Source: an uncultured bacterium (GTDB lineage Bacteria > Schekmanbacteria > GWA2-38-11 > J061). From it: 48,230 nucleotides of DNA. This document shows, piece by piece, positions 1-48,230 of this stretch. The translations under genes and the position numbers were made by a program. Numbering within the stretch: the stretch's first letter is position 1; every line of letters starts with the position of its first letter. The DNA lies in NCBI GenBank assembly GCA_964549305.1, contig CAZJVM010000015.1, forward strand, positions 1 to 48,230, given 5' to 3'. The notes beneath the pieces are model-generated. The model had not been told where the DNA came from and did not search any database. It saw only the letters and a list, made by a program, of their open reading frames with translations.

Positions 1-12
1 GTCATTTTCTTG

Positions 13-110
13 GTTCGTTCTTTTGGACAAGCAAAAGAATGAACAAAATGTTCCCTTTAGCCATGGGAACAAGATATACAACCTCCTTTTGGACAAGCAA
101 AAGAATGAAC
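13..110. repeat. Intergenic palindromic element with a 25-bp direct repeat
   Basis: CTTTTGGACAAGCAAAAGAATGAAC occurs at 20-44 and 86-110. The first copy is part of a hairpin GTTCGTTCTTTTG-GACAAG-CAAAAGAATGAAC (13-44). A second hairpin GTTCCC..GGGAAC lies at 50-70. Confidence 0.8.
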
Positions 111-122
111 GAAAAAGTCCTC

Positions 123-150
123 TTGACAAGAACGCCGTCTTCAATATAAC
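123..150 (+). promoter_or_regulatory. Putative sigma70 promoter of the rpiB-glyA operon
   Basis: TTGACA (123-128), 16 bp spacer, TATAAC (145-150), about 40 bp upstream of the rpiB ATG. Confidence 0.65.
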
Positions 151-187
151 TCGAACGAGGTTTTAATCAAAAAATGAGGGCAAAAAA

Positions 188-658
188 ATGATTCTCATCG
201 GCGCTGACCACGGCGGATTCAATCTGAAAGAAAAGATAAAAAACTACCTTAAAAGCAGGAATATTCCTTTTGAAGATGTTGGCACAAACAGCAAGGATTC
301 CGTAGATTATCCTGATTATGCAGTCATCGTTGCAAAAGGCGTTTTAGAGGGAAAAGCCGAAAAAGGAATTCTAATCTGCGGTACCGGAATAGGAATGTCC
401 ATTACTGCAAACAAATTCCCGGGCATAAGAGCAACACTTTGCCACAATGATTTTACGGCAAAGATGAGCAGAGAGCACAATGATTCTAATATTCTCGCTC
501 TCGGAGAAAGAGTCCTCGACGAGGAAACAGCAATTGAAATCACGAAGATATGGTTAGACACTCCCTTTGGCGGTGATAGGCATCAAAGACGTCTTGATAA
601 AATCACTGCAGCGGAAAAAAATATTCTTGAAAAAAAAATTAATAAAAAAGGAGTTTAA
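188..658 (+). CDS. rpiB: Ribose-5-phosphate isomerase B
   Basis: [32 protein letters not shown] and GDRHQRR motifs. Confidence 0.97.
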
Positions 659-660
659 AA

Positions 661-1917
661 TTGAAAAAGCTCATAGACATCGATCCCGAACTTGCGGAAG
701 CTATTAAAGGCGAAACGGAACGCCTTGAATACAAACTCGAGCTCATTGCGTCTGAAAATATGGTAAGCGAAGCAGTGCTCGAAGCGCAAGGGTGCATAAT
801 GACAAACAAGTACGCGGAAGGTTATCCGGGCAAACGCTATTACGGCGGATGTCAGTACGTGGACATAGCGGAAACCCTTGCCATCGAGAGGGCAAAAAAA
901 ATATTCGGCGCTCAATTTGTAAATGTTCAGCCTCATTCCGGTTCACAGGCGAATATGGGAGTTTATTTTTCAGTATGCAAACCGGGAGATTCCGTGCTCG
1001 GAATGGATCTGTCACATGGGGGGCACCTTACTCACGGAAGTCCTGTTAATTTTTCCGGTATTCTCTATGACATTCATTTTTACGGCGTCACAAAGGACAC
1101 TGAAACGATAGATTTTGAACAGGTAAGAAAGCTCGCCCTCGAGCATAAACCAAAACTCATAGTTGTGGGAGCGAGCGCGTATCCGAGAAAAATAGATTTC
1201 GCAAAATTCAGGGAAATCGCCGACGAAACTGGCGCAATGATAATGGCTGATATTGCCCACTACGCCGGACTTGTTGCCGCGGGGCTTTTTCCCAATCCAA
1301 TGCCTTACTGCGACTTCGTCACCACGACAACACACAAAACACTGAGAGGACCACGCGGGGGCATGATAATGACAAACAACGAAGAGCTTGCAAAGAAGAT
1401 TAACAAAACTATATTCCCGGGAATTCAGGGAGGTCCGCTTATGCACGTAATCGCGGCAAAGGCAGTCGCCTTCAAAGAGGCGCTGAGCGATGAATTCAAG
1501 ACATATCAAAAGCAGATAATAAACAATGCGCAGGCGCTCGCATCTGAACTCGTAAATAACGGATTTTATCTCGTTTCGGGAGGCACTGACACGCACCTTA
1601 TGCTCGTGAATCTCAATAATAAAGACCTGACGGGCAAGGATGCCGAAGGAGCTCTCGAGAAGGCGGGAATAACGGTAAATAAAAACACCGTTCCCTTTGA
1701 AACGAGAAGTCCCTTTGTTACAAGCGGAATCAGAATAGGCACGCCTGCCGTTACCTCGAGAGGATTGAAGGAAAACGAAATGAAAACCATTGGAAAATGG
1801 ATTAACGATGTAATCGGCAACAAAGACGATGAGAATTTTCTCAATAAGGTAAAGTCCGAAGTTAAAGAGCTTTGCAAATCATTTCCCTACTATAGCCAGC
1901 GTCTTCAGAATGACTAA
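661..1917 (+). CDS. glyA: Serine hydroxymethyltransferase
   Basis: [36 protein letters not shown] (PLP lysine); TTG start after an AGGAG RBS. Confidence 0.98.
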
Positions 1918-2389
1918 AGAAACTCCACCTGCAGAAAGACCGTCGTGGAACGAATATTTTATGCAGATTGCCCAAATCGTGAAAACGAGGTCAACCTGCA
2001 TGAGAAGACAGGTGGGGTGCGTCATAGTGAAGGACAAGAAAATTCTCGCCACGGGATATAACGGAGCACCTTCGGGACTTACGCATTGCCTGGAAACCGG
2101 ATGCATAAGAAAGAAACTCAACATACCCTCAGGAGAAAGGCACGAGCTTTGCCGTGCCCTTCACGCCGAGCAGAATGCCATTATTCAGGCGGCAATATCG
2201 GGAGTCACCATTTCCGGCTCAAAGGTTTTCTGTTCCCATCACCCCTGCTCTCTTTGCGCAAAGATGCTCATCAATTCCAGAGTGAAAGAAATATATTATG
2301 CGGAAGGATACCCCGATTCCCTCGCGAAGGAAATGCTTGAGGAAGCAGGCATCAAAATGGTAATAATTGAAAGAGTCGAGGAAAAATAA
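1910..2389 (+). CDS. dCMP deaminase (ComEB-like cytidine/deoxycytidylate deaminase)
   Basis: [24 protein letters not shown] and PCSLC zinc motifs. Confidence 0.93.
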
Positions 2390-2411
2390 CCTTATACAGG
2401 ATTTATTCTAA

Positions 2412-2894
2412 ATGAAATGTCCCGAATGCGGATACACCGAAGACAAGGTAGTCGATTCCCGGGCAGGAAAAGACGCCACGACTATAAGAAGGCGCAGGGA
2501 ATGCCTAAAATGCGGAAACCGTTTCACGACCTATGAGAGAATCGAAAATGTGGTTTCCATGGTAATCAAAAAGGACGGGAGAAGAGAACCCTTTGACAGG
2601 CAAAAGATTTTCGCAGGAATTGCCAAAGCGTGCGAAAAAAGACCTATAAGCGTCAACGAGCAGGAAGCCCTTCTTGAAGGAGTCGAACAGATTATCAGGG
2701 AAACGGGAGAAAAGGAAATACCCAGTTCAAAAGTCGGAGAGCTCGTAGTGAGCCGGCTTCACGAGCTCGATGATGTTGCATATGTAAGATTCGCCTCCGT
2801 TTACAGGCAGTTCAAGGATATAAACGAATTTATGAAAGAGCTTTCGACAATTTTAAGCGAAAGAAAAAAGAAGCCAAGAAAGAAGAAACGCTGA
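2412..2894 (+). CDS. nrdR: Transcriptional repressor NrdR
   Basis: MKCPEC zinc ribbon, [13 protein letters not shown] cone, [10 protein letters not shown]. Confidence 0.97.
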
Positions 2895-2936
2895 TTATAA
2901 GCTTTTTTCAATTTATAAACCGGATTCTGTAAAAGA

Positions 2937-4115
2937 ATGCTCACAAAAAATATATCAGAAAAAATCAGAGAAGAATTTCCCGTGTTTAAAAAATATGTTT
3001 ATATGAATACGGGATGGTGCGCGCCGAGGTCAACGAGAGTACTCTCGGCAATAAACGAAATAAATGAAATTGAGTCCAGGGAGGGAGTTGGCAGCCAAAA
3101 AATAAGAAAAGTGCAGGACTCGGTGAGGAATTCTTTAAGGCAGAAAGCCGCGAAGTTTTTAGGCGCCGGGGAGGATGAAACAGCAGTTACGCAGAACACG
3201 TCTTCGGGAATAAATATGATAGTAACCTGTTTTACCTTTAAACCCGGAGATGAAATAATAATATCTTCCGAAGAGCATCCCGCGGGAATCGTACCCTGGC
3301 TTCAGCTGAAAAACCTGAAAGGCATAAATCTGAAGGTTGTCAAGACAGGCGCGCCGGAAGTTTTCATAGATAATCTGAAAAAGGCCCTGAGCAAAAAAAC
3401 AAAGCTGATTATGTTAAGCCATGTTTCCTGCATGACGGGTTTTTGTCTTCCGATTAAGGAAGTATGCCGCATTGCGCGGGAGAAGGAAATTCCGGTACTT
3501 GTTGACGGCGCTCAGTCCGCCGGGCAGATTAAGGTTGACGTGCACGGGTTGGGTTGCGATTTTTACGCAATCCCGGGGCAAAAATGGATGCTAGGCCCTG
3601 AAAGCACGGGCGCATTGTATATACGGAAAGAGATGCTCGAAAAAATTCAGAGCATTAACGCTGGATACAGGTCAATAAGGAAATTCGCATTTGAAGGACC
3701 CTCGATGGAACTTTTTGAGTCAGCAAAAAGATTTGAGATGTTCGATACGAATGCCGCGCTGATGAACGGGCTTGATATGGGAATATCCATTCTCGATGAA
3801 ACGGGAATCGATGAAATAGAAGAGACTATTAAAAACAACGCGCGCATAATTACTGATGAATTTTCTAAAATGAGCGGTATAAAAATTCTTACACCTTCAA
3901 ATTACTCGAAAAAACCCGATTCAGGGCTTCTTTCAATAATATTTACCAAAATGGCATCTGCCGATGCCGTAAATGAACTTTATGAAAAATACGGCATCAT
4001 CGCGCGCCATTTCAGAACAGGAAACATAGTTAGGTTTTCACTGAATTATTTTAACAGCGAAAACGATATCTCCAAAGTAATCGAAGCTGTTTCACAATTG
4101 TCTTCAAAAGCCTGA
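2937..4115 (+). CDS. Class V PLP-dependent enzyme (cystine lyase/CefD-like; lacks the SufS/IscS catalytic Cys)
   Basis: EEHPAG, LVDGAQSAG, PGQKWMLGP (PLP Lys) and VRFS; no GHHCA or SGSAC motif near the C-terminus. Confidence 0.85.
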   Translation: MLTKNISEKIREEFPVFKKYVYMNTGWCAPRSTRVLSAINEINEIESREGVGSQKIRKVQDSVRNSLRQKAAKFLGAGEDETAVTQNTSSGINMIVTCFTFKPGDEIIISSEEHPAGIVPWLQLKNLKGINLKVVKTGAPEVFIDNLKKALSKKTKLIMLSHVSCMTGFCLPIKEVCRIAREKEIPVLVDGAQSAGQIKVDVHGLGCDFYAIPGQKWMLGPESTGALYIRKEMLEKIQSINAGYRSIRKFAFEGPSMELFESAKRFEMFDTNAALMNGLDMGISILDETGIDEIEETIKNNARIITDEFSKMSGIKILTPSNYSKKPDSGLLSIIFTKMASADAVNELYEKYGIIARHFRTGNIVRFSLNYFNSENDISKVIEAVSQLSSKA

Positions 4116-4179
4116 CGATATGTGGCATTTTTTAATTTATCTTGATTTGTTATCGATTTTCCCATAATCAGATGTCGCT

Positions 4180-5076
4180 ATGAATAAAAATACTTTGAAA
4201 TATATCGTAGTTGCAGCATTCATTCTTTCTACGCTTATGGGGGCATATCAGTGCTTTGCTTCGGATACCATTCAGTATTTTGACTACGGAAGAATAAACT
4301 GGTCCAGAGGAATAATTTTCGCCTGGGGCAGCGCGCCAGTTGATGAATCTCTCGCTCCTCGTAAGCTTGCGGAAGAACTCGCGAAAAGGAAATCCTTCAT
4401 AGCAGCGAAGAAAAACCTTACGGAGATAGTCAGAAAGGTAAAGCTAGATTCGAAAGTTTCTGTTGAAGACCTTAACGAAAGCATAAGGTATGTGGGCGCA
4501 AAAATCAATAATGTGGTAAAGCTTGCGGATAAAAAATCGTCTCTCACCTCAACCGATAAGGCGAAAACCTCGCTCATCCTCCAGATTTACGGAAAGCTTG
4601 CATCTTCGCTTATGCCCCATATGGGAAAGGAACTTCCCGATGAGAATCCCGACAAATTTCTAATCGAAAAAATGAAACAAAGGAAATTTGTGCAGAGCGT
4701 TTCAGATATCGCGCAGACACCGGAAGAAATCAACAAGGGAGAATATTCGGGATTAATCGTTGACGCAAGACATCTTGATATCGTTCCTGTACTCTTCCCA
4801 AAAATCACGAACGAAAAGAGAAAAGAGATTTACGGCATTTCGAAATTTACCTCTGCGGATATAAAGAAAGGGAATATTGTAGTTTATACAAAAAATCTCC
4901 AAAGCGCTTTTTCAAGCGCGCGCGCGGGAAAGCATCCGCTTGTAATACGTGCAGTCAAAAACGAAAATGACAAAGACGAAATCATCATATCAAACGCTGA
5001 TTCAAGAAAAATAAAGTTTGAAAACAAAAAAAGTAATTTTCTTGAAAAGGGAATGGTAATAATTGTGCTCGATTAA
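4180..5076 (+). CDS. Exported conserved hypothetical protein (LPP20-like family)
   Basis: N-terminal signal peptide (KK-like basic start, hydrophobic core, CFA-S); INWSRG..., YSGLIVDAR..., FLEKGMVIIVLD pattern recalled from LPP20-annotated proteins. Confidence 0.6.
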   Translation: MNKNTLKYIVVAAFILSTLMGAYQCFASDTIQYFDYGRINWSRGIIFAWGSAPVDESLAPRKLAEELAKRKSFIAAKKNLTEIVRKVKLDSKVSVEDLNESIRYVGAKINNVVKLADKKSSLTSTDKAKTSLILQIYGKLASSLMPHMGKELPDENPDKFLIEKMKQRKFVQSVSDIAQTPEEINKGEYSGLIVDARHLDIVPVLFPKITNEKRKEIYGISKFTSADIKKGNIVVYTKNLQSAFSSARAGKHPLVIRAVKNENDKDEIIISNADSRKIKFENKKSNFLEKGMVIIVLD

Positions 5077-5241
5077 GAAAAACTCCCTTTTAAATTTTAT
5101 TCTACTTCTGCAGACAACCTCTGAAAAATCACTCTGGTTAAAAAAGATTGATGAATCGCCTTGCCAAAAGAGTTAAGATAATTAAGTGTCAGGCGAAGCA
5201 GTGTAAATATTTTTCAAATAAGGGAGAAGGGTCTTTCCGTT

Positions 5242-6504
5242 ATGGCAGGAGTTGACAAAGGAAAAGATTTTATTTCTGATATTATAAACCTCATACCTCC
5301 CGAAAAGATAGTTCTTCTTCTGTCCTCGCCCCTGATAATCGACAGGATAAAAAATGATGATTTAAAATCCGTTAAACTTGAAAACATAGACTGGGATGTT
5401 GCAGTTGATGCTTCATTCAAGTACGGGCTTTCCGGAATTATCTTCTACAATCTCAAACAATCGGGACTGATAGATATCCTGCCTGAAGAAGATATGCTGA
5501 AGCTTCAGCATCTTTACCACTCAAATGCCGCGAGAAACGCGCTTATAAAACAGATATTAATCACTATTTCCCAACTTTTCACACAATACGGAAAATCATT
5601 CCTGCTTCTTCAGGGCACTGCACTCATAAACGGCATTTATCCTCAGGCAGCAATGAGATACCTGAGCGACATCGACATAATGATAAGGGAGGAAGATGTA
5701 GAGGATGTGGATAAGATTCTCGGGGAAAACGGTTTTACGGCAACTACTTTTCCTGGAAATGTTGAATGGTGCCTTGAAAATATAAACCATCTTCCTCATT
5801 ATTATTATCCCGGGTTCAACTCACCTATCGAGGTGCATTTCAAAACCGCGGAAACATTTTCAGGCACCGTCGATAACTCGGATTGGATATGGGAAGATAT
5901 CCCGGCAATAAATGAAAACAACCTGAAAGCGCCTTCGCCGGAAAATCTTCTATTGTCCATTTCGGCACACGTTGCAAAAAAATCCCATATTGCGGATTTA
6001 AGATTCATTCCCCGTCACTGCTGCGATGTTTACTCCGTTATTAGAAACTTCAATGATTCTCTGGACAGGAAAAAACTTTTCGAAAGAGCGTCAGAATTGA
6101 ATCTTACCGAACCTCTTAGCTACTCACTTACGATGTGCAGTTTCTTATTTTCTTCAGAAATAATTTCCGAATTAACGAAGGAGTCGCAGGCATTGGCTTC
6201 CGCGTCATCGGCAAAGCTCAGTGAAACGGTAACGAAAACTCTCCTTTGCGAAAATACGGAAGAAATACTTCTCGACGGATGGCTTGCTTTTTTCAACAAA
6301 CCCGGGATTTTGGGAAAAATGCTCTTTTTTCTATCTCATATTTTTCCAAGGCCAAAAAAAATGAAAGACATCTACGGAAATGACGCGGCGGGATTGAAAC
6401 TGATTGCTTACTACATTTACAGGCCTTTTTTCCTCATAAACAGGTTTTCCCTGACAAGAATCAAGGTTACTTCAAAAGTCGCCAATGCGCGAAAAAATGA
6501 ATAG
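5242..6504 (+). CDS. Nucleotidyltransferase family protein (NTP_transf_5-like)
   Basis: LLQGTAL...R.LSDIDI, HLPH, IEVH and PENLLL..SAH motifs. Confidence 0.8.
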   Translation: MAGVDKGKDFISDIINLIPPEKIVLLLSSPLIIDRIKNDDLKSVKLENIDWDVAVDASFKYGLSGIIFYNLKQSGLIDILPEEDMLKLQHLYHSNAARNALIKQILITISQLFTQYGKSFLLLQGTALINGIYPQAAMRYLSDIDIMIREEDVEDVDKILGENGFTATTFPGNVEWCLENINHLPHYYYPGFNSPIEVHFKTAETFSGTVDNSDWIWEDIPAINENNLKAPSPENLLLSISAHVAKKSHIADLRFIPRHCCDVYSVIRNFNDSLDRKKLFERASELNLTEPLSYSLTMCSFLFSSEIISELTKESQALASASSAKLSETVTKTLLCENTEEILLDGWLAFFNKPGILGKMLFFLSHIFPRPKKMKDIYGNDAAGLKLIAYYIYRPFFLINRFSLTRIKVTSKVANARKNE

Positions 6505-6509
6505 TTAAA

Positions 6510-7340
6510 TTATTTTTTGGCTGAGAAGAAATATGATAAATCCCGCCCCAACTGATCAAAAGGGAGTAGAATCTCAAGCGGCAGAAGATGGTAATTTTTC
6601 TTTTTTATATCAGATTTTATTCTGTTTCTGGACCAATGAATATTATAGCGCATTCTAAAAAGAAGGTTTGAAACGTCGTCAGGTTCGTGAAAACGCTTGT
6701 ACCAATTCCAGTAAGTGCGCAAAATGCTTGAAACGCTGTCTTGTCTAAGATGCTTCGCTCTTGCAGATGGTGTATATATTAGATTAAATCCCGCTTTTCT
6801 CAAACGATTTGACATGTCGTAGTCTTCACCGTTGTTTCCCATTTTTTCGTTATATGAACCAACCTTGCGGAGAAGTTTTTTTCTGAAAACGTTATTGCTT
6901 CCAAAAAGAAATTCCGGATTGACTATTCTTTCCTCTCCCCAATGCTGAGGCATATTCAACGTCCTCCACAAATCGGCGGCGGTTTTCTGATATCCTTCCA
7001 CAAGCATCCCCCCCGCGCCTGCCACATCATTCGTCTGAAATTCTCTCAAAAGATTCTCAAGCCAGTCTTTTTCAGGAACACAGTCGGCGTCGAGAGAGGC
7101 AATGTAATCACCCGAACAGCTTTTAAGCGCGGTGTTTCTTGCCGCCGAAAGTCCCTTGTTGCGCTTGTGTTCAATGATTTTCACCTTATACTTCGATGCA
7201 ATAGCGAGAGTGTCGTCACTGCTGCCGTCATCTATGATTAGCACTTCATCTATTGCTATGCTTTGACCGAAGACACCATCGAGACATTTGCCTATATATC
7301 GGGACACATTGTAACAGGGGATATAAAGAGAGATATTCAT
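6510..7340 (-). CDS. Glycosyltransferase family 2
   Basis: IPCYN, IIDDGSSD, GLSAARN, LDADC, GEDYD; ATG at 7340 (alternative TTG at 7346). Confidence 0.92.
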   Translation of the reverse strand: MNISLYIPCYNVSRYIGKCLDGVFGQSIAIDEVLIIDDGSSDDTLAIASKYKVKIIEHKRNKGLSAARNTALKSCSGDYIASLDADCVPEKDWLENLLREFQTNDVAGAGGMLVEGYQKTAADLWRTLNMPQHWGEERIVNPEFLFGSNNVFRKKLLRKVGSYNEKMGNNGEDYDMSNRLRKAGFNLIYTPSARAKHLRQDSVSSILRTYWNWYKRFHEPDDVSNLLFRMRYNIHWSRNRIKSDIKKKNYHLLPLEILLPFDQLGRDLSYFFSAKK

Positions 7341-7351
7341 AAGCAAATCAC

Positions 7352-8557
7352 TTAATCGTTAAACAAAGGGAGATAATGATCCTTTACGATATTATCCCAG
7401 TTAAATCTTTTAAGGGCGCTCTTTCTCGCGTTCCCGCTCATTTTTTTCAGAAGCACCCTGTCATTGATTAATTTTTCAAGGGCCTGTTCAAGATTTTCAT
7501 CGTCACCGGGGTTGAAAAGCAATCCAGTTTCACCTTCTTCGACGATTGTGGCAAGGCCTCCCGTGCGTGACGCTACAACGGGAATGCCGCAGGCAAGGGA
7601 TTCAACGGCAACAATGCCGAAAGGCTCCATCCATATTGACGGGACTACGGAAACATCTGATTTGCGGTAAAGAGATGGCAATTCTTCGGGACTGAGCCAT
7701 CCTGCGGATTTTACGAAGTCGTCCTTTACCTTCTTTTCTCCCGTAATGACAAGCTCAATATCAAACCCTCTTTCGACGAGTCTTTTGCACGCCTTATGAA
7801 GAACGTGAAATCCTTTTCCGTAATCATCCACCCTACCCGACATCAGAATGGAAAAGGTTTTATTCTCCGCCTTATTTTCATCAGGTGAAAAGTGCGAAGT
7901 GTCAACTCCGGAAGGAATGATATAGCAGTTATTATTGAGCTTCCTTACCATTTCGGCAATTTGATTGTTATAAACTATTACACCCGATGCCGACGAAAAA
8001 CCCCTTTTTAAAGTTTTGTAAAGCAGAGGGGTAAAAGCAAGAGAAGTTATAAAAGTGTGAGTGGCATTTCGCGGATGCCACCTTAACGTCCACGCAATTG
8101 AGCATTTAAGGCAAAAGAGAGGAGTGTCCACATAACAGTGGTCACATATCTTTCCGTGCCTGAATAAAGTCCCGTAATCCTTTATGCAGTAACCGTCATA
8201 ACTGTAATGCCTTATTATGGGTTTATAATCCCTCAGGGAGTCAATCACGTAGGGTTTTATCAGCTCTCCGTCCCCGATAAAAACATAATCCGGATTGTAT
8301 TCGTCAACTTTCTTTTTGATTCTCGAAGGCACCTGCAAAAAATTATATGTCAAAGGATTGAAGGGAATCAATTCAATTTTAATTCCCTCAACTGGCTCAA
8401 GGATTTCGCCTCTTGGATAATAGCGGTAAAACTGCGGTACAAAGAAAGTTACGCTATGGTATTTCGCGACGCGGGTAAATATTTCCTTTAAGTCAACACG
8501 TGAACCACCGTCGGGCGGCCAATGGAAAAGAAGGTCTACAACGGCTATTTTTGACAT
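7352..8557 (-). CDS. Glycosyltransferase family 4
   Basis: PSGVDT, KGFHVL, EPFGIVAVESLACGIPVV (EX7E), FNWD; Cys-rich insert. Confidence 0.92.
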   Translation of the reverse strand: MSKIAVVDLLFHWPPDGGSRVDLKEIFTRVAKYHSVTFFVPQFYRYYPRGEILEPVEGIKIELIPFNPLTYNFLQVPSRIKKKVDEYNPDYVFIGDGELIKPYVIDSLRDYKPIIRHYSYDGYCIKDYGTLFRHGKICDHCYVDTPLFCLKCSIAWTLRWHPRNATHTFITSLAFTPLLYKTLKRGFSSASGVIVYNNQIAEMVRKLNNNCYIIPSGVDTSHFSPDENKAENKTFSILMSGRVDDYGKGFHVLHKACKRLVERGFDIELVITGEKKVKDDFVKSAGWLSPEELPSLYRKSDVSVVPSIWMEPFGIVAVESLACGIPVVASRTGGLATIVEEGETGLLFNPGDDENLEQALEKLINDRVLLKKMSGNARKSALKRFNWDNIVKDHYLPLFND

Positions 8558-8619
8558 ATCTGCCCAGTTTCGTTCCTGAATGGGTTAATAAAAAACAAAA
8601 GGATTGTTTACAAATCAGC

Positions 8620-9561
8620 TCATTTCATACCAAGCTTTTCTTTGAAATAGCTTAGAGTTTTAAGCACACCGTCTCTTCTGCTTACCTGCGGTTTCCAATC
8701 AAGAAGCTTCATTGCCTTTGATATATCGGGCTTTCTTACTTTGGGGTCATCCTCGGGAAGTTCCTTGTAATCAATCTTGCTTTTGCTTCCCGTAAGTTCG
8801 ATTACTTCTTTTCCAAATTCAAGTATTGTAACTTCTTCGTGATTCCCTATATTTACCGGTTCGGTGATATCAGAGTTTAAAAGCCGCAATATTCCTTCGA
8901 CAAGGTCCGACACGTAACAGAAACTTCTTGTCTGTAATCCGTCACCGAAAACGCTGAGATCTTCCCCTTTCAGCGCCTGACACATAAACGTAGGCAAAAC
9001 CCTGCCGTCATTAAGTCTCATTCTCGGGCCGTAAGTGTTGAATATCCTCACAATTCTGGTTTCCACATTGTGAAAGCGGTGATAAGCCATTACCATCGCT
9101 TCAGCAAACCTCTTCGCCTCGTCGTAAACTCCGCGGGGTCCGATTGGATTCACATTGCCCCAGTAGGTTTCCGGTTGAGGATGCACAAGAGGGTCTCCGT
9201 AAACTTCCGATGTGGAAGCAAGGAGAAACCGGGCTTTCTTTTCCTTTGCCAGTCCGAGAACTTTGTGGGTACCCAGAGAACCCACTTTTAACGTCTGTAT
9301 GGGGTACTCGAGATAATCGATGGGACTTGCGGGAGAGGCAAAATGAAGGATATTATCGAGCTTTCCGGTAATATGGACAAAGTTCGTAACATCATATTCA
9401 ATAAATTTAAAATTCTGATTGCCAAAAAGATGAGAAATATTGTCCATATCTCCGGTAATGAGATTGTCCATACAGATTACATTATGGCCTTCTTTTAAAA
9501 GTCTTTCCGCAAGATGCGAACCTAAAAATCCTGCCCCACCCGTAATAAGAGTTGTTGACAC
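8620..9561 (-). CDS. UDP-glucuronate decarboxylase (UDP-xylose synthase family, extended SDR)
   Basis: [45 protein letters not shown]. Confidence 0.93.
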
Positions 9562-9572
9562 ATTTATCCCCT

Positions 9573-11426
9573 TTATATTTGATTTTTTATTTTTGCCATT
9601 CTTTTTTCGACCACATTTCTATCAAGTTTAAAATAGAAGTTCAATAATTCTCGCGCAACGGGCGCTGCCGAAGCCCCTCCCGACCCTCCGTGCTCGATAA
9701 AAACAGCAAAGGAAATCTCGGGATTTTTATAGGGGGCGAACCCCGCAAACCAGGCATGGTCTCTGAATTTTTCCGGCACAGGCATATTTCTCTCCTTATA
9801 TGATTCACTCAAAGAGCTCGATGCCACCTGTGCCGTGCCCGTTTTCCCGCATACCGCGACATTGTCCAATTTAGCGTGTCTTCCCGTTCCTCCGCTGTTT
9901 ACCACATCAAAAAGCGCTCTTCTGACAACATCCACGCTTCTTACGGATATAGGAACATTGACTGATTGGGAAGGAAAGTTTCTTGAAAACCTGGGCACAG
10001 GCATTGTTCCTCCTGTGGCAATTGTTGCCATAATTAACGATGCCTGAAGAGGCGTTACTGTCATATCTCCCTGTCCTATGGCAAGAAGAGGTGCCCTGAT
10101 GTCTTTTGTTTTTCCTTTTCCGGGCGCAATTTCCGCTTCAGGCAGTCTTCCGTTTTCCTCAAAAGGGTAGTCGATTCCGGTTTTTTTACCTATCCCGAAA
10201 CTATTTGCCGCTTCAAGAAGCGCTTTCGAACCAAGCAGTTTTCCAACATTATAGAAAAACACATTACAGGAATTTCGAATTGCTCCTTTTACGCTGAGAC
10301 TGCCATGTCCGGCTTTATTCCAACAGTGGAAAAGACGGTTTCCTATGATTATGGAACCCTTACAGGTGAATCTGGTGGATGGATTGATTATTCCCTTCTC
10401 CAGCGCCGCAATAGCGGTCACTACCTTGAATATGGAACCCGGGGGGTAAGCAGCGGAACATCCTCTGTTCAAAAACGGATTACCTTCTGTTTTTACAAGC
10501 TTATCCCATTCACTTCTGCTTATTCCGCGGACGAAAATATTGGGATCAAATGACGGATTGCTCGCCATTGCAAGAACTTCTCCCGAACGTATATCCAAAA
10601 CTACGGCGCTTCCTTTTTTTCCTTCAAGAAGTTTTTCCGCAAATGACTGAAGACGCTCATCTATGGAGAGAACAATGTCCTTCCCCGGTTCGGGTGTTAC
10701 GCTAAGTTTTTCAATCTCTTCTCCCGCATAGAGAGAAGTTTCTTTCACTCTGCCGTAAGTATCTTTAAGAACTGCGTCCCAACCATCTTTACCTCTTAAA
10801 AGATTGTCGTAATATTTTTCAATACCGCTTTTACCGATGAATGTATTCAGACTGAGGCGCTCTTTACTGCCGATATCATCAGAAGAAGGGAAACCGGTAT
10901 ATCCAAGTATCTGCGCCGCTAAAAGACCGGAAGGGTAGATTCTTTTTTCTCCGACTATGATTTCAACGGATTTTAGTATATCCCTGTTTTCTTCAATCAT
11001 TGCGACCTGGTCTCTCGTTATGCCTCTTCTGAGAATTACGGGTTTTGTGCCTGAAGCATAGGGCACCGCCTTGAGGTCATCAATAATATCTTCTCTTTCC
11101 CTTTGAAAGACATCAGCCATAGCGTCGAGAGTTTTTACATCGTCATAATCTATTTCCGAAGGTATTATCGCCACATCGAAGCTTGGAGTATTTCTTGCAA
11201 GAATAGTTCCGTTGCGGTCGTAAATTGTACCCCTCAAAGCGGACTTTTCTATAAGCTTTACTTTATTATCCAGAGATTTGTTATAAAGAAAGTCAAAGGT
11301 AAAATACTGAAGGGAAAAAACTCTTGTCAAAAGTGCCAGGAATGAAAGAAGAATTACGAATTTAAGTATGTTAATTCTTTTGTCAAAATCCTTTATATTG
11401 TTTTCCTGAAATCTTCTTACAGGCAA
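9573..11426 (-). CDS. mrdA: Penicillin-binding protein 2 (class B transpeptidase)
   Basis: N-terminal [18 protein letters not shown], and intact SIFK (SXXK), SCN and KTGTAQ motifs, DHAWF. Confidence 0.92.
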
Positions 11427-11476
11427 TTTTTTATACCGTATAAAGTCGTAGGAAATAAAACTTTCGAAAACAACGA

Positions 11477-12196
11477 TTAACCTTCTTCATTCTCACTATA
11501 ATAAAGCATTCTGTGACAATTAGGACAGTTTTTTATTTCTTCATCCATAATAACTTCATTAACGGTCTGCGGAGGTATAAGTACTGAACATTCAGGGCAA
11601 AATCCTTCTATATCAATTACGGAAACTGCTCTGGATGAACGTTTTTTCATCAACTTCTCGTACTCATTATATTTTTCTTTTGAAATGCTTCCGATAGATT
11701 TTTCTCTTTTCTCTCTTTTTTCCGCTATGGATTTTTCTAAATTCTCAAGCTCATTCTTCTTCTCTTCTTCCATTACCTGATGTTTCTTTTTCTCTTCTTC
11801 CAGAAGGGACTTTGCCTTTGAAATGTCTTCCTTGAAAGTACCGCTTTCATCCATCATTATAAGTATTTCTTCTTCAGTCGAATCAATCTTACTGTTAAGG
11901 TGTTCAACTTCCTTTATAAGCGCTCTGTATTCTTCGTTGGTTTTCACTTCATTCTGTTTTATTCTGCTTTTCACGATTTTCTCTTTCAGGTCCTCGATTT
12001 CACCTTCCTTTAGCTTGATATTCTTTTTGTAATCCTCAAACCTCTCCTGCGACGCTTTCAATTCTTCTTCAGCTTTTTGTAATGCCTCTTTTGCGTCTTC
12101 AATTTCCTGGGGTATCCTGCTTTTCCGTTCATCCATTGAAATGATTTCATTGTCAATCTTCTGAAGTTCGTAAAGAATATTTATTTCAGTAGTCAA
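11477..12196 (-). CDS. Full-length coiled-coil/C4 zinc-ribbon protein (DUF164; HP0958/FlgZ and CT398/CdsZ family)
   Basis: LYELQKID start, long heptad coiled coil with VKTNEEY hairpin, CPEC...CPNC.RMLY; TTG at 12196 with GGGAG RBS preferred over the ORF-track start at 12235. Confidence 0.88.
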   Translation of the reverse strand: MTTEINILYELQKIDNEIISMDERKSRIPQEIEDAKEALQKAEEELKASQERFEDYKKNIKLKEGEIEDLKEKIVKSRIKQNEVKTNEEYRALIKEVEHLNSKIDSTEEEILIMMDESGTFKEDISKAKSLLEEEKKKHQVMEEEKKNELENLEKSIAEKREKREKSIGSISKEKYNEYEKLMKKRSSRAVSVIDIEGFCPECSVLIPPQTVNEVIMDEEIKNCPNCHRMLYYSENEEG

Positions 12197-12241
12197 CTTA
12201 CAATCTCCCGATTTAAAAATTAACTTAGAGAACAATAGGGC

Positions 12242-12276
12242 AAAAAAAAAGAGTGCTCTAAAGCACTCTTTTTTTT
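12242..12276. terminator. Rho-independent terminator (bidirectional shape) downstream of rpoD-tRNA
   Basis: AAAAAAAAAGAGTGCT-CTAA-AGCACTCTTTTTTTT inverted repeat with A and T tracts. Confidence 0.75.
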
Positions 12277-12358
12277 ATCTGCAGGAAAATACCCTGCAGT
12301 TTTTTACAAGTCCCTTTTTAATTATTCTCTTTTTTCTCTTCATATCTCTTTTCATCAT

Positions 12359-12431
12359 TGGGCCCACCTGGGTTCGAACCAGGGACCTACCGGTTATGAG
12401 CCGGTGGCTCTTCCAGCTGAGCTATGGGCCC
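12359..12431 (-). tRNA. tRNA with CAU anticodon, most likely tRNA-Ile2 (lysidine)
   Basis: GGGCCCATAGCTCAG...ACCGG-CTCATAA-CCGGT...GGTTCGAACC..TGGGCCCA cloverleaf. The acceptor stem is fully paired (not an initiator) and the gene follows rpoD. Elongator Met is not excluded. Confidence 0.92.
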
Positions 12432-12448
12432 GCTCTTACTTATAAAAT

Positions 12449-14218
12449 TCATCCATTAATAAGGCCCACAAAAGGTTTTAACACCTTACTTCTGGTCTTA
12501 TGCCTAAGCTTCCTCAAAGCTTTCGCTTCAATCTGCCTTATTCTTTCTCTTGTTACACTGAAATCTTTACCGACTTCCTCAAGAGTATGCTCCGCGTTAA
12601 CATCGATACCAAAACGCATTCTTAAAACTTTTTCTTCCCTTGGGGTCAAAGTTTTCAATATTTCTCTTACTTTGTCTTTTAAGTCAAGACCTATTACGGC
12701 CTCGGAAGGGCAAACTGCCTTTTTGTCTTCAATGAAATCACCGAGATGACTATCTTCCTCTTCACCGATTGGAGTTTCAAGAGAAATCGGTTCTTTAGCT
12801 ATTTTGAGAACCTTCCTGATTTTATCTTCGGGAAGTTCCATTTTTTCGGCAATTTCCTTAGGAGTCGGTTCTCTGCCGTTTTCCTGCACCAGATGTCTGG
12901 ATGTCCTTATGAGCTTGTTGATTGTTTCAATCATATGCACGGGAATACGAATTGTCCTTGCCTGGTCAGCGATAGCTCTTGTAATCGCCTGACGAATCCA
13001 CCACGTTGCATAGGTGCTGAATTTATATCCTCTCTTATATTCAAACTTCTCAACTGCTTTCATCAACCCTATATTGCCTTCCTGAATCAAATCGAGAAAC
13101 TGAAGTCCGCGGTTGGTATATTTCTTTGCTATGCTCACTACTAAGCGCAGGTTTGCCTTTGCAAGTTCAGCTTTTGCATTCTTGTCAATTATCTTTCCGT
13201 TCTGAATAAGCTTGACCGTATTCTTGAGGTCTTCCTTATTGCGCTGCATCTCATTTTCGATTCTCTTTATTTTTCTTTTCGCATTCTTTATATTTTTGCT
13301 CTCTTCCTCTATGGAAGCCAGAAGATCCTTTTTTCTCGAATTTCTCGTTTTGCTCTTTGACTTCTTAAGTCGCTCTATTCTCTTTTCAAAAACTTTAATT
13401 TTAACCTGAGAATGAAGAATTTCCTTTTCGACTTCTTCTATCTTCTCAACAAATCCTTCAAGTTTAACAGCAATCCTGTCAATCTGATCCACACGAAGAC
13501 GAATACTCCTGATGTGTTCCATCATCGCCTTTAGGTTCTTTTCGCTTTTCTCCTTAACTTCTTTGTATTTTTTCCCGTCTTTCTTAAGTTTTCTTAAACT
13601 CTCAAGCTCTTTCCTGTAGATATTTTCCTTCGACATGATTTTATCGATAAGCGAAAAAAACCTCTTTTGTTCCTTTTTCTCCTTCTCTGCGTATACTTCA
13701 TCAAATTCACCCATTGAAACCACGTCGGCAACGGAAATTTTTTCGCTTTTTATCTTTTCTCCGAGCTCGATAATTTCTCTTATGGCAAGAGGAGTTCCTA
13801 TAACGGCATTTATGATTTGATTTTCCGCCTGTTCGATTTTCTTGGCAATTGCCACTTCACCTTCACGGCTTAAAAGAGAAACCGTCCCCATTTCCCTGAG
13901 ATACATTCTTACGGGGTCATCACTTCTTGACTGGACAGAAACTGTTGTTTTCAAGAACTCCTTGAGCTTTTTTTCATCAAATAATTCTTTTTCCTGTCCG
14001 TTATCACCGTTGTTTGATGATTCAGATTCGGATGATACGTTTTTGGAATCGATAATTTCAATTTCATTTGTATCAAACATATTCATAATGTCATTAATGT
14101 CATCAGTCTCAGTCATATTGTTTGGAAGAACTTCACTCACCTCGTCAAAGGTGAGAAACCCTTTCTTCTTCCCGATACTAATCAACGATCTGATTTCTTG
14201 CATATTCCTATTTGTCAT
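12449..14218 (-). CDS. rpoD: RNA polymerase primary sigma factor
   Basis: Region 1.1, [44 protein letters not shown]...[10 protein letters not shown]. Confidence 0.98.
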
Positions 14219-14237
14219 GCAGGAGCGCCTCCAAAAT

Positions 14238-16019
14238 TTAAGTTGTAGTCACAAAACTATTTTTAACGCTTGCTTGCAACTTCTGATTCTCTCTTAATAA
14301 ACTATCGATTTCTGCCTTATCTCCTTTCATCAGAGCTTTTTCTATCTGAATCTTGTTTGTTTTAAGATTCCTCTTTATCTCTCTTTGAAGGTATTTTTTA
14401 AGACAGTCATCAAAACTTTTTTCTATATCAATAATTTCTTCACTCTTTAAACTTAGCTCACTGAACAATCCAAGCAACTCATCATCGCTCTCCTGTAGCA
14501 ACAGTGTTCCCAAACTTTCAAAATTGCCTTTCTCCAAAGACTCTTTTATTTTAAAAGCAATTCTTCTTAAAACTTTGTTCTCTATTGTTTCGGGATTAAT
14601 TTTTTCGAATATCCTCTCTCCCATCTCCCCGGAAGTCATCGCAATCGTTAAAATATACGATTCCAACACAAATCCGCTGTTAATTTCTTTTGTTCGAGAA
14701 TAATTATGGTTAGTTTTTTTCTTTTCATAATTAAAGGGTTTTTTTATTTTTTTATAAGCATCTATAATAAGATTTTCATCAACCTTTAAGCTTTCAGACA
14801 AGAATGAAGAATAAACGGCAAAATTAAAATTATCCAGGATTGATGACAGCATTTCAAAAACTTTATTCAGCGCCTTCTTCTTTCCTCCCGAATCACCAAT
14901 ATCAAATCCGCTGATTATGTTCGATATGACAAACTCTCCTGTGTCTACTGATTCATCAGTCAGTTTTTCAAGGAAACCTCTGCCTTTCTTTCTCAATGTG
15001 CTGTCAAGGTCCTCCCCGGAAGGCAGAAGCAATACTCTGGAAGAAAGTTTTGTCCCTGATATTTTCTCCCAGGACCTCACAACCGCGCTTACGCCGGCTT
15101 TATCCGCGTCAAATACAAAAAATAAGTTATCAGCATAAATCTTCACTGTTTTTATCTGCTCGTCCGTCAACGATGTGCCGAGTGGCGCTACAACTTCCGG
15201 AAATCCGTATTTATGCCCCATTATGACATCTATGTAACCCTCGGTTATGAAGACTCTCTTCTTCGCGCTGATTTCTTTCTTCGCCTTTGAAAAACCGTAA
15301 AGGATTTTGCTTTTCTTAAAAAGCGGCGTTTCCGGGCTGTTTATGTATTTTGCCCCTTCTTCCTTGTCGAGCGCGCGCGCGCCAAATCCTCTCGTCCTGC
15401 CGTCTCTGTCAAAAATAGGAAAAATTATTCTGTTTCTGAACCTGTCATAAAAACCGTTGCCGTCATTTCTCTTCACTACAAGGCCCGACTTGATAATCTG
15501 CTTTGCCGAATAATCTTTTGCGAGCAGGGTTGAAAGGTATTCCCATTTTGCCGGAGCGTAACCTATCTCATATTCTTTAAGAATCTCGTCATCAAAGCCC
15601 CTTGCCCTCAAATAAGCAAACGCGTCTTTCCCTTCTTTACCGTTAAGATTCGATATAAAAAGTTTTTTCGCTTCATCGTTTATCCTGAAAAGCCACTCCA
15701 ACGATTCGCTGTCTTTTCTGTCAGATGAAAATTTCAAAACAATACCGTACTTTTTTGCAAGAAGATGAAGCGTATCGGGAAAAGAAGTGTTTTCGTGCTT
15801 CATTAGAAAAGTAAAGACATTTCCGCCGGCACCACATCCGAAGCAATGAAAAATCTGCTTTTCCGGAGAAACTACGAAAGAAGGAGTCTTCTCGTTGTGA
15901 AAGGGACATAATCCCTTAAAATTATTTCCCGTTTTTGAAAGGGAAACATATTCAGATATTATCTCGACAATATCCGAACTCCTTTTTATCTCTTCTATTT
16001 TCCCGTCATCAATAAGCAT
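14238..16019 (-). CDS. dnaG: DNA primase
   Basis: [17 protein letters not shown] zinc finger, [38 protein letters not shown]. Confidence 0.97.
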
Positions 16020-16044
16020 CGTTAATTAAGTTAATATTGTTTTA

Positions 16045-17013
16045 TTAATGTTTCTTCAACCTGCTGAAGCGCTTCAACCCCGAACAGGTATAAATCTTCA
16101 ATTTTGAATCTTTCTTTATTAGACTGTCCAATACAAGATTCATCCCCATTGAATCGCTTGACATATGGCCCGCGATTACAACATTGATATAATTCTTTTC
16201 CGCTTCTTTTCTGTGGTCTTCACCTATGTGCATCCCCACAATGGTTCCCACATCGGTATTGGCAAGATGCTGAAACATTTCCTTGGAACCACCCGTTCCT
16301 CCCGTCATATCAACGAATATATTTCCGCAACTTCTTTTTTCGCTTCCCACGAGCACTTTTGGAATATTCTGATCGAGAGACGATGATTTGTATTCAGGAA
16401 TATCAAGCAGTACATCGACGACATCGCTCACATAGCGCGGCTTTTTCTTCCCGAAAAGATTTTGAAGATGGCTCGTTACAGCATTGTCCGCGGGAGTGTG
16501 CACGCACATAAGAGGAATATCGAGCAATGACGCCGCATCCACCGTCCTGTTATAATTTACGGGCATCATTCTTCTCGAAACTTCGCTTATGCGGGGTTCA
16601 AGCATCGCCTCTGCAACCTGTACCGGAACACCGAACTTATGCAAAATATCCGCCTGCATACCCATTACATCGTAAAAATTAGCCATAGCCCTTCCCTCGG
16701 GATGATGTGCTATGACCAGGTCAATATCTATTCCCTTTTCCCGTAACCTGTCTGCAAGCAAAATCTCGCCTACCTCTATATCTATACCCACAAGAACATT
16801 TTTAACTTCTTTTTTTACGTTACCGTAAAGAATTCTTGTATCGGCAAAGGGATTTACAAGCCTTTCCTTGTCGAAAGACGCCTTTTTATTCTTGGATAGT
16901 TCGTCGAATTCCCTCTTTTCACGGTTGAGTTGCTCTTTGACTCCTTTCGCGCCTCTGGGGTCAACTTTAATTCCCAATTCCACGACTTTTTTATAAATGT
17001 CATTGATTTTCAT
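16045..17013 (-). CDS. NIF3-like dinuclear metal-centre protein
   Basis: AHHPEG, HTPADN and AGHMSSD metal-binding His motifs. Confidence 0.85.
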   Translation of the reverse strand: MKINDIYKKVVELGIKVDPRGAKGVKEQLNREKREFDELSKNKKASFDKERLVNPFADTRILYGNVKKEVKNVLVGIDIEVGEILLADRLREKGIDIDLVIAHHPEGRAMANFYDVMGMQADILHKFGVPVQVAEAMLEPRISEVSRRMMPVNYNRTVDAASLLDIPLMCVHTPADNAVTSHLQNLFGKKKPRYVSDVVDVLLDIPEYKSSSLDQNIPKVLVGSEKRSCGNIFVDMTGGTGGSKEMFQHLANTDVGTIVGMHIGEDHRKEAEKNYINVVIAGHMSSDSMGMNLVLDSLIKKDSKLKIYTCSGLKRFSRLKKH

Positions 17014-17132
17014 AGTATTATTATGAGTCCTTTAAAACCCTAGCTAATCACCTGTTTACACAATAAAATCCTGTTATTTCAGTAACAAAAGTGAGATAGG
17101 GGGGTGGTATAACTAAAATTCATTAATCGATA

Positions 17133-17160
17133 AATATAATACAGATTTTTTGTTTGTCAA
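17133..17160 (-). promoter_or_regulatory. Putative sigma70 promoter of nif3-dnaG-rpoD
   Basis: Minus strand TTGACA (17160-17155), 16 bp spacer, TATATT (17138-17133). Confidence 0.5.
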
Positions 17161-17231
17161 GAATATGAGATTTTTTTGTCTAAAAAATTCCCTAAATCAA
17201 GAAAACAATAAAAAATAATAAATTATTATTA

Positions 17232-17543
17232 TTACCCGTGAAGAATTCTGCTACAATTCCAGCACTGCACAATGTCTCTTTCTTCGCTTATTATGCCCAC
17301 TTCCTGCGTTGGTAAAACAACATTACAGGCAGAACAGGTTCCGTCTTCTATTTTTGCAAGCGCTTCTCCGTCTCTTGCCCTGTAAAGTTTTTCATAAAGT
17401 GAGAATATGTTAGGTCTTAGAGTTGATGTGATTTTTTCTCTCGACTTCGAACCTCTCTTTCTCTTGCTGTTTTTTTTCGCTTTTGAAAAGGCTTTTGTGT
17501 CCATTTCCTGAAGTTCGATTAATTTACTAATCTGCTCTCTCAT
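17232..17543 (-). CDS. Short C4 zinc-ribbon protein (DUF164-family paralog lacking the coiled coil), 103 aa
   Basis: ATG at 17543 with AGGAG RBS; LIELQEMD N-terminus and YEKL...CSAC.VVLP.Q...CWNCSRIL C-terminus match the two ends of the 11477-12196 protein. Confidence 0.85.
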   Translation of the reverse strand: MREQISKLIELQEMDTKAFSKAKKNSKRKRGSKSREKITSTLRPNIFSLYEKLYRARDGEALAKIEDGTCSACNVVLPTQEVGIISEERDIVQCWNCSRILHG

Positions 17544-18033
17544 TGTAAATCTCCTTTCCCTTATAAAAAGAAACATTCGTTTTAAACGGTGTCAATTTCT
17601 TAATATGCATAGCGATTTCAACTGCCTGAGATGAATTCTTTATTTTGTCATATATACTTTCTTCAGAAAGTCGTTCCAGCAAATCGCTGAAAATCCATAA
17701 CCATTCACCCTCCGTTGGAAGGACAATAAGAAAAATAAAGTGAATTTTTTCACCTGTTACCGATTTGAAGTTAACGCCTGTCACTGATTTTCCAATTGAT
17801 ATTACAGGGGTTATTGCATCATTTGAATAAATATGAGGGAATGCTATTTTCGGGAAAAGCACCGTGGAAGACTGCTCTTCACGGTCTATAAGTTCAACGA
17901 GCATCTTTTGTTTGTCAACCAAAACACCTGCAGATTCAAGGTGTATAAGCATTTCATAGAGACAACCGGATACTGATACCCCTTTTAAATCTGTCAGAAT
18001 ATAATCGGAATTTATAAAGTAATCTATCTTCAT
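17527..18033 (-). CDS. PTS IIA (PtsN/mannitol-fructose type) domain protein
   Basis: DREEQSST...IAFPH (phospho-His motif), GVNF.S..GEKIHFIFLI; stand-alone, with no IIB or IIC nearby. Confidence 0.85.
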   Translation of the reverse strand: MKIDYFINSDYILTDLKGVSVSGCLYEMLIHLESAGVLVDKQKMLVELIDREEQSSTVLFPKIAFPHIYSNDAITPVISIGKSVTGVNFKSVTGEKIHFIFLIVLPTEGEWLWIFSDLLERLSEESIYDKIKNSSQAVEIAMHIKKLTPFKTNVSFYKGKEIYNERAD

Positions 18034-18048
18034 AACGTTGTGCTTTAT

Positions 18049-18064
18049 TGCAATAATCGTGCCA
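18049..18064 (-). promoter_or_regulatory. Sigma54 (-24/-12) promoter
   Basis: Minus strand TGGCACGATTATTGCA matches the consensus TGGCACG-N4-TTGCW with exact GG-N10-GC spacing and points into the IIA gene. Confidence 0.88.
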
Positions 18065-18160
18065 CTTTTAATAATGCATAAAAAATATAATAAAAATTAA
18101 AATAATATAAAATAAAGCTCAATTATTCAGTTATTCCAAGCAAGATTCTCAAACCATATA

Positions 18161-18272
18161 TGCAATAATTGCACATATAATATATTTTAACACTTTAAGA
18201 TATTGATTTTAAAAGATAAAACAGGTTAAACGAATAGATGCAATATTTGCATCAAAAGTGCAATATTTGCAC
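18161..18272. promoter_or_regulatory. Candidate enhancer (UAS) sites: three TGCA-N5-TGCA palindromes
   Basis: TGCAATAATTGCA at 18161-18173; TGCAATATTTGCA at 18239-18251 and 18259-18271 (20-bp periodicity). Confidence 0.7.
18196..18208 (-). promoter_or_regulatory. Candidate IHF site
   Basis: Minus strand AATCAATATCTTA matches WATCAANNNNTTR exactly and lies between the tandem UAS pair and the sigma54 promoter. Confidence 0.55.
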
Positions 18273-18292
18273 ACCAGACTGACTTTCAAATA

Positions 18293-19672
18293 TCAAAAAT
18301 TATATTCTTTTAATTTATACTGCAAAGTTCTAAGGCTGATTCCTAAAAGATTAGCCGCTTCTCTCCTGTTTCCGTCTGTCATATTTACAGCTTCCTTAAT
18401 TGCCTCCATCTCTCTTTCCTTCAGTGATAAAAAATTCTTCAGCACCTTTTTGTTTTTCCTTTCATCCTCTCCCAAAACACGGGAAAAAATCTGTTCAGGC
18501 AAATCTTCGATTGTAATTACATTTTTTTTACACAGGACAACTGCCCTTTCAATTATATTTTTAAGCTCTCTCACATTTCCGGGGAAAGAATAGTTTTTAA
18601 GAATGTTCATTGTTTCATTGTCCATGGACTCAATCTCTTTTGAATATTTAATTAAAAACTTATTAAGAAACGCCAAAGCAAGTTGAGAAATATCTTCCCT
18701 TCTTTGGCGAAGCGGCGGAAGAGTGATTCGTATGACATTTAGCCGATAAAACAGGTCTTCTCTGAATTGTTTTTCCCGGCAAAGTACCTCAAGGTTTTTA
18801 TTTGTAGCTGCGATGAAGCGCACATCGACATCGATTTTTTCAAGCCCGCCGATACGGGTCACTTTCTGCTCTTCAAGAACCCTTAAAAGGTCAACCTGAT
18901 TGGCAAGACTTAATTCCGCAATTTCATCTAAAAAAAGAGTTCCCCTGTTTGCCTGTTCGATTCTTCCTTTCTTATTCTGAATTGCCCCCGTAAAAGCCCC
19001 TTTTTGATGACCGAACAGCTCGCTTTCAATAAGATTTTCCGGCAATGCTCCGCAGTTTAAAGCTACAAAGGGCATTTCGTTCCTGTGACTTCTCCTGTGA
19101 ATCGCGCGTGCGACAAGCTCCTTTCCCGTACCGCTTTCACCTTCTAAAAGCACTGTTACGTCTGCAGGCGCTATTTCATCAATCATTTTATAAATCATTT
19201 TTATCTTCGGACTTGTTCCCACAATTTCATCATTTTGCGAATCTATTTTAAGCATCTCCTTAAGACGTTTGTTTTCATCTAAAAGCGTATGCCTTTGAAT
19301 AAGGTTTGACAGATAGTTTTTGAAATACTTCGTATCTATGGGGTGCTGAAGAAAATCATGGGCACCTTTTTTCAATGATTCTATTGCAGTTGAAATAGTC
19401 CCTTCCGATGACATCAGTATGACATCGGTTACCGGGTCCTTTGACTTCGTAAACTCAAGAAGCGCCAGTCCGTTATAGTTCTTCATATTGAAGGAAGAAA
19501 AAACTAGATTGTAATCATTTTCTTCTATAAGCTTTTTTGCCTTCAGACTGTCCGAGGCATATGTTACCGTAAAGTCCGAGGGGGCAAAGCAGGAAGCTAA
19601 AAGCTTCATAGTGGAAGGATTTTCCGTTACAAGCAGAACGGATAGTTTTCTTTCAGGCATTAAATCATTCAA
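18293..19672 (-). CDS. Sigma54-dependent Fis-family enhancer-binding protein with a degenerate (pseudo-)receiver domain
   Basis: GESGTGKE, ESELFGH, GAFTGA, LFLDEI, FREDLFYRL, FPGNVRELKN, C-terminal Fis HTH; the REC domain lacks the acidic pocket, the phospho-Asp and the Lys. Confidence 0.95.
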   Translation of the reverse strand: MNDLMPERKLSVLLVTENPSTMKLLASCFAPSDFTVTYASDSLKAKKLIEENDYNLVFSSFNMKNYNGLALLEFTKSKDPVTDVILMSSEGTISTAIESLKKGAHDFLQHPIDTKYFKNYLSNLIQRHTLLDENKRLKEMLKIDSQNDEIVGTSPKIKMIYKMIDEIAPADVTVLLEGESGTGKELVARAIHRRSHRNEMPFVALNCGALPENLIESELFGHQKGAFTGAIQNKKGRIEQANRGTLFLDEIAELSLANQVDLLRVLEEQKVTRIGGLEKIDVDVRFIAATNKNLEVLCREKQFREDLFYRLNVIRITLPPLRQRREDISQLALAFLNKFLIKYSKEIESMDNETMNILKNYSFPGNVRELKNIIERAVVLCKKNVITIEDLPEQIFSRVLGEDERKNKKVLKNFLSLKEREMEAIKEAVNMTDGNRREAANLLGISLRTLQYKLKEYNF

Positions 19673-19750
19673 CCCCTGATAAACGGAGATAGTTTAAAAA
19701 ATATTAATAATGACACGTTTCCCTGTTGATAATGGGACAGTATATCATGT

Positions 19751-19786
19751 AAAAAAAAAGGGAAAAAGGATTTTATCCTTTCCCCC
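19751..19786 (-). terminator. Rho-independent terminator of the TCA/kor operon
   Basis: Minus strand GGGGAAAGGA-TAAAA-TCCTTTTTCCC followed by a T9 run, about 55 bp after the korC stop. Confidence 0.75.
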
Positions 19787-19839
19787 TAATAAGCTGTCTT
19801 TAAACACTAATTATCAGCAAACATTTTTCAAAAGAATCA

Positions 19840-20385
19840 TCAGGCAGACGCGGCATTAAAACCTTCTTCAAGCGCCCTTTTATTGAGGTCTTTAAATGCC
19901 GCAGGCACTCTTGCAAGCACCGCTTTTTCAACAGCATCTTTTGAAACAACCCCGCTTGCCCCTACAAGCACACCCAATGCAACGATATTTGCCGTTATCA
20001 CTTTCCCTACCTTTTTCTTGGCAATATCAATTATGGATACTTTAATGAGCTTTCCGCACTTATCAGAAGGAATATCCTTGACGAGATCTTCATCAACTAT
20101 CAATATGCCGTCACTTTTAAGATCTACTACATACTTATCAAGAGCTTTTTGCGTAAGCGCAAGAAGAACATCGATTTTCGTAGCTTTAGGAAAGTCAATC
20201 TTTTCATCGCTTATAATGACATCGGATTTGCTTGCGCCTCCTCTTGCCTCGGGACCGTAAGACTGACTTTGCAAAGCATGCTTATTTTCATAAATGGATG
20301 CCGCTTCTCCGAGTATTACTCCCGCAAGAATCAGACCCTGTCCCCCGGAACCGCTTAATCTTATTTCTTTTTTGTCGTTAGCCAT
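19840..20385 (-). CDS. korC: 2-oxoglutarate:ferredoxin oxidoreductase gamma subunit
   Basis: GSGGQG, QSYGPEARGGAS, ANIVALG. Confidence 0.9.
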   Translation of the reverse strand: MANDKKEIRLSGSGGQGLILAGVILGEAASIYENKHALQSQSYGPEARGGASKSDVIISDEKIDFPKATKIDVLLALTQKALDKYVVDLKSDGILIVDEDLVKDIPSDKCGKLIKVSIIDIAKKKVGKVITANIVALGVLVGASGVVSKDAVEKAVLARVPAAFKDLNKRALEEGFNAASA

Positions 20386-20413
20386 CTCTTATTTATCCTC
20401 ACTTTAAGCTAAA

Positions 20414-21232
20414 TTACTTTGCCATACTTTGAGCTCTGTCTATCAGAAGCTTGTATTGTTCCGTATATTCAGGTTTTTCGATATTAACGAAAACACCTAT
20501 GGGAAGCTTCCCTGCTTTTTCTTCATCGCTCATCTTATCAAACTTCTGTTTAGGTATGCAGTTATCTTTGAGCCAATTCATCATAACTAATGGCGTCGGT
20601 TGTTTATTTCTCCTCCCGAATGAAGTCGGGCAGGGATTCATAACTTCAACCAATGAAAAACCTTTTTTGTTTATTGCCTGCTCGATGAGTTTATCAAGAG
20701 GTACCGCATGATAGACCGTTCCTCTTGCCACAAAGCTTGCGCCTGCGGCAGTCGCGAGGTCGCATACATCGAAAGGCGGTTCTATGGTTCCGTAAGGCGC
20801 AGTTGTCGCAAATTTCCCCTGAGGTGTAGTTGGCGAATATTGTCCGCCCGTCATACCGTAGATATAGTTGTTATAAACAAGGACAGTGATATCTATATTT
20901 CTTCTTGCGGCGTGAATGAAGTGGTTGCCTCCGATTGCCGTTGCGTCTCCGTCTCCCGATACCACCATAACATTCATGTCGGGATTAACCATCTTTACTC
21001 CCGTGGCAAAAGGAAGAGCGCGCCCGTGTGTAGTGTGAAGAGTGTTAAAATCCAGATAACCGGGAGTTCTGCTCGAGCATCCTATGCCGGAAACCATTGT
21101 AATTTCATCTTTCTGAAGCCCTACTCTGTCTATGGCTCTCATAACAGATTTCATGGCTATGCCATATCCGCACCCCGGACACCATATATGCGGAAATTTA
21201 TCCTGCCGCATAAATTTTTCATAAATACTCAT
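20414..21232 (-). CDS. korB: 2-oxoglutarate:ferredoxin oxidoreductase beta subunit
   Basis: WCPGCG, SGIGCS, HTTHGRA, GDGD...NN TPP motif, YGMTGGQ.SPT. Confidence 0.93.
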   Translation of the reverse strand: MSIYEKFMRQDKFPHIWCPGCGYGIAMKSVMRAIDRVGLQKDEITMVSGIGCSSRTPGYLDFNTLHTTHGRALPFATGVKMVNPDMNVMVVSGDGDATAIGGNHFIHAARRNIDITVLVYNNYIYGMTGGQYSPTTPQGKFATTAPYGTIEPPFDVCDLATAAGASFVARGTVYHAVPLDKLIEQAINKKGFSLVEVMNPCPTSFGRRNKQPTPLVMMNWLKDNCIPKQKFDKMSDEEKAGKLPIGVFVNIEKPEYTEQYKLLIDRAQSMAK

Positions 21233-21234
21233 TG

Positions 21235-22368
21235 TTAAGCAAGCTCCTTTATTTTATCCAGTATCTGCTGAGGCACTATTGTTTCTCCGTCAGCTCTGTT
21301 TATACCGACTATATTTAAGTTATCTTTCGGCGCCACTCTCTGAACTTCACCGATAATCATTCCAAGATTCACTTCGGGAACAATTACATTCTTCACTTTA
21401 CCGCAAATCTCTCTTGTTTTCTCATCGGGAAAGGGCCAAAGCGTAATAGGCCTGAACATTCCGACTTTTATTCCTTCTTTTCTTGCCTGCTTTATGGCTG
21501 CCATCGCTGACCTTGCCGTCGATCCGTATGCAAAAATGAGTGTATCCATATCATCTGTCATATACTCTTCCCACGTGAGGATATCATCAAGATGATTTAG
21601 AAGCTTGTTCATCAATCTTTCTTCATCCTTCTGTACAAGTGCTGAATCACTTGTGGGAAATCCCGTAGCATCATGGTTCAGTCCCGTAACATGGAAACGA
21701 TATCCTTCTCCAAATGCGGGAAGCGGATTGACTTCCTTATCAAGGTCATAAGGAAGATATTCTTCCGGTTTGCAGTCCGGTTTCACCCTGTCTATGATTT
21801 CGAGTTCCGAAGAATCCGGAATCTCTATTGCTTCCCTCATATGCGCTACGACTTCATCAAGGAGAAGGATAACCGGAGTTCTGTACTTTTCAGAAAGGTT
21901 GAACGCCCTCACCGTAAGATGAAAGGACTCTTCAACTGATGACGGAAGAAGAGCGATAATCGGATGGTCTCCGTGAGTTCCCCATCTTGCCTGCATAACA
22001 TCAGACTGCGATGTGCAGGTTGGAAGACCCGTGCTGGGACCGCCCCTCATAACATTGACGATAACCACGGGAACTTCCGTGATACAGGCAAAACCGAGAT
22101 TTTCCTGTTTCAGGGAGAATCCCGGACCGCTTGTTGCGGTTATCGATTTTGATCCCGCAAGGGAACCGCCTATAACAGCACCCATTGAAGCTATTTCATC
22201 TTCCATCTGAATGAATTTTCCTCCAACCACAGGAAGCCTTCTTGACAATATCTCAGCAACTTCAGATGAAGGAGTGATAGGATATCCGGCAAAAAACCTT
22301 ACGCCGGCTGCAAGGGCACCTTCCGCGCATGCTTCATTTCCCTGTAAAAAAACTTTCTTTTTTGCCAC
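21235..22368 (-). CDS. korA: 2-oxoglutarate:ferredoxin oxidoreductase alpha subunit
   Basis: GYPITPSSE, QMEDEI, TATSGPG, RGGPSTG; GTG start. Confidence 0.93.
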   Translation of the reverse strand: MAKKKVFLQGNEACAEGALAAGVRFFAGYPITPSSEVAEILSRRLPVVGGKFIQMEDEIASMGAVIGGSLAGSKSITATSGPGFSLKQENLGFACITEVPVVIVNVMRGGPSTGLPTCTSQSDVMQARWGTHGDHPIIALLPSSVEESFHLTVRAFNLSEKYRTPVILLLDEVVAHMREAIEIPDSSELEIIDRVKPDCKPEEYLPYDLDKEVNPLPAFGEGYRFHVTGLNHDATGFPTSDSALVQKDEERLMNKLLNHLDDILTWEEYMTDDMDTLIFAYGSTARSAMAAIKQARKEGIKVGMFRPITLWPFPDEKTREICGKVKNVIVPEVNLGMIIGEVQRVAPKDNLNIVGINRADGETIVPQQILDKIKELA

Positions 22369-22450
22369 CGTATTTCGTGCCTCCAGAGTATTTGTAATAT
22401 CTAAATAAGGTATTTATCTCCTGAAGACAAACACCTTAACAAACTATTCT

Positions 22451-22654
22451 TTATTCTTCATTCTCAATGACTTCTATTGCAAAATCAGGACACCTTAACT
22501 CGCACTGCTTGCAGACAATACATTTATCAAGCTGTTTTACTGCCGCAACAGCGCCTTTCATCTCCAATACCTCAGTAGGACAGAAAGCAACACATATTTC
22601 GCATCCCTTGCACCACTTTTCATTGATCTTTATTTCTTTAGCCGTTCTTGCCAT
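22451..22654 (-). CDS. korD: 2x[4Fe-4S] ferredoxin, KOR delta subunit
   Basis: CKGCEICVAFCP and CIVCKQCELRCPDFAI, directly upstream of korA. Confidence 0.92.
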   Translation of the reverse strand: MARTAKEIKINEKWCKGCEICVAFCPTEVLEMKGAVAAVKQLDKCIVCKQCELRCPDFAIEVIENEE

Positions 22655-22681
22655 TTATCTAACCTTTAAGTTTGAATATTT

Positions 22682-23557
22682 TTACGATTGTTTTAAAGCT
22701 GCTGCCATTGTTTCTCCGATTGACGACGGGTCGGGAGAAACGGCTATACCTGCAGCTTTCAATGCCGCCATCTTCTCCTGCGCAGTTCCTTTACCGCCTG
22801 ATATTATGGCGCCCGCGTGTCCCATTCTTCTTCCCGGAGGAGCAGTCTGCCCCGCAATAAAAGCAACTACCGGTTTCTTCACATTTTCTTTTACAAAATC
22901 TGCCGCTTCTTCTTCGGCGGTACCGCCTATTTCCCCTATCATTACGATACCTTCCGTTTCAGGGTCGTCTGAGAAGAGTTTTAGCAAATCGATAAATTTA
23001 GAACCTATGATTGGATCCCCGCCTATTCCTATGCACGTCGACTGCCCAAGACCACGGCTTGTAAGCTGAGCAACAGCTTCATAGGTAAGAGTTCCTGATC
23101 TTGAAATAACGCCTATGCTTCCTTCCTTGTGAATGAAGCCCGGCATAATTCCTATCTTACATTTTCCCGGTGAAATTACTCCGGGGCAATTCGGCCCTAT
23201 GAGTCTTACTTCTTTATCCTGAATATATTCATAGGCCTTGACCATATCAAGTGTGGGAATTCCCTCGGTTATACACACTATGACCGAAACTCCCGCGTCT
23301 GCCGCTTCCATAATGGCATCTGCCGCAAATGGAGGCGGTACAAAAATCGCCGAAGCGTTTGCTCCCGTTTCGCCTACTGCCTGAGCGACGGTGTTAAAAA
23401 CAGGTACGTCATTGTGCGTGGTGCCTCCTTTTCCGGGAGTCACCCCCGCGACAACTTTAGTGCCGTATTCAATCATCTGCCCCGTATGGAAAGTTCCCTC
23501 TCCGCCGGTTATTCCCTGCACTACAACCTTTGTATTATTATCAACAAGTATGCTCAT
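22682..23557 (-). CDS. sucD: Succinyl-CoA synthetase alpha subunit
   Basis: MSILV start (ATG 23557, GGAG RBS), [27 protein letters not shown] (phospho-His). Confidence 0.97.
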
Positions 23558-23591
23558 ATCAGTATCTCCGTTTCCCCTTTTTTTAAATACC

Positions 23592-24752
23592 TTACTTAAT
23601 GGCTGCAACAACCTTTTCGGCAGCGTCTTTGAGCCCATTGGCAACTGCAAAGTTCAAACCCGATTTCTCGAGTATTTCAGATGCTTCCTTTGCGTTGGTG
23701 CCTTCCAACCTTACGACTACCGGCAGATTAATCTTCACTTTTTCGCTTGCTTCAATAACTCCCTGCGCGACTCTGTCACAGCGAACGATTCCGCCGAAGA
23801 TATTGATAAGCACTGCTTTTACATTTTTGTCCGACATTAAAATTCTGAAGGCATTCGCGACTCTCTCTACATTTGCTCCGCCTCCCACATCAAGAAAGTT
23901 TGCAGGCTCCCCGCCGGCAAGTTTTATGATATCCATCGTCGCCATTGCAAGACCCGCACCATTAACCATACAACCAACGTTGCCGTCAAGTTTTATGTAA
24001 TTCAGGTCATACTTTGACGCTTCTATTTCAAGAGGTTCTTCCTCGTCAAAGTCTCTCAACTCTTCTATGTCTTTATGCCTGTAAAGGGCATTGTCATCAA
24101 AATTCATTTTTGCATCAAGGGCGATAACATCGTTCTGCTTTGTAACCACAAGGGGGTTAATTTCGGCAAGCGATGAGTCCGTTGCCTCAAATGCCTTATA
24201 AAGGGCCATTATGAACTTAGAAGCTTTTCCTACCTGTTCCTTTGTAAGGTTAAGTCCGAATGCCAGCTTTCTTGCCTGAAAGGGCTGAAGACCTACTCTC
24301 GGGTCAATATGTTCCTTCAAAAGCTTTTCAGGCGTCTCCGCGGCAACCTTTTCAATCTCCATTCCGCCTGCCTCGCTTGCCATTATTACGGGCCTCGACG
24401 TTGCACGGTCAATTACGATTCCTAGATAAAGCTCTCTGTCTATGTCGGCTCCGCCTTCAATCAGAACTCTTTTTACTTTTTTTCCTTCAGGTCCGGTCTG
24501 GTGCGTAACAAGATTCATACCGAGTATTTCTTTTGCATTTTCAAAGGCTTCGTCAGGTGATTTCGCAAGCTTTACACCTCCGCCTTTGCCTCTGCCACCG
24601 GCGTGAATCTGCGCCTTTACCACGCAAACTCCTCCGCCGAGTTCCTTTGCAATATCTTTTGCCTCTGCGGGTGTATATGCCACGGAACCCTGCGGAACGG
24701 GGACACCAAATTTTTTCAATATCTCTTTTCCCTGATACTCATGAATTTTCAT
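23592..24752 (-). CDS. sucC: Succinyl-CoA synthetase beta subunit
   Basis: [45 protein letters not shown]. Confidence 0.97.
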
Positions 24753-24770
24753 TCTCTTACCTCATCTCCC

Positions 24771-25472
24771 TTACAATTTTGAAGCAAGCACAAATCTTTT
24801 CAATTCCGAAATTGCCTGCGTAATATTTATTTCCTTTGGACAAACTTCATTGCAGTTAAGTATTGTATGACATCTCCAAAGTCCGTTTCTGTTATTAACC
24901 ATCTGAATTCGCTCTTCCTTGCCTTCATCCCTGCTGTCAAGAATGAACCTGTGCGCTTTGATTAATGCCGCAGGACCGAGATAATCCTTGTTATACCAGT
25001 ATGAAGGGCAGGAAGAAGTACAGGAACCGCAAAGTATGCATTTAACGGGCTCATCAATCTTATCCCTGTCTTCGTTGCTCTGATAACGCTCCTTATCGGG
25101 CGGTGGAGTGTTATTGATAAAGTAGGGTTTAACCTTTTCAAGGTTTCTGAAAAAGGGATCAAGGTCAACAACGAGATCCTTTATTACAGGATACTCAAGA
25201 AGCGGTTCTATTGTCGCTTTTGCGCCTTTAAGGTCTTTTACAAGTTTCTGGCAGGCAAGAGCATTCTCACCGTTTATCCTGATTGCGTCAGAACCGCAAA
25301 CACCATGAGCGCAGGATTTTCTAAACGTAAGCGTTCCGTCCTGTTCCCACTTGACCTTGTTGAGACAGTCAACAATCCTGTCCATTTCATCCATATCAAT
25401 TTTGTAAGTCTTGTAATAAGCTTTACTGTCCTTTTCAGGGTCGTATCTATATATTGTTAAGGTGATTTCCAT
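24771..25472 (-). CDS. sdhB: Succinate dehydrogenase/fumarate reductase iron-sulfur subunit
   Basis: SCAHGVCGSD, CILCGSCTSSCP, CHTILNCNEVCP. Confidence 0.95.
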   Translation of the reverse strand: MEITLTIYRYDPEKDSKAYYKTYKIDMDEMDRIVDCLNKVKWEQDGTLTFRKSCAHGVCGSDAIRINGENALACQKLVKDLKGAKATIEPLLEYPVIKDLVVDLDPFFRNLEKVKPYFINNTPPPDKERYQSNEDRDKIDEPVKCILCGSCTSSCPSYWYNKDYLGPAALIKAHRFILDSRDEGKEERIQMVNNRNGLWRCHTILNCNEVCPKEINITQAISELKRFVLASKL

Positions 25473-25474
25473 CT

Positions 25475-27202
25475 TTAATATCTCCTCTCCTTAGGTTCAA
25501 ACTGGGTAATGGATACCTTTTTATAATCAATCCTTATACCTCCATCTTCCTTATAGGCAAGTATATGTTTAAGCCAGTTTGCGTCATCTCTTTTCGGATA
25601 ATCCTCTCTGTAGTGTGCTCCCCTGCTTTCTTTTCGGTTAAGAGCGGACTCAACAATTACCTCTGCCACGTCCAGCATAAAACCGAATTCAATGGCTTCA
25701 AAAAGGTCGGTGTTATAAGCGGTGCCTTTGTCGGTAATAGAAATATTCTGATATTTTGAGCGTAATTCCTTCAAATGCTCTCCTACTTCTTTCAGTCCCT
25801 TTTCATCTCTGAAAACAGAACATTTATCCATCATTTCTTTCTGCATTGATTTGCGAATTGCATCGAGGCTTTCGGTCCCTTTGCTGTTTCGAATTTTATC
25901 AATCTTCTCTTTCGTCCTGTCAAGAACATCTCCGGGTAGCGGTTCACGTACTGCCGAACGCAGATACTCGTTTATCGCTTTGCCTGCTCTTCTTCCGAAT
26001 ACAACTGTATCGAGAAGAGAGTTCGTTCCCAGTCGGTTCCCGCCGTGAACTGAAACACAGGCACATTCACCGGCAGCGTAGAAACCCTGAACAGCTGTTT
26101 TCTCTGCATCAATTATTACCCTGCCGTCATTATCTGTGGGAATTCCTCCCATTGCATAGTGTGCGGTGGGTTGCACGGGAATAGGTTTGTCCGCAGGTTC
26201 GACGCCGAGATAAATTCTGCAGAAATCCGCAATATCCGGAAGTTTATTCTGTATCTCCTCCATACCGAGATGCGTTATATCAAGGTTTACATAATCCTTG
26301 CCGTCGATACCCCTTCCTTCTCTCACTTCCGTATAAATTGAACGGGATACCATATCACGGGGGGCAAGGTCCTTAACCGTGGGCGCATATTTCTCCATAA
26401 ATCTTTCGCCCTTGCTGTTATAAAGAATTCCCCCTTCACCTCTTGCAGCTTCAGTTATCAATATCCCCAGCTTATAAAGCCCGGTGGGGTGGAATTGAAC
26501 ACATTCCATATCCTCAAGAGGAATGCCGGCATTATAGGAAATAGCCATACCATCCGCCGTGGAAGCATATGCATTTGATGTGGTTTTAAATATCTTTCCG
26601 TAACCGCCTGTTGCAAAAATCACTGCCTTGGCGTGAAGAGTAATAATTTCTCCCGTTGTCATATTCATCCCTATTATACCGCGGCAGATATTGTCTTTTA
26701 TAATAACATCAAGCATAAAAAACTCGCTATAGAACTTCACATTGCTTTTAATACACTGCTCATAAAGCGTATGAAGCATAACGTGTCCTGTTCTGTCTGC
26801 GGCATAGCAGGCTCTCTTTACTGCTGCCTCTCCAAAATTCCTCGTATGACCTCCAAAAGGTCTCTGGGCTATTTTACCCTCAGCCGTCCTGCTGAATGGC
26901 ACACCCATATGCTCGAGCTCATAAACAGTGCGTGGAGCATCATTACACATTAATTCTATTGCATCCTGGTCGCCAAGATAATCGCTTCCCTTTGTCGTAT
27001 CGAAAGCGTGCCATAATGGATAATCTTCTTCTTCATTGGCAAGCGCCGCACCTACACCGCCCTGAGCAGCCGAAGAATGAGACCTTGTAGGAAATACTTT
27101 TGTTACAATTGCAACATCGGTATTTTCTGCAAGTTCTACTGCGGCTCTTGAACCGGCCAGCCCGGCACCAACTATTATTACATCATGTTGAAATATCATC
27201 AT
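25475..27202 (-). CDS. sdhA: Succinate dehydrogenase/fumarate reductase flavoprotein
   Basis: GAGLAG, RSHSSAAQGG (FAD-His), QFHPTG, HYAMGG, HGGNRLG, ESRGAH. Confidence 0.96.
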   Translation of the reverse strand: MMIFQHDVIIVGAGLAGSRAAVELAENTDVAIVTKVFPTRSHSSAAQGGVGAALANEEEDYPLWHAFDTTKGSDYLGDQDAIELMCNDAPRTVYELEHMGVPFSRTAEGKIAQRPFGGHTRNFGEAAVKRACYAADRTGHVMLHTLYEQCIKSNVKFYSEFFMLDVIIKDNICRGIIGMNMTTGEIITLHAKAVIFATGGYGKIFKTTSNAYASTADGMAISYNAGIPLEDMECVQFHPTGLYKLGILITEAARGEGGILYNSKGERFMEKYAPTVKDLAPRDMVSRSIYTEVREGRGIDGKDYVNLDITHLGMEEIQNKLPDIADFCRIYLGVEPADKPIPVQPTAHYAMGGIPTDNDGRVIIDAEKTAVQGFYAAGECACVSVHGGNRLGTNSLLDTVVFGRRAGKAINEYLRSAVREPLPGDVLDRTKEKIDKIRNSKGTESLDAIRKSMQKEMMDKCSVFRDEKGLKEVGEHLKELRSKYQNISITDKGTAYNTDLFEAIEFGFMLDVAEVIVESALNRKESRGAHYREDYPKRDDANWLKHILAYKEDGGIRIDYKKVSITQFEPKERRY

Positions 27203-27231
27203 TTTCCTCCACTATTAAATGCTGAACCGGT

Positions 27232-27612
27232 TTATGGGATATTTACCCAGTCAGGCGAAATTGGTAATACGGCTACAAATCCAAGAACGACAAGGATCAA
27301 ACCGATAAATGATAATGCGCTGAATATGGTAATCTTCCAAGCCGATGATTTAATGTAATCCTGAACAACCATCCATATACCGTTAAGCCCGTGGTAGAGG
27401 CCCAATGTAAGAAATGATAAATCCACTACTTTATATTTGGGGTCTGCCAATCTTTTTACTACCGCATCAAAAAGAATTTTCTCCTCTCCGCCGCTGTAAT
27501 GCATAATCCAGAAATGCGCCAAAAGTAAGAAGAGAAGAATAAGTCCGGTAAGTCTTTGAAAAAACCAGTTTACTGCTCCTGAATCACTTGAAACTCTGTT
27601 TTCTAATGACAT
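27232..27612 (-). CDS. sdhD: Succinate dehydrogenase membrane anchor
   Basis: WFFQRLTG, LAHFW, LYHGLNG..QDY; three TM segments. Confidence 0.88.
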   Translation of the reverse strand: MSLENRVSSDSGAVNWFFQRLTGLILLFLLLAHFWIMHYSGGEEKILFDAVVKRLADPKYKVVDLSFLTLGLYHGLNGIWMVVQDYIKSSAWKITIFSALSFIGLILVVLGFVAVLPISPDWVNIP

Positions 27613-27636
27613 TTTTTTATTCCTTTCTTATCAACA

Positions 27637-27990
27637 CTATCTTGCCATCAAAGGCGAAACAAATGGGTATGCACCTACGAGAAAAAGGATTAAACCGACT
27701 ACTACAAGCACCCAAAATACCGGTTTATGATAGTTTGCTCCACCGAAGAAATCGATAAGAAAAACTCTTATACCATTCAGGCAGTGATAAATGATAATTC
27801 CGAGCAAAGCCAATTCACCCAGTTTGAATATGGGAGCGCCAAAGAGTTTCATAAGATTATCAAAGCTCTCTCTTCCCTGCTGAAGATGACTCACCGTGTA
27901 GATGTGCTCAAGGATAAAAAGCGTAATGCCCAATCCCGTTACCCTATGCAGGACCCACGCCCACATTCCGGTTCTCCATTTATATCTCAT
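27637..27990 (-). CDS. sdhC: Succinate dehydrogenase cytochrome b subunit
   Basis: ATG at 27990 with GGAGG RBS; WVLHRVTG, LEHI, YHCLNGIR. Confidence 0.9.
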   Translation of the reverse strand: MRYKWRTGMWAWVLHRVTGLGITLFILEHIYTVSHLQQGRESFDNLMKLFGAPIFKLGELALLGIIIYHCLNGIRVFLIDFFGGANYHKPVFWVLVVVGLILFLVGAYPFVSPLMAR

Positions 27991-28015
27991 AACAACCCTC
28001 CAAATAGTTAAAAAC

Positions 28016-28576
28016 TCAGTCAACAACCTGATATTGCTTCCTGCCTTCCTTGTACAGGTCGTTTCCGTGTACATCATTGATAACGACGGCAGGAAAATTT
28101 TCAACTTCTATTCTTCTTATGGCTTCAGGCCCGAGGTCTTCATAAGCAATAACCTCGGCTTTTTTGATCTGGCTTGCAATAAGCGCCGCGGCGCCTCCGA
28201 TTGCGGCAAAATAAACCGATTTATGTTTTTTCATTGCATCGACAACAGAATCAATCCTGGAACCTTTTCCAATCATTCCCTTAAGACCGAGCTCAATGAG
28301 GCGCGGCGCATAGGCGTCCATTCTTCCACTCGTGGTTGGTCCCGCGGAACCTATAACTTTCCCCGGTTTTGCAGGTGTTGGGCCAACATAATAGATAACC
28401 TGTCCCCTGACATCTATTGGAAGTTCCTCTCCTTTGTCAAGAAGGTCCACCAATCTTTTATGTGCGGCATCTCTTCCCGTATAAAGTACTCCGCTAATTA
28501 AAACCTGATCTCCTATTTTCAGTTTTTCAACATCCTCATCTTTCAACGGCGTCTGAAGCTTTATTGGTCCTTCCAT
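28016..28576 (-). CDS. Class I fumarate hydratase, beta (C-terminal) subunit
   Basis: GRDAAHKRL, GPTTSGRMD, IGKG, DLGPEA; TCA operon context. Confidence 0.92.
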   Translation of the reverse strand: MEGPIKLQTPLKDEDVEKLKIGDQVLISGVLYTGRDAAHKRLVDLLDKGEELPIDVRGQVIYYVGPTPAKPGKVIGSAGPTTSGRMDAYAPRLIELGLKGMIGKGSRIDSVVDAMKKHKSVYFAAIGGAAALIASQIKKAEVIAYEDLGPEAIRRIEVENFPAVVINDVHGNDLYKEGRKQYQVVD

Positions 28577-28600
28577 TTTATTACCCTCTTTAAAAATTGA

Positions 28601-29440
28601 TTAAAGAATGACTTCCTTATGCCTGTGAGCATGGCAATTAATATTTACGGCGACGGGAAGACTGGCAATGTGGCAGGGATGTTTTTCAATATGAACTCCG
28701 AGCGCCGTTATTCTTCCGCCATATCCCTGAGGCCCGATTCCTATTTTATTGACCTTCTCGAGCATTTCCTCTTCAAGTTTCGCAACATCGGAGTCGGAAT
28801 TGTGTTTGCCGAGTTCTCGCGCAAGCGACTTTTTTGCAAGGATTGCCGCCATTTCAAAGGTGCCGCCTATTCCAACTCCAACGACTATGGGAGGACAGGG
28901 ATTAGATCCTGCTTCGCTTACTCTTTCAAGAATAAAAGCTTTGACACCTTCTATGCCGTCCGAAGGTTTGAGCATCTTTAGACCGCTCATATTCTCGCTT
29001 CCTCCGCCTTTGGGAGCGATAAGAATTTTAAGGGAATCGCCGGGAACTATTTTAGTATGAATTACCGCCGGTGTGTTGTCTCCGGTATTTACACGGTTTA
29101 AGGGATCGCCTACAATAGATTTCCTGAGATATCCTTCCTTGTAACCTTGTCTTACGCCTTCGTTTATCGCATCGGTGAAGTCGCCCTCTATGTGCACATC
29201 CTGCCCTATCTCGGCAAATATGACTGCAAATCCCGTATCCTGACACATTGGCACAGAATCCCTGCGGGCTATCTCGGAGTTTTCCTTGATGTGTTCAAGC
29301 ACAACCTTGCACACAGGAGACTCTTCCTTCTCAATCGCCCTGTCAAGAGCACTTACCACATCCTCTCCAAGATCGAAATTTGCATCCATACACATCTTTT
29401 TAACTGCATCAGTTATCTGAGAAGATTTAATAGTTTTCAT
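28601..29440 (-). CDS. Class I fumarate hydratase, alpha (N-terminal Fe-S) subunit
   Basis: CQDTG, PKGGGSEN, NPCPP, HIASLPV.VNINCHA.RH. Confidence 0.93.
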   Translation of the reverse strand: MKTIKSSQITDAVKKMCMDANFDLGEDVVSALDRAIEKEESPVCKVVLEHIKENSEIARRDSVPMCQDTGFAVIFAEIGQDVHIEGDFTDAINEGVRQGYKEGYLRKSIVGDPLNRVNTGDNTPAVIHTKIVPGDSLKILIAPKGGGSENMSGLKMLKPSDGIEGVKAFILERVSEAGSNPCPPIVVGVGIGGTFEMAAILAKKSLARELGKHNSDSDVAKLEEEMLEKVNKIGIGPQGYGGRITALGVHIEKHPCHIASLPVAVNINCHAHRHKEVIL

Positions 29441-29579
29441 TTTTCTAACCCTGTTTTTTGTGTTTAAAAAAACTGTTTAATACAAAATTTTTCAAAAAAA
29501 ACCCCTCTGTCTTATTAATCAAACCTTAAAATTGGTTCTCTTTAAATTTCTTATTTGCCTCGTGAAGGTAAAAGGAGTT

Positions 29580-30515
<936 letters not shown>

Positions 30516-30529
30516 TCAGGCTCCTTTAA

Positions 30530-31783
30530 CTAAACATTGTCCATATTTTTAATGATTTCCGTGCCGTACTCCGAACATTTAATCTTCGTTGCGCCTTCCA
30601 TCAATCTCTCAAGGTCATATGTTACCGTCTTATTCTGAATTGTTTTTGCAATTGCTTTTTCAATGAGGACACCCGCTTCATCCCAACCCATATGTTCGAA
30701 CATCATAACTCCGGAAAGAATAACCGAGCTCGGATTGATTACATCCTTTCCTGCATACTTTGGCGCTGTACCGTGTGTTGCCTCAAAAAGCGCTACGTCA
30801 TCGCCAATGTTTGCGCCCGGTGCAAGTCCCAATCCCCCAATCTGCGCCGCGCAGGCATCAGAGAGAAAGTCACCGTTAAGATTGGGGGTACAAAGCACAT
30901 CATATTCGTCGGGTCTTGTGAGAACCTGTTGAAAAATGGAATCTGCAATTCTGTCCTTTACAAGAATCTTTCCTTCCGGCAGTTTACCGTCGTGCTTTTC
31001 CCAAAGCTCATCTTCAGTTATTATCGCATCCGCGAATTCTTCCTTTGCAACCTCATAACCCCAATCTCTGAAGGAACCTTCGGTAAACTTCATAATGTTG
31101 CCTTTATGAACCAGCGTAACCGACTTCAGACCCTTCTTGATTGCGTGCTTGATGCCCATTTTTACAAGGCGCTTCGTTCCTGTAATGCTTATGGGTTTTA
31201 TACCAATTCCGGAATCAGGCCTGATTTTTGCGCCCATTTCATTTGTAAGAAAATCAATTACTTTTTTTACCTCGTCACTGCCCTGCTTCCATTCTATGCC
31301 CGCGTAAACATCCTCAGTGTTTTCACGAAAGATAATCACATCAAGCTTCTCAGGTGCTTTTACAGGGCTTGGAACGCCTTCAAAATATCTTACGGGCCTT
31401 ACGCAAGAATAGAGGTCAAGAAGTTTTCTCAAACTTACATTCAAGCTTCTGATTCCGCCTCCTATAGGGGTCGTTAAAGGGCCTTTTATTGCAACCTTAT
31501 ACTCCTTCATCGCTTCTAACGTATCTTCGGGAAGCCATTCGCCTACTGCGTCGTGCGCTTTTTCACCGGCAAGAACTTCAAACCAGTGGATTTTTCTTTT
31601 GCCGCCATAAGCTTTCTCAACTGCCGCATCAAAAACTCTCACTGATGCCGCCCATATGTCACCACCTATTCCGTCACCTTCGATAAATGGAATTATAGGG
31701 TCATCGGGGATTACAAGTTCGCCGTTTTTAACTTCGATTTTCGTTCCTGTTTCGGGTTTTTTAAGATGCTTGAATTCAACCAA
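30530..31783 (-). CDS. icd: Isocitrate dehydrogenase, dimeric type I, probably NADP-dependent
   Basis: [48 protein letters not shown] and TYDLER (NADP-type residues); TTG start with AAGGAGG. Confidence 0.96.
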
Positions 31784-31921
31784 GATTCGCCTCCTTACAT
31801 TTTCGATTTTATTGAGTTCTTCTGTCTGATTTTAATAAATCATCACTCAGGATTGTGTCTCTTTCCCCTAACATTTTTAATTTCAGGCAAAATAACGCAC
31901 TGTTAAAAAAAATTGTTGCGG

Positions 31922-31950
31922 AGTGTATTCAAAAAACTAAATCTTGTCAA
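31922..31950 (-). promoter_or_regulatory. Sigma70 promoter of the icd/TCA operon
   Basis: Minus strand TTGACA, 17 bp spacer, TACACT. Confidence 0.7.
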
Positions 31951-32004
31951 TATCTTTAACTTGTTAAGGGAAAAGGATAAAACATAAACATCTTATAGTG
32001 GGAA

Positions 32005-32020
32005 TGCATAATCCGTGCCA
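32005..32020 (-). promoter_or_regulatory. Sigma54 (-24/-12) promoter upstream of the icd/TCA operon
   Basis: Minus strand TGGCACGGATTATGCA, exact GG-N10-GC spacing, one mismatch to the consensus. Confidence 0.75.
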
Positions 32021-32143
32021 TATTCTTTGGGGAAGCTAAAATCGGCTAATTAATTGAAAATAAAGGGAAGAATAAAATTGCTTTTTGATGAAACATTTTC
32101 TCTTTTGACAATAATCTTTCTTATTATTGACATTTTGTCCTGA

Positions 32144-33031
32144 TTATTTAAACCATTTGTTCCAGTTTTTGGAAAGTTTGCCTGATTTTCTGTATCTTAA
32201 CATATTGTCGGGACAGGTACATCTCCTTGCTTTGGAATGGAATTTCTTTACCATACCGAAAATAAGCGCCGGAAGCAAATCAAGTGATTGTTTGACCTTT
32301 TTAGCTTCTTCCGCACTCTGCATTCCCTCAAAAAGCACTCCCGGTTTAAAGTCCGCATCTTTTCTAACCCCTTCGGCTAAATTAGTCAGATAACAAACAG
32401 GGTGGTAGCAAATTTCAAGCTCGCGCGCCAGGAAACATTCGGGAACAATTGTCATTCCAACAAGGTCTGCTCCAAAACCGGCGTATTTTTTAATTTCGGC
32501 AACGGTTTCAAGTCTCGGGCCTTCCGTACAGACATAAACTCCGCCTTTTTTTATTTTAACCTTCATTTCCCTGCCGGTTTTCTCGAGAAAATCAGCTAAT
32601 TCGGGACAAAAAACGGGATTTTGCCTTACAAAGCCTATCCCCGTATTTTCAAAGAAGGTATTCTTCCTCATTCTTGTTTCATCTATGACATCAGAAGGCA
32701 GGACAATATCAGCAACCTTAAATTTAGATTTATTTATTATTCCGGGACCTGACCATGAAATGATTCTCTCTATCCCGGCTTTTTTCATTGCCCAAATATT
32801 TGCCCTGTAATTTACAAAAGGCGCTGAAATATCATAGCCCTTTTCGCCGTGCCTTGAAATGAACGCAAAACCTATACCTTCCTTCTCATACATATAAAGC
32901 GGCGCGCTCATTCCGAATGGGGTTTTTACTTTTTTTCTGCTTACACAACTGCCCCAATCCTTTTCTATTGTAAGAAAGGCCCTGCTTCCTCCTATAACTC
33001 CAATCCCCGAAAAACGCGCTTTTTTACTCAA
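32144..33031 (-). CDS. MTAP/MTIP-family purine nucleoside phosphorylase
   Basis: GVIGGS, TPFG, SRHG, VNYRANIWA, EGPRLET.AEI, DLVGMT..PE..LARELEICY, TNLAEG; TTG at 33031 (GGAG RBS) overlaps the mqnC stop. Confidence 0.88.
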   Translation of the reverse strand: MSKKARFSGIGVIGGSRAFLTIEKDWGSCVSRKKVKTPFGMSAPLYMYEKEGIGFAFISRHGEKGYDISAPFVNYRANIWAMKKAGIERIISWSGPGIINKSKFKVADIVLPSDVIDETRMRKNTFFENTGIGFVRQNPVFCPELADFLEKTGREMKVKIKKGGVYVCTEGPRLETVAEIKKYAGFGADLVGMTIVPECFLARELEICYHPVCYLTNLAEGVRKDADFKPGVLFEGMQSAEEAKKVKQSLDLLPALIFGMVKKFHSKARRCTCPDNMLRYRKSGKLSKNWNKWFK

Positions 33032-34094
33032 AGCTCTCAATCTCCAGAATATTATAGTTATTATCTCTTTTTGCGGGAATGAAACCGGCTTTCCCAATCA
33101 ACCCGATAACTTCCCTTTCCGTCATCCTGAAGGATGCGCCTGCCATACGAACAACATTTTCCTCCATCATAGTTCCTCCAAGGTCATTTGCACCGAAGAA
33201 GAGCGAAAGCTGAGCAATCTTTGCGCCCTGCGTAACCCACGATGCCTGAATATTCCTTACATTGTCGAGAAATATACGGGACAGAGCAAGGGTCTTGAGA
33301 TAATCGAAGGAAGATGCCTTGAATTCTCCCAAAGCGGTATTCTTCCACTGAAATGTCCAGGGAATAAACGCGCTAAAGCCTCCGGTTTCATCCTGAAGTG
33401 AACGTATTCTCTCAAGATGCGAAATCCTGTCCTCAACCGTCTCGATATGCCCAAACATCATCGTAGCGGTAGTAGTCATACCTTGACGATGCGCCTCTCG
33501 CATTACATTCAACCATTCTTCGGCATTGCATTTATGAGGGCTTATTTTGTTTCTCGTATTCTCCACAAGAATTTCCGCGCCTCCTCCGGGAATCGAATCA
33601 AGTCCCGATTTTTTTAAACGCCCTATTACTTGCGAAGGCGAAAGTCCTTCTTTTTCGGCAATGAACATTATCTCGGGCGGAGAGAAGGAATGAATGTGAA
33701 TGTCAAACCTTTCCTTTATTCCCTTTAAAAGCTCTTCGTAATAATTGATGCCTAAGTCAGGGTTCAATCCTCCCTGCATCAAGATTCGCGACGCGCCGTT
33801 TTTTACTGCCTCATCTATTTTTTTATAGATTTCATCATTTGAAAGAAGAAACCCGCCTTCTTCTTCCGGCTTTTTATAAAAAGCGCAGAAAGCGCATCCG
33901 GAAACGCAGATATTCGTGAAGTTTATGTTTCTGTCAACAATGTATGTCGCTCTGTCTGAAGGAGAAAGCGCCAACCTTCTTTTATGGGCAAGGCGTCCGA
34001 GAAGATGCAGTCCCGCTTTTTCATAAAGCGCCAGACATTCCTCTGTGTTAATTCTCACTCTTTTTTCAATTTTAGATACTATCTTTTCCAACAT
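33024..34094 (-). CDS. mqnC: Cyclic dehypoxanthine futalosine synthase (radical SAM)
   Basis: YIVDRNINFTNIC...CAFCAF, MQGGLNP, HSFSPPE, SIPGGGAEIL, FIPWTFQ, QASWVTQG, MMEENVV. Confidence 0.93.
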   Translation of the reverse strand: MLEKIVSKIEKRVRINTEECLALYEKAGLHLLGRLAHKRRLALSPSDRATYIVDRNINFTNICVSGCAFCAFYKKPEEEGGFLLSNDEIYKKIDEAVKNGASRILMQGGLNPDLGINYYEELLKGIKERFDIHIHSFSPPEIMFIAEKEGLSPSQVIGRLKKSGLDSIPGGGAEILVENTRNKISPHKCNAEEWLNVMREAHRQGMTTTATMMFGHIETVEDRISHLERIRSLQDETGGFSAFIPWTFQWKNTALGEFKASSFDYLKTLALSRIFLDNVRNIQASWVTQGAKIAQLSLFFGANDLGGTMMEENVVRMAGASFRMTEREVIGLIGKAGFIPAKRDNNYNILEIESFE

Positions 34095-34419
34095 CTTTTT
34101 ACCGTCTTAAAAGCAATCAATTCTTATTGACAATACATTTACATCATAGTATTTACAAGCTGTAAAATTAATTCATTTGTATTTGTCTTTTCAAACAACT
34201 TACAACAAGATTAAAAGTTCATATGACAGCTGGAAACTCCTGTAAAGGCAGAACAGCAACGGAATGTTACCGTTATAAACAAAGCGGGGTTTTAGATTCG
34301 CCCGCAATGCAATATCAAATTTTGTTTGCCGGAAAAAACAGCGCACGGCATAAAAAATATTTAATTCAATTAAACATTATATAGTTTTGACCCCATTCTA
34401 ATTGAAAGGAGAAACAGTC

Positions 34420-35700
34420 ATGGCTACACTACAGGAAAAACTTTCCCAACAGATCCCGAAGCTGAGAGAAGAAAAAGCAGCACTTTTAAAGCAACACAAA
34501 GATACAATTATTTCTCAGGTAACAGTCGAACAGGCATTCGGCGGAATGCGCGGAGTTAAAGGCCTTGTTTGCGACACTTCACTCGTTGAACCTGACAAAG
34601 GATTAATCATCAGAGGATATCCCATAGGCGATATCAAAGACAAACTTCCGGAAGAAATCCTTTACCTTCTTTTAACGGGCGAACTTCCCGACGAAAACGC
34701 GTTGAAAGCTCTACAAAAGGACCTCAAGGATCGCTCGGCGGTTCCTTCATATGTTTGGGATGTCCTTAAAGCAATGCCCAATGACGCTCATCCTATGGCT
34801 ACACTAAATGCCCTTATATTAGTTCTTGAAAAAGAGTCCGTTTTCAGACAGGGATACAGGGCAGGGACATTAAAAAAGGAAAACTACTGGGAAGCCGCTC
34901 TGGAAGACACTCTACAGCTTGTTGCCAAACTTCCCGTAATTGCGGCGGCTATCTACAGGCAGAGATTTGGAAAAGGAGAGAGAGTTGAAAGCGACCCTGA
35001 GCTTGACTGGGGCGCGGATTATGCCCATATGCTCGGCATAGACGACCCGAGCGGCGATTTCAAAAAACTGATGCGGCTTTATATGACCCTGCACAGCGAC
35101 CACGAAGGCGGAAATGTAAGCGCCAACACCTGTCATACGGTTGGTTCGGCACTTTCCGATGTTTACTATTCAGTGTCAGCGGGACTGGACGGGCTTGCGG
35201 GACCTCTTCACGGTCTTGCAAATCAGCAGTGCCTTCGTTTCGTACTTGAACTGAAGGAACAATATAACGGAGTTCCTTCCGACGAAGATCTTAAAAAATT
35301 CACCTGGGACAGACTGAATTCGGGAAATGTCGTTCCCGGTTACGGGCACGCCGTTTTGAGAGTTACCGATCCCCGTTTTACTGCGTTCAACGCATTCGGA
35401 AAAGAATATTGCAGTGATGACGAAGTTTTTCAGATTGTGGACAAACTATTCAATATCGTTCCCGGTATTCTTCAGGAGCACGGCAAGGCAAAAAATCCAT
35501 GGCCCAATGTGGACGCCGGTTCAGGTGCTCTTCTTTATCACTTCGGACTTTCGGAATTCGATTACTACACCGTTCTTTTCAGCGTATCGAGAGCGCTCGG
35601 TATGTGCTCACAGCTCATACTCAACAGAGCTTTAGGCACACCGATTACAAGACCGAAATCAGTGCAGACCGACTGGATAAAGAAACAAGTTCAGGGATAG
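34420..35700 (+). CDS. gltA: Citrate (Si)-synthase, eukaryote/mitochondrial-like type
   Basis: ATG at 34420 after AAAGGAG; FGGMRG, HSDHEGGNVSA, GLAGPLHGLANQ, VVPGYGHAVLR.TDPR, NPWPNVDA. Confidence 0.95.
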   Translation: MATLQEKLSQQIPKLREEKAALLKQHKDTIISQVTVEQAFGGMRGVKGLVCDTSLVEPDKGLIIRGYPIGDIKDKLPEEILYLLLTGELPDENALKALQKDLKDRSAVPSYVWDVLKAMPNDAHPMATLNALILVLEKESVFRQGYRAGTLKKENYWEAALEDTLQLVAKLPVIAAAIYRQRFGKGERVESDPELDWGADYAHMLGIDDPSGDFKKLMRLYMTLHSDHEGGNVSANTCHTVGSALSDVYYSVSAGLDGLAGPLHGLANQQCLRFVLELKEQYNGVPSDEDLKKFTWDRLNSGNVVPGYGHAVLRVTDPRFTAFNAFGKEYCSDDEVFQIVDKLFNIVPGILQEHGKAKNPWPNVDAGSGALLYHFGLSEFDYYTVLFSVSRALGMCSQLILNRALGTPITRPKSVQTDWIKKQVQG

Positions 35701-35744
35701 TCAACATTTTAAAAGCTGATTGAAGAAGGGGCCGGAAGAAAACA

Positions 35745-36824
35745 TTAAACCCTGTTGTAAAGAGTATCTCTTTCGACAGGTTCTCTTCCGGCCTCTTTTA
35801 TTAATGAAACGAGTTCCTCCCTGCTGACCGATTGACCAGTGCGGGCGCCGGCGGAATGAGTAATCTTTTCTTCCACTACGGTACCGTCAATGTCATCGGC
35901 GCCGAAAGAGAGAGAAATCTGAGCAAGCTTCAGTCCAATCATTATCCAGAATGCTTTTATGTGGGGAAAATTATCGAGCATAAGGCGGGCAATCGCTATT
36001 TCCTTAAGGTCATCTATTCCCGTAGTAAAGTTCAGCGCTTCCATTTCCGTATTTTCAGGATGAAAAGCAAGAGGGATAAAAGCCAGAAAACCGGATGTTT
36101 CATCCTGAAGTTCCCGAAGCTTTATCAAATGTTCTATCTTTTCCTCCGCAGTTTCAAGATGTCCGTAAAGCATCGTGGCATTGCTGTGAATATTGCCGAT
36201 ATGGGCTTCCCTCATTACATTCAGCCATTCATCACCGCTTGTCTTCTCCTGGCAAAGCTCCTTCCTCACTCTTTCGGAAAAAACTTCGGCGCCTCCGCCG
36301 GGAAGAGAACCGAGCCCCGCGTCCTTTAACCTGGCAAGCGTTTCACCAACGCTCAGCTTTGCAATCTCCGACAGATATTTAATCTCCACCGCCGTAAACG
36401 CCTGAATATGGGTATGGGGAAACTCCTTTTTCAGGGATTGAAGCATTTCAATATAGAAATCAAAAGGAAGCTCAGGATGAAGCCCTCCTACAATATGAAA
36501 TTCGGAAACACCACTTCCTTTAACCTCTTTTGCCCTATTCATTATTTCTCCGAGCGTCATTGTATAGGCGCCCTCATCGCCTTCGCTTCTGCTGAATGCA
36601 CAAAATTTGCACCTGTTAACGCAAATGTTGCTGTAATTGATATGGCGGTTTCTTATGAAATACGCGAAATTTCCGTTTATTCTTTCACGGACGATATTTG
36701 CAAGAAATCCGAGGGAGAGAATATCTTTGGAATTATAAAGCTTAAGACCGTCTTCCTTTGAAAGCCTTTTTAACGATTCTATCTTTTGATGTATTTCACT
36801 TAATTCATCAGAAACTATCTTCAA
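35745..36824 (-). CDS. mqnE: Aminofutalosine synthase (radical SAM)
   Basis: NRHINYSNIC..RCKFCAF, HIVGGLHP, AFTAVEI, FIPLAFHP, HIKAFW, EKITHSAGA; TTG at 36824 (the ORF-track extension runs into tRNA-Ala). Confidence 0.92.
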   Translation of the reverse strand: MKIVSDELSEIHQKIESLKRLSKEDGLKLYNSKDILSLGFLANIVRERINGNFAYFIRNRHINYSNICVNRCKFCAFSRSEGDEGAYTMTLGEIMNRAKEVKGSGVSEFHIVGGLHPELPFDFYIEMLQSLKKEFPHTHIQAFTAVEIKYLSEIAKLSVGETLARLKDAGLGSLPGGGAEVFSERVRKELCQEKTSGDEWLNVMREAHIGNIHSNATMLYGHLETAEEKIEHLIKLRELQDETSGFLAFIPLAFHPENTEMEALNFTTGIDDLKEIAIARLMLDNFPHIKAFWIMIGLKLAQISLSFGADDIDGTVVEEKITHSAGARTGQSVSREELVSLIKEAGREPVERDTLYNRV

Positions 36825-36853
36825 AACAAAATCCCCGATAACATCATTTTTAT

Positions 36854-36926
36854 TGGAGATGAGCGGGATCGAACCGCCGACCTCCTCGTTGCGAACGAGG
36901 CGCTCTCCCATCTGAGCTACATCCCC
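36854..36926 (-). tRNA. tRNA-Ala(CGC)
   Basis: GGGGATGTAGCTCAG...CCTCG-TTCGCAA-CGAGG...GGTTCGATCC..CATCTCCA with the G3-U70 pair. Confidence 0.97.
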
Positions 36927-37101
36927 ATTGAATATTTTTCGATTACGGGATAACTAAATAGACCAATTTTATTAAAAAGTAAAGGCAGGGTTAACAAGCA
37001 AATATCTTGTTTCTAAAAGAACGAATGAAGATAAAAAAATTCAGGAAATCGGATTCATTAAAAAATGTTTAATGAGAGAAATGATTTGTAAAAAACGTAT
37101 T

Positions 37102-37308
37102 CTATTTCTTTTCCGGTTTTCTTCTTTTCCATGCGCCCGTTGTTTTTCCCGATCTTTCCTTAAGCCAATCTTCCAGTACGCTTTCGAGCACTCTCCAGCT
37201 TCGGCCTACTCTCGTTGCGGGAATTTTACCATCCTTCGCATACCTGTACGCAGTGTGCTCATTAATTTTAAGAACCTGAGCAACTTCTTTAATAGTTAAT
37301 AATTTCAT
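37102..37308 (-). CDS. Small excisionase-family (HTH_17) DNA-binding protein
   Basis: LLTIKEVAQVLKI..TAYR...GKIPATRVGRSWR pattern; GGAGG RBS. Confidence 0.88.
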   Translation of the reverse strand: MKLLTIKEVAQVLKINEHTAYRYAKDGKIPATRVGRSWRVLESVLEDWLKERSGKTTGAWKRRKPEKK

Positions 37309-37548
37309 AACATCCTCCCCTTTGAGTATCTTTTATTATAATGTATTTAAAAAAATTTTAATATTGTCAAATACAATTTAATTTTATGAATAATAAATGC
37401 AAATGAAATTATTTTTAATCATTCAAATTTTATTTTAAAAAGATTTTTTCATAAAAGCAGACAAAGATACTCTACAAACAAAATTATGCTTATATACATT
37501 ATAATAAAACTTCAAATTCAAAAAAAACTTCTTCAAAGCTTACATTCC

Positions 37549-38613
37549 CTATGAAGACGGTTGCTGTTGAGTAATGCAGTGAATTGCGCCAAATCCCCGT
37601 ACAAGGTCGCAGCAATCTATGCCTTCCACGCTTTTTTCGGGGAAAAAGCCGCTTATTATCTCAAGCGCGCTTTTATCGCTTTTTTGCCCGAATACGGGCA
37701 CGAGAACCACATTGTTGCCGATATAGAAGTTCACATAACTTGCCGGTAGGTTTTCTTCGCCGGAATCCGCTTTTTTGGGCATAGGAATTTTTTTAACTCT
37801 TAGAGGTTCGCCTTTGATGGTAAAGGAATTTGAAAGTATCTTATAATTCTTCCGCAGTATATCAAAATTGGCATCATTTTCATCTTCTTCCCACGCGGCA
37901 AGTACCGTATTGTGATTCACAAACCTCGCAACATCATCGACATGACCATCCGTGTCATCCCCGGCAATTCCCCCTTCAAGCCAGATAACTTTTTCAGCTC
38001 CTAAATATTGCCGCAAATAGCTTTCAATTTCCTGAAGTGACAGTCCGCTGTTTCTGTTTTTATTCAGAAGACACTGCTTCGTCGTCAGCAAAACACCTTC
38101 ACCATTTACATCTATCGAACCTCCTTCAAGGACAATATCAGGAGAATAAAGGGGGAGTTTGAGTTTTCGGTTTATCATCACCGGAATGGAATCATCCTTT
38201 AAAAGCTCATCGTATTTCCCGCCCCAGGCATTGAAGGTCCAGTTGACAATTGACAGTTTCCCGCTTCTTCTATTTACCAAAAAAACGGGTCCGTAGTCGC
38301 GAAACCACACATCGGCGTAATCATATAGATGGAAAATTACCTGCGACATATCCACCCGTTTTTTTTCAAGACAAGCTATCGACCTGTTTTTCATTGTTTC
38401 ATCGAGGACAAGAAGGTTTATTTTCTCTGCGGTGTGAAGTGCGGTAATTATTTCAACATATGTTTGTTCAACTTTATCGATGTTTTTGAAGGTGTTTGTG
38501 TCATATGGCCACGAAAGCCATACGGAATCATGTTTTTCCCATTCGGCAGGCATACGGTATCCCGATGAAAAGGGAGCGCTCAACTGCGATTGGGTGCAAG
38601 ATGATTCATTCAT
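37549..38613 (-). CDS. aguA: Agmatine deiminase
   Basis: MPAEWEKH, WFRDYGP, FNAWGGKY, LEGGSI, DTDGHVD, ASYVNF, GAIHCITQQQP. Confidence 0.95.
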   Translation of the reverse strand: MNESSCTQSQLSAPFSSGYRMPAEWEKHDSVWLSWPYDTNTFKNIDKVEQTYVEIITALHTAEKINLLVLDETMKNRSIACLEKKRVDMSQVIFHLYDYADVWFRDYGPVFLVNRRSGKLSIVNWTFNAWGGKYDELLKDDSIPVMINRKLKLPLYSPDIVLEGGSIDVNGEGVLLTTKQCLLNKNRNSGLSLQEIESYLRQYLGAEKVIWLEGGIAGDDTDGHVDDVARFVNHNTVLAAWEEDENDANFDILRKNYKILSNSFTIKGEPLRVKKIPMPKKADSGEENLPASYVNFYIGNNVVLVPVFGQKSDKSALEIISGFFPEKSVEGIDCCDLVRGFGAIHCITQQQPSS

Positions 38614-38614
38614 T

Positions 38615-39472
38615 TTATTTTTTAATCATCCTCTTATATGTGTCGGGGCGCCTGTTTTTCAGAAATCCCCATCCTTCGCGTACCGTCTTGTTTTTTGAAA
38701 TATCTATTTCCGCAACCAATATTTTTTCACTTTTACACGGTGCTTTCGCAATCACATTGCCAAAAGAGTCCGATATAAAGGAGTCCCCCCAAAAATTTAT
38801 TTTTCCCTCAGTGCCCACTCTGTTTACTGCAGCAACTGTTATGCCGTTTGAAATTGCGTGACCGCGCTGCACTGTTTGCCAGGCATTTTTCCAATCGCCT
38901 TCGGACATTTTTACACCTTTTACATATCCTATGGCAGTAGGATAAAAGATAATGTCAGCACCCTCGAGCGCGCTTATCCTTGCCGGCTCGGGATACCATT
39001 GGTCATAACAGATCAGCACAGCTATATCAGCATATTTTGTATTAAATACGGGGTAACCGCAGTTTCCGTCATCAAAAAAAAGTTTCTCATAAAAACAGGT
39101 ATCGAAAGGAATGTGATTTTTTCTGTAAAGGCCCTGAATACTTCCGTCAGCGTCAATAACAACGGCAGTATTATAGAATTTTCCCTTGCCCGCGTCTTCA
39201 AAATAAGGGGCGACAATCACTACGCCAAGTTTTTTTGCCGTATCGGAAAGTTTTTCTGAAACAGGACCGGGAATTTTTTCTGCAAATTGTTCATATTTTT
39301 TTATCATCTTCTGAGGAAAATAGGGGGTATCAAAAAGCTCCGGAAGGCAGATTATCTTTGCCCCTTTCTTTGCCGCGAGAGCAATCTTACTCACTGCTTT
39401 ATTAAGATTTTCCCCTTTTGTTCCGGAAGGCGAAAACTGCACCAACCCTATCTTTAATTTTTTTCTTTTCAT
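38615..39472 (-). CDS. aguB: N-carbamoylputrescine amidase (nitrilase family)
   Basis: LPELF, YRKNHIP, ICYDQWYPE (E-K-C triad), YPTAIG, QRGHAISN; adjacent to aguA. Confidence 0.9.
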   Translation of the reverse strand: MKRKKLKIGLVQFSPSGTKGENLNKAVSKIALAAKKGAKIICLPELFDTPYFPQKMIKKYEQFAEKIPGPVSEKLSDTAKKLGVVIVAPYFEDAGKGKFYNTAVVIDADGSIQGLYRKNHIPFDTCFYEKLFFDDGNCGYPVFNTKYADIAVLICYDQWYPEPARISALEGADIIFYPTAIGYVKGVKMSEGDWKNAWQTVQRGHAISNGITVAAVNRVGTEGKINFWGDSFISDSFGNVIAKAPCKSEKILVAEIDISKNKTVREGWGFLKNRRPDTYKRMIKK

Positions 39473-39569
39473 TGTCCGGTTAAAAATAAAAGTCAGGTAA
39501 AAAGACAGTTGTTCAGTTAAAAAGTTATGAAATCAATCGTGAAAAATCAAATAGGTAAATGTATCCCCA

Positions 39570-39643
39570 CACGCCCAGGAGGAGTCGAACCCCCAACCTA
39601 CAGATCCGTAGTCTGTCGCTCTATCCAGTTGAGCTATGGGCGC
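39570..39643 (-). tRNA. tRNA-Arg(ACG)
   Basis: GCGCCCATAGCTCAACTGGATAGAGC-ACAGA-CTACGGA-TCTGT...GGTTCGACTCC..TGGGCGTG. Confidence 0.97.
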
Positions 39644-39670
39644 ATAATTTATTACTTTAAAAACCAAATT

Positions 39671-39759
39671 CGGAGAGGCTGGGATTCGAACCCAGGGTCC
39701 CAGTCACCCGGGACAAACGCTTAGCAGGCGCTTGCCTTCAGCCGCTCGGCCACCTCTCC
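39671..39759 (-). tRNA. tRNA-Ser(GCT)
   Basis: GGAGAGGTGGCCGAG..., anticodon loop CTGCTAA, long variable arm, GGTTCGAATCC. Confidence 0.97.
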
Positions 39760-39937
39760 TGAATACAAAGACAGTTGTCCTCTTTTCCGACACCTGTATA
39801 TAACTAAAAGCTCTGATAAATACAAGATGAAAAGTTTGATAATATGAACAAATCCTGAATAATGAAATGAAGTTGACACTTTCTCCTGCAAAAATTAAAA
39901 GCTGATAAAAACCACCTTAAATTAAGGAGGAATTGTT

Positions 39938-40219
39938 ATGACTGAGAATTACAAAATAACTCTAACCATCACAAGCATAGGAGGCACCTGCAACTCAGGG
40001 TGCAAGGTCGGCAACAAATATGACATTTCTTCAATGAAAACAGGAAACCTGTGCGGATTTTTTTATAACAGTCTTTTCCCCACTCTCTGCACATTCGGCT
40101 ACGGCGGGGATATCTGGTTTTTACCTGATAAAAACAAAATGGAAGTCAGATGTCCTGATTTTTACAATGATGTGCGGGGAACACTTGAGAGAATCCCCAT
40201 TGAACAGAAACAAGATTAG
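39938..40219 (+). CDS. TIGR04076-like small Cys-rich protein, paralog 1
   Basis: GTC..GC.VG..Y, LC..FY..L.P, CPD motif; AAGGAGG RBS. Confidence 0.8.
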   Translation: MTENYKITLTITSIGGTCNSGCKVGNKYDISSMKTGNLCGFFYNSLFPTLCTFGYGGDIWFLPDKNKMEVRCPDFYNDVRGTLERIPIEQKQD

Positions 40220-40259
40220 GATTCTGTCCTTTAACCCGTTTTTGGAAAAGGAGAAAAAA

Positions 40260-40535
40260 ATGCCGGGAAAATATAAACTGGAACTTACGATAACCCACGT
40301 AGGGGGAACCTGTATGTCAGGATGCAAGATAGGCGGGAAATATGATATTTCCACAATCAAGACCGACAATATGTGCGGAAATTTCTACCGCTCAATTTAC
40401 TCCTGGATTCACGTCTTTTATCACGACAGTGAAGTATGGTTTCTTCCTGATAAGGACAGAATGGAAGTGCGCTGTCCCGACTATATCAATGATGTAAGGG
40501 GAGAACTTGTAAGAATCCCCGTTGAAAAGGAGTAA
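40260..40535 (+). CDS. TIGR04076-like small Cys-rich protein, paralog 2
   Basis: ATG at 40260 after AAGGAG; collinear with paralog 1 (GGTC.SGCK.G.KYDIS, WFLPDK..MEVRCPD..NDVRG.L.RIP). Confidence 0.8.
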   Translation: MPGKYKLELTITHVGGTCMSGCKIGGKYDISTIKTDNMCGNFYRSIYSWIHVFYHDSEVWFLPDKDRMEVRCPDYINDVRGELVRIPVEKE

Positions 40536-40580
40536 AAGGAAACCTCAGCAAAAATAAAAAATGAGACCCGGAAATACTTA

Positions 40581-41051
40581 CTACAGGTCCGCAACAAGTT
40601 CAGGATGTCTTACAAACCATTGGTCGTGCCAGTGACATTTCTTTCTCGGACATTTCCAGCTTTCAATCTGCTCAACTGCAAGCTTGATTATCTGCAATCT
40701 CACATTGCCGTTTTCCTTATCTTCCACTTCCCTGACTGCGTGAAGTGATACTTTGCCTTCCGCCATGACTGAACGGCACCGGATATCTTTTTTTACAAGT
40801 TCAGCATTCTCACGCCTTGAATCATAAATAACGTAGCAGGCGTTGCCGTTATTCTCTATACAGTCGATTTTCCTCTCTCCGTGTTTGAGACTTGCCGCAA
40901 AAAAAAGGTCTTTACCGTCAAAGTAGTGCTCCAGAGGAACTCCGTAAGGTTTGGCGCCGTCTTCAAGGCAAAGTATGCCAACCTTGTTTGTTTGGAAAAT
41001 ATTCGTCATTTCCGATTTTTCCATAGAACCCACTCCGCGTGTTACAGACAT
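40581..41051 (-). CDS. Pyridoxamine 5'-phosphate oxidase-like (split-barrel flavin-binding, NimA-like) protein
   Basis: VGIL...PYGVPL...LFF...G.RKIDCI..N.NAC...RSVMAEGKV pattern; AAGGAGG RBS. Confidence 0.75.
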   Translation of the reverse strand: MSVTRGVGSMEKSEMTNIFQTNKVGILCLEDGAKPYGVPLEHYFDGKDLFFAASLKHGERKIDCIENNGNACYVIYDSRRENAELVKKDIRCRSVMAEGKVSLHAVREVEDKENGNVRLQIIKLAVEQIESWKCPRKKCHWHDQWFVRHPELVADL

Positions 41052-41149
41052 AGCTTTCCTCCTTAAAATTATTTAAAAAACCTTACGGGGTAAAGGCAAT
41101 CTGATTGACAATAAAATAAATCCCGTTATAAATAACAACAGATTTTTTT

Positions 41150-41221
41150 GCGGGCGTAATTCAGCGGTAGAATGCAAGCTTCCCAAGCTTGACGTCGTGG
41201 GTTCGACTCCCATCGCCCGCT
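41150..41221 (+). tRNA. tRNA-Gly(CCC)
   Basis: GCGGGCGTAATTCAG..CAAGC-TTCCCAA-GCTTG..GGTTCGACTCC..CGCCCGCT; TTGACA at 41105 upstream. Confidence 0.97.
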
Positions 41222-41230
41222 TTTTTATTT

Positions 41231-42262
41231 TCAGGTAAGTATGTACTCGTTTATTTTCTCAAGAACGGCAGATTCTGTATTTACAGTTTTATCTGTCAGG
41301 TCACTTTTTCTTTTAACAGATAAAGAAACTCCATCCCCGTTTCCCTTGCAGTAATAGGCAATCATAGCAGAAGCCAATTCAATATACTTTTCAGGATTGC
41401 ACGAGCGAAGTATTGCAGAAGGTCCCTGTGCATCAACAGGCTCAAACCAGACATCATCGTCTCTCAGAATACTTTTCAAACCGATATTTTCCACTTCGTT
41501 TCTGCCTATTACCAGCTTGGTCTCCTCGTCAATTCGCAGGTGCCTGCCTAGTTTTAGCAGGTTTATATCAGCAATCGATACATCCTTCTGATGTGAAAAA
41601 AGATCTTTCAACCGACCGGCAAATGAACGGTCAGTGAGAAGACAACCACCCGCGGGACAGGGATAATCGTTTATTCCGAGTTCCTCTGCAAGGGCAATCT
41701 GTTTTTTTCTCGATCTTCCGGTAATTGCGGGAAGTTTCTCCCTGTCAATCCATCCTTCCTTTTCGGCAATTGATTCGGAAAAATGCTTTGCGCTCAAAGG
41801 TCTCAATACCAAACCCTTCAATCCGCTTTCTCTGTCTATTATGTTTATCGTATCCCTTCTCTGCGACATAGGACGCTGTCCGAGGACTTCACCGGTTATA
41901 ATAAACTTTGCCCCTATCTCCTTCATATATTCGCGCCCGATTTTGTGCATAAAGATTCTGCAATCGACGCAGGGATTCATATTCTTCCCGTAACCAAATT
42001 TTGGATTTCTTATTACTTCAAGATAGTCCCTGCCTACATATACCGTCTTCAGGTTCACATTCAACTCATCGCAGACTCTTGCCGCTTCGCTGACGCAACC
42101 CCTCTTTTTCGAGGTGCATCTACAGAAAGGAGACACGAAGTTAATTGCAAAGACTTCGATTCCCTGATCCTGTACGACTTTCACGGCAAGAGTGCTGTCA
42201 AGACCTCCCGAAAGAAGCGCAAGGGCTTTTATTTTATCATTTTTTTCTCTGTTTAAATTCAT
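41231..42262 (-). CDS. PP-loop tRNA thiolation-like protein (ThiI/MnmA-related, DUF814-like C-terminus)
   Basis: LLSGGLDS, MNPCVDCR, TGEVLGQRPMSQ, LRPLSAK, GRSRK.Q, PAGGCLLT. Confidence 0.8.
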   Translation of the reverse strand: MNLNREKNDKIKALALLSGGLDSTLAVKVVQDQGIEVFAINFVSPFCRCTSKKRGCVSEAARVCDELNVNLKTVYVGRDYLEVIRNPKFGYGKNMNPCVDCRIFMHKIGREYMKEIGAKFIITGEVLGQRPMSQRRDTINIIDRESGLKGLVLRPLSAKHFSESIAEKEGWIDREKLPAITGRSRKKQIALAEELGINDYPCPAGGCLLTDRSFAGRLKDLFSHQKDVSIADINLLKLGRHLRIDEETKLVIGRNEVENIGLKSILRDDDVWFEPVDAQGPSAILRSCNPEKYIELASAMIAYYCKGNGDGVSLSVKRKSDLTDKTVNTESAVLEKINEYILT

Positions 42263-43416
42263 AGCTTTTTAATAAATTCCTTCGCTTTACTTCTTGCCCA
42301 CTTATCAGCTTCAAGGACATCGCTTATTTCCGAAACTTTGCCGTTATCGTGGCATTTCATTGTCTTTTCCACAATCACCGGAATGTTAGTATATTTTAGC
42401 TTTTCTTCAAGAAAGCTGTTAACTGCAATTTCATTTGAGGCATTAAGCACTGCAGGCATCGTCCCTCCCGTCCTGCCCGCCTCTAAGGCAAGAGCAAGGC
42501 AGGGAAATTTTTTCAAATCCGGCTTTTTAAAGGAAAGAGTCCCCTTCTCGATCAGATCAAGCGGAGGGTATTCATTAGGCAATCGCTCGGGATAGGCAAG
42601 GGCAAGTGATATGGGAATTCGCATATCGGGAATACCAAGCTGTCCCACAACGCTTCCGTCAACATATTCAACCATTGAATGTATGATGCTTTCAGGATGA
42701 ATGACCACCGATATTTTATCAATATCAATGTCAAAAAGCCATTTTGCCTCTATTGCCTCAAGTCCTTTATTCATCATTGTTGCGGAATCTATGGTAATCT
42801 TTTTTCCCATATTCCAGTTTGGATGTTTCAGAGCATCTTCAGGTTTTATATTTTCCATATCTCCTGCATTTTGCTCAAGGAAAGGACCTCCCGACGCGGT
42901 GATGATTATTCTTCTTATGTCTTCCTTCCTGTGTCCTTCCATCGACTGAAAGATAGCGCTGTGCTCGCTGTCAACGGGAAGAATATTTACATTATTTTTT
43001 TTAGCTTCCCTCGTAACCACTTCCCCGCCAACGACAAGAGACTCCTTGTTTGCAAGGGCAATCGTCTTTCCCGCCTTTATGGCCTCATAGGTGGGAACAA
43101 GCCCTGCAGCGCCAATCATCGAAGAAACAAGAAGCTCGACCTCATCACTTGCCGCGATTCTGTTCAACCCGTCAAGTCCCGAATAAACTTTCACTGAAGA
43201 GTTGATTTTCGATGATATCGCCTTTGCGCAATCCTCGTCGAAGAGGGCGATTTCTCTCGGCTTGAATTTTTCTACCTGCTCTGCCAAAAGGTCAATACTC
43301 GTATTTGAAGCCAGACCGATAACTTCATATTTTTCCGGAAATCTCCCGATTACATCAAGGCAGTTTCGCCCGATTGAACCGGTAGAACCGAGAATTGCTA
43401 TTTTTTTCTTTTTCAT
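42259..43416 (-). CDS. dxr: 1-deoxy-D-xylulose-5-phosphate reductoisomerase
   Basis: LGSTGSIG, LANKES, PVDSEHSA, TASGGPF, HPNWNMG.KITIDSA, NKGLE. Confidence 0.97.
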   Translation of the reverse strand: MKKKKIAILGSTGSIGRNCLDVIGRFPEKYEVIGLASNTSIDLLAEQVEKFKPREIALFDEDCAKAISSKINSSVKVYSGLDGLNRIAASDEVELLVSSMIGAAGLVPTYEAIKAGKTIALANKESLVVGGEVVTREAKKNNVNILPVDSEHSAIFQSMEGHRKEDIRRIIITASGGPFLEQNAGDMENIKPEDALKHPNWNMGKKITIDSATMMNKGLEAIEAKWLFDIDIDKISVVIHPESIIHSMVEYVDGSVVGQLGIPDMRIPISLALAYPERLPNEYPPLDLIEKGTLSFKKPDLKKFPCLALALEAGRTGGTMPAVLNASNEIAVNSFLEEKLKYTNIPVIVEKTMKCHDNGKVSEISDVLEADKWARSKAKEFIKKL

Positions 43417-43430
43417 AACCTTGCAAAAAT

Positions 43431-44306
43431 TTAAATGATCCCTGCTTTCTCTGCCTTTAAAATCACACGTTTTGCATTGTCCACATGAAGCTGCTCAACA
43501 AGCTCGCCGTCAACCTCTATGGCGCCCTTCCCTTCTTTCTTAGCTGTTTCGTATGCATCTATGATTTTCCTTGCAAAAGCAATCTCCTGTTCAGAGGGGC
43601 TGAAAAGTTTGTTAACAGGCGCAATCTGCCCGGGGTGAATCACTGATTTTCCGTCAAAACCCATATTTACCACAAACTGCGTATGGTGAATAAGCCCTTC
43701 CTCATCACGCACATTGAAATAAGGAGAGTCTATTGCGTCAATTCCCGCACAGCGTGCCGCAATGAGAATTCTGTTAAGAGGATAAACCGCTTCTAAACGC
43801 TCCGCTGTAATTCTTCCCCTTGTCTCCTTTGTATAGTCTGCCGCGCCGAAAAGAAGCGCTTTCATTCGCTTTGTAGATTCAGCTATTTCATCGATATTCG
43901 CAATCCCCTGAGCTGTTTCAATCATTGCCATCAAATTTATGCTTCCCCCATCGATTCCGGCAGATTTTTCCGCTTCATCAACAACCTTTTCAACCTTCTT
44001 AACATCTTCAGCGCAGTTTACCTTGGGAATTATTATTCCGTGAGGTTTGGAAGGAACAACAGTTTTAATATCTTTTTCACCGTGTGGCGTTTCAAGAGAA
44101 TTGATTCTTACATTTTTTTCCTTATCACCGAAATCGACTTTTTGGAGCAAGTCGGCAACCAAAGCTCTCGCATTGTCCTTCTCCAATGCCGCAACGGCAT
44201 CTTCAAGGTCTATAATTAAAGAATCAACTTCAAGTCCCGTTGATTTATTTATCATTTTTTCACTTGACCCCGGGACATAGAGCATTGACCTTCTCAGTCT
44301 TTCCAC
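43431..44306 (-). CDS. CitE-family CoA-ester lyase (HpcH/HpaI aldolase/citrate lyase beta-like)
   Basis: RRSMLYVPG, DLEDAV, VRIN, IIPKV, MIETA.G, FGAADY, GFDGKSVIHPGQ; GTG start. Confidence 0.9.
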   Translation of the reverse strand: MERLRRSMLYVPGSSEKMINKSTGLEVDSLIIDLEDAVAALEKDNARALVADLLQKVDFGDKEKNVRINSLETPHGEKDIKTVVPSKPHGIIIPKVNCAEDVKKVEKVVDEAEKSAGIDGGSINLMAMIETAQGIANIDEIAESTKRMKALLFGAADYTKETRGRITAERLEAVYPLNRILIAARCAGIDAIDSPYFNVRDEEGLIHHTQFVVNMGFDGKSVIHPGQIAPVNKLFSPSEQEIAFARKIIDAYETAKKEGKGAIEVDGELVEQLHVDNAKRVILKAEKAGII

Positions 44307-44413
44307 TTTAACTTCCCTCCATAAGTATTGGTTTAATCTTTAAAAATACGCCCCTTATATACTTTGAAGTTTTTTTTTTCAAATCATTAAAAATTCCAAC
44401 TCTTCCCCAAAAT

Positions 44414-44442
44414 TTGACTTCACAACAGTTTGTGAAGATAAT
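44414..44442 (+). promoter_or_regulatory. Putative serS sigma70 promoter with a palindromic spacer
   Basis: TTGACT (44414-19), 17 bp spacer, GATAAT (44437-42); CTTCACAA-CAGT-TTGTGAAG inverted repeat at 44418-44437. Confidence 0.55.
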
Positions 44443-44497
44443 ATGATTTTATTCTCAAAAAACATACTTTTACAGGATTTAGAGAGGAAGAAGGAAG

Positions 44498-45775
44498 ATG
44501 CTTGATATTAAAAGGATAAGAAATGATAAAGATAAAGTCTTTCAGGGACTTTCTGCAAGAAACGGTACATTTCCCATTAACGAACTATTCGGACTCGATG
44601 AGGCAAGACGAAACATCATTCAGGAAGCGCAAGAACTGAAATCCCAAAAAAACAGGGCATCCGATGAAATAGGGCGGAAAAAAAAGGAAAAGCTTGATGC
44701 TTCGGCAGATATTGAGCAGATGAAGGAAGTTTCGGCACGAATCAAAACCCTTGACAATGAGCTCAAGGAAAAGGATGCAAAAATAAAGGAACTGATACTT
44801 GAAATTCCAAACATACCCAATCCTGACGTGCCAAAAGGAAATGATGAAAATGACAACACAGAGGTGCGCAAATGGGGAAAAACGCCGGAATTTTCCTTCA
44901 AGCCGAAAGACCACGTTGAAATAGGCACAAATTTGGGAATCCTCGATTTTGAAAGGGGAGCCAAAATCAGCGGAGCGCGTTTCTGCATTTTAACCGGCAC
45001 AGGCGCAAGGATTGAAAGGGCGCTTATTAATTTTATGCTGGACACCCACACCATCGAACATGGTTACAAAGAGGCACTTCCGCCCTTTTTAGTAAATAGC
45101 GAGAGCATGACCGGCACGGGACAGCTTCCGAAATTTGAAGAAGACCTCTTTAAAACAAGCGATGACCTCTATCTAATTCCCACCGCAGAAGTCCCCATAA
45201 CCAACCTTCACAGGGGGGAGATATTGGACGAAGCTATGCTACCTATAAAATACTCCGCATATACGGCATGCTTCAGGCGCGAAGCAGGGACATACGGCAA
45301 GGAGACGCGCGGACTTATAAGACAGCATCAATTCGACAAGGTAGAGTTAGTAAAATTTTCAAATCCTGACAACTCCTACGACGAGCTTGAATCTCTTACA
45401 AACGATGCTGAGAAAATTCTTCAAATGCTCGGACTTTCGTACAGGGTTGTAATTCTTTGTACGGGAGACCTTGGCTTTTCATCGGCAAAGACCTATGACA
45501 TAGAAGTTTGGCTTCCTTCAGGAAACAAGTATGTGGAAATTTCATCGTGTTCCAATTTTGAGGATTATCAGGCACGCCGGGCGGATATAAGGTTCAAACG
45601 CAAGAACGGCACAAAAACCGAATTCGTGCACACCTTGAACGGCTCGGGGCTTGCAGTGGGGAGAACGCTTGTCGCTCTGCTTGAAAACTATCAGCAGGAA
45701 GACGGTTCCGTGCTTATTCCCGACGCGCTTAAGCCCTATATGAACGGCATTGAAAAGCTTTCGCCGCAATCCTGA
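44498..45775 (+). CDS. serS: Serine-tRNA ligase
   Basis: [27 protein letters not shown]...[30 protein letters not shown]. Confidence 0.98.
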
Positions 45776-45869
45776 AGAAAATATACCTGCAGTTTTCCAA
45801 ATATATTGAAAAAAATTTGATTTCCGTTTATAAGCGGATAATCGCCTGAAAAATTTGGCGACAGCACAC

Positions 45870-45958
45870 GGAGGAGTGGCTGAGTGGTTGAAAGCGGCGG
45901 TCTTGAAAACCGTTGTCCCTGGTGACAGGGACCGTGGGTTCGAATCCTACCTCCTCCG
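45870..45958 (+). tRNA. tRNA-Ser(TGA)
   Basis: GGAGGAGTGGCTGAG..GCGGT-CTTGAAA-ACCGT, long variable arm, GGTTCGAATCC..CTCCTCCG. Confidence 0.97.
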
Positions 45959-45979
45959 CTTTTATTTACGGCCTTTTAT

Positions 45980-46360
45980 ATGACAAAAATCTTGATGCTT
46001 CTTTTAGGTGGCGGCGCGGGCGCCGTGGCAAGATATTCGCTGGCTGGATTCGTATCGAATATTTTTCCGGGATTCTTTCCCTCGGGCACAATGGTAGTTA
46101 ACCTTGCAGGGTCGTTTTTAATCGGGCTTCTCTGGGGATTCTCTGAAATATTCAATATCTCGCCTAATACCCGAACATTCATTTTTATTGGATTTCTCGG
46201 AAGCTTTACCACATTTTCAACATTTGCCCTTGAAAGCTTCAATCTTATCAGGGACAACGAAAAATGGTTTGCCCTGATTAATATACTTTTAAGCAATGCC
46301 GCGGCAATAATCCTTGTTTTTCTGGGATTTTTCATTGCAAAAGCAATAGGAGGAAACTAA
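45980..46360 (+). CDS. crcB: Fluoride channel Fluc/CrcB
   Basis: GGGAGAVARY, FPSGT..VNL.GSF, GFLGSFTTFSTF..E. Confidence 0.95.
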   Translation: MTKILMLLLGGGAGAVARYSLAGFVSNIFPGFFPSGTMVVNLAGSFLIGLLWGFSEIFNISPNTRTFIFIGFLGSFTTFSTFALESFNLIRDNEKWFALINILLSNAAAIILVFLGFFIAKAIGGN

Positions 46361-46698
46361 TGAAACTGCCTGAAGAAGGAGTACTTCTAAGAATTTTTAT
46401 CGGGGAAGCAGATACGATAAAAGGGAAACCGCTTTATGAAGTAATCCTTCTCAAAGCAAAAGATTTGGGACTTGCCGGAGTAACGGTGCTGAAGGGAATA
46501 ATGGGATTCGGCGCTCATACTAGAATCCATACATCAAAGGTGCTTCGCCTCTCCGAAGATTTGCCAATAGTAATCGAAATTATTGACCGCGAGGAAAAAA
46601 TCGAGGAAATCCAGCCATTTCTTGATGAAGTCGTACAGGAAGGACTGATTACAAAGGAAAAAGTCAAGGTAATCAAGTACCGCTCAAGACATAAGTAG
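46360..46698 (+). CDS. DUF190 family (PII-like) protein
   Basis: LLRIFIGE.D..GKPLYE, GVTV.KGI.GFG, LSEDLPIVIEIID; translationally coupled to crcB. Confidence 0.9.
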   Translation: MKLPEEGVLLRIFIGEADTIKGKPLYEVILLKAKDLGLAGVTVLKGIMGFGAHTRIHTSKVLRLSEDLPIVIEIIDREEKIEEIQPFLDEVVQEGLITKEKVKVIKYRSRHK

Positions 46699-46708
46699 CT
46701 AAACAATC

Positions 46709-47959
46709 CTATAAAAATGATATAGGCATAAAATATACCTGCTTCTCTTTATCAAAAAAAGAAAAACTTTCTGAAAGAACAAGTGTTTTGTCAACTTTAT
46801 ATTTTCCCATGAAACTGAAAACTGATTTTCCGGCTTTTGAATAATTCAATGACGATTTAACTTCTATTGCCGTCAAACCTTTTCCCTCATTTTCAATAAC
46901 AAAATCAATTTCTGCATTTGATTTTGTACGCCAATATTTAATGTTGATGTCTTTCTTTAATAGTTGAGTTGCTGCAACATTCTCGTTTAACATCCCTCTA
47001 TCCACTCTTTCATCTAAAGGCTGAAAATTATTAATAACCATATTTCGAAAGCCATTGTCCCAAAAATAAATTTTTGGAGTTTTTGTTATTTCAACTCTTT
47101 TATTCTTATAAAAAGGTGAAATCCTTTTAATAACATAGGTTTTATCAAGAATATTCAGATGACTCATAAGATTTTTATAATCAAAAGAAGATAATTGTCC
47201 TAATTCATTGTAAGCCACCATAGAACCGGTTTGAAGCGCAATAGCTTTAATGAGTTTTTTTAATTCATCCTCCGTGCTCAACTGCAATATGTCTCTTATC
47301 TCCCTCAAAAGATATGTATTGTATATATTTTTAAGCACAATAATTTTCTCATCTTCATTTTTTGCAGTAACAACTCTCGGATATCCTCCAAAAATGGAAT
47401 ATTCGTAATAACACGGCAGGATATCTTTAATTATAGATTCGCTTATCAGTGGCGGAATTTTTCTATTGCCTGATAAAAAGCCATCTATTTTTTTCCTGAT
47501 TTCAAGATATATATTTTTGTAGAGAGAGGGATTTTTGAAACTTAAAAATTCCTGAAAACTAAATACAGAGAGATGAAAAATAAAAATCCTGCCAACAAGA
47601 TATTTGATTGCCTGATTCGTTAAATCAAGTGCAGAGGAACCTGAAATAAATATTTTTATTCCATAAGTATCATAAAGGTATTTTAAATTTTTCCCTCCCC
47701 TTTTTGCATACTGAAACTCATCAATAAAAAGATACTGCGCATCCTTTACATACAAATTATAAAAGGATTTCACATCATCATTAAAAGTTTTCAATATATC
47801 CCTGTCTTCAAAGTCTATATAAACTGCACCTTTAAGTGTCTTAAAGATTTCTTTTAAAAGGGTGGTTTTACCGCACTGCCTCGGTCCGATAATTGCAATG
47901 ATTTCAGGAGAAGAGATATATCCTCTTATGACATCTTCAATTTCTCTTTTAATATACAT
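46709..47959 (-). CDS. AAA+ ATPase (AAA_14) with DUF4143 / PD-(D/E)XK-like C-terminus
   Basis: GPRQCGKT, FIDEFQ, SGSS, GGYP, KIYFWDNG, EIDFV...AIEVK. Confidence 0.9.
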   Translation of the reverse strand: MYIKREIEDVIRGYISSPEIIAIIGPRQCGKTTLLKEIFKTLKGAVYIDFEDRDILKTFNDDVKSFYNLYVKDAQYLFIDEFQYAKRGGKNLKYLYDTYGIKIFISGSSALDLTNQAIKYLVGRIFIFHLSVFSFQEFLSFKNPSLYKNIYLEIRKKIDGFLSGNRKIPPLISESIIKDILPCYYEYSIFGGYPRVVTAKNEDEKIIVLKNIYNTYLLREIRDILQLSTEDELKKLIKAIALQTGSMVAYNELGQLSSFDYKNLMSHLNILDKTYVIKRISPFYKNKRVEITKTPKIYFWDNGFRNMVINNFQPLDERVDRGMLNENVAATQLLKKDINIKYWRTKSNAEIDFVIENEGKGLTAIEVKSSLNYSKAGKSVFSFMGKYKVDKTLVLSESFSFFDKEKQVYFMPISFL

Positions 47960-47992
47960 AATTTCAACCCTGCTATTATTTCTTTAATAATA

Positions 47993-48021
47993 ATTTTAGT
48001 AGGGTTATTACGAAATGTCAA
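47993..48021 (-). promoter_or_regulatory. Putative sigma70 promoter of the AAA-DUF4143 gene
   Basis: Minus strand TTGACA, 17 bp spacer, TAAAAT. Confidence 0.6.
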
Positions 48022-48230
48022 TCCCAATTCGGTTTGCTAAAATAAATAATTAATGAGCCAGCTTATATATAAAACCTAATTTTCACATCAGTATATCTTC
48101 CAATCAATACAAAAGTGCTTATTCCCTGTACTAAAATATGATAACATCAAAACAAAAAGTTCATTAAAGCACTATGATATTGATATATGAATCAGGAGAA
48201 GCACTCCGCTTCGAAGAAATATCAATCAGG

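Follow-up and report, generated by a model that had tools for sequence, protein, structure and literature searches.

An orphan sigma-54 activator encoded in the 48,230-nt stretch of DNA analysed here (the window) probably drives a PtsN-like EIIA gene and a gene for a miniature zinc ribbon protein, the products of which would act as one PTS-linked signalling unit. The unit is complete, comprising the activator (bEBP) gene, three palindromes, an IHF-type site, a sigma-54 promoter, the EIIA gene and the zinc-ribbon gene (Table 1). An earlier note on this DNA had described a one-strand sigma-54 unit spanning 17232-19672, every element of which was found, on the minus strand throughout; its claim of a self-contained sigma-54 circuit was borne out, the circuit being real, dedicated and conserved in relatives.

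Table 1. Predicted features of the sigma-54 unit and its flanking regions (window coordinates)
Feature	Position	Strand	Basis or description
Intrinsic terminator	19759..19787	-	13-pair stem, then T-run
NtrC-family sigma-54 activator (bEBP), 459 aa	18293..19672	-	Response_reg + Sigma54_activat + AAA_lid_14 + HTH_8
Putative enhancer palindrome 1, TGCAA-N3-TTGCA	18259..18271	.	Motif match, genome count, conservation
Putative enhancer palindrome 2, TGCAA-N3-TTGCA	18239..18251	.	Centre 20 bp from palindrome 1 centre
IHF-consensus site, WATCAANNNNTTR / AATCAATATCTTA	18196..18208	-	Between palindromes 2 and 3
Putative enhancer palindrome 3, TGCAA-N3-TTGCA	18161..18173	.	~105 bp upstream of the -24 GG
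Sigma-54 promoter (-24/-12), TGGCAC-N5-TTGCA, TGGCACGATTATTGCA	18049..18064	-	Strict consensus match
Predicted 5-nt leader	18034..18038	-	Spacing inference
Stand-alone PtsN-like EIIA paralog, 168 aa	17527..18033	-	PF00359, 74.8 bits
Mini-DUF164, 103 aa	17232..17543	-	PF02591, 33.6 bits (cut-off 29.1)
Sigma-70-type promoter for nif3-dnaG-rpoD	17133..17160	-	TTGACA-16-TATATT, 11/12 consensus match
Full-length DUF164/CdsZ-like paralog, 252 aa	11477..12235	-	Classical position after nif3-dnaG-rpoD

The terminator previously claimed for the upstream operon is present at 19787..19759, after korG, where it ends the upstream 2-oxoacid:ferredoxin oxidoreductase (kor) genes and is predicted to insulate the 5' side of the unit. 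The putative 3' border is formed by the nif3 promoter. Read-through into nif3-dnaG-rpoD, which had also been suggested, is possible because no convincing terminator was detected between the mini-DUF164 gene and this promoter (-6.5 kcal/mol, z -0.89), although nif3 possesses a near-consensus sigma-70 promoter of its own. The nif3-dnaG-rpoD-DUF164 synteny, to which the full-length paralog belongs, is described in PMC3372290 and PMC8469502. An Rfam scan of positions 16000-20500 returned one sub-threshold chance match and nothing else.

The sigma-54 promoter carries GG and GC ten bases apart and precedes a gene. The rpoN that the proposed circuit requires is encoded in the genome, being located on another contig, together with hpf, ptsN, hprK and the genes for HPr and EI. 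Strict matches to this consensus number 26 genome-wide, including the one at 18064..18049, as compared to approximately two expected and 0-5 in 20 shuffles. The promoter abuts the EIIA start codon, ahead of which no Shine-Dalgarno sequence was found, and its geometry places the predicted transcription start near 18038, ~12 nt past the -12 C, such that the EIIA-mini mRNA would be nearly leaderless. The palindromes are of a size to fit an activator dimer. Their pattern TGCAAWWWTTGCA occurs four times in the 2.94-Mb genome, with three of these copies at the bEBP-EIIA locus, against 0.68 copies expected from base composition and 0-2 in 20 shuffles. The fourth copy (contig C21) is situated within the coding region of a 596-aa ORF and was dismissed as a chance match. 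The IHF consensus is not significant on its own (two matches in the window versus 4.8 expected), yet its AATCAA core is invariant and occupies the same relative place in three genomes, i.e., the source genome and two related ones, while IHF-alpha- and IHF-beta-like genes of the source genome score just under the NCBIfam cut-offs. Three activator dimers may come together as a hexamer on the bent enhancer, thereby opening the sigma-54 promoter.

The activator, for which the ATG at 19660 is the probable start codon, possesses an AAA+ domain (PF00158, 238 bits) with GAFTGA and Walker A (GESGTGKE) motifs in its translation, a C-terminal Fis-type HTH (PF02954, HTH_8; 46.7 bits) and a detectable receiver fold (PF00072, 62 bits). 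The receiver Asp of NtrC1/NtrC4 at the position compared here is the phospho-acceptor. In the window activator, this acceptor Asp is replaced by Ser, the second acidic residue by Asn and the conserved Lys by His. Orthologs in the related genomes G001, G002 (same family) and G004 (same order) exhibit 72%, 67% and 51% identity, respectively; the acceptor position is occupied by Ser in the source genome (G000), Phe in G001 and Asp in both G002 and G004, while the Lys position is occupied by His, Tyr and Leu in G000, G001 and G002, Lys being found only in G004. The receiver had been called a pseudo-receiver, which is correct in that the acceptor Asp is absent, but the state is a derived one limited to this genus, since the same-family ortholog retains the Asp. 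In G004, the ortholog combines a complete receiver with an adjacent kinase gene; the best matches to this kinase in G000, G001 and G002 are at paralog level (35-36% identity), and the lack of any ortholog above that level agrees with the phosphorylation independence suggested in the earlier note. A related genome shows the successive steps by which this activator departed from a classical two-component system. Activation here would be phosphorylation-independent and set by the abundance of the activator or by some ligand or partner.

The wider layout is retained to differing extents among these relatives. For example, G002 displays the order korABG-bEBP-EIIA-mini-(one extra ORF)-nif3-dnaG-rpoD, with TGCA-N5-TGCA sites and a TGGTAC-N5-TTGCG promoter (GG-N10-GC) at the same 15-nt distance to the ATG. 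In G001, the bEBP gene is followed by the two distal palindromes and AATCAA, and the contig breaks off at the third palindrome; its EIIA and mini genes either were not assembled or are absent. The G004 locus consists of the kinase and bEBP genes, then the same palindrome and sigma-54 promoters ahead of a secreted protein and of EIIA, and no mini zinc ribbon gene was found with this EIIA. Conservation of the bEBP-EIIA-mini triplet, which the earlier note had named as a check, therefore extends to the whole layout in G002 but not to G004, which is without the mini gene.

PtsN-type EIIA proteins are regulators, with targets known in only a few proteobacteria. The EIIA of the window possesses the conserved His in an AFPH motif, invariant in 30/30 aligned sequences (alignment A3), and this His would be phosphorylated via the EI/HPr relay of the genome. 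Against the PtsN equivalog TIGR01419 it scores 19.7 bits, the cut-off being 138.7, and a single-protein search returned distant matches only. The second EIIA_2 protein of the genome is the canonical ptsN product, encoded adjoining rpoN on contig C41; a profile built from 78 paired EIIAs (see below) gives 130.6 bits for this canonical PtsN but 63.2 bits for the window EIIA. No IIB or IIC gene adjoins the EIIA gene of the window, and the proposal that both outputs of the circuit are regulators is in keeping with this and with the location of the canonical ptsN next to rpoN elsewhere: both look regulatory.

The ORF of the mini-DUF164 gene spans 17576..17232, with the second ATG, at 17543 and behind a GGAGA Shine-Dalgarno sequence, representing the likely start. 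This start results in a 17-nt overlap with EIIA, to which the mini gene is predicted to be translationally coupled. In the encoded protein, a helix at the N-terminus is followed by a short basic hairpin and then by a C4 zinc ribbon, whose four cysteines are invariant in 31 sequences. Its AF2 model (pLDDT 76) displays three short helices, and the top three PDB folds matched by this model are CT398, HP0958 and MSMEG_4306. The full-length DUF164 profile is matched at positions 1-24 and 152-231 only, positions ~25-151 being absent, and no match to PF24481 (coiled-coil hairpin, ~180 residues) was found in the protein. The mini protein keeps the zinc ribbon and the coiled-coil base of the CT398/HP0958 fold, without most of the coiled coil.

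To our knowledge, DUF164 proteins (FlgZ/CdsZ) are the sole sigma-54 chaperone-like factors. A rival reading is that the mini protein binds, stabilises or antagonises sigma-54 in the manner of FlgZ/CdsZ, sigma-54 thereby driving its own modulator in a phosphorylation-independent loop. Homology to CdsZ/HP0958 (NCBIfam CdsZ row, 50 bits, in addition to the fold matches) and the position of the gene behind a consensus sigma-54 promoter speak for such a loop, as does the report that the CXXC cysteines of HP0958 are needed for RpoN accumulation in H. pylori (PMC3372290). The account of Barta 2015 given in PMC5947703, however, states that the coiled coil of CT398 alone binds RpoN. A direct FlgZ-like role is doubtful because most of this reported sigma-54-binding coiled coil is absent from the mini protein, and the loop as a whole is considered unlikely, also in view of the wiring of the pair in other phyla.

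A word-indexed search with the mini protein had returned five clusters, all from its own lineage, suggesting lineage restriction; this was refuted by the short forms of DUF164 that were identified in other phyla. In another phylum, 196 of 201 genomes contain such a short form, and EIIA is encoded directly upstream in 30/30 loci fetched from there. Of the 80 loci from a second scan, performed with alignment A7, 78 have EIIA immediately upstream, the other two being at contig edges, whereas 0/137 full-length DUF164 loci have EIIA upstream; alignments A1 and A2, when used for scanning, mainly retrieved full-length DUF164. The two genes overlap or nearly abut in 108 of the 110 loci examined outside the lineage (the remaining two are not assessable). 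The mini proteins of such pairs, that of the window included, are 103-135 aa in length and share an LxxLQ-hD helix, YxR/K and CxxC...CxxC. Furthermore, five of 64 profile-search matches are natural EIIA-mini-DUF164 fusions (PF00359 + PF02591, 278-282 aa), and the EIIA and mini proteins of the window align, in gene order, to the two halves of one of these (P0138). In a second fusion search, based on the mini protein of the other phylum and directed at longer proteins, 10 of 15 matches carry PF24481 and none lists PF00359; P0158 and P0169 were rejected as fusions, both being full-length coiled-coil proteins. The ‘truncated’ zinc ribbon is therefore not the local one-off that it had been taken for, but has counterparts in a widespread short-DUF164 family that follows EIIA and is sometimes fused to it. 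No published description of the pair was found; supplementary operon tables S7/S8 of PMC8469502 and Table S2 of preprint 10.64898/2026.07.15.738315 may already include EIIA as a COG1579 neighbour or contain interface scores.

Of note, recurrent neighbours of the pair elsewhere, as judged by eye from cluster sequences, include a nucleotidyl-transferase (33 loci), RsgA (27 loci), a glycosyltransferase (23 loci) and a Clp-type ATPase (22 loci); these gave no clue to function.

A sigma-54 consensus was found upstream of the pair elsewhere in 0/30 and 3/78 loci, all three far from the gene, and rpoN within 2.5 kb in 0/80 loci of other phyla. Since the pair outside this lineage is thus without a sigma-54 promoter or rpoN linkage, the sigma-54 wiring is specific to the lineage, in which control of the EIIA-mini unit would have been acquired, and the built-in sigma-54 feedback envisaged in the earlier note does not represent the general logic of the module. 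The same counts argue against the mini protein being a sigma-54 modulator.

The window mini protein itself appears, from its sequence, to belong to, or to mimic, the short-DUF164 family. It scores higher with the full-length DUF164 profile (84.5 bits) than with the short-form profile (62.1 bits), and a quick tree placed it among the long forms (support 87), a grouping by which the local pair could have arisen by convergence on the widespread one. An independent origin was not upheld by the AU test, as a single clade of all short forms was not rejected, the constrained tree being better by 19.7 lnL (p 0.76). Both the EIIA and the mini protein of the window are divergent from their paired counterparts elsewhere.

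It might be argued that the adjacency of the two genes is without functional meaning, with EIIA a routine component of a sugar PTS and the zinc ribbon a small nucleic-acid-binding protein unrelated to it. The best NCBIfam rows for the EIIA, all below cut-off, are indeed fructose-type IIA models; nevertheless, the missing IIB/IIC genes, the retention of the pair in nearly all loci outside the lineage and the existence of natural fusions render this explanation highly improbable. The preferred reading is that EIIA and the mini protein act jointly as one signalling unit. A complex prediction of EIIA, mini and Zn, run without controls, scored 0.01 (mark, 0.32) and does not count either for or against their binding.

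As to the target of such a unit, homology to FlgZ/CdsZ/ML1638 suggests that the zinc-ribbon module may dock on RNA polymerase or RNA. AlphaFold3 models presented in a preprint (10.64898/2026.07.15.738315) show ML1638/CT398 seated with the zinc ribbon on the shelf/jaw of beta-prime and with the tip of the coiled coil at the sigma site, and it is on this modelling that the predicted docking on the polymerase rests. The mini protein, having kept only the polymerase-anchoring end, could act as a decoy that competes with the full-length paralog for the beta-prime site, with EIIA as the gate. Short and full-length DUF164 proteins are encoded 5 kb apart in this one genome, and numerous genomes of the other phylum contain both a short and a long DUF164 match. 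Several genomes of that phylum, however, have a single DUF164 match, and the anchoring by the zinc ribbon is itself a prediction, so that a decoy function seems rather improbable. A further proposal, also rather improbable, is that EIIA and mini constitute a two-piece (sometimes one-piece) switch, in which PTS phosphorylation gates the docking of the zinc ribbon on the polymerase; in this lineage, the orphan, phosphorylation-blind sigma-54 activator would drive the switch and so close a sigma-54/PTS feedback loop.

The partnership may indicate that nutrient sensing is coupled directly to the transcription machinery; if the switch proposal is true, nutrient status would have a direct, permease-independent line to that machinery across many FCB-type phyla. 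A fixed, sometimes fused EIIA-DUF164 partnership across many uncultured phyla provides each of the two proteins with a concrete, testable partner, while the window represents a natural experiment in which the pair stands behind a sigma-54 activator dedicated to it, the receiver of which has decayed.

Among known systems, the solved structures closest to the activator are those of NtrC1/NtrC4 from A. aeolicus (4l4u, E 1.9e-101; 1ny5, E 4.3e-96). It shares with these, and with the wider NtrC/AtoC/ZraR group of response-regulator bEBPs, the combination of a receiver, an AAA+ (GAFTGA) domain and a Fis-type HTH, as well as the use of upstream palindromes, an IHF-type site and a -24/-12 promoter. 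Unlike them, it is devoid of the receiver Asp, second acidic residue and Lys, and no cognate kinase gene was found; its regulon seems, by motif count, to be this single promoter. The EIIA resembles EIIA-Ntr (PtsN) in its PF00359 fold, its phosphorylatable His, its stand-alone occurrence without a permease and the presence of EI, HPr and HprK in the genome, but differs in not being the rpoN-linked copy, in scoring far below the PtsN equivalog cut-off, in having its own predicted sigma-54 promoter and in its coupling to a zinc-ribbon gene. With HP0958/FlgZ, CT398/CdsZ and MSMEG_4306/ML1638 (DUF164/COG1579) the mini protein shares the C4 zinc ribbon (PF02591) and the helical turns with which the hairpin begins and ends; those proteins, however, are ~240 aa in length as compared to 103 aa, and their coiled-coil hairpin is almost entirely gone in the mini protein, the classical nif3-dnaG-rpoD-DUF164 neighbourhood being occupied in the source genome by the full-length paralog. 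The closest parallel is the EIIA + mini-DUF164 pair of other phyla, which exhibits the same order, EIIA then mini, on one strand with overlapping or abutting genes. Relative to that pair, the mini protein of the window lineage is the shortest, with the near-invariant GF hairpin tip replaced by a basic linker, and in this lineage alone do a bEBP gene, enhancers and a sigma-54 promoter precede the pair.

All of the parts of the sigma-54 circuit that an earlier note had listed were found, without exception on the minus strand: an NtrC-type sigma-54 activator gene (bEBP), candidate enhancer palindromes, a candidate IHF site, a predicted sigma-54 promoter, and genes for a PtsN-like PTS_EIIA_2 protein (EIIA) and a short DUF164 zinc ribbon, here called the mini. 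The 259-bp spacer between bEBP and EIIA holds TGCAA-N3-TTGCA three times, while the whole 2.94-Mb genome holds it four times (0.68 expected; 0-2 in 20 shuffles), the fourth copy lying within a coding region. Genome-wide there are 26 strict sigma-54 matches where approximately 2 would be expected, and many of them precede a Shine-Dalgarno sequence and an ATG, which makes it clear that sigma-54 is in use in this organism. Taken by itself, the IHF consensus match lacks significance, since the window has 2 such matches and 4.8 would be expected. The most likely start of the mini, at the second ATG, gives a protein of 103 aa and a 17-nt overlap with EIIA. As no convincing terminator was found 3' of the mini, before nif3, transcription of the unit may read through into nif3-dnaG-rpoD.

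Features of the sigma-54 unit and of related loci (window positions unless a locus is named)
Feature	Position	Strand	Remarks
Terminator, strong	19787..19759	-	closes kor genes 5' of unit
bEBP ORF, 459 aa	19672..18293	-	Response_reg, Sigma54_activat, AAA_lid_14, HTH_8; GAFTGA in translation
Palindromes TGCAA-N3-TTGCA	18259-18271, 18239-18251, 18161-18173		candidate enhancer sites
IHF site	18196-18208		candidate; exact consensus match
Sigma-54 promoter TGGCACGATTATTGCA	18064..18049	-	predicted; consensus match
Promoter abutting EIIA start codon	18034-18064	-	same-family locus L032 (G002): 6820-6858
EIIA ORF	18033..17527	-	PF00359; start 15 nt past TTGCA
Mini ORF	start most likely 17543	-	PF02591; second ATG, GGAGA ahead of it
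Sigma-70 promoter, 11/12 match	17160..17133	-	ahead of nif3
Full-length DUF164, 252 aa	12235..11477	-	after nif3-dnaG-rpoD
rpoN/PTS cluster	contig C41, L049 618-9214		single direction from rpoN through EI
148-aa ORF, G002	L032 7847-8293		between mini and nif3
Palindrome/promoter copies, G004	L033 3140-3835 and 4110-4300
Basic ORF of ~35 aa, G004	L033 4795-4908		good Shine-Dalgarno

The gene for sigma-54 itself is present on another contig of the same genome, in the order lptB(?)-rpoN-hpf-ptsN-hprK-mannose-type IIA/IIB/IIC/IID-HPr-EI, the first gene being one that we take to be lptB. The genome therefore has a phosphorelay with all its components as well as a canonical ptsN, and its only other EIIA_2 match is the window EIIA, a second paralog. 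The cluster represents a PTS with HprK, in a lineage of which very few relatives have been sequenced. Of three HU/IHF-family genes present, one has its best score as IHF-beta (111 bits against a cut-off of 115) and another as IHF-alpha (108.7 bits against 111). The full-length DUF164 gene occupies the classical neighborhood known from the literature, nif3-dnaG-rpoD-DUF164 (Pereira et al. 2011, PMC3372290; PMC8469502).

The unit was then compared across 41 genomes including the window's own, among them one of the same genus (G001), one of the same family (G002) and two of the same order (G003 and G004). The bEBP-EIIA-mini triplet and its sigma-54 promoter are conserved in G002, which reads korABG-bEBP (67% identity)-EIIA (49%)-mini (58%)-one extra ORF-nif3-dnaG-rpoD-full-length DUF164. 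G002 also has several TGCA-N5-TGCA sites and the AATCAA core, and its TGGTAC-N5-TTGCG stands precisely 15 nt upstream of the ATG. The extra ORF, absent from this place in the window, may encode a protein resembling the GatB/YqeY type. In G001, a bEBP of 72% identity is followed by two palindromes 19 bp apart, AATCAATATGTTA, a third palindrome and the contig end; this genome (97% complete, 370 contigs) yielded no EIIA ortholog and no mini. G004 (70% complete) carries a PAS histidine kinase followed by a bEBP ortholog (51%) whose receiver is canonical, and the activator palindrome with a GG-N10-GC promoter occurs there twice, before a small secreted protein and before EIIA (31%), which points to an ancestral regulon larger than that of the window's organism. 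The secreted protein (165 aa) is rich in Ala, Pro and Glu, with a putative peptidoglycan-binding end. No mini follows EIIA in G004; a very basic ORF directly after EIIA, at the mini's place, could be a remnant or chance. G003 returned paralog-level matches only. For their size (2-3.6 Mb), the window's genome and these four relatives make unusually heavy use of sigma-54, each of the four relatives having 8-19 bEBP paralogs at E <= 1e-40.

In both the window and G002, 15 nt separate TTGCA/TTGCG from the EIIA ATG and a Shine-Dalgarno sequence is absent. The predicted transcription start (~18038) lies 5 nt from the ATG, a distance kept in both genomes, so that the EIIA mRNA would be nearly leaderless, with a predicted leader of ~5 nt. 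Other sigma-54 promoters of the window's genome have 30-60-nt leaders and strong Shine-Dalgarno sequences.

The activator had been described as carrying a pseudo-receiver, and its receiver was aligned with those of its best structurally solved relatives, A. aeolicus NtrC1/NtrC4, and of the orthologs. The acceptor Asp is replaced by Ser in the window and by Phe in G001, but is retained in G002 and G004; in the order window, G001, G002, G004, the acidic pair reads EN, EN, ED and DD, and the conserved Lys position His, Tyr, Leu and Lys. Furthermore, in the window's genome, G001, G002 and G003, the G004 kinase matches nothing beyond paralogs (35-36%). The pseudo-receiver is thus real, though not ancestral to the unit, and on this comparison it arose as a classical two-component system decayed step by step.

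The view of the zinc ribbon as a local truncation had to be abandoned, since a short DUF164 protein after EIIA is widespread in other phyla. A blast of loci from the compared genomes revealed, in a distant high-GC genome, a 121-aa DUF164-like ORF overlapping the EIIA stop; this protein matched 196 of 201 genomes of its phylum, and EIIA lay directly upstream in all 30 loci returned from that phylum (gap -4 to +9 nt). Gemmatimonadota and Krumholzibacteriota were the commonest taxa among look-alike clusters (Atlas). A both-lineage profile searched against 1.84 billion representatives returned 1319 proteins at E <= 1e-10, and among the best 149, headed by short forms, 96 measured 95-150 aa and 44 at least 200 aa. 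Short-form representatives scanned against species genomes gave 80 loci, titled Eisenbacteria, Krumholzibacteriota, KSB1, Calditrichota, Gemmatimonadota, Latescibacterota and Zixiibacteriota, with others under the labels Fibrobacteraceae, Cytophagia or Deferribacteres and a large number without classification. In 78 of these, an EIIA ORF ends immediately ahead of the mini (73 by an automatic gap rule and five with an over-extended mini ORF start, where the end of EIIA coincides with that of the match start), the other two lying at contig edges, while none of 137 full-length DUF164 loci has EIIA upstream. The two are also fused: in P0138 (279 aa), PF00359 spans 8-149 and the complete mini profile spans 158-272, and five of 64 matches to it (278-282 aa) hold both domains. 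The window EIIA and mini align to its halves in gene order (E 3e-5 and 3e-11).

The sigma-54 wiring of the pair is, from these searches, lineage-specific. A sigma-54 consensus (<=2 mismatches, <=300 nt upstream of EIIA) was found in 0/30 loci of the phylum of the distant genome and in 3/78 of the second set, each time between -171 and -267. No gene for rpoN, hpf, hprK, HPr or EI lies within 2.5 kb in any of the 80 loci, and four of them have a bEBP-like gene 1-2.6 kb downstream on the opposite strand (L283, L285-L287). Five genomes of the former phylum all possess rpoN and 2-3 EIIA genes, none adjoining rpoN.

An AlphaFold2 model of the mini (31 sequences; pLDDT 76, pTM 0.69) comprises helices 2-22, 31-41 and 44-56, then the ribbon, and in the PDB it significantly matches only CT398 (E 9.6e-6), HP0958 (9e-5) and MSMEG_4306 (1.9e-3). 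Of the full-length DUF164 profile, the mini covers positions 1-24 and 152-231, and it therefore consists of the hairpin base and the ribbon. Profile comparisons indicate that the window EIIA and mini both diverge from the widespread pair; the window-lineage mini has a basic linker, whereas most short forms carry a near-invariant GF there. A quick tree placed the window mini among long forms; a tree in which all short forms were forced into a single clade was better by 19.7 lnL and not rejected (p-AU 0.76).

Building on what the sequences establish (which parts make up the circuit and how they are conserved, the decay of the receiver, the presence of genes for a phosphorelay, and the fixed pairing with its fusions), we propose that three activator dimers on the bent enhancer would form a hexamer and open the sigma-54 promoter without phosphorylation. 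EIIA would be phosphorylated by HPr and work as one unit with the mini, whose ribbon end may dock on RNA polymerase or RNA. This docking is suggested by homology and by AlphaFold3 models in a preprint (10.64898/2026.07.15.738315), in which the ML1638/CT398 ribbon sits on the beta-prime shelf/jaw while the tip of the coiled coil reaches the sigma site. That the mini holds sigma-54 directly, in the manner of FlgZ, is less likely than the earlier note had it, because the coiled coil, reported to be the RpoN-binding part of CT398 (PMC5947703, citing Barta 2015), is largely absent from the mini, although H. pylori cysteine mutants (PMC3372290) keep that option alive.

No published description of the EIIA and mini-DUF164 pair was found in the literature searched, which excludes most subscription journals and supplements. 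The activator/enhancer/IHF/sigma-54 layout and receivers lacking the Asp are of known kinds; what is new is the output of the circuit, EIIA and mini-DUF164 as a widespread and sometimes fused module, and its capture by sigma-54 in the window lineage.
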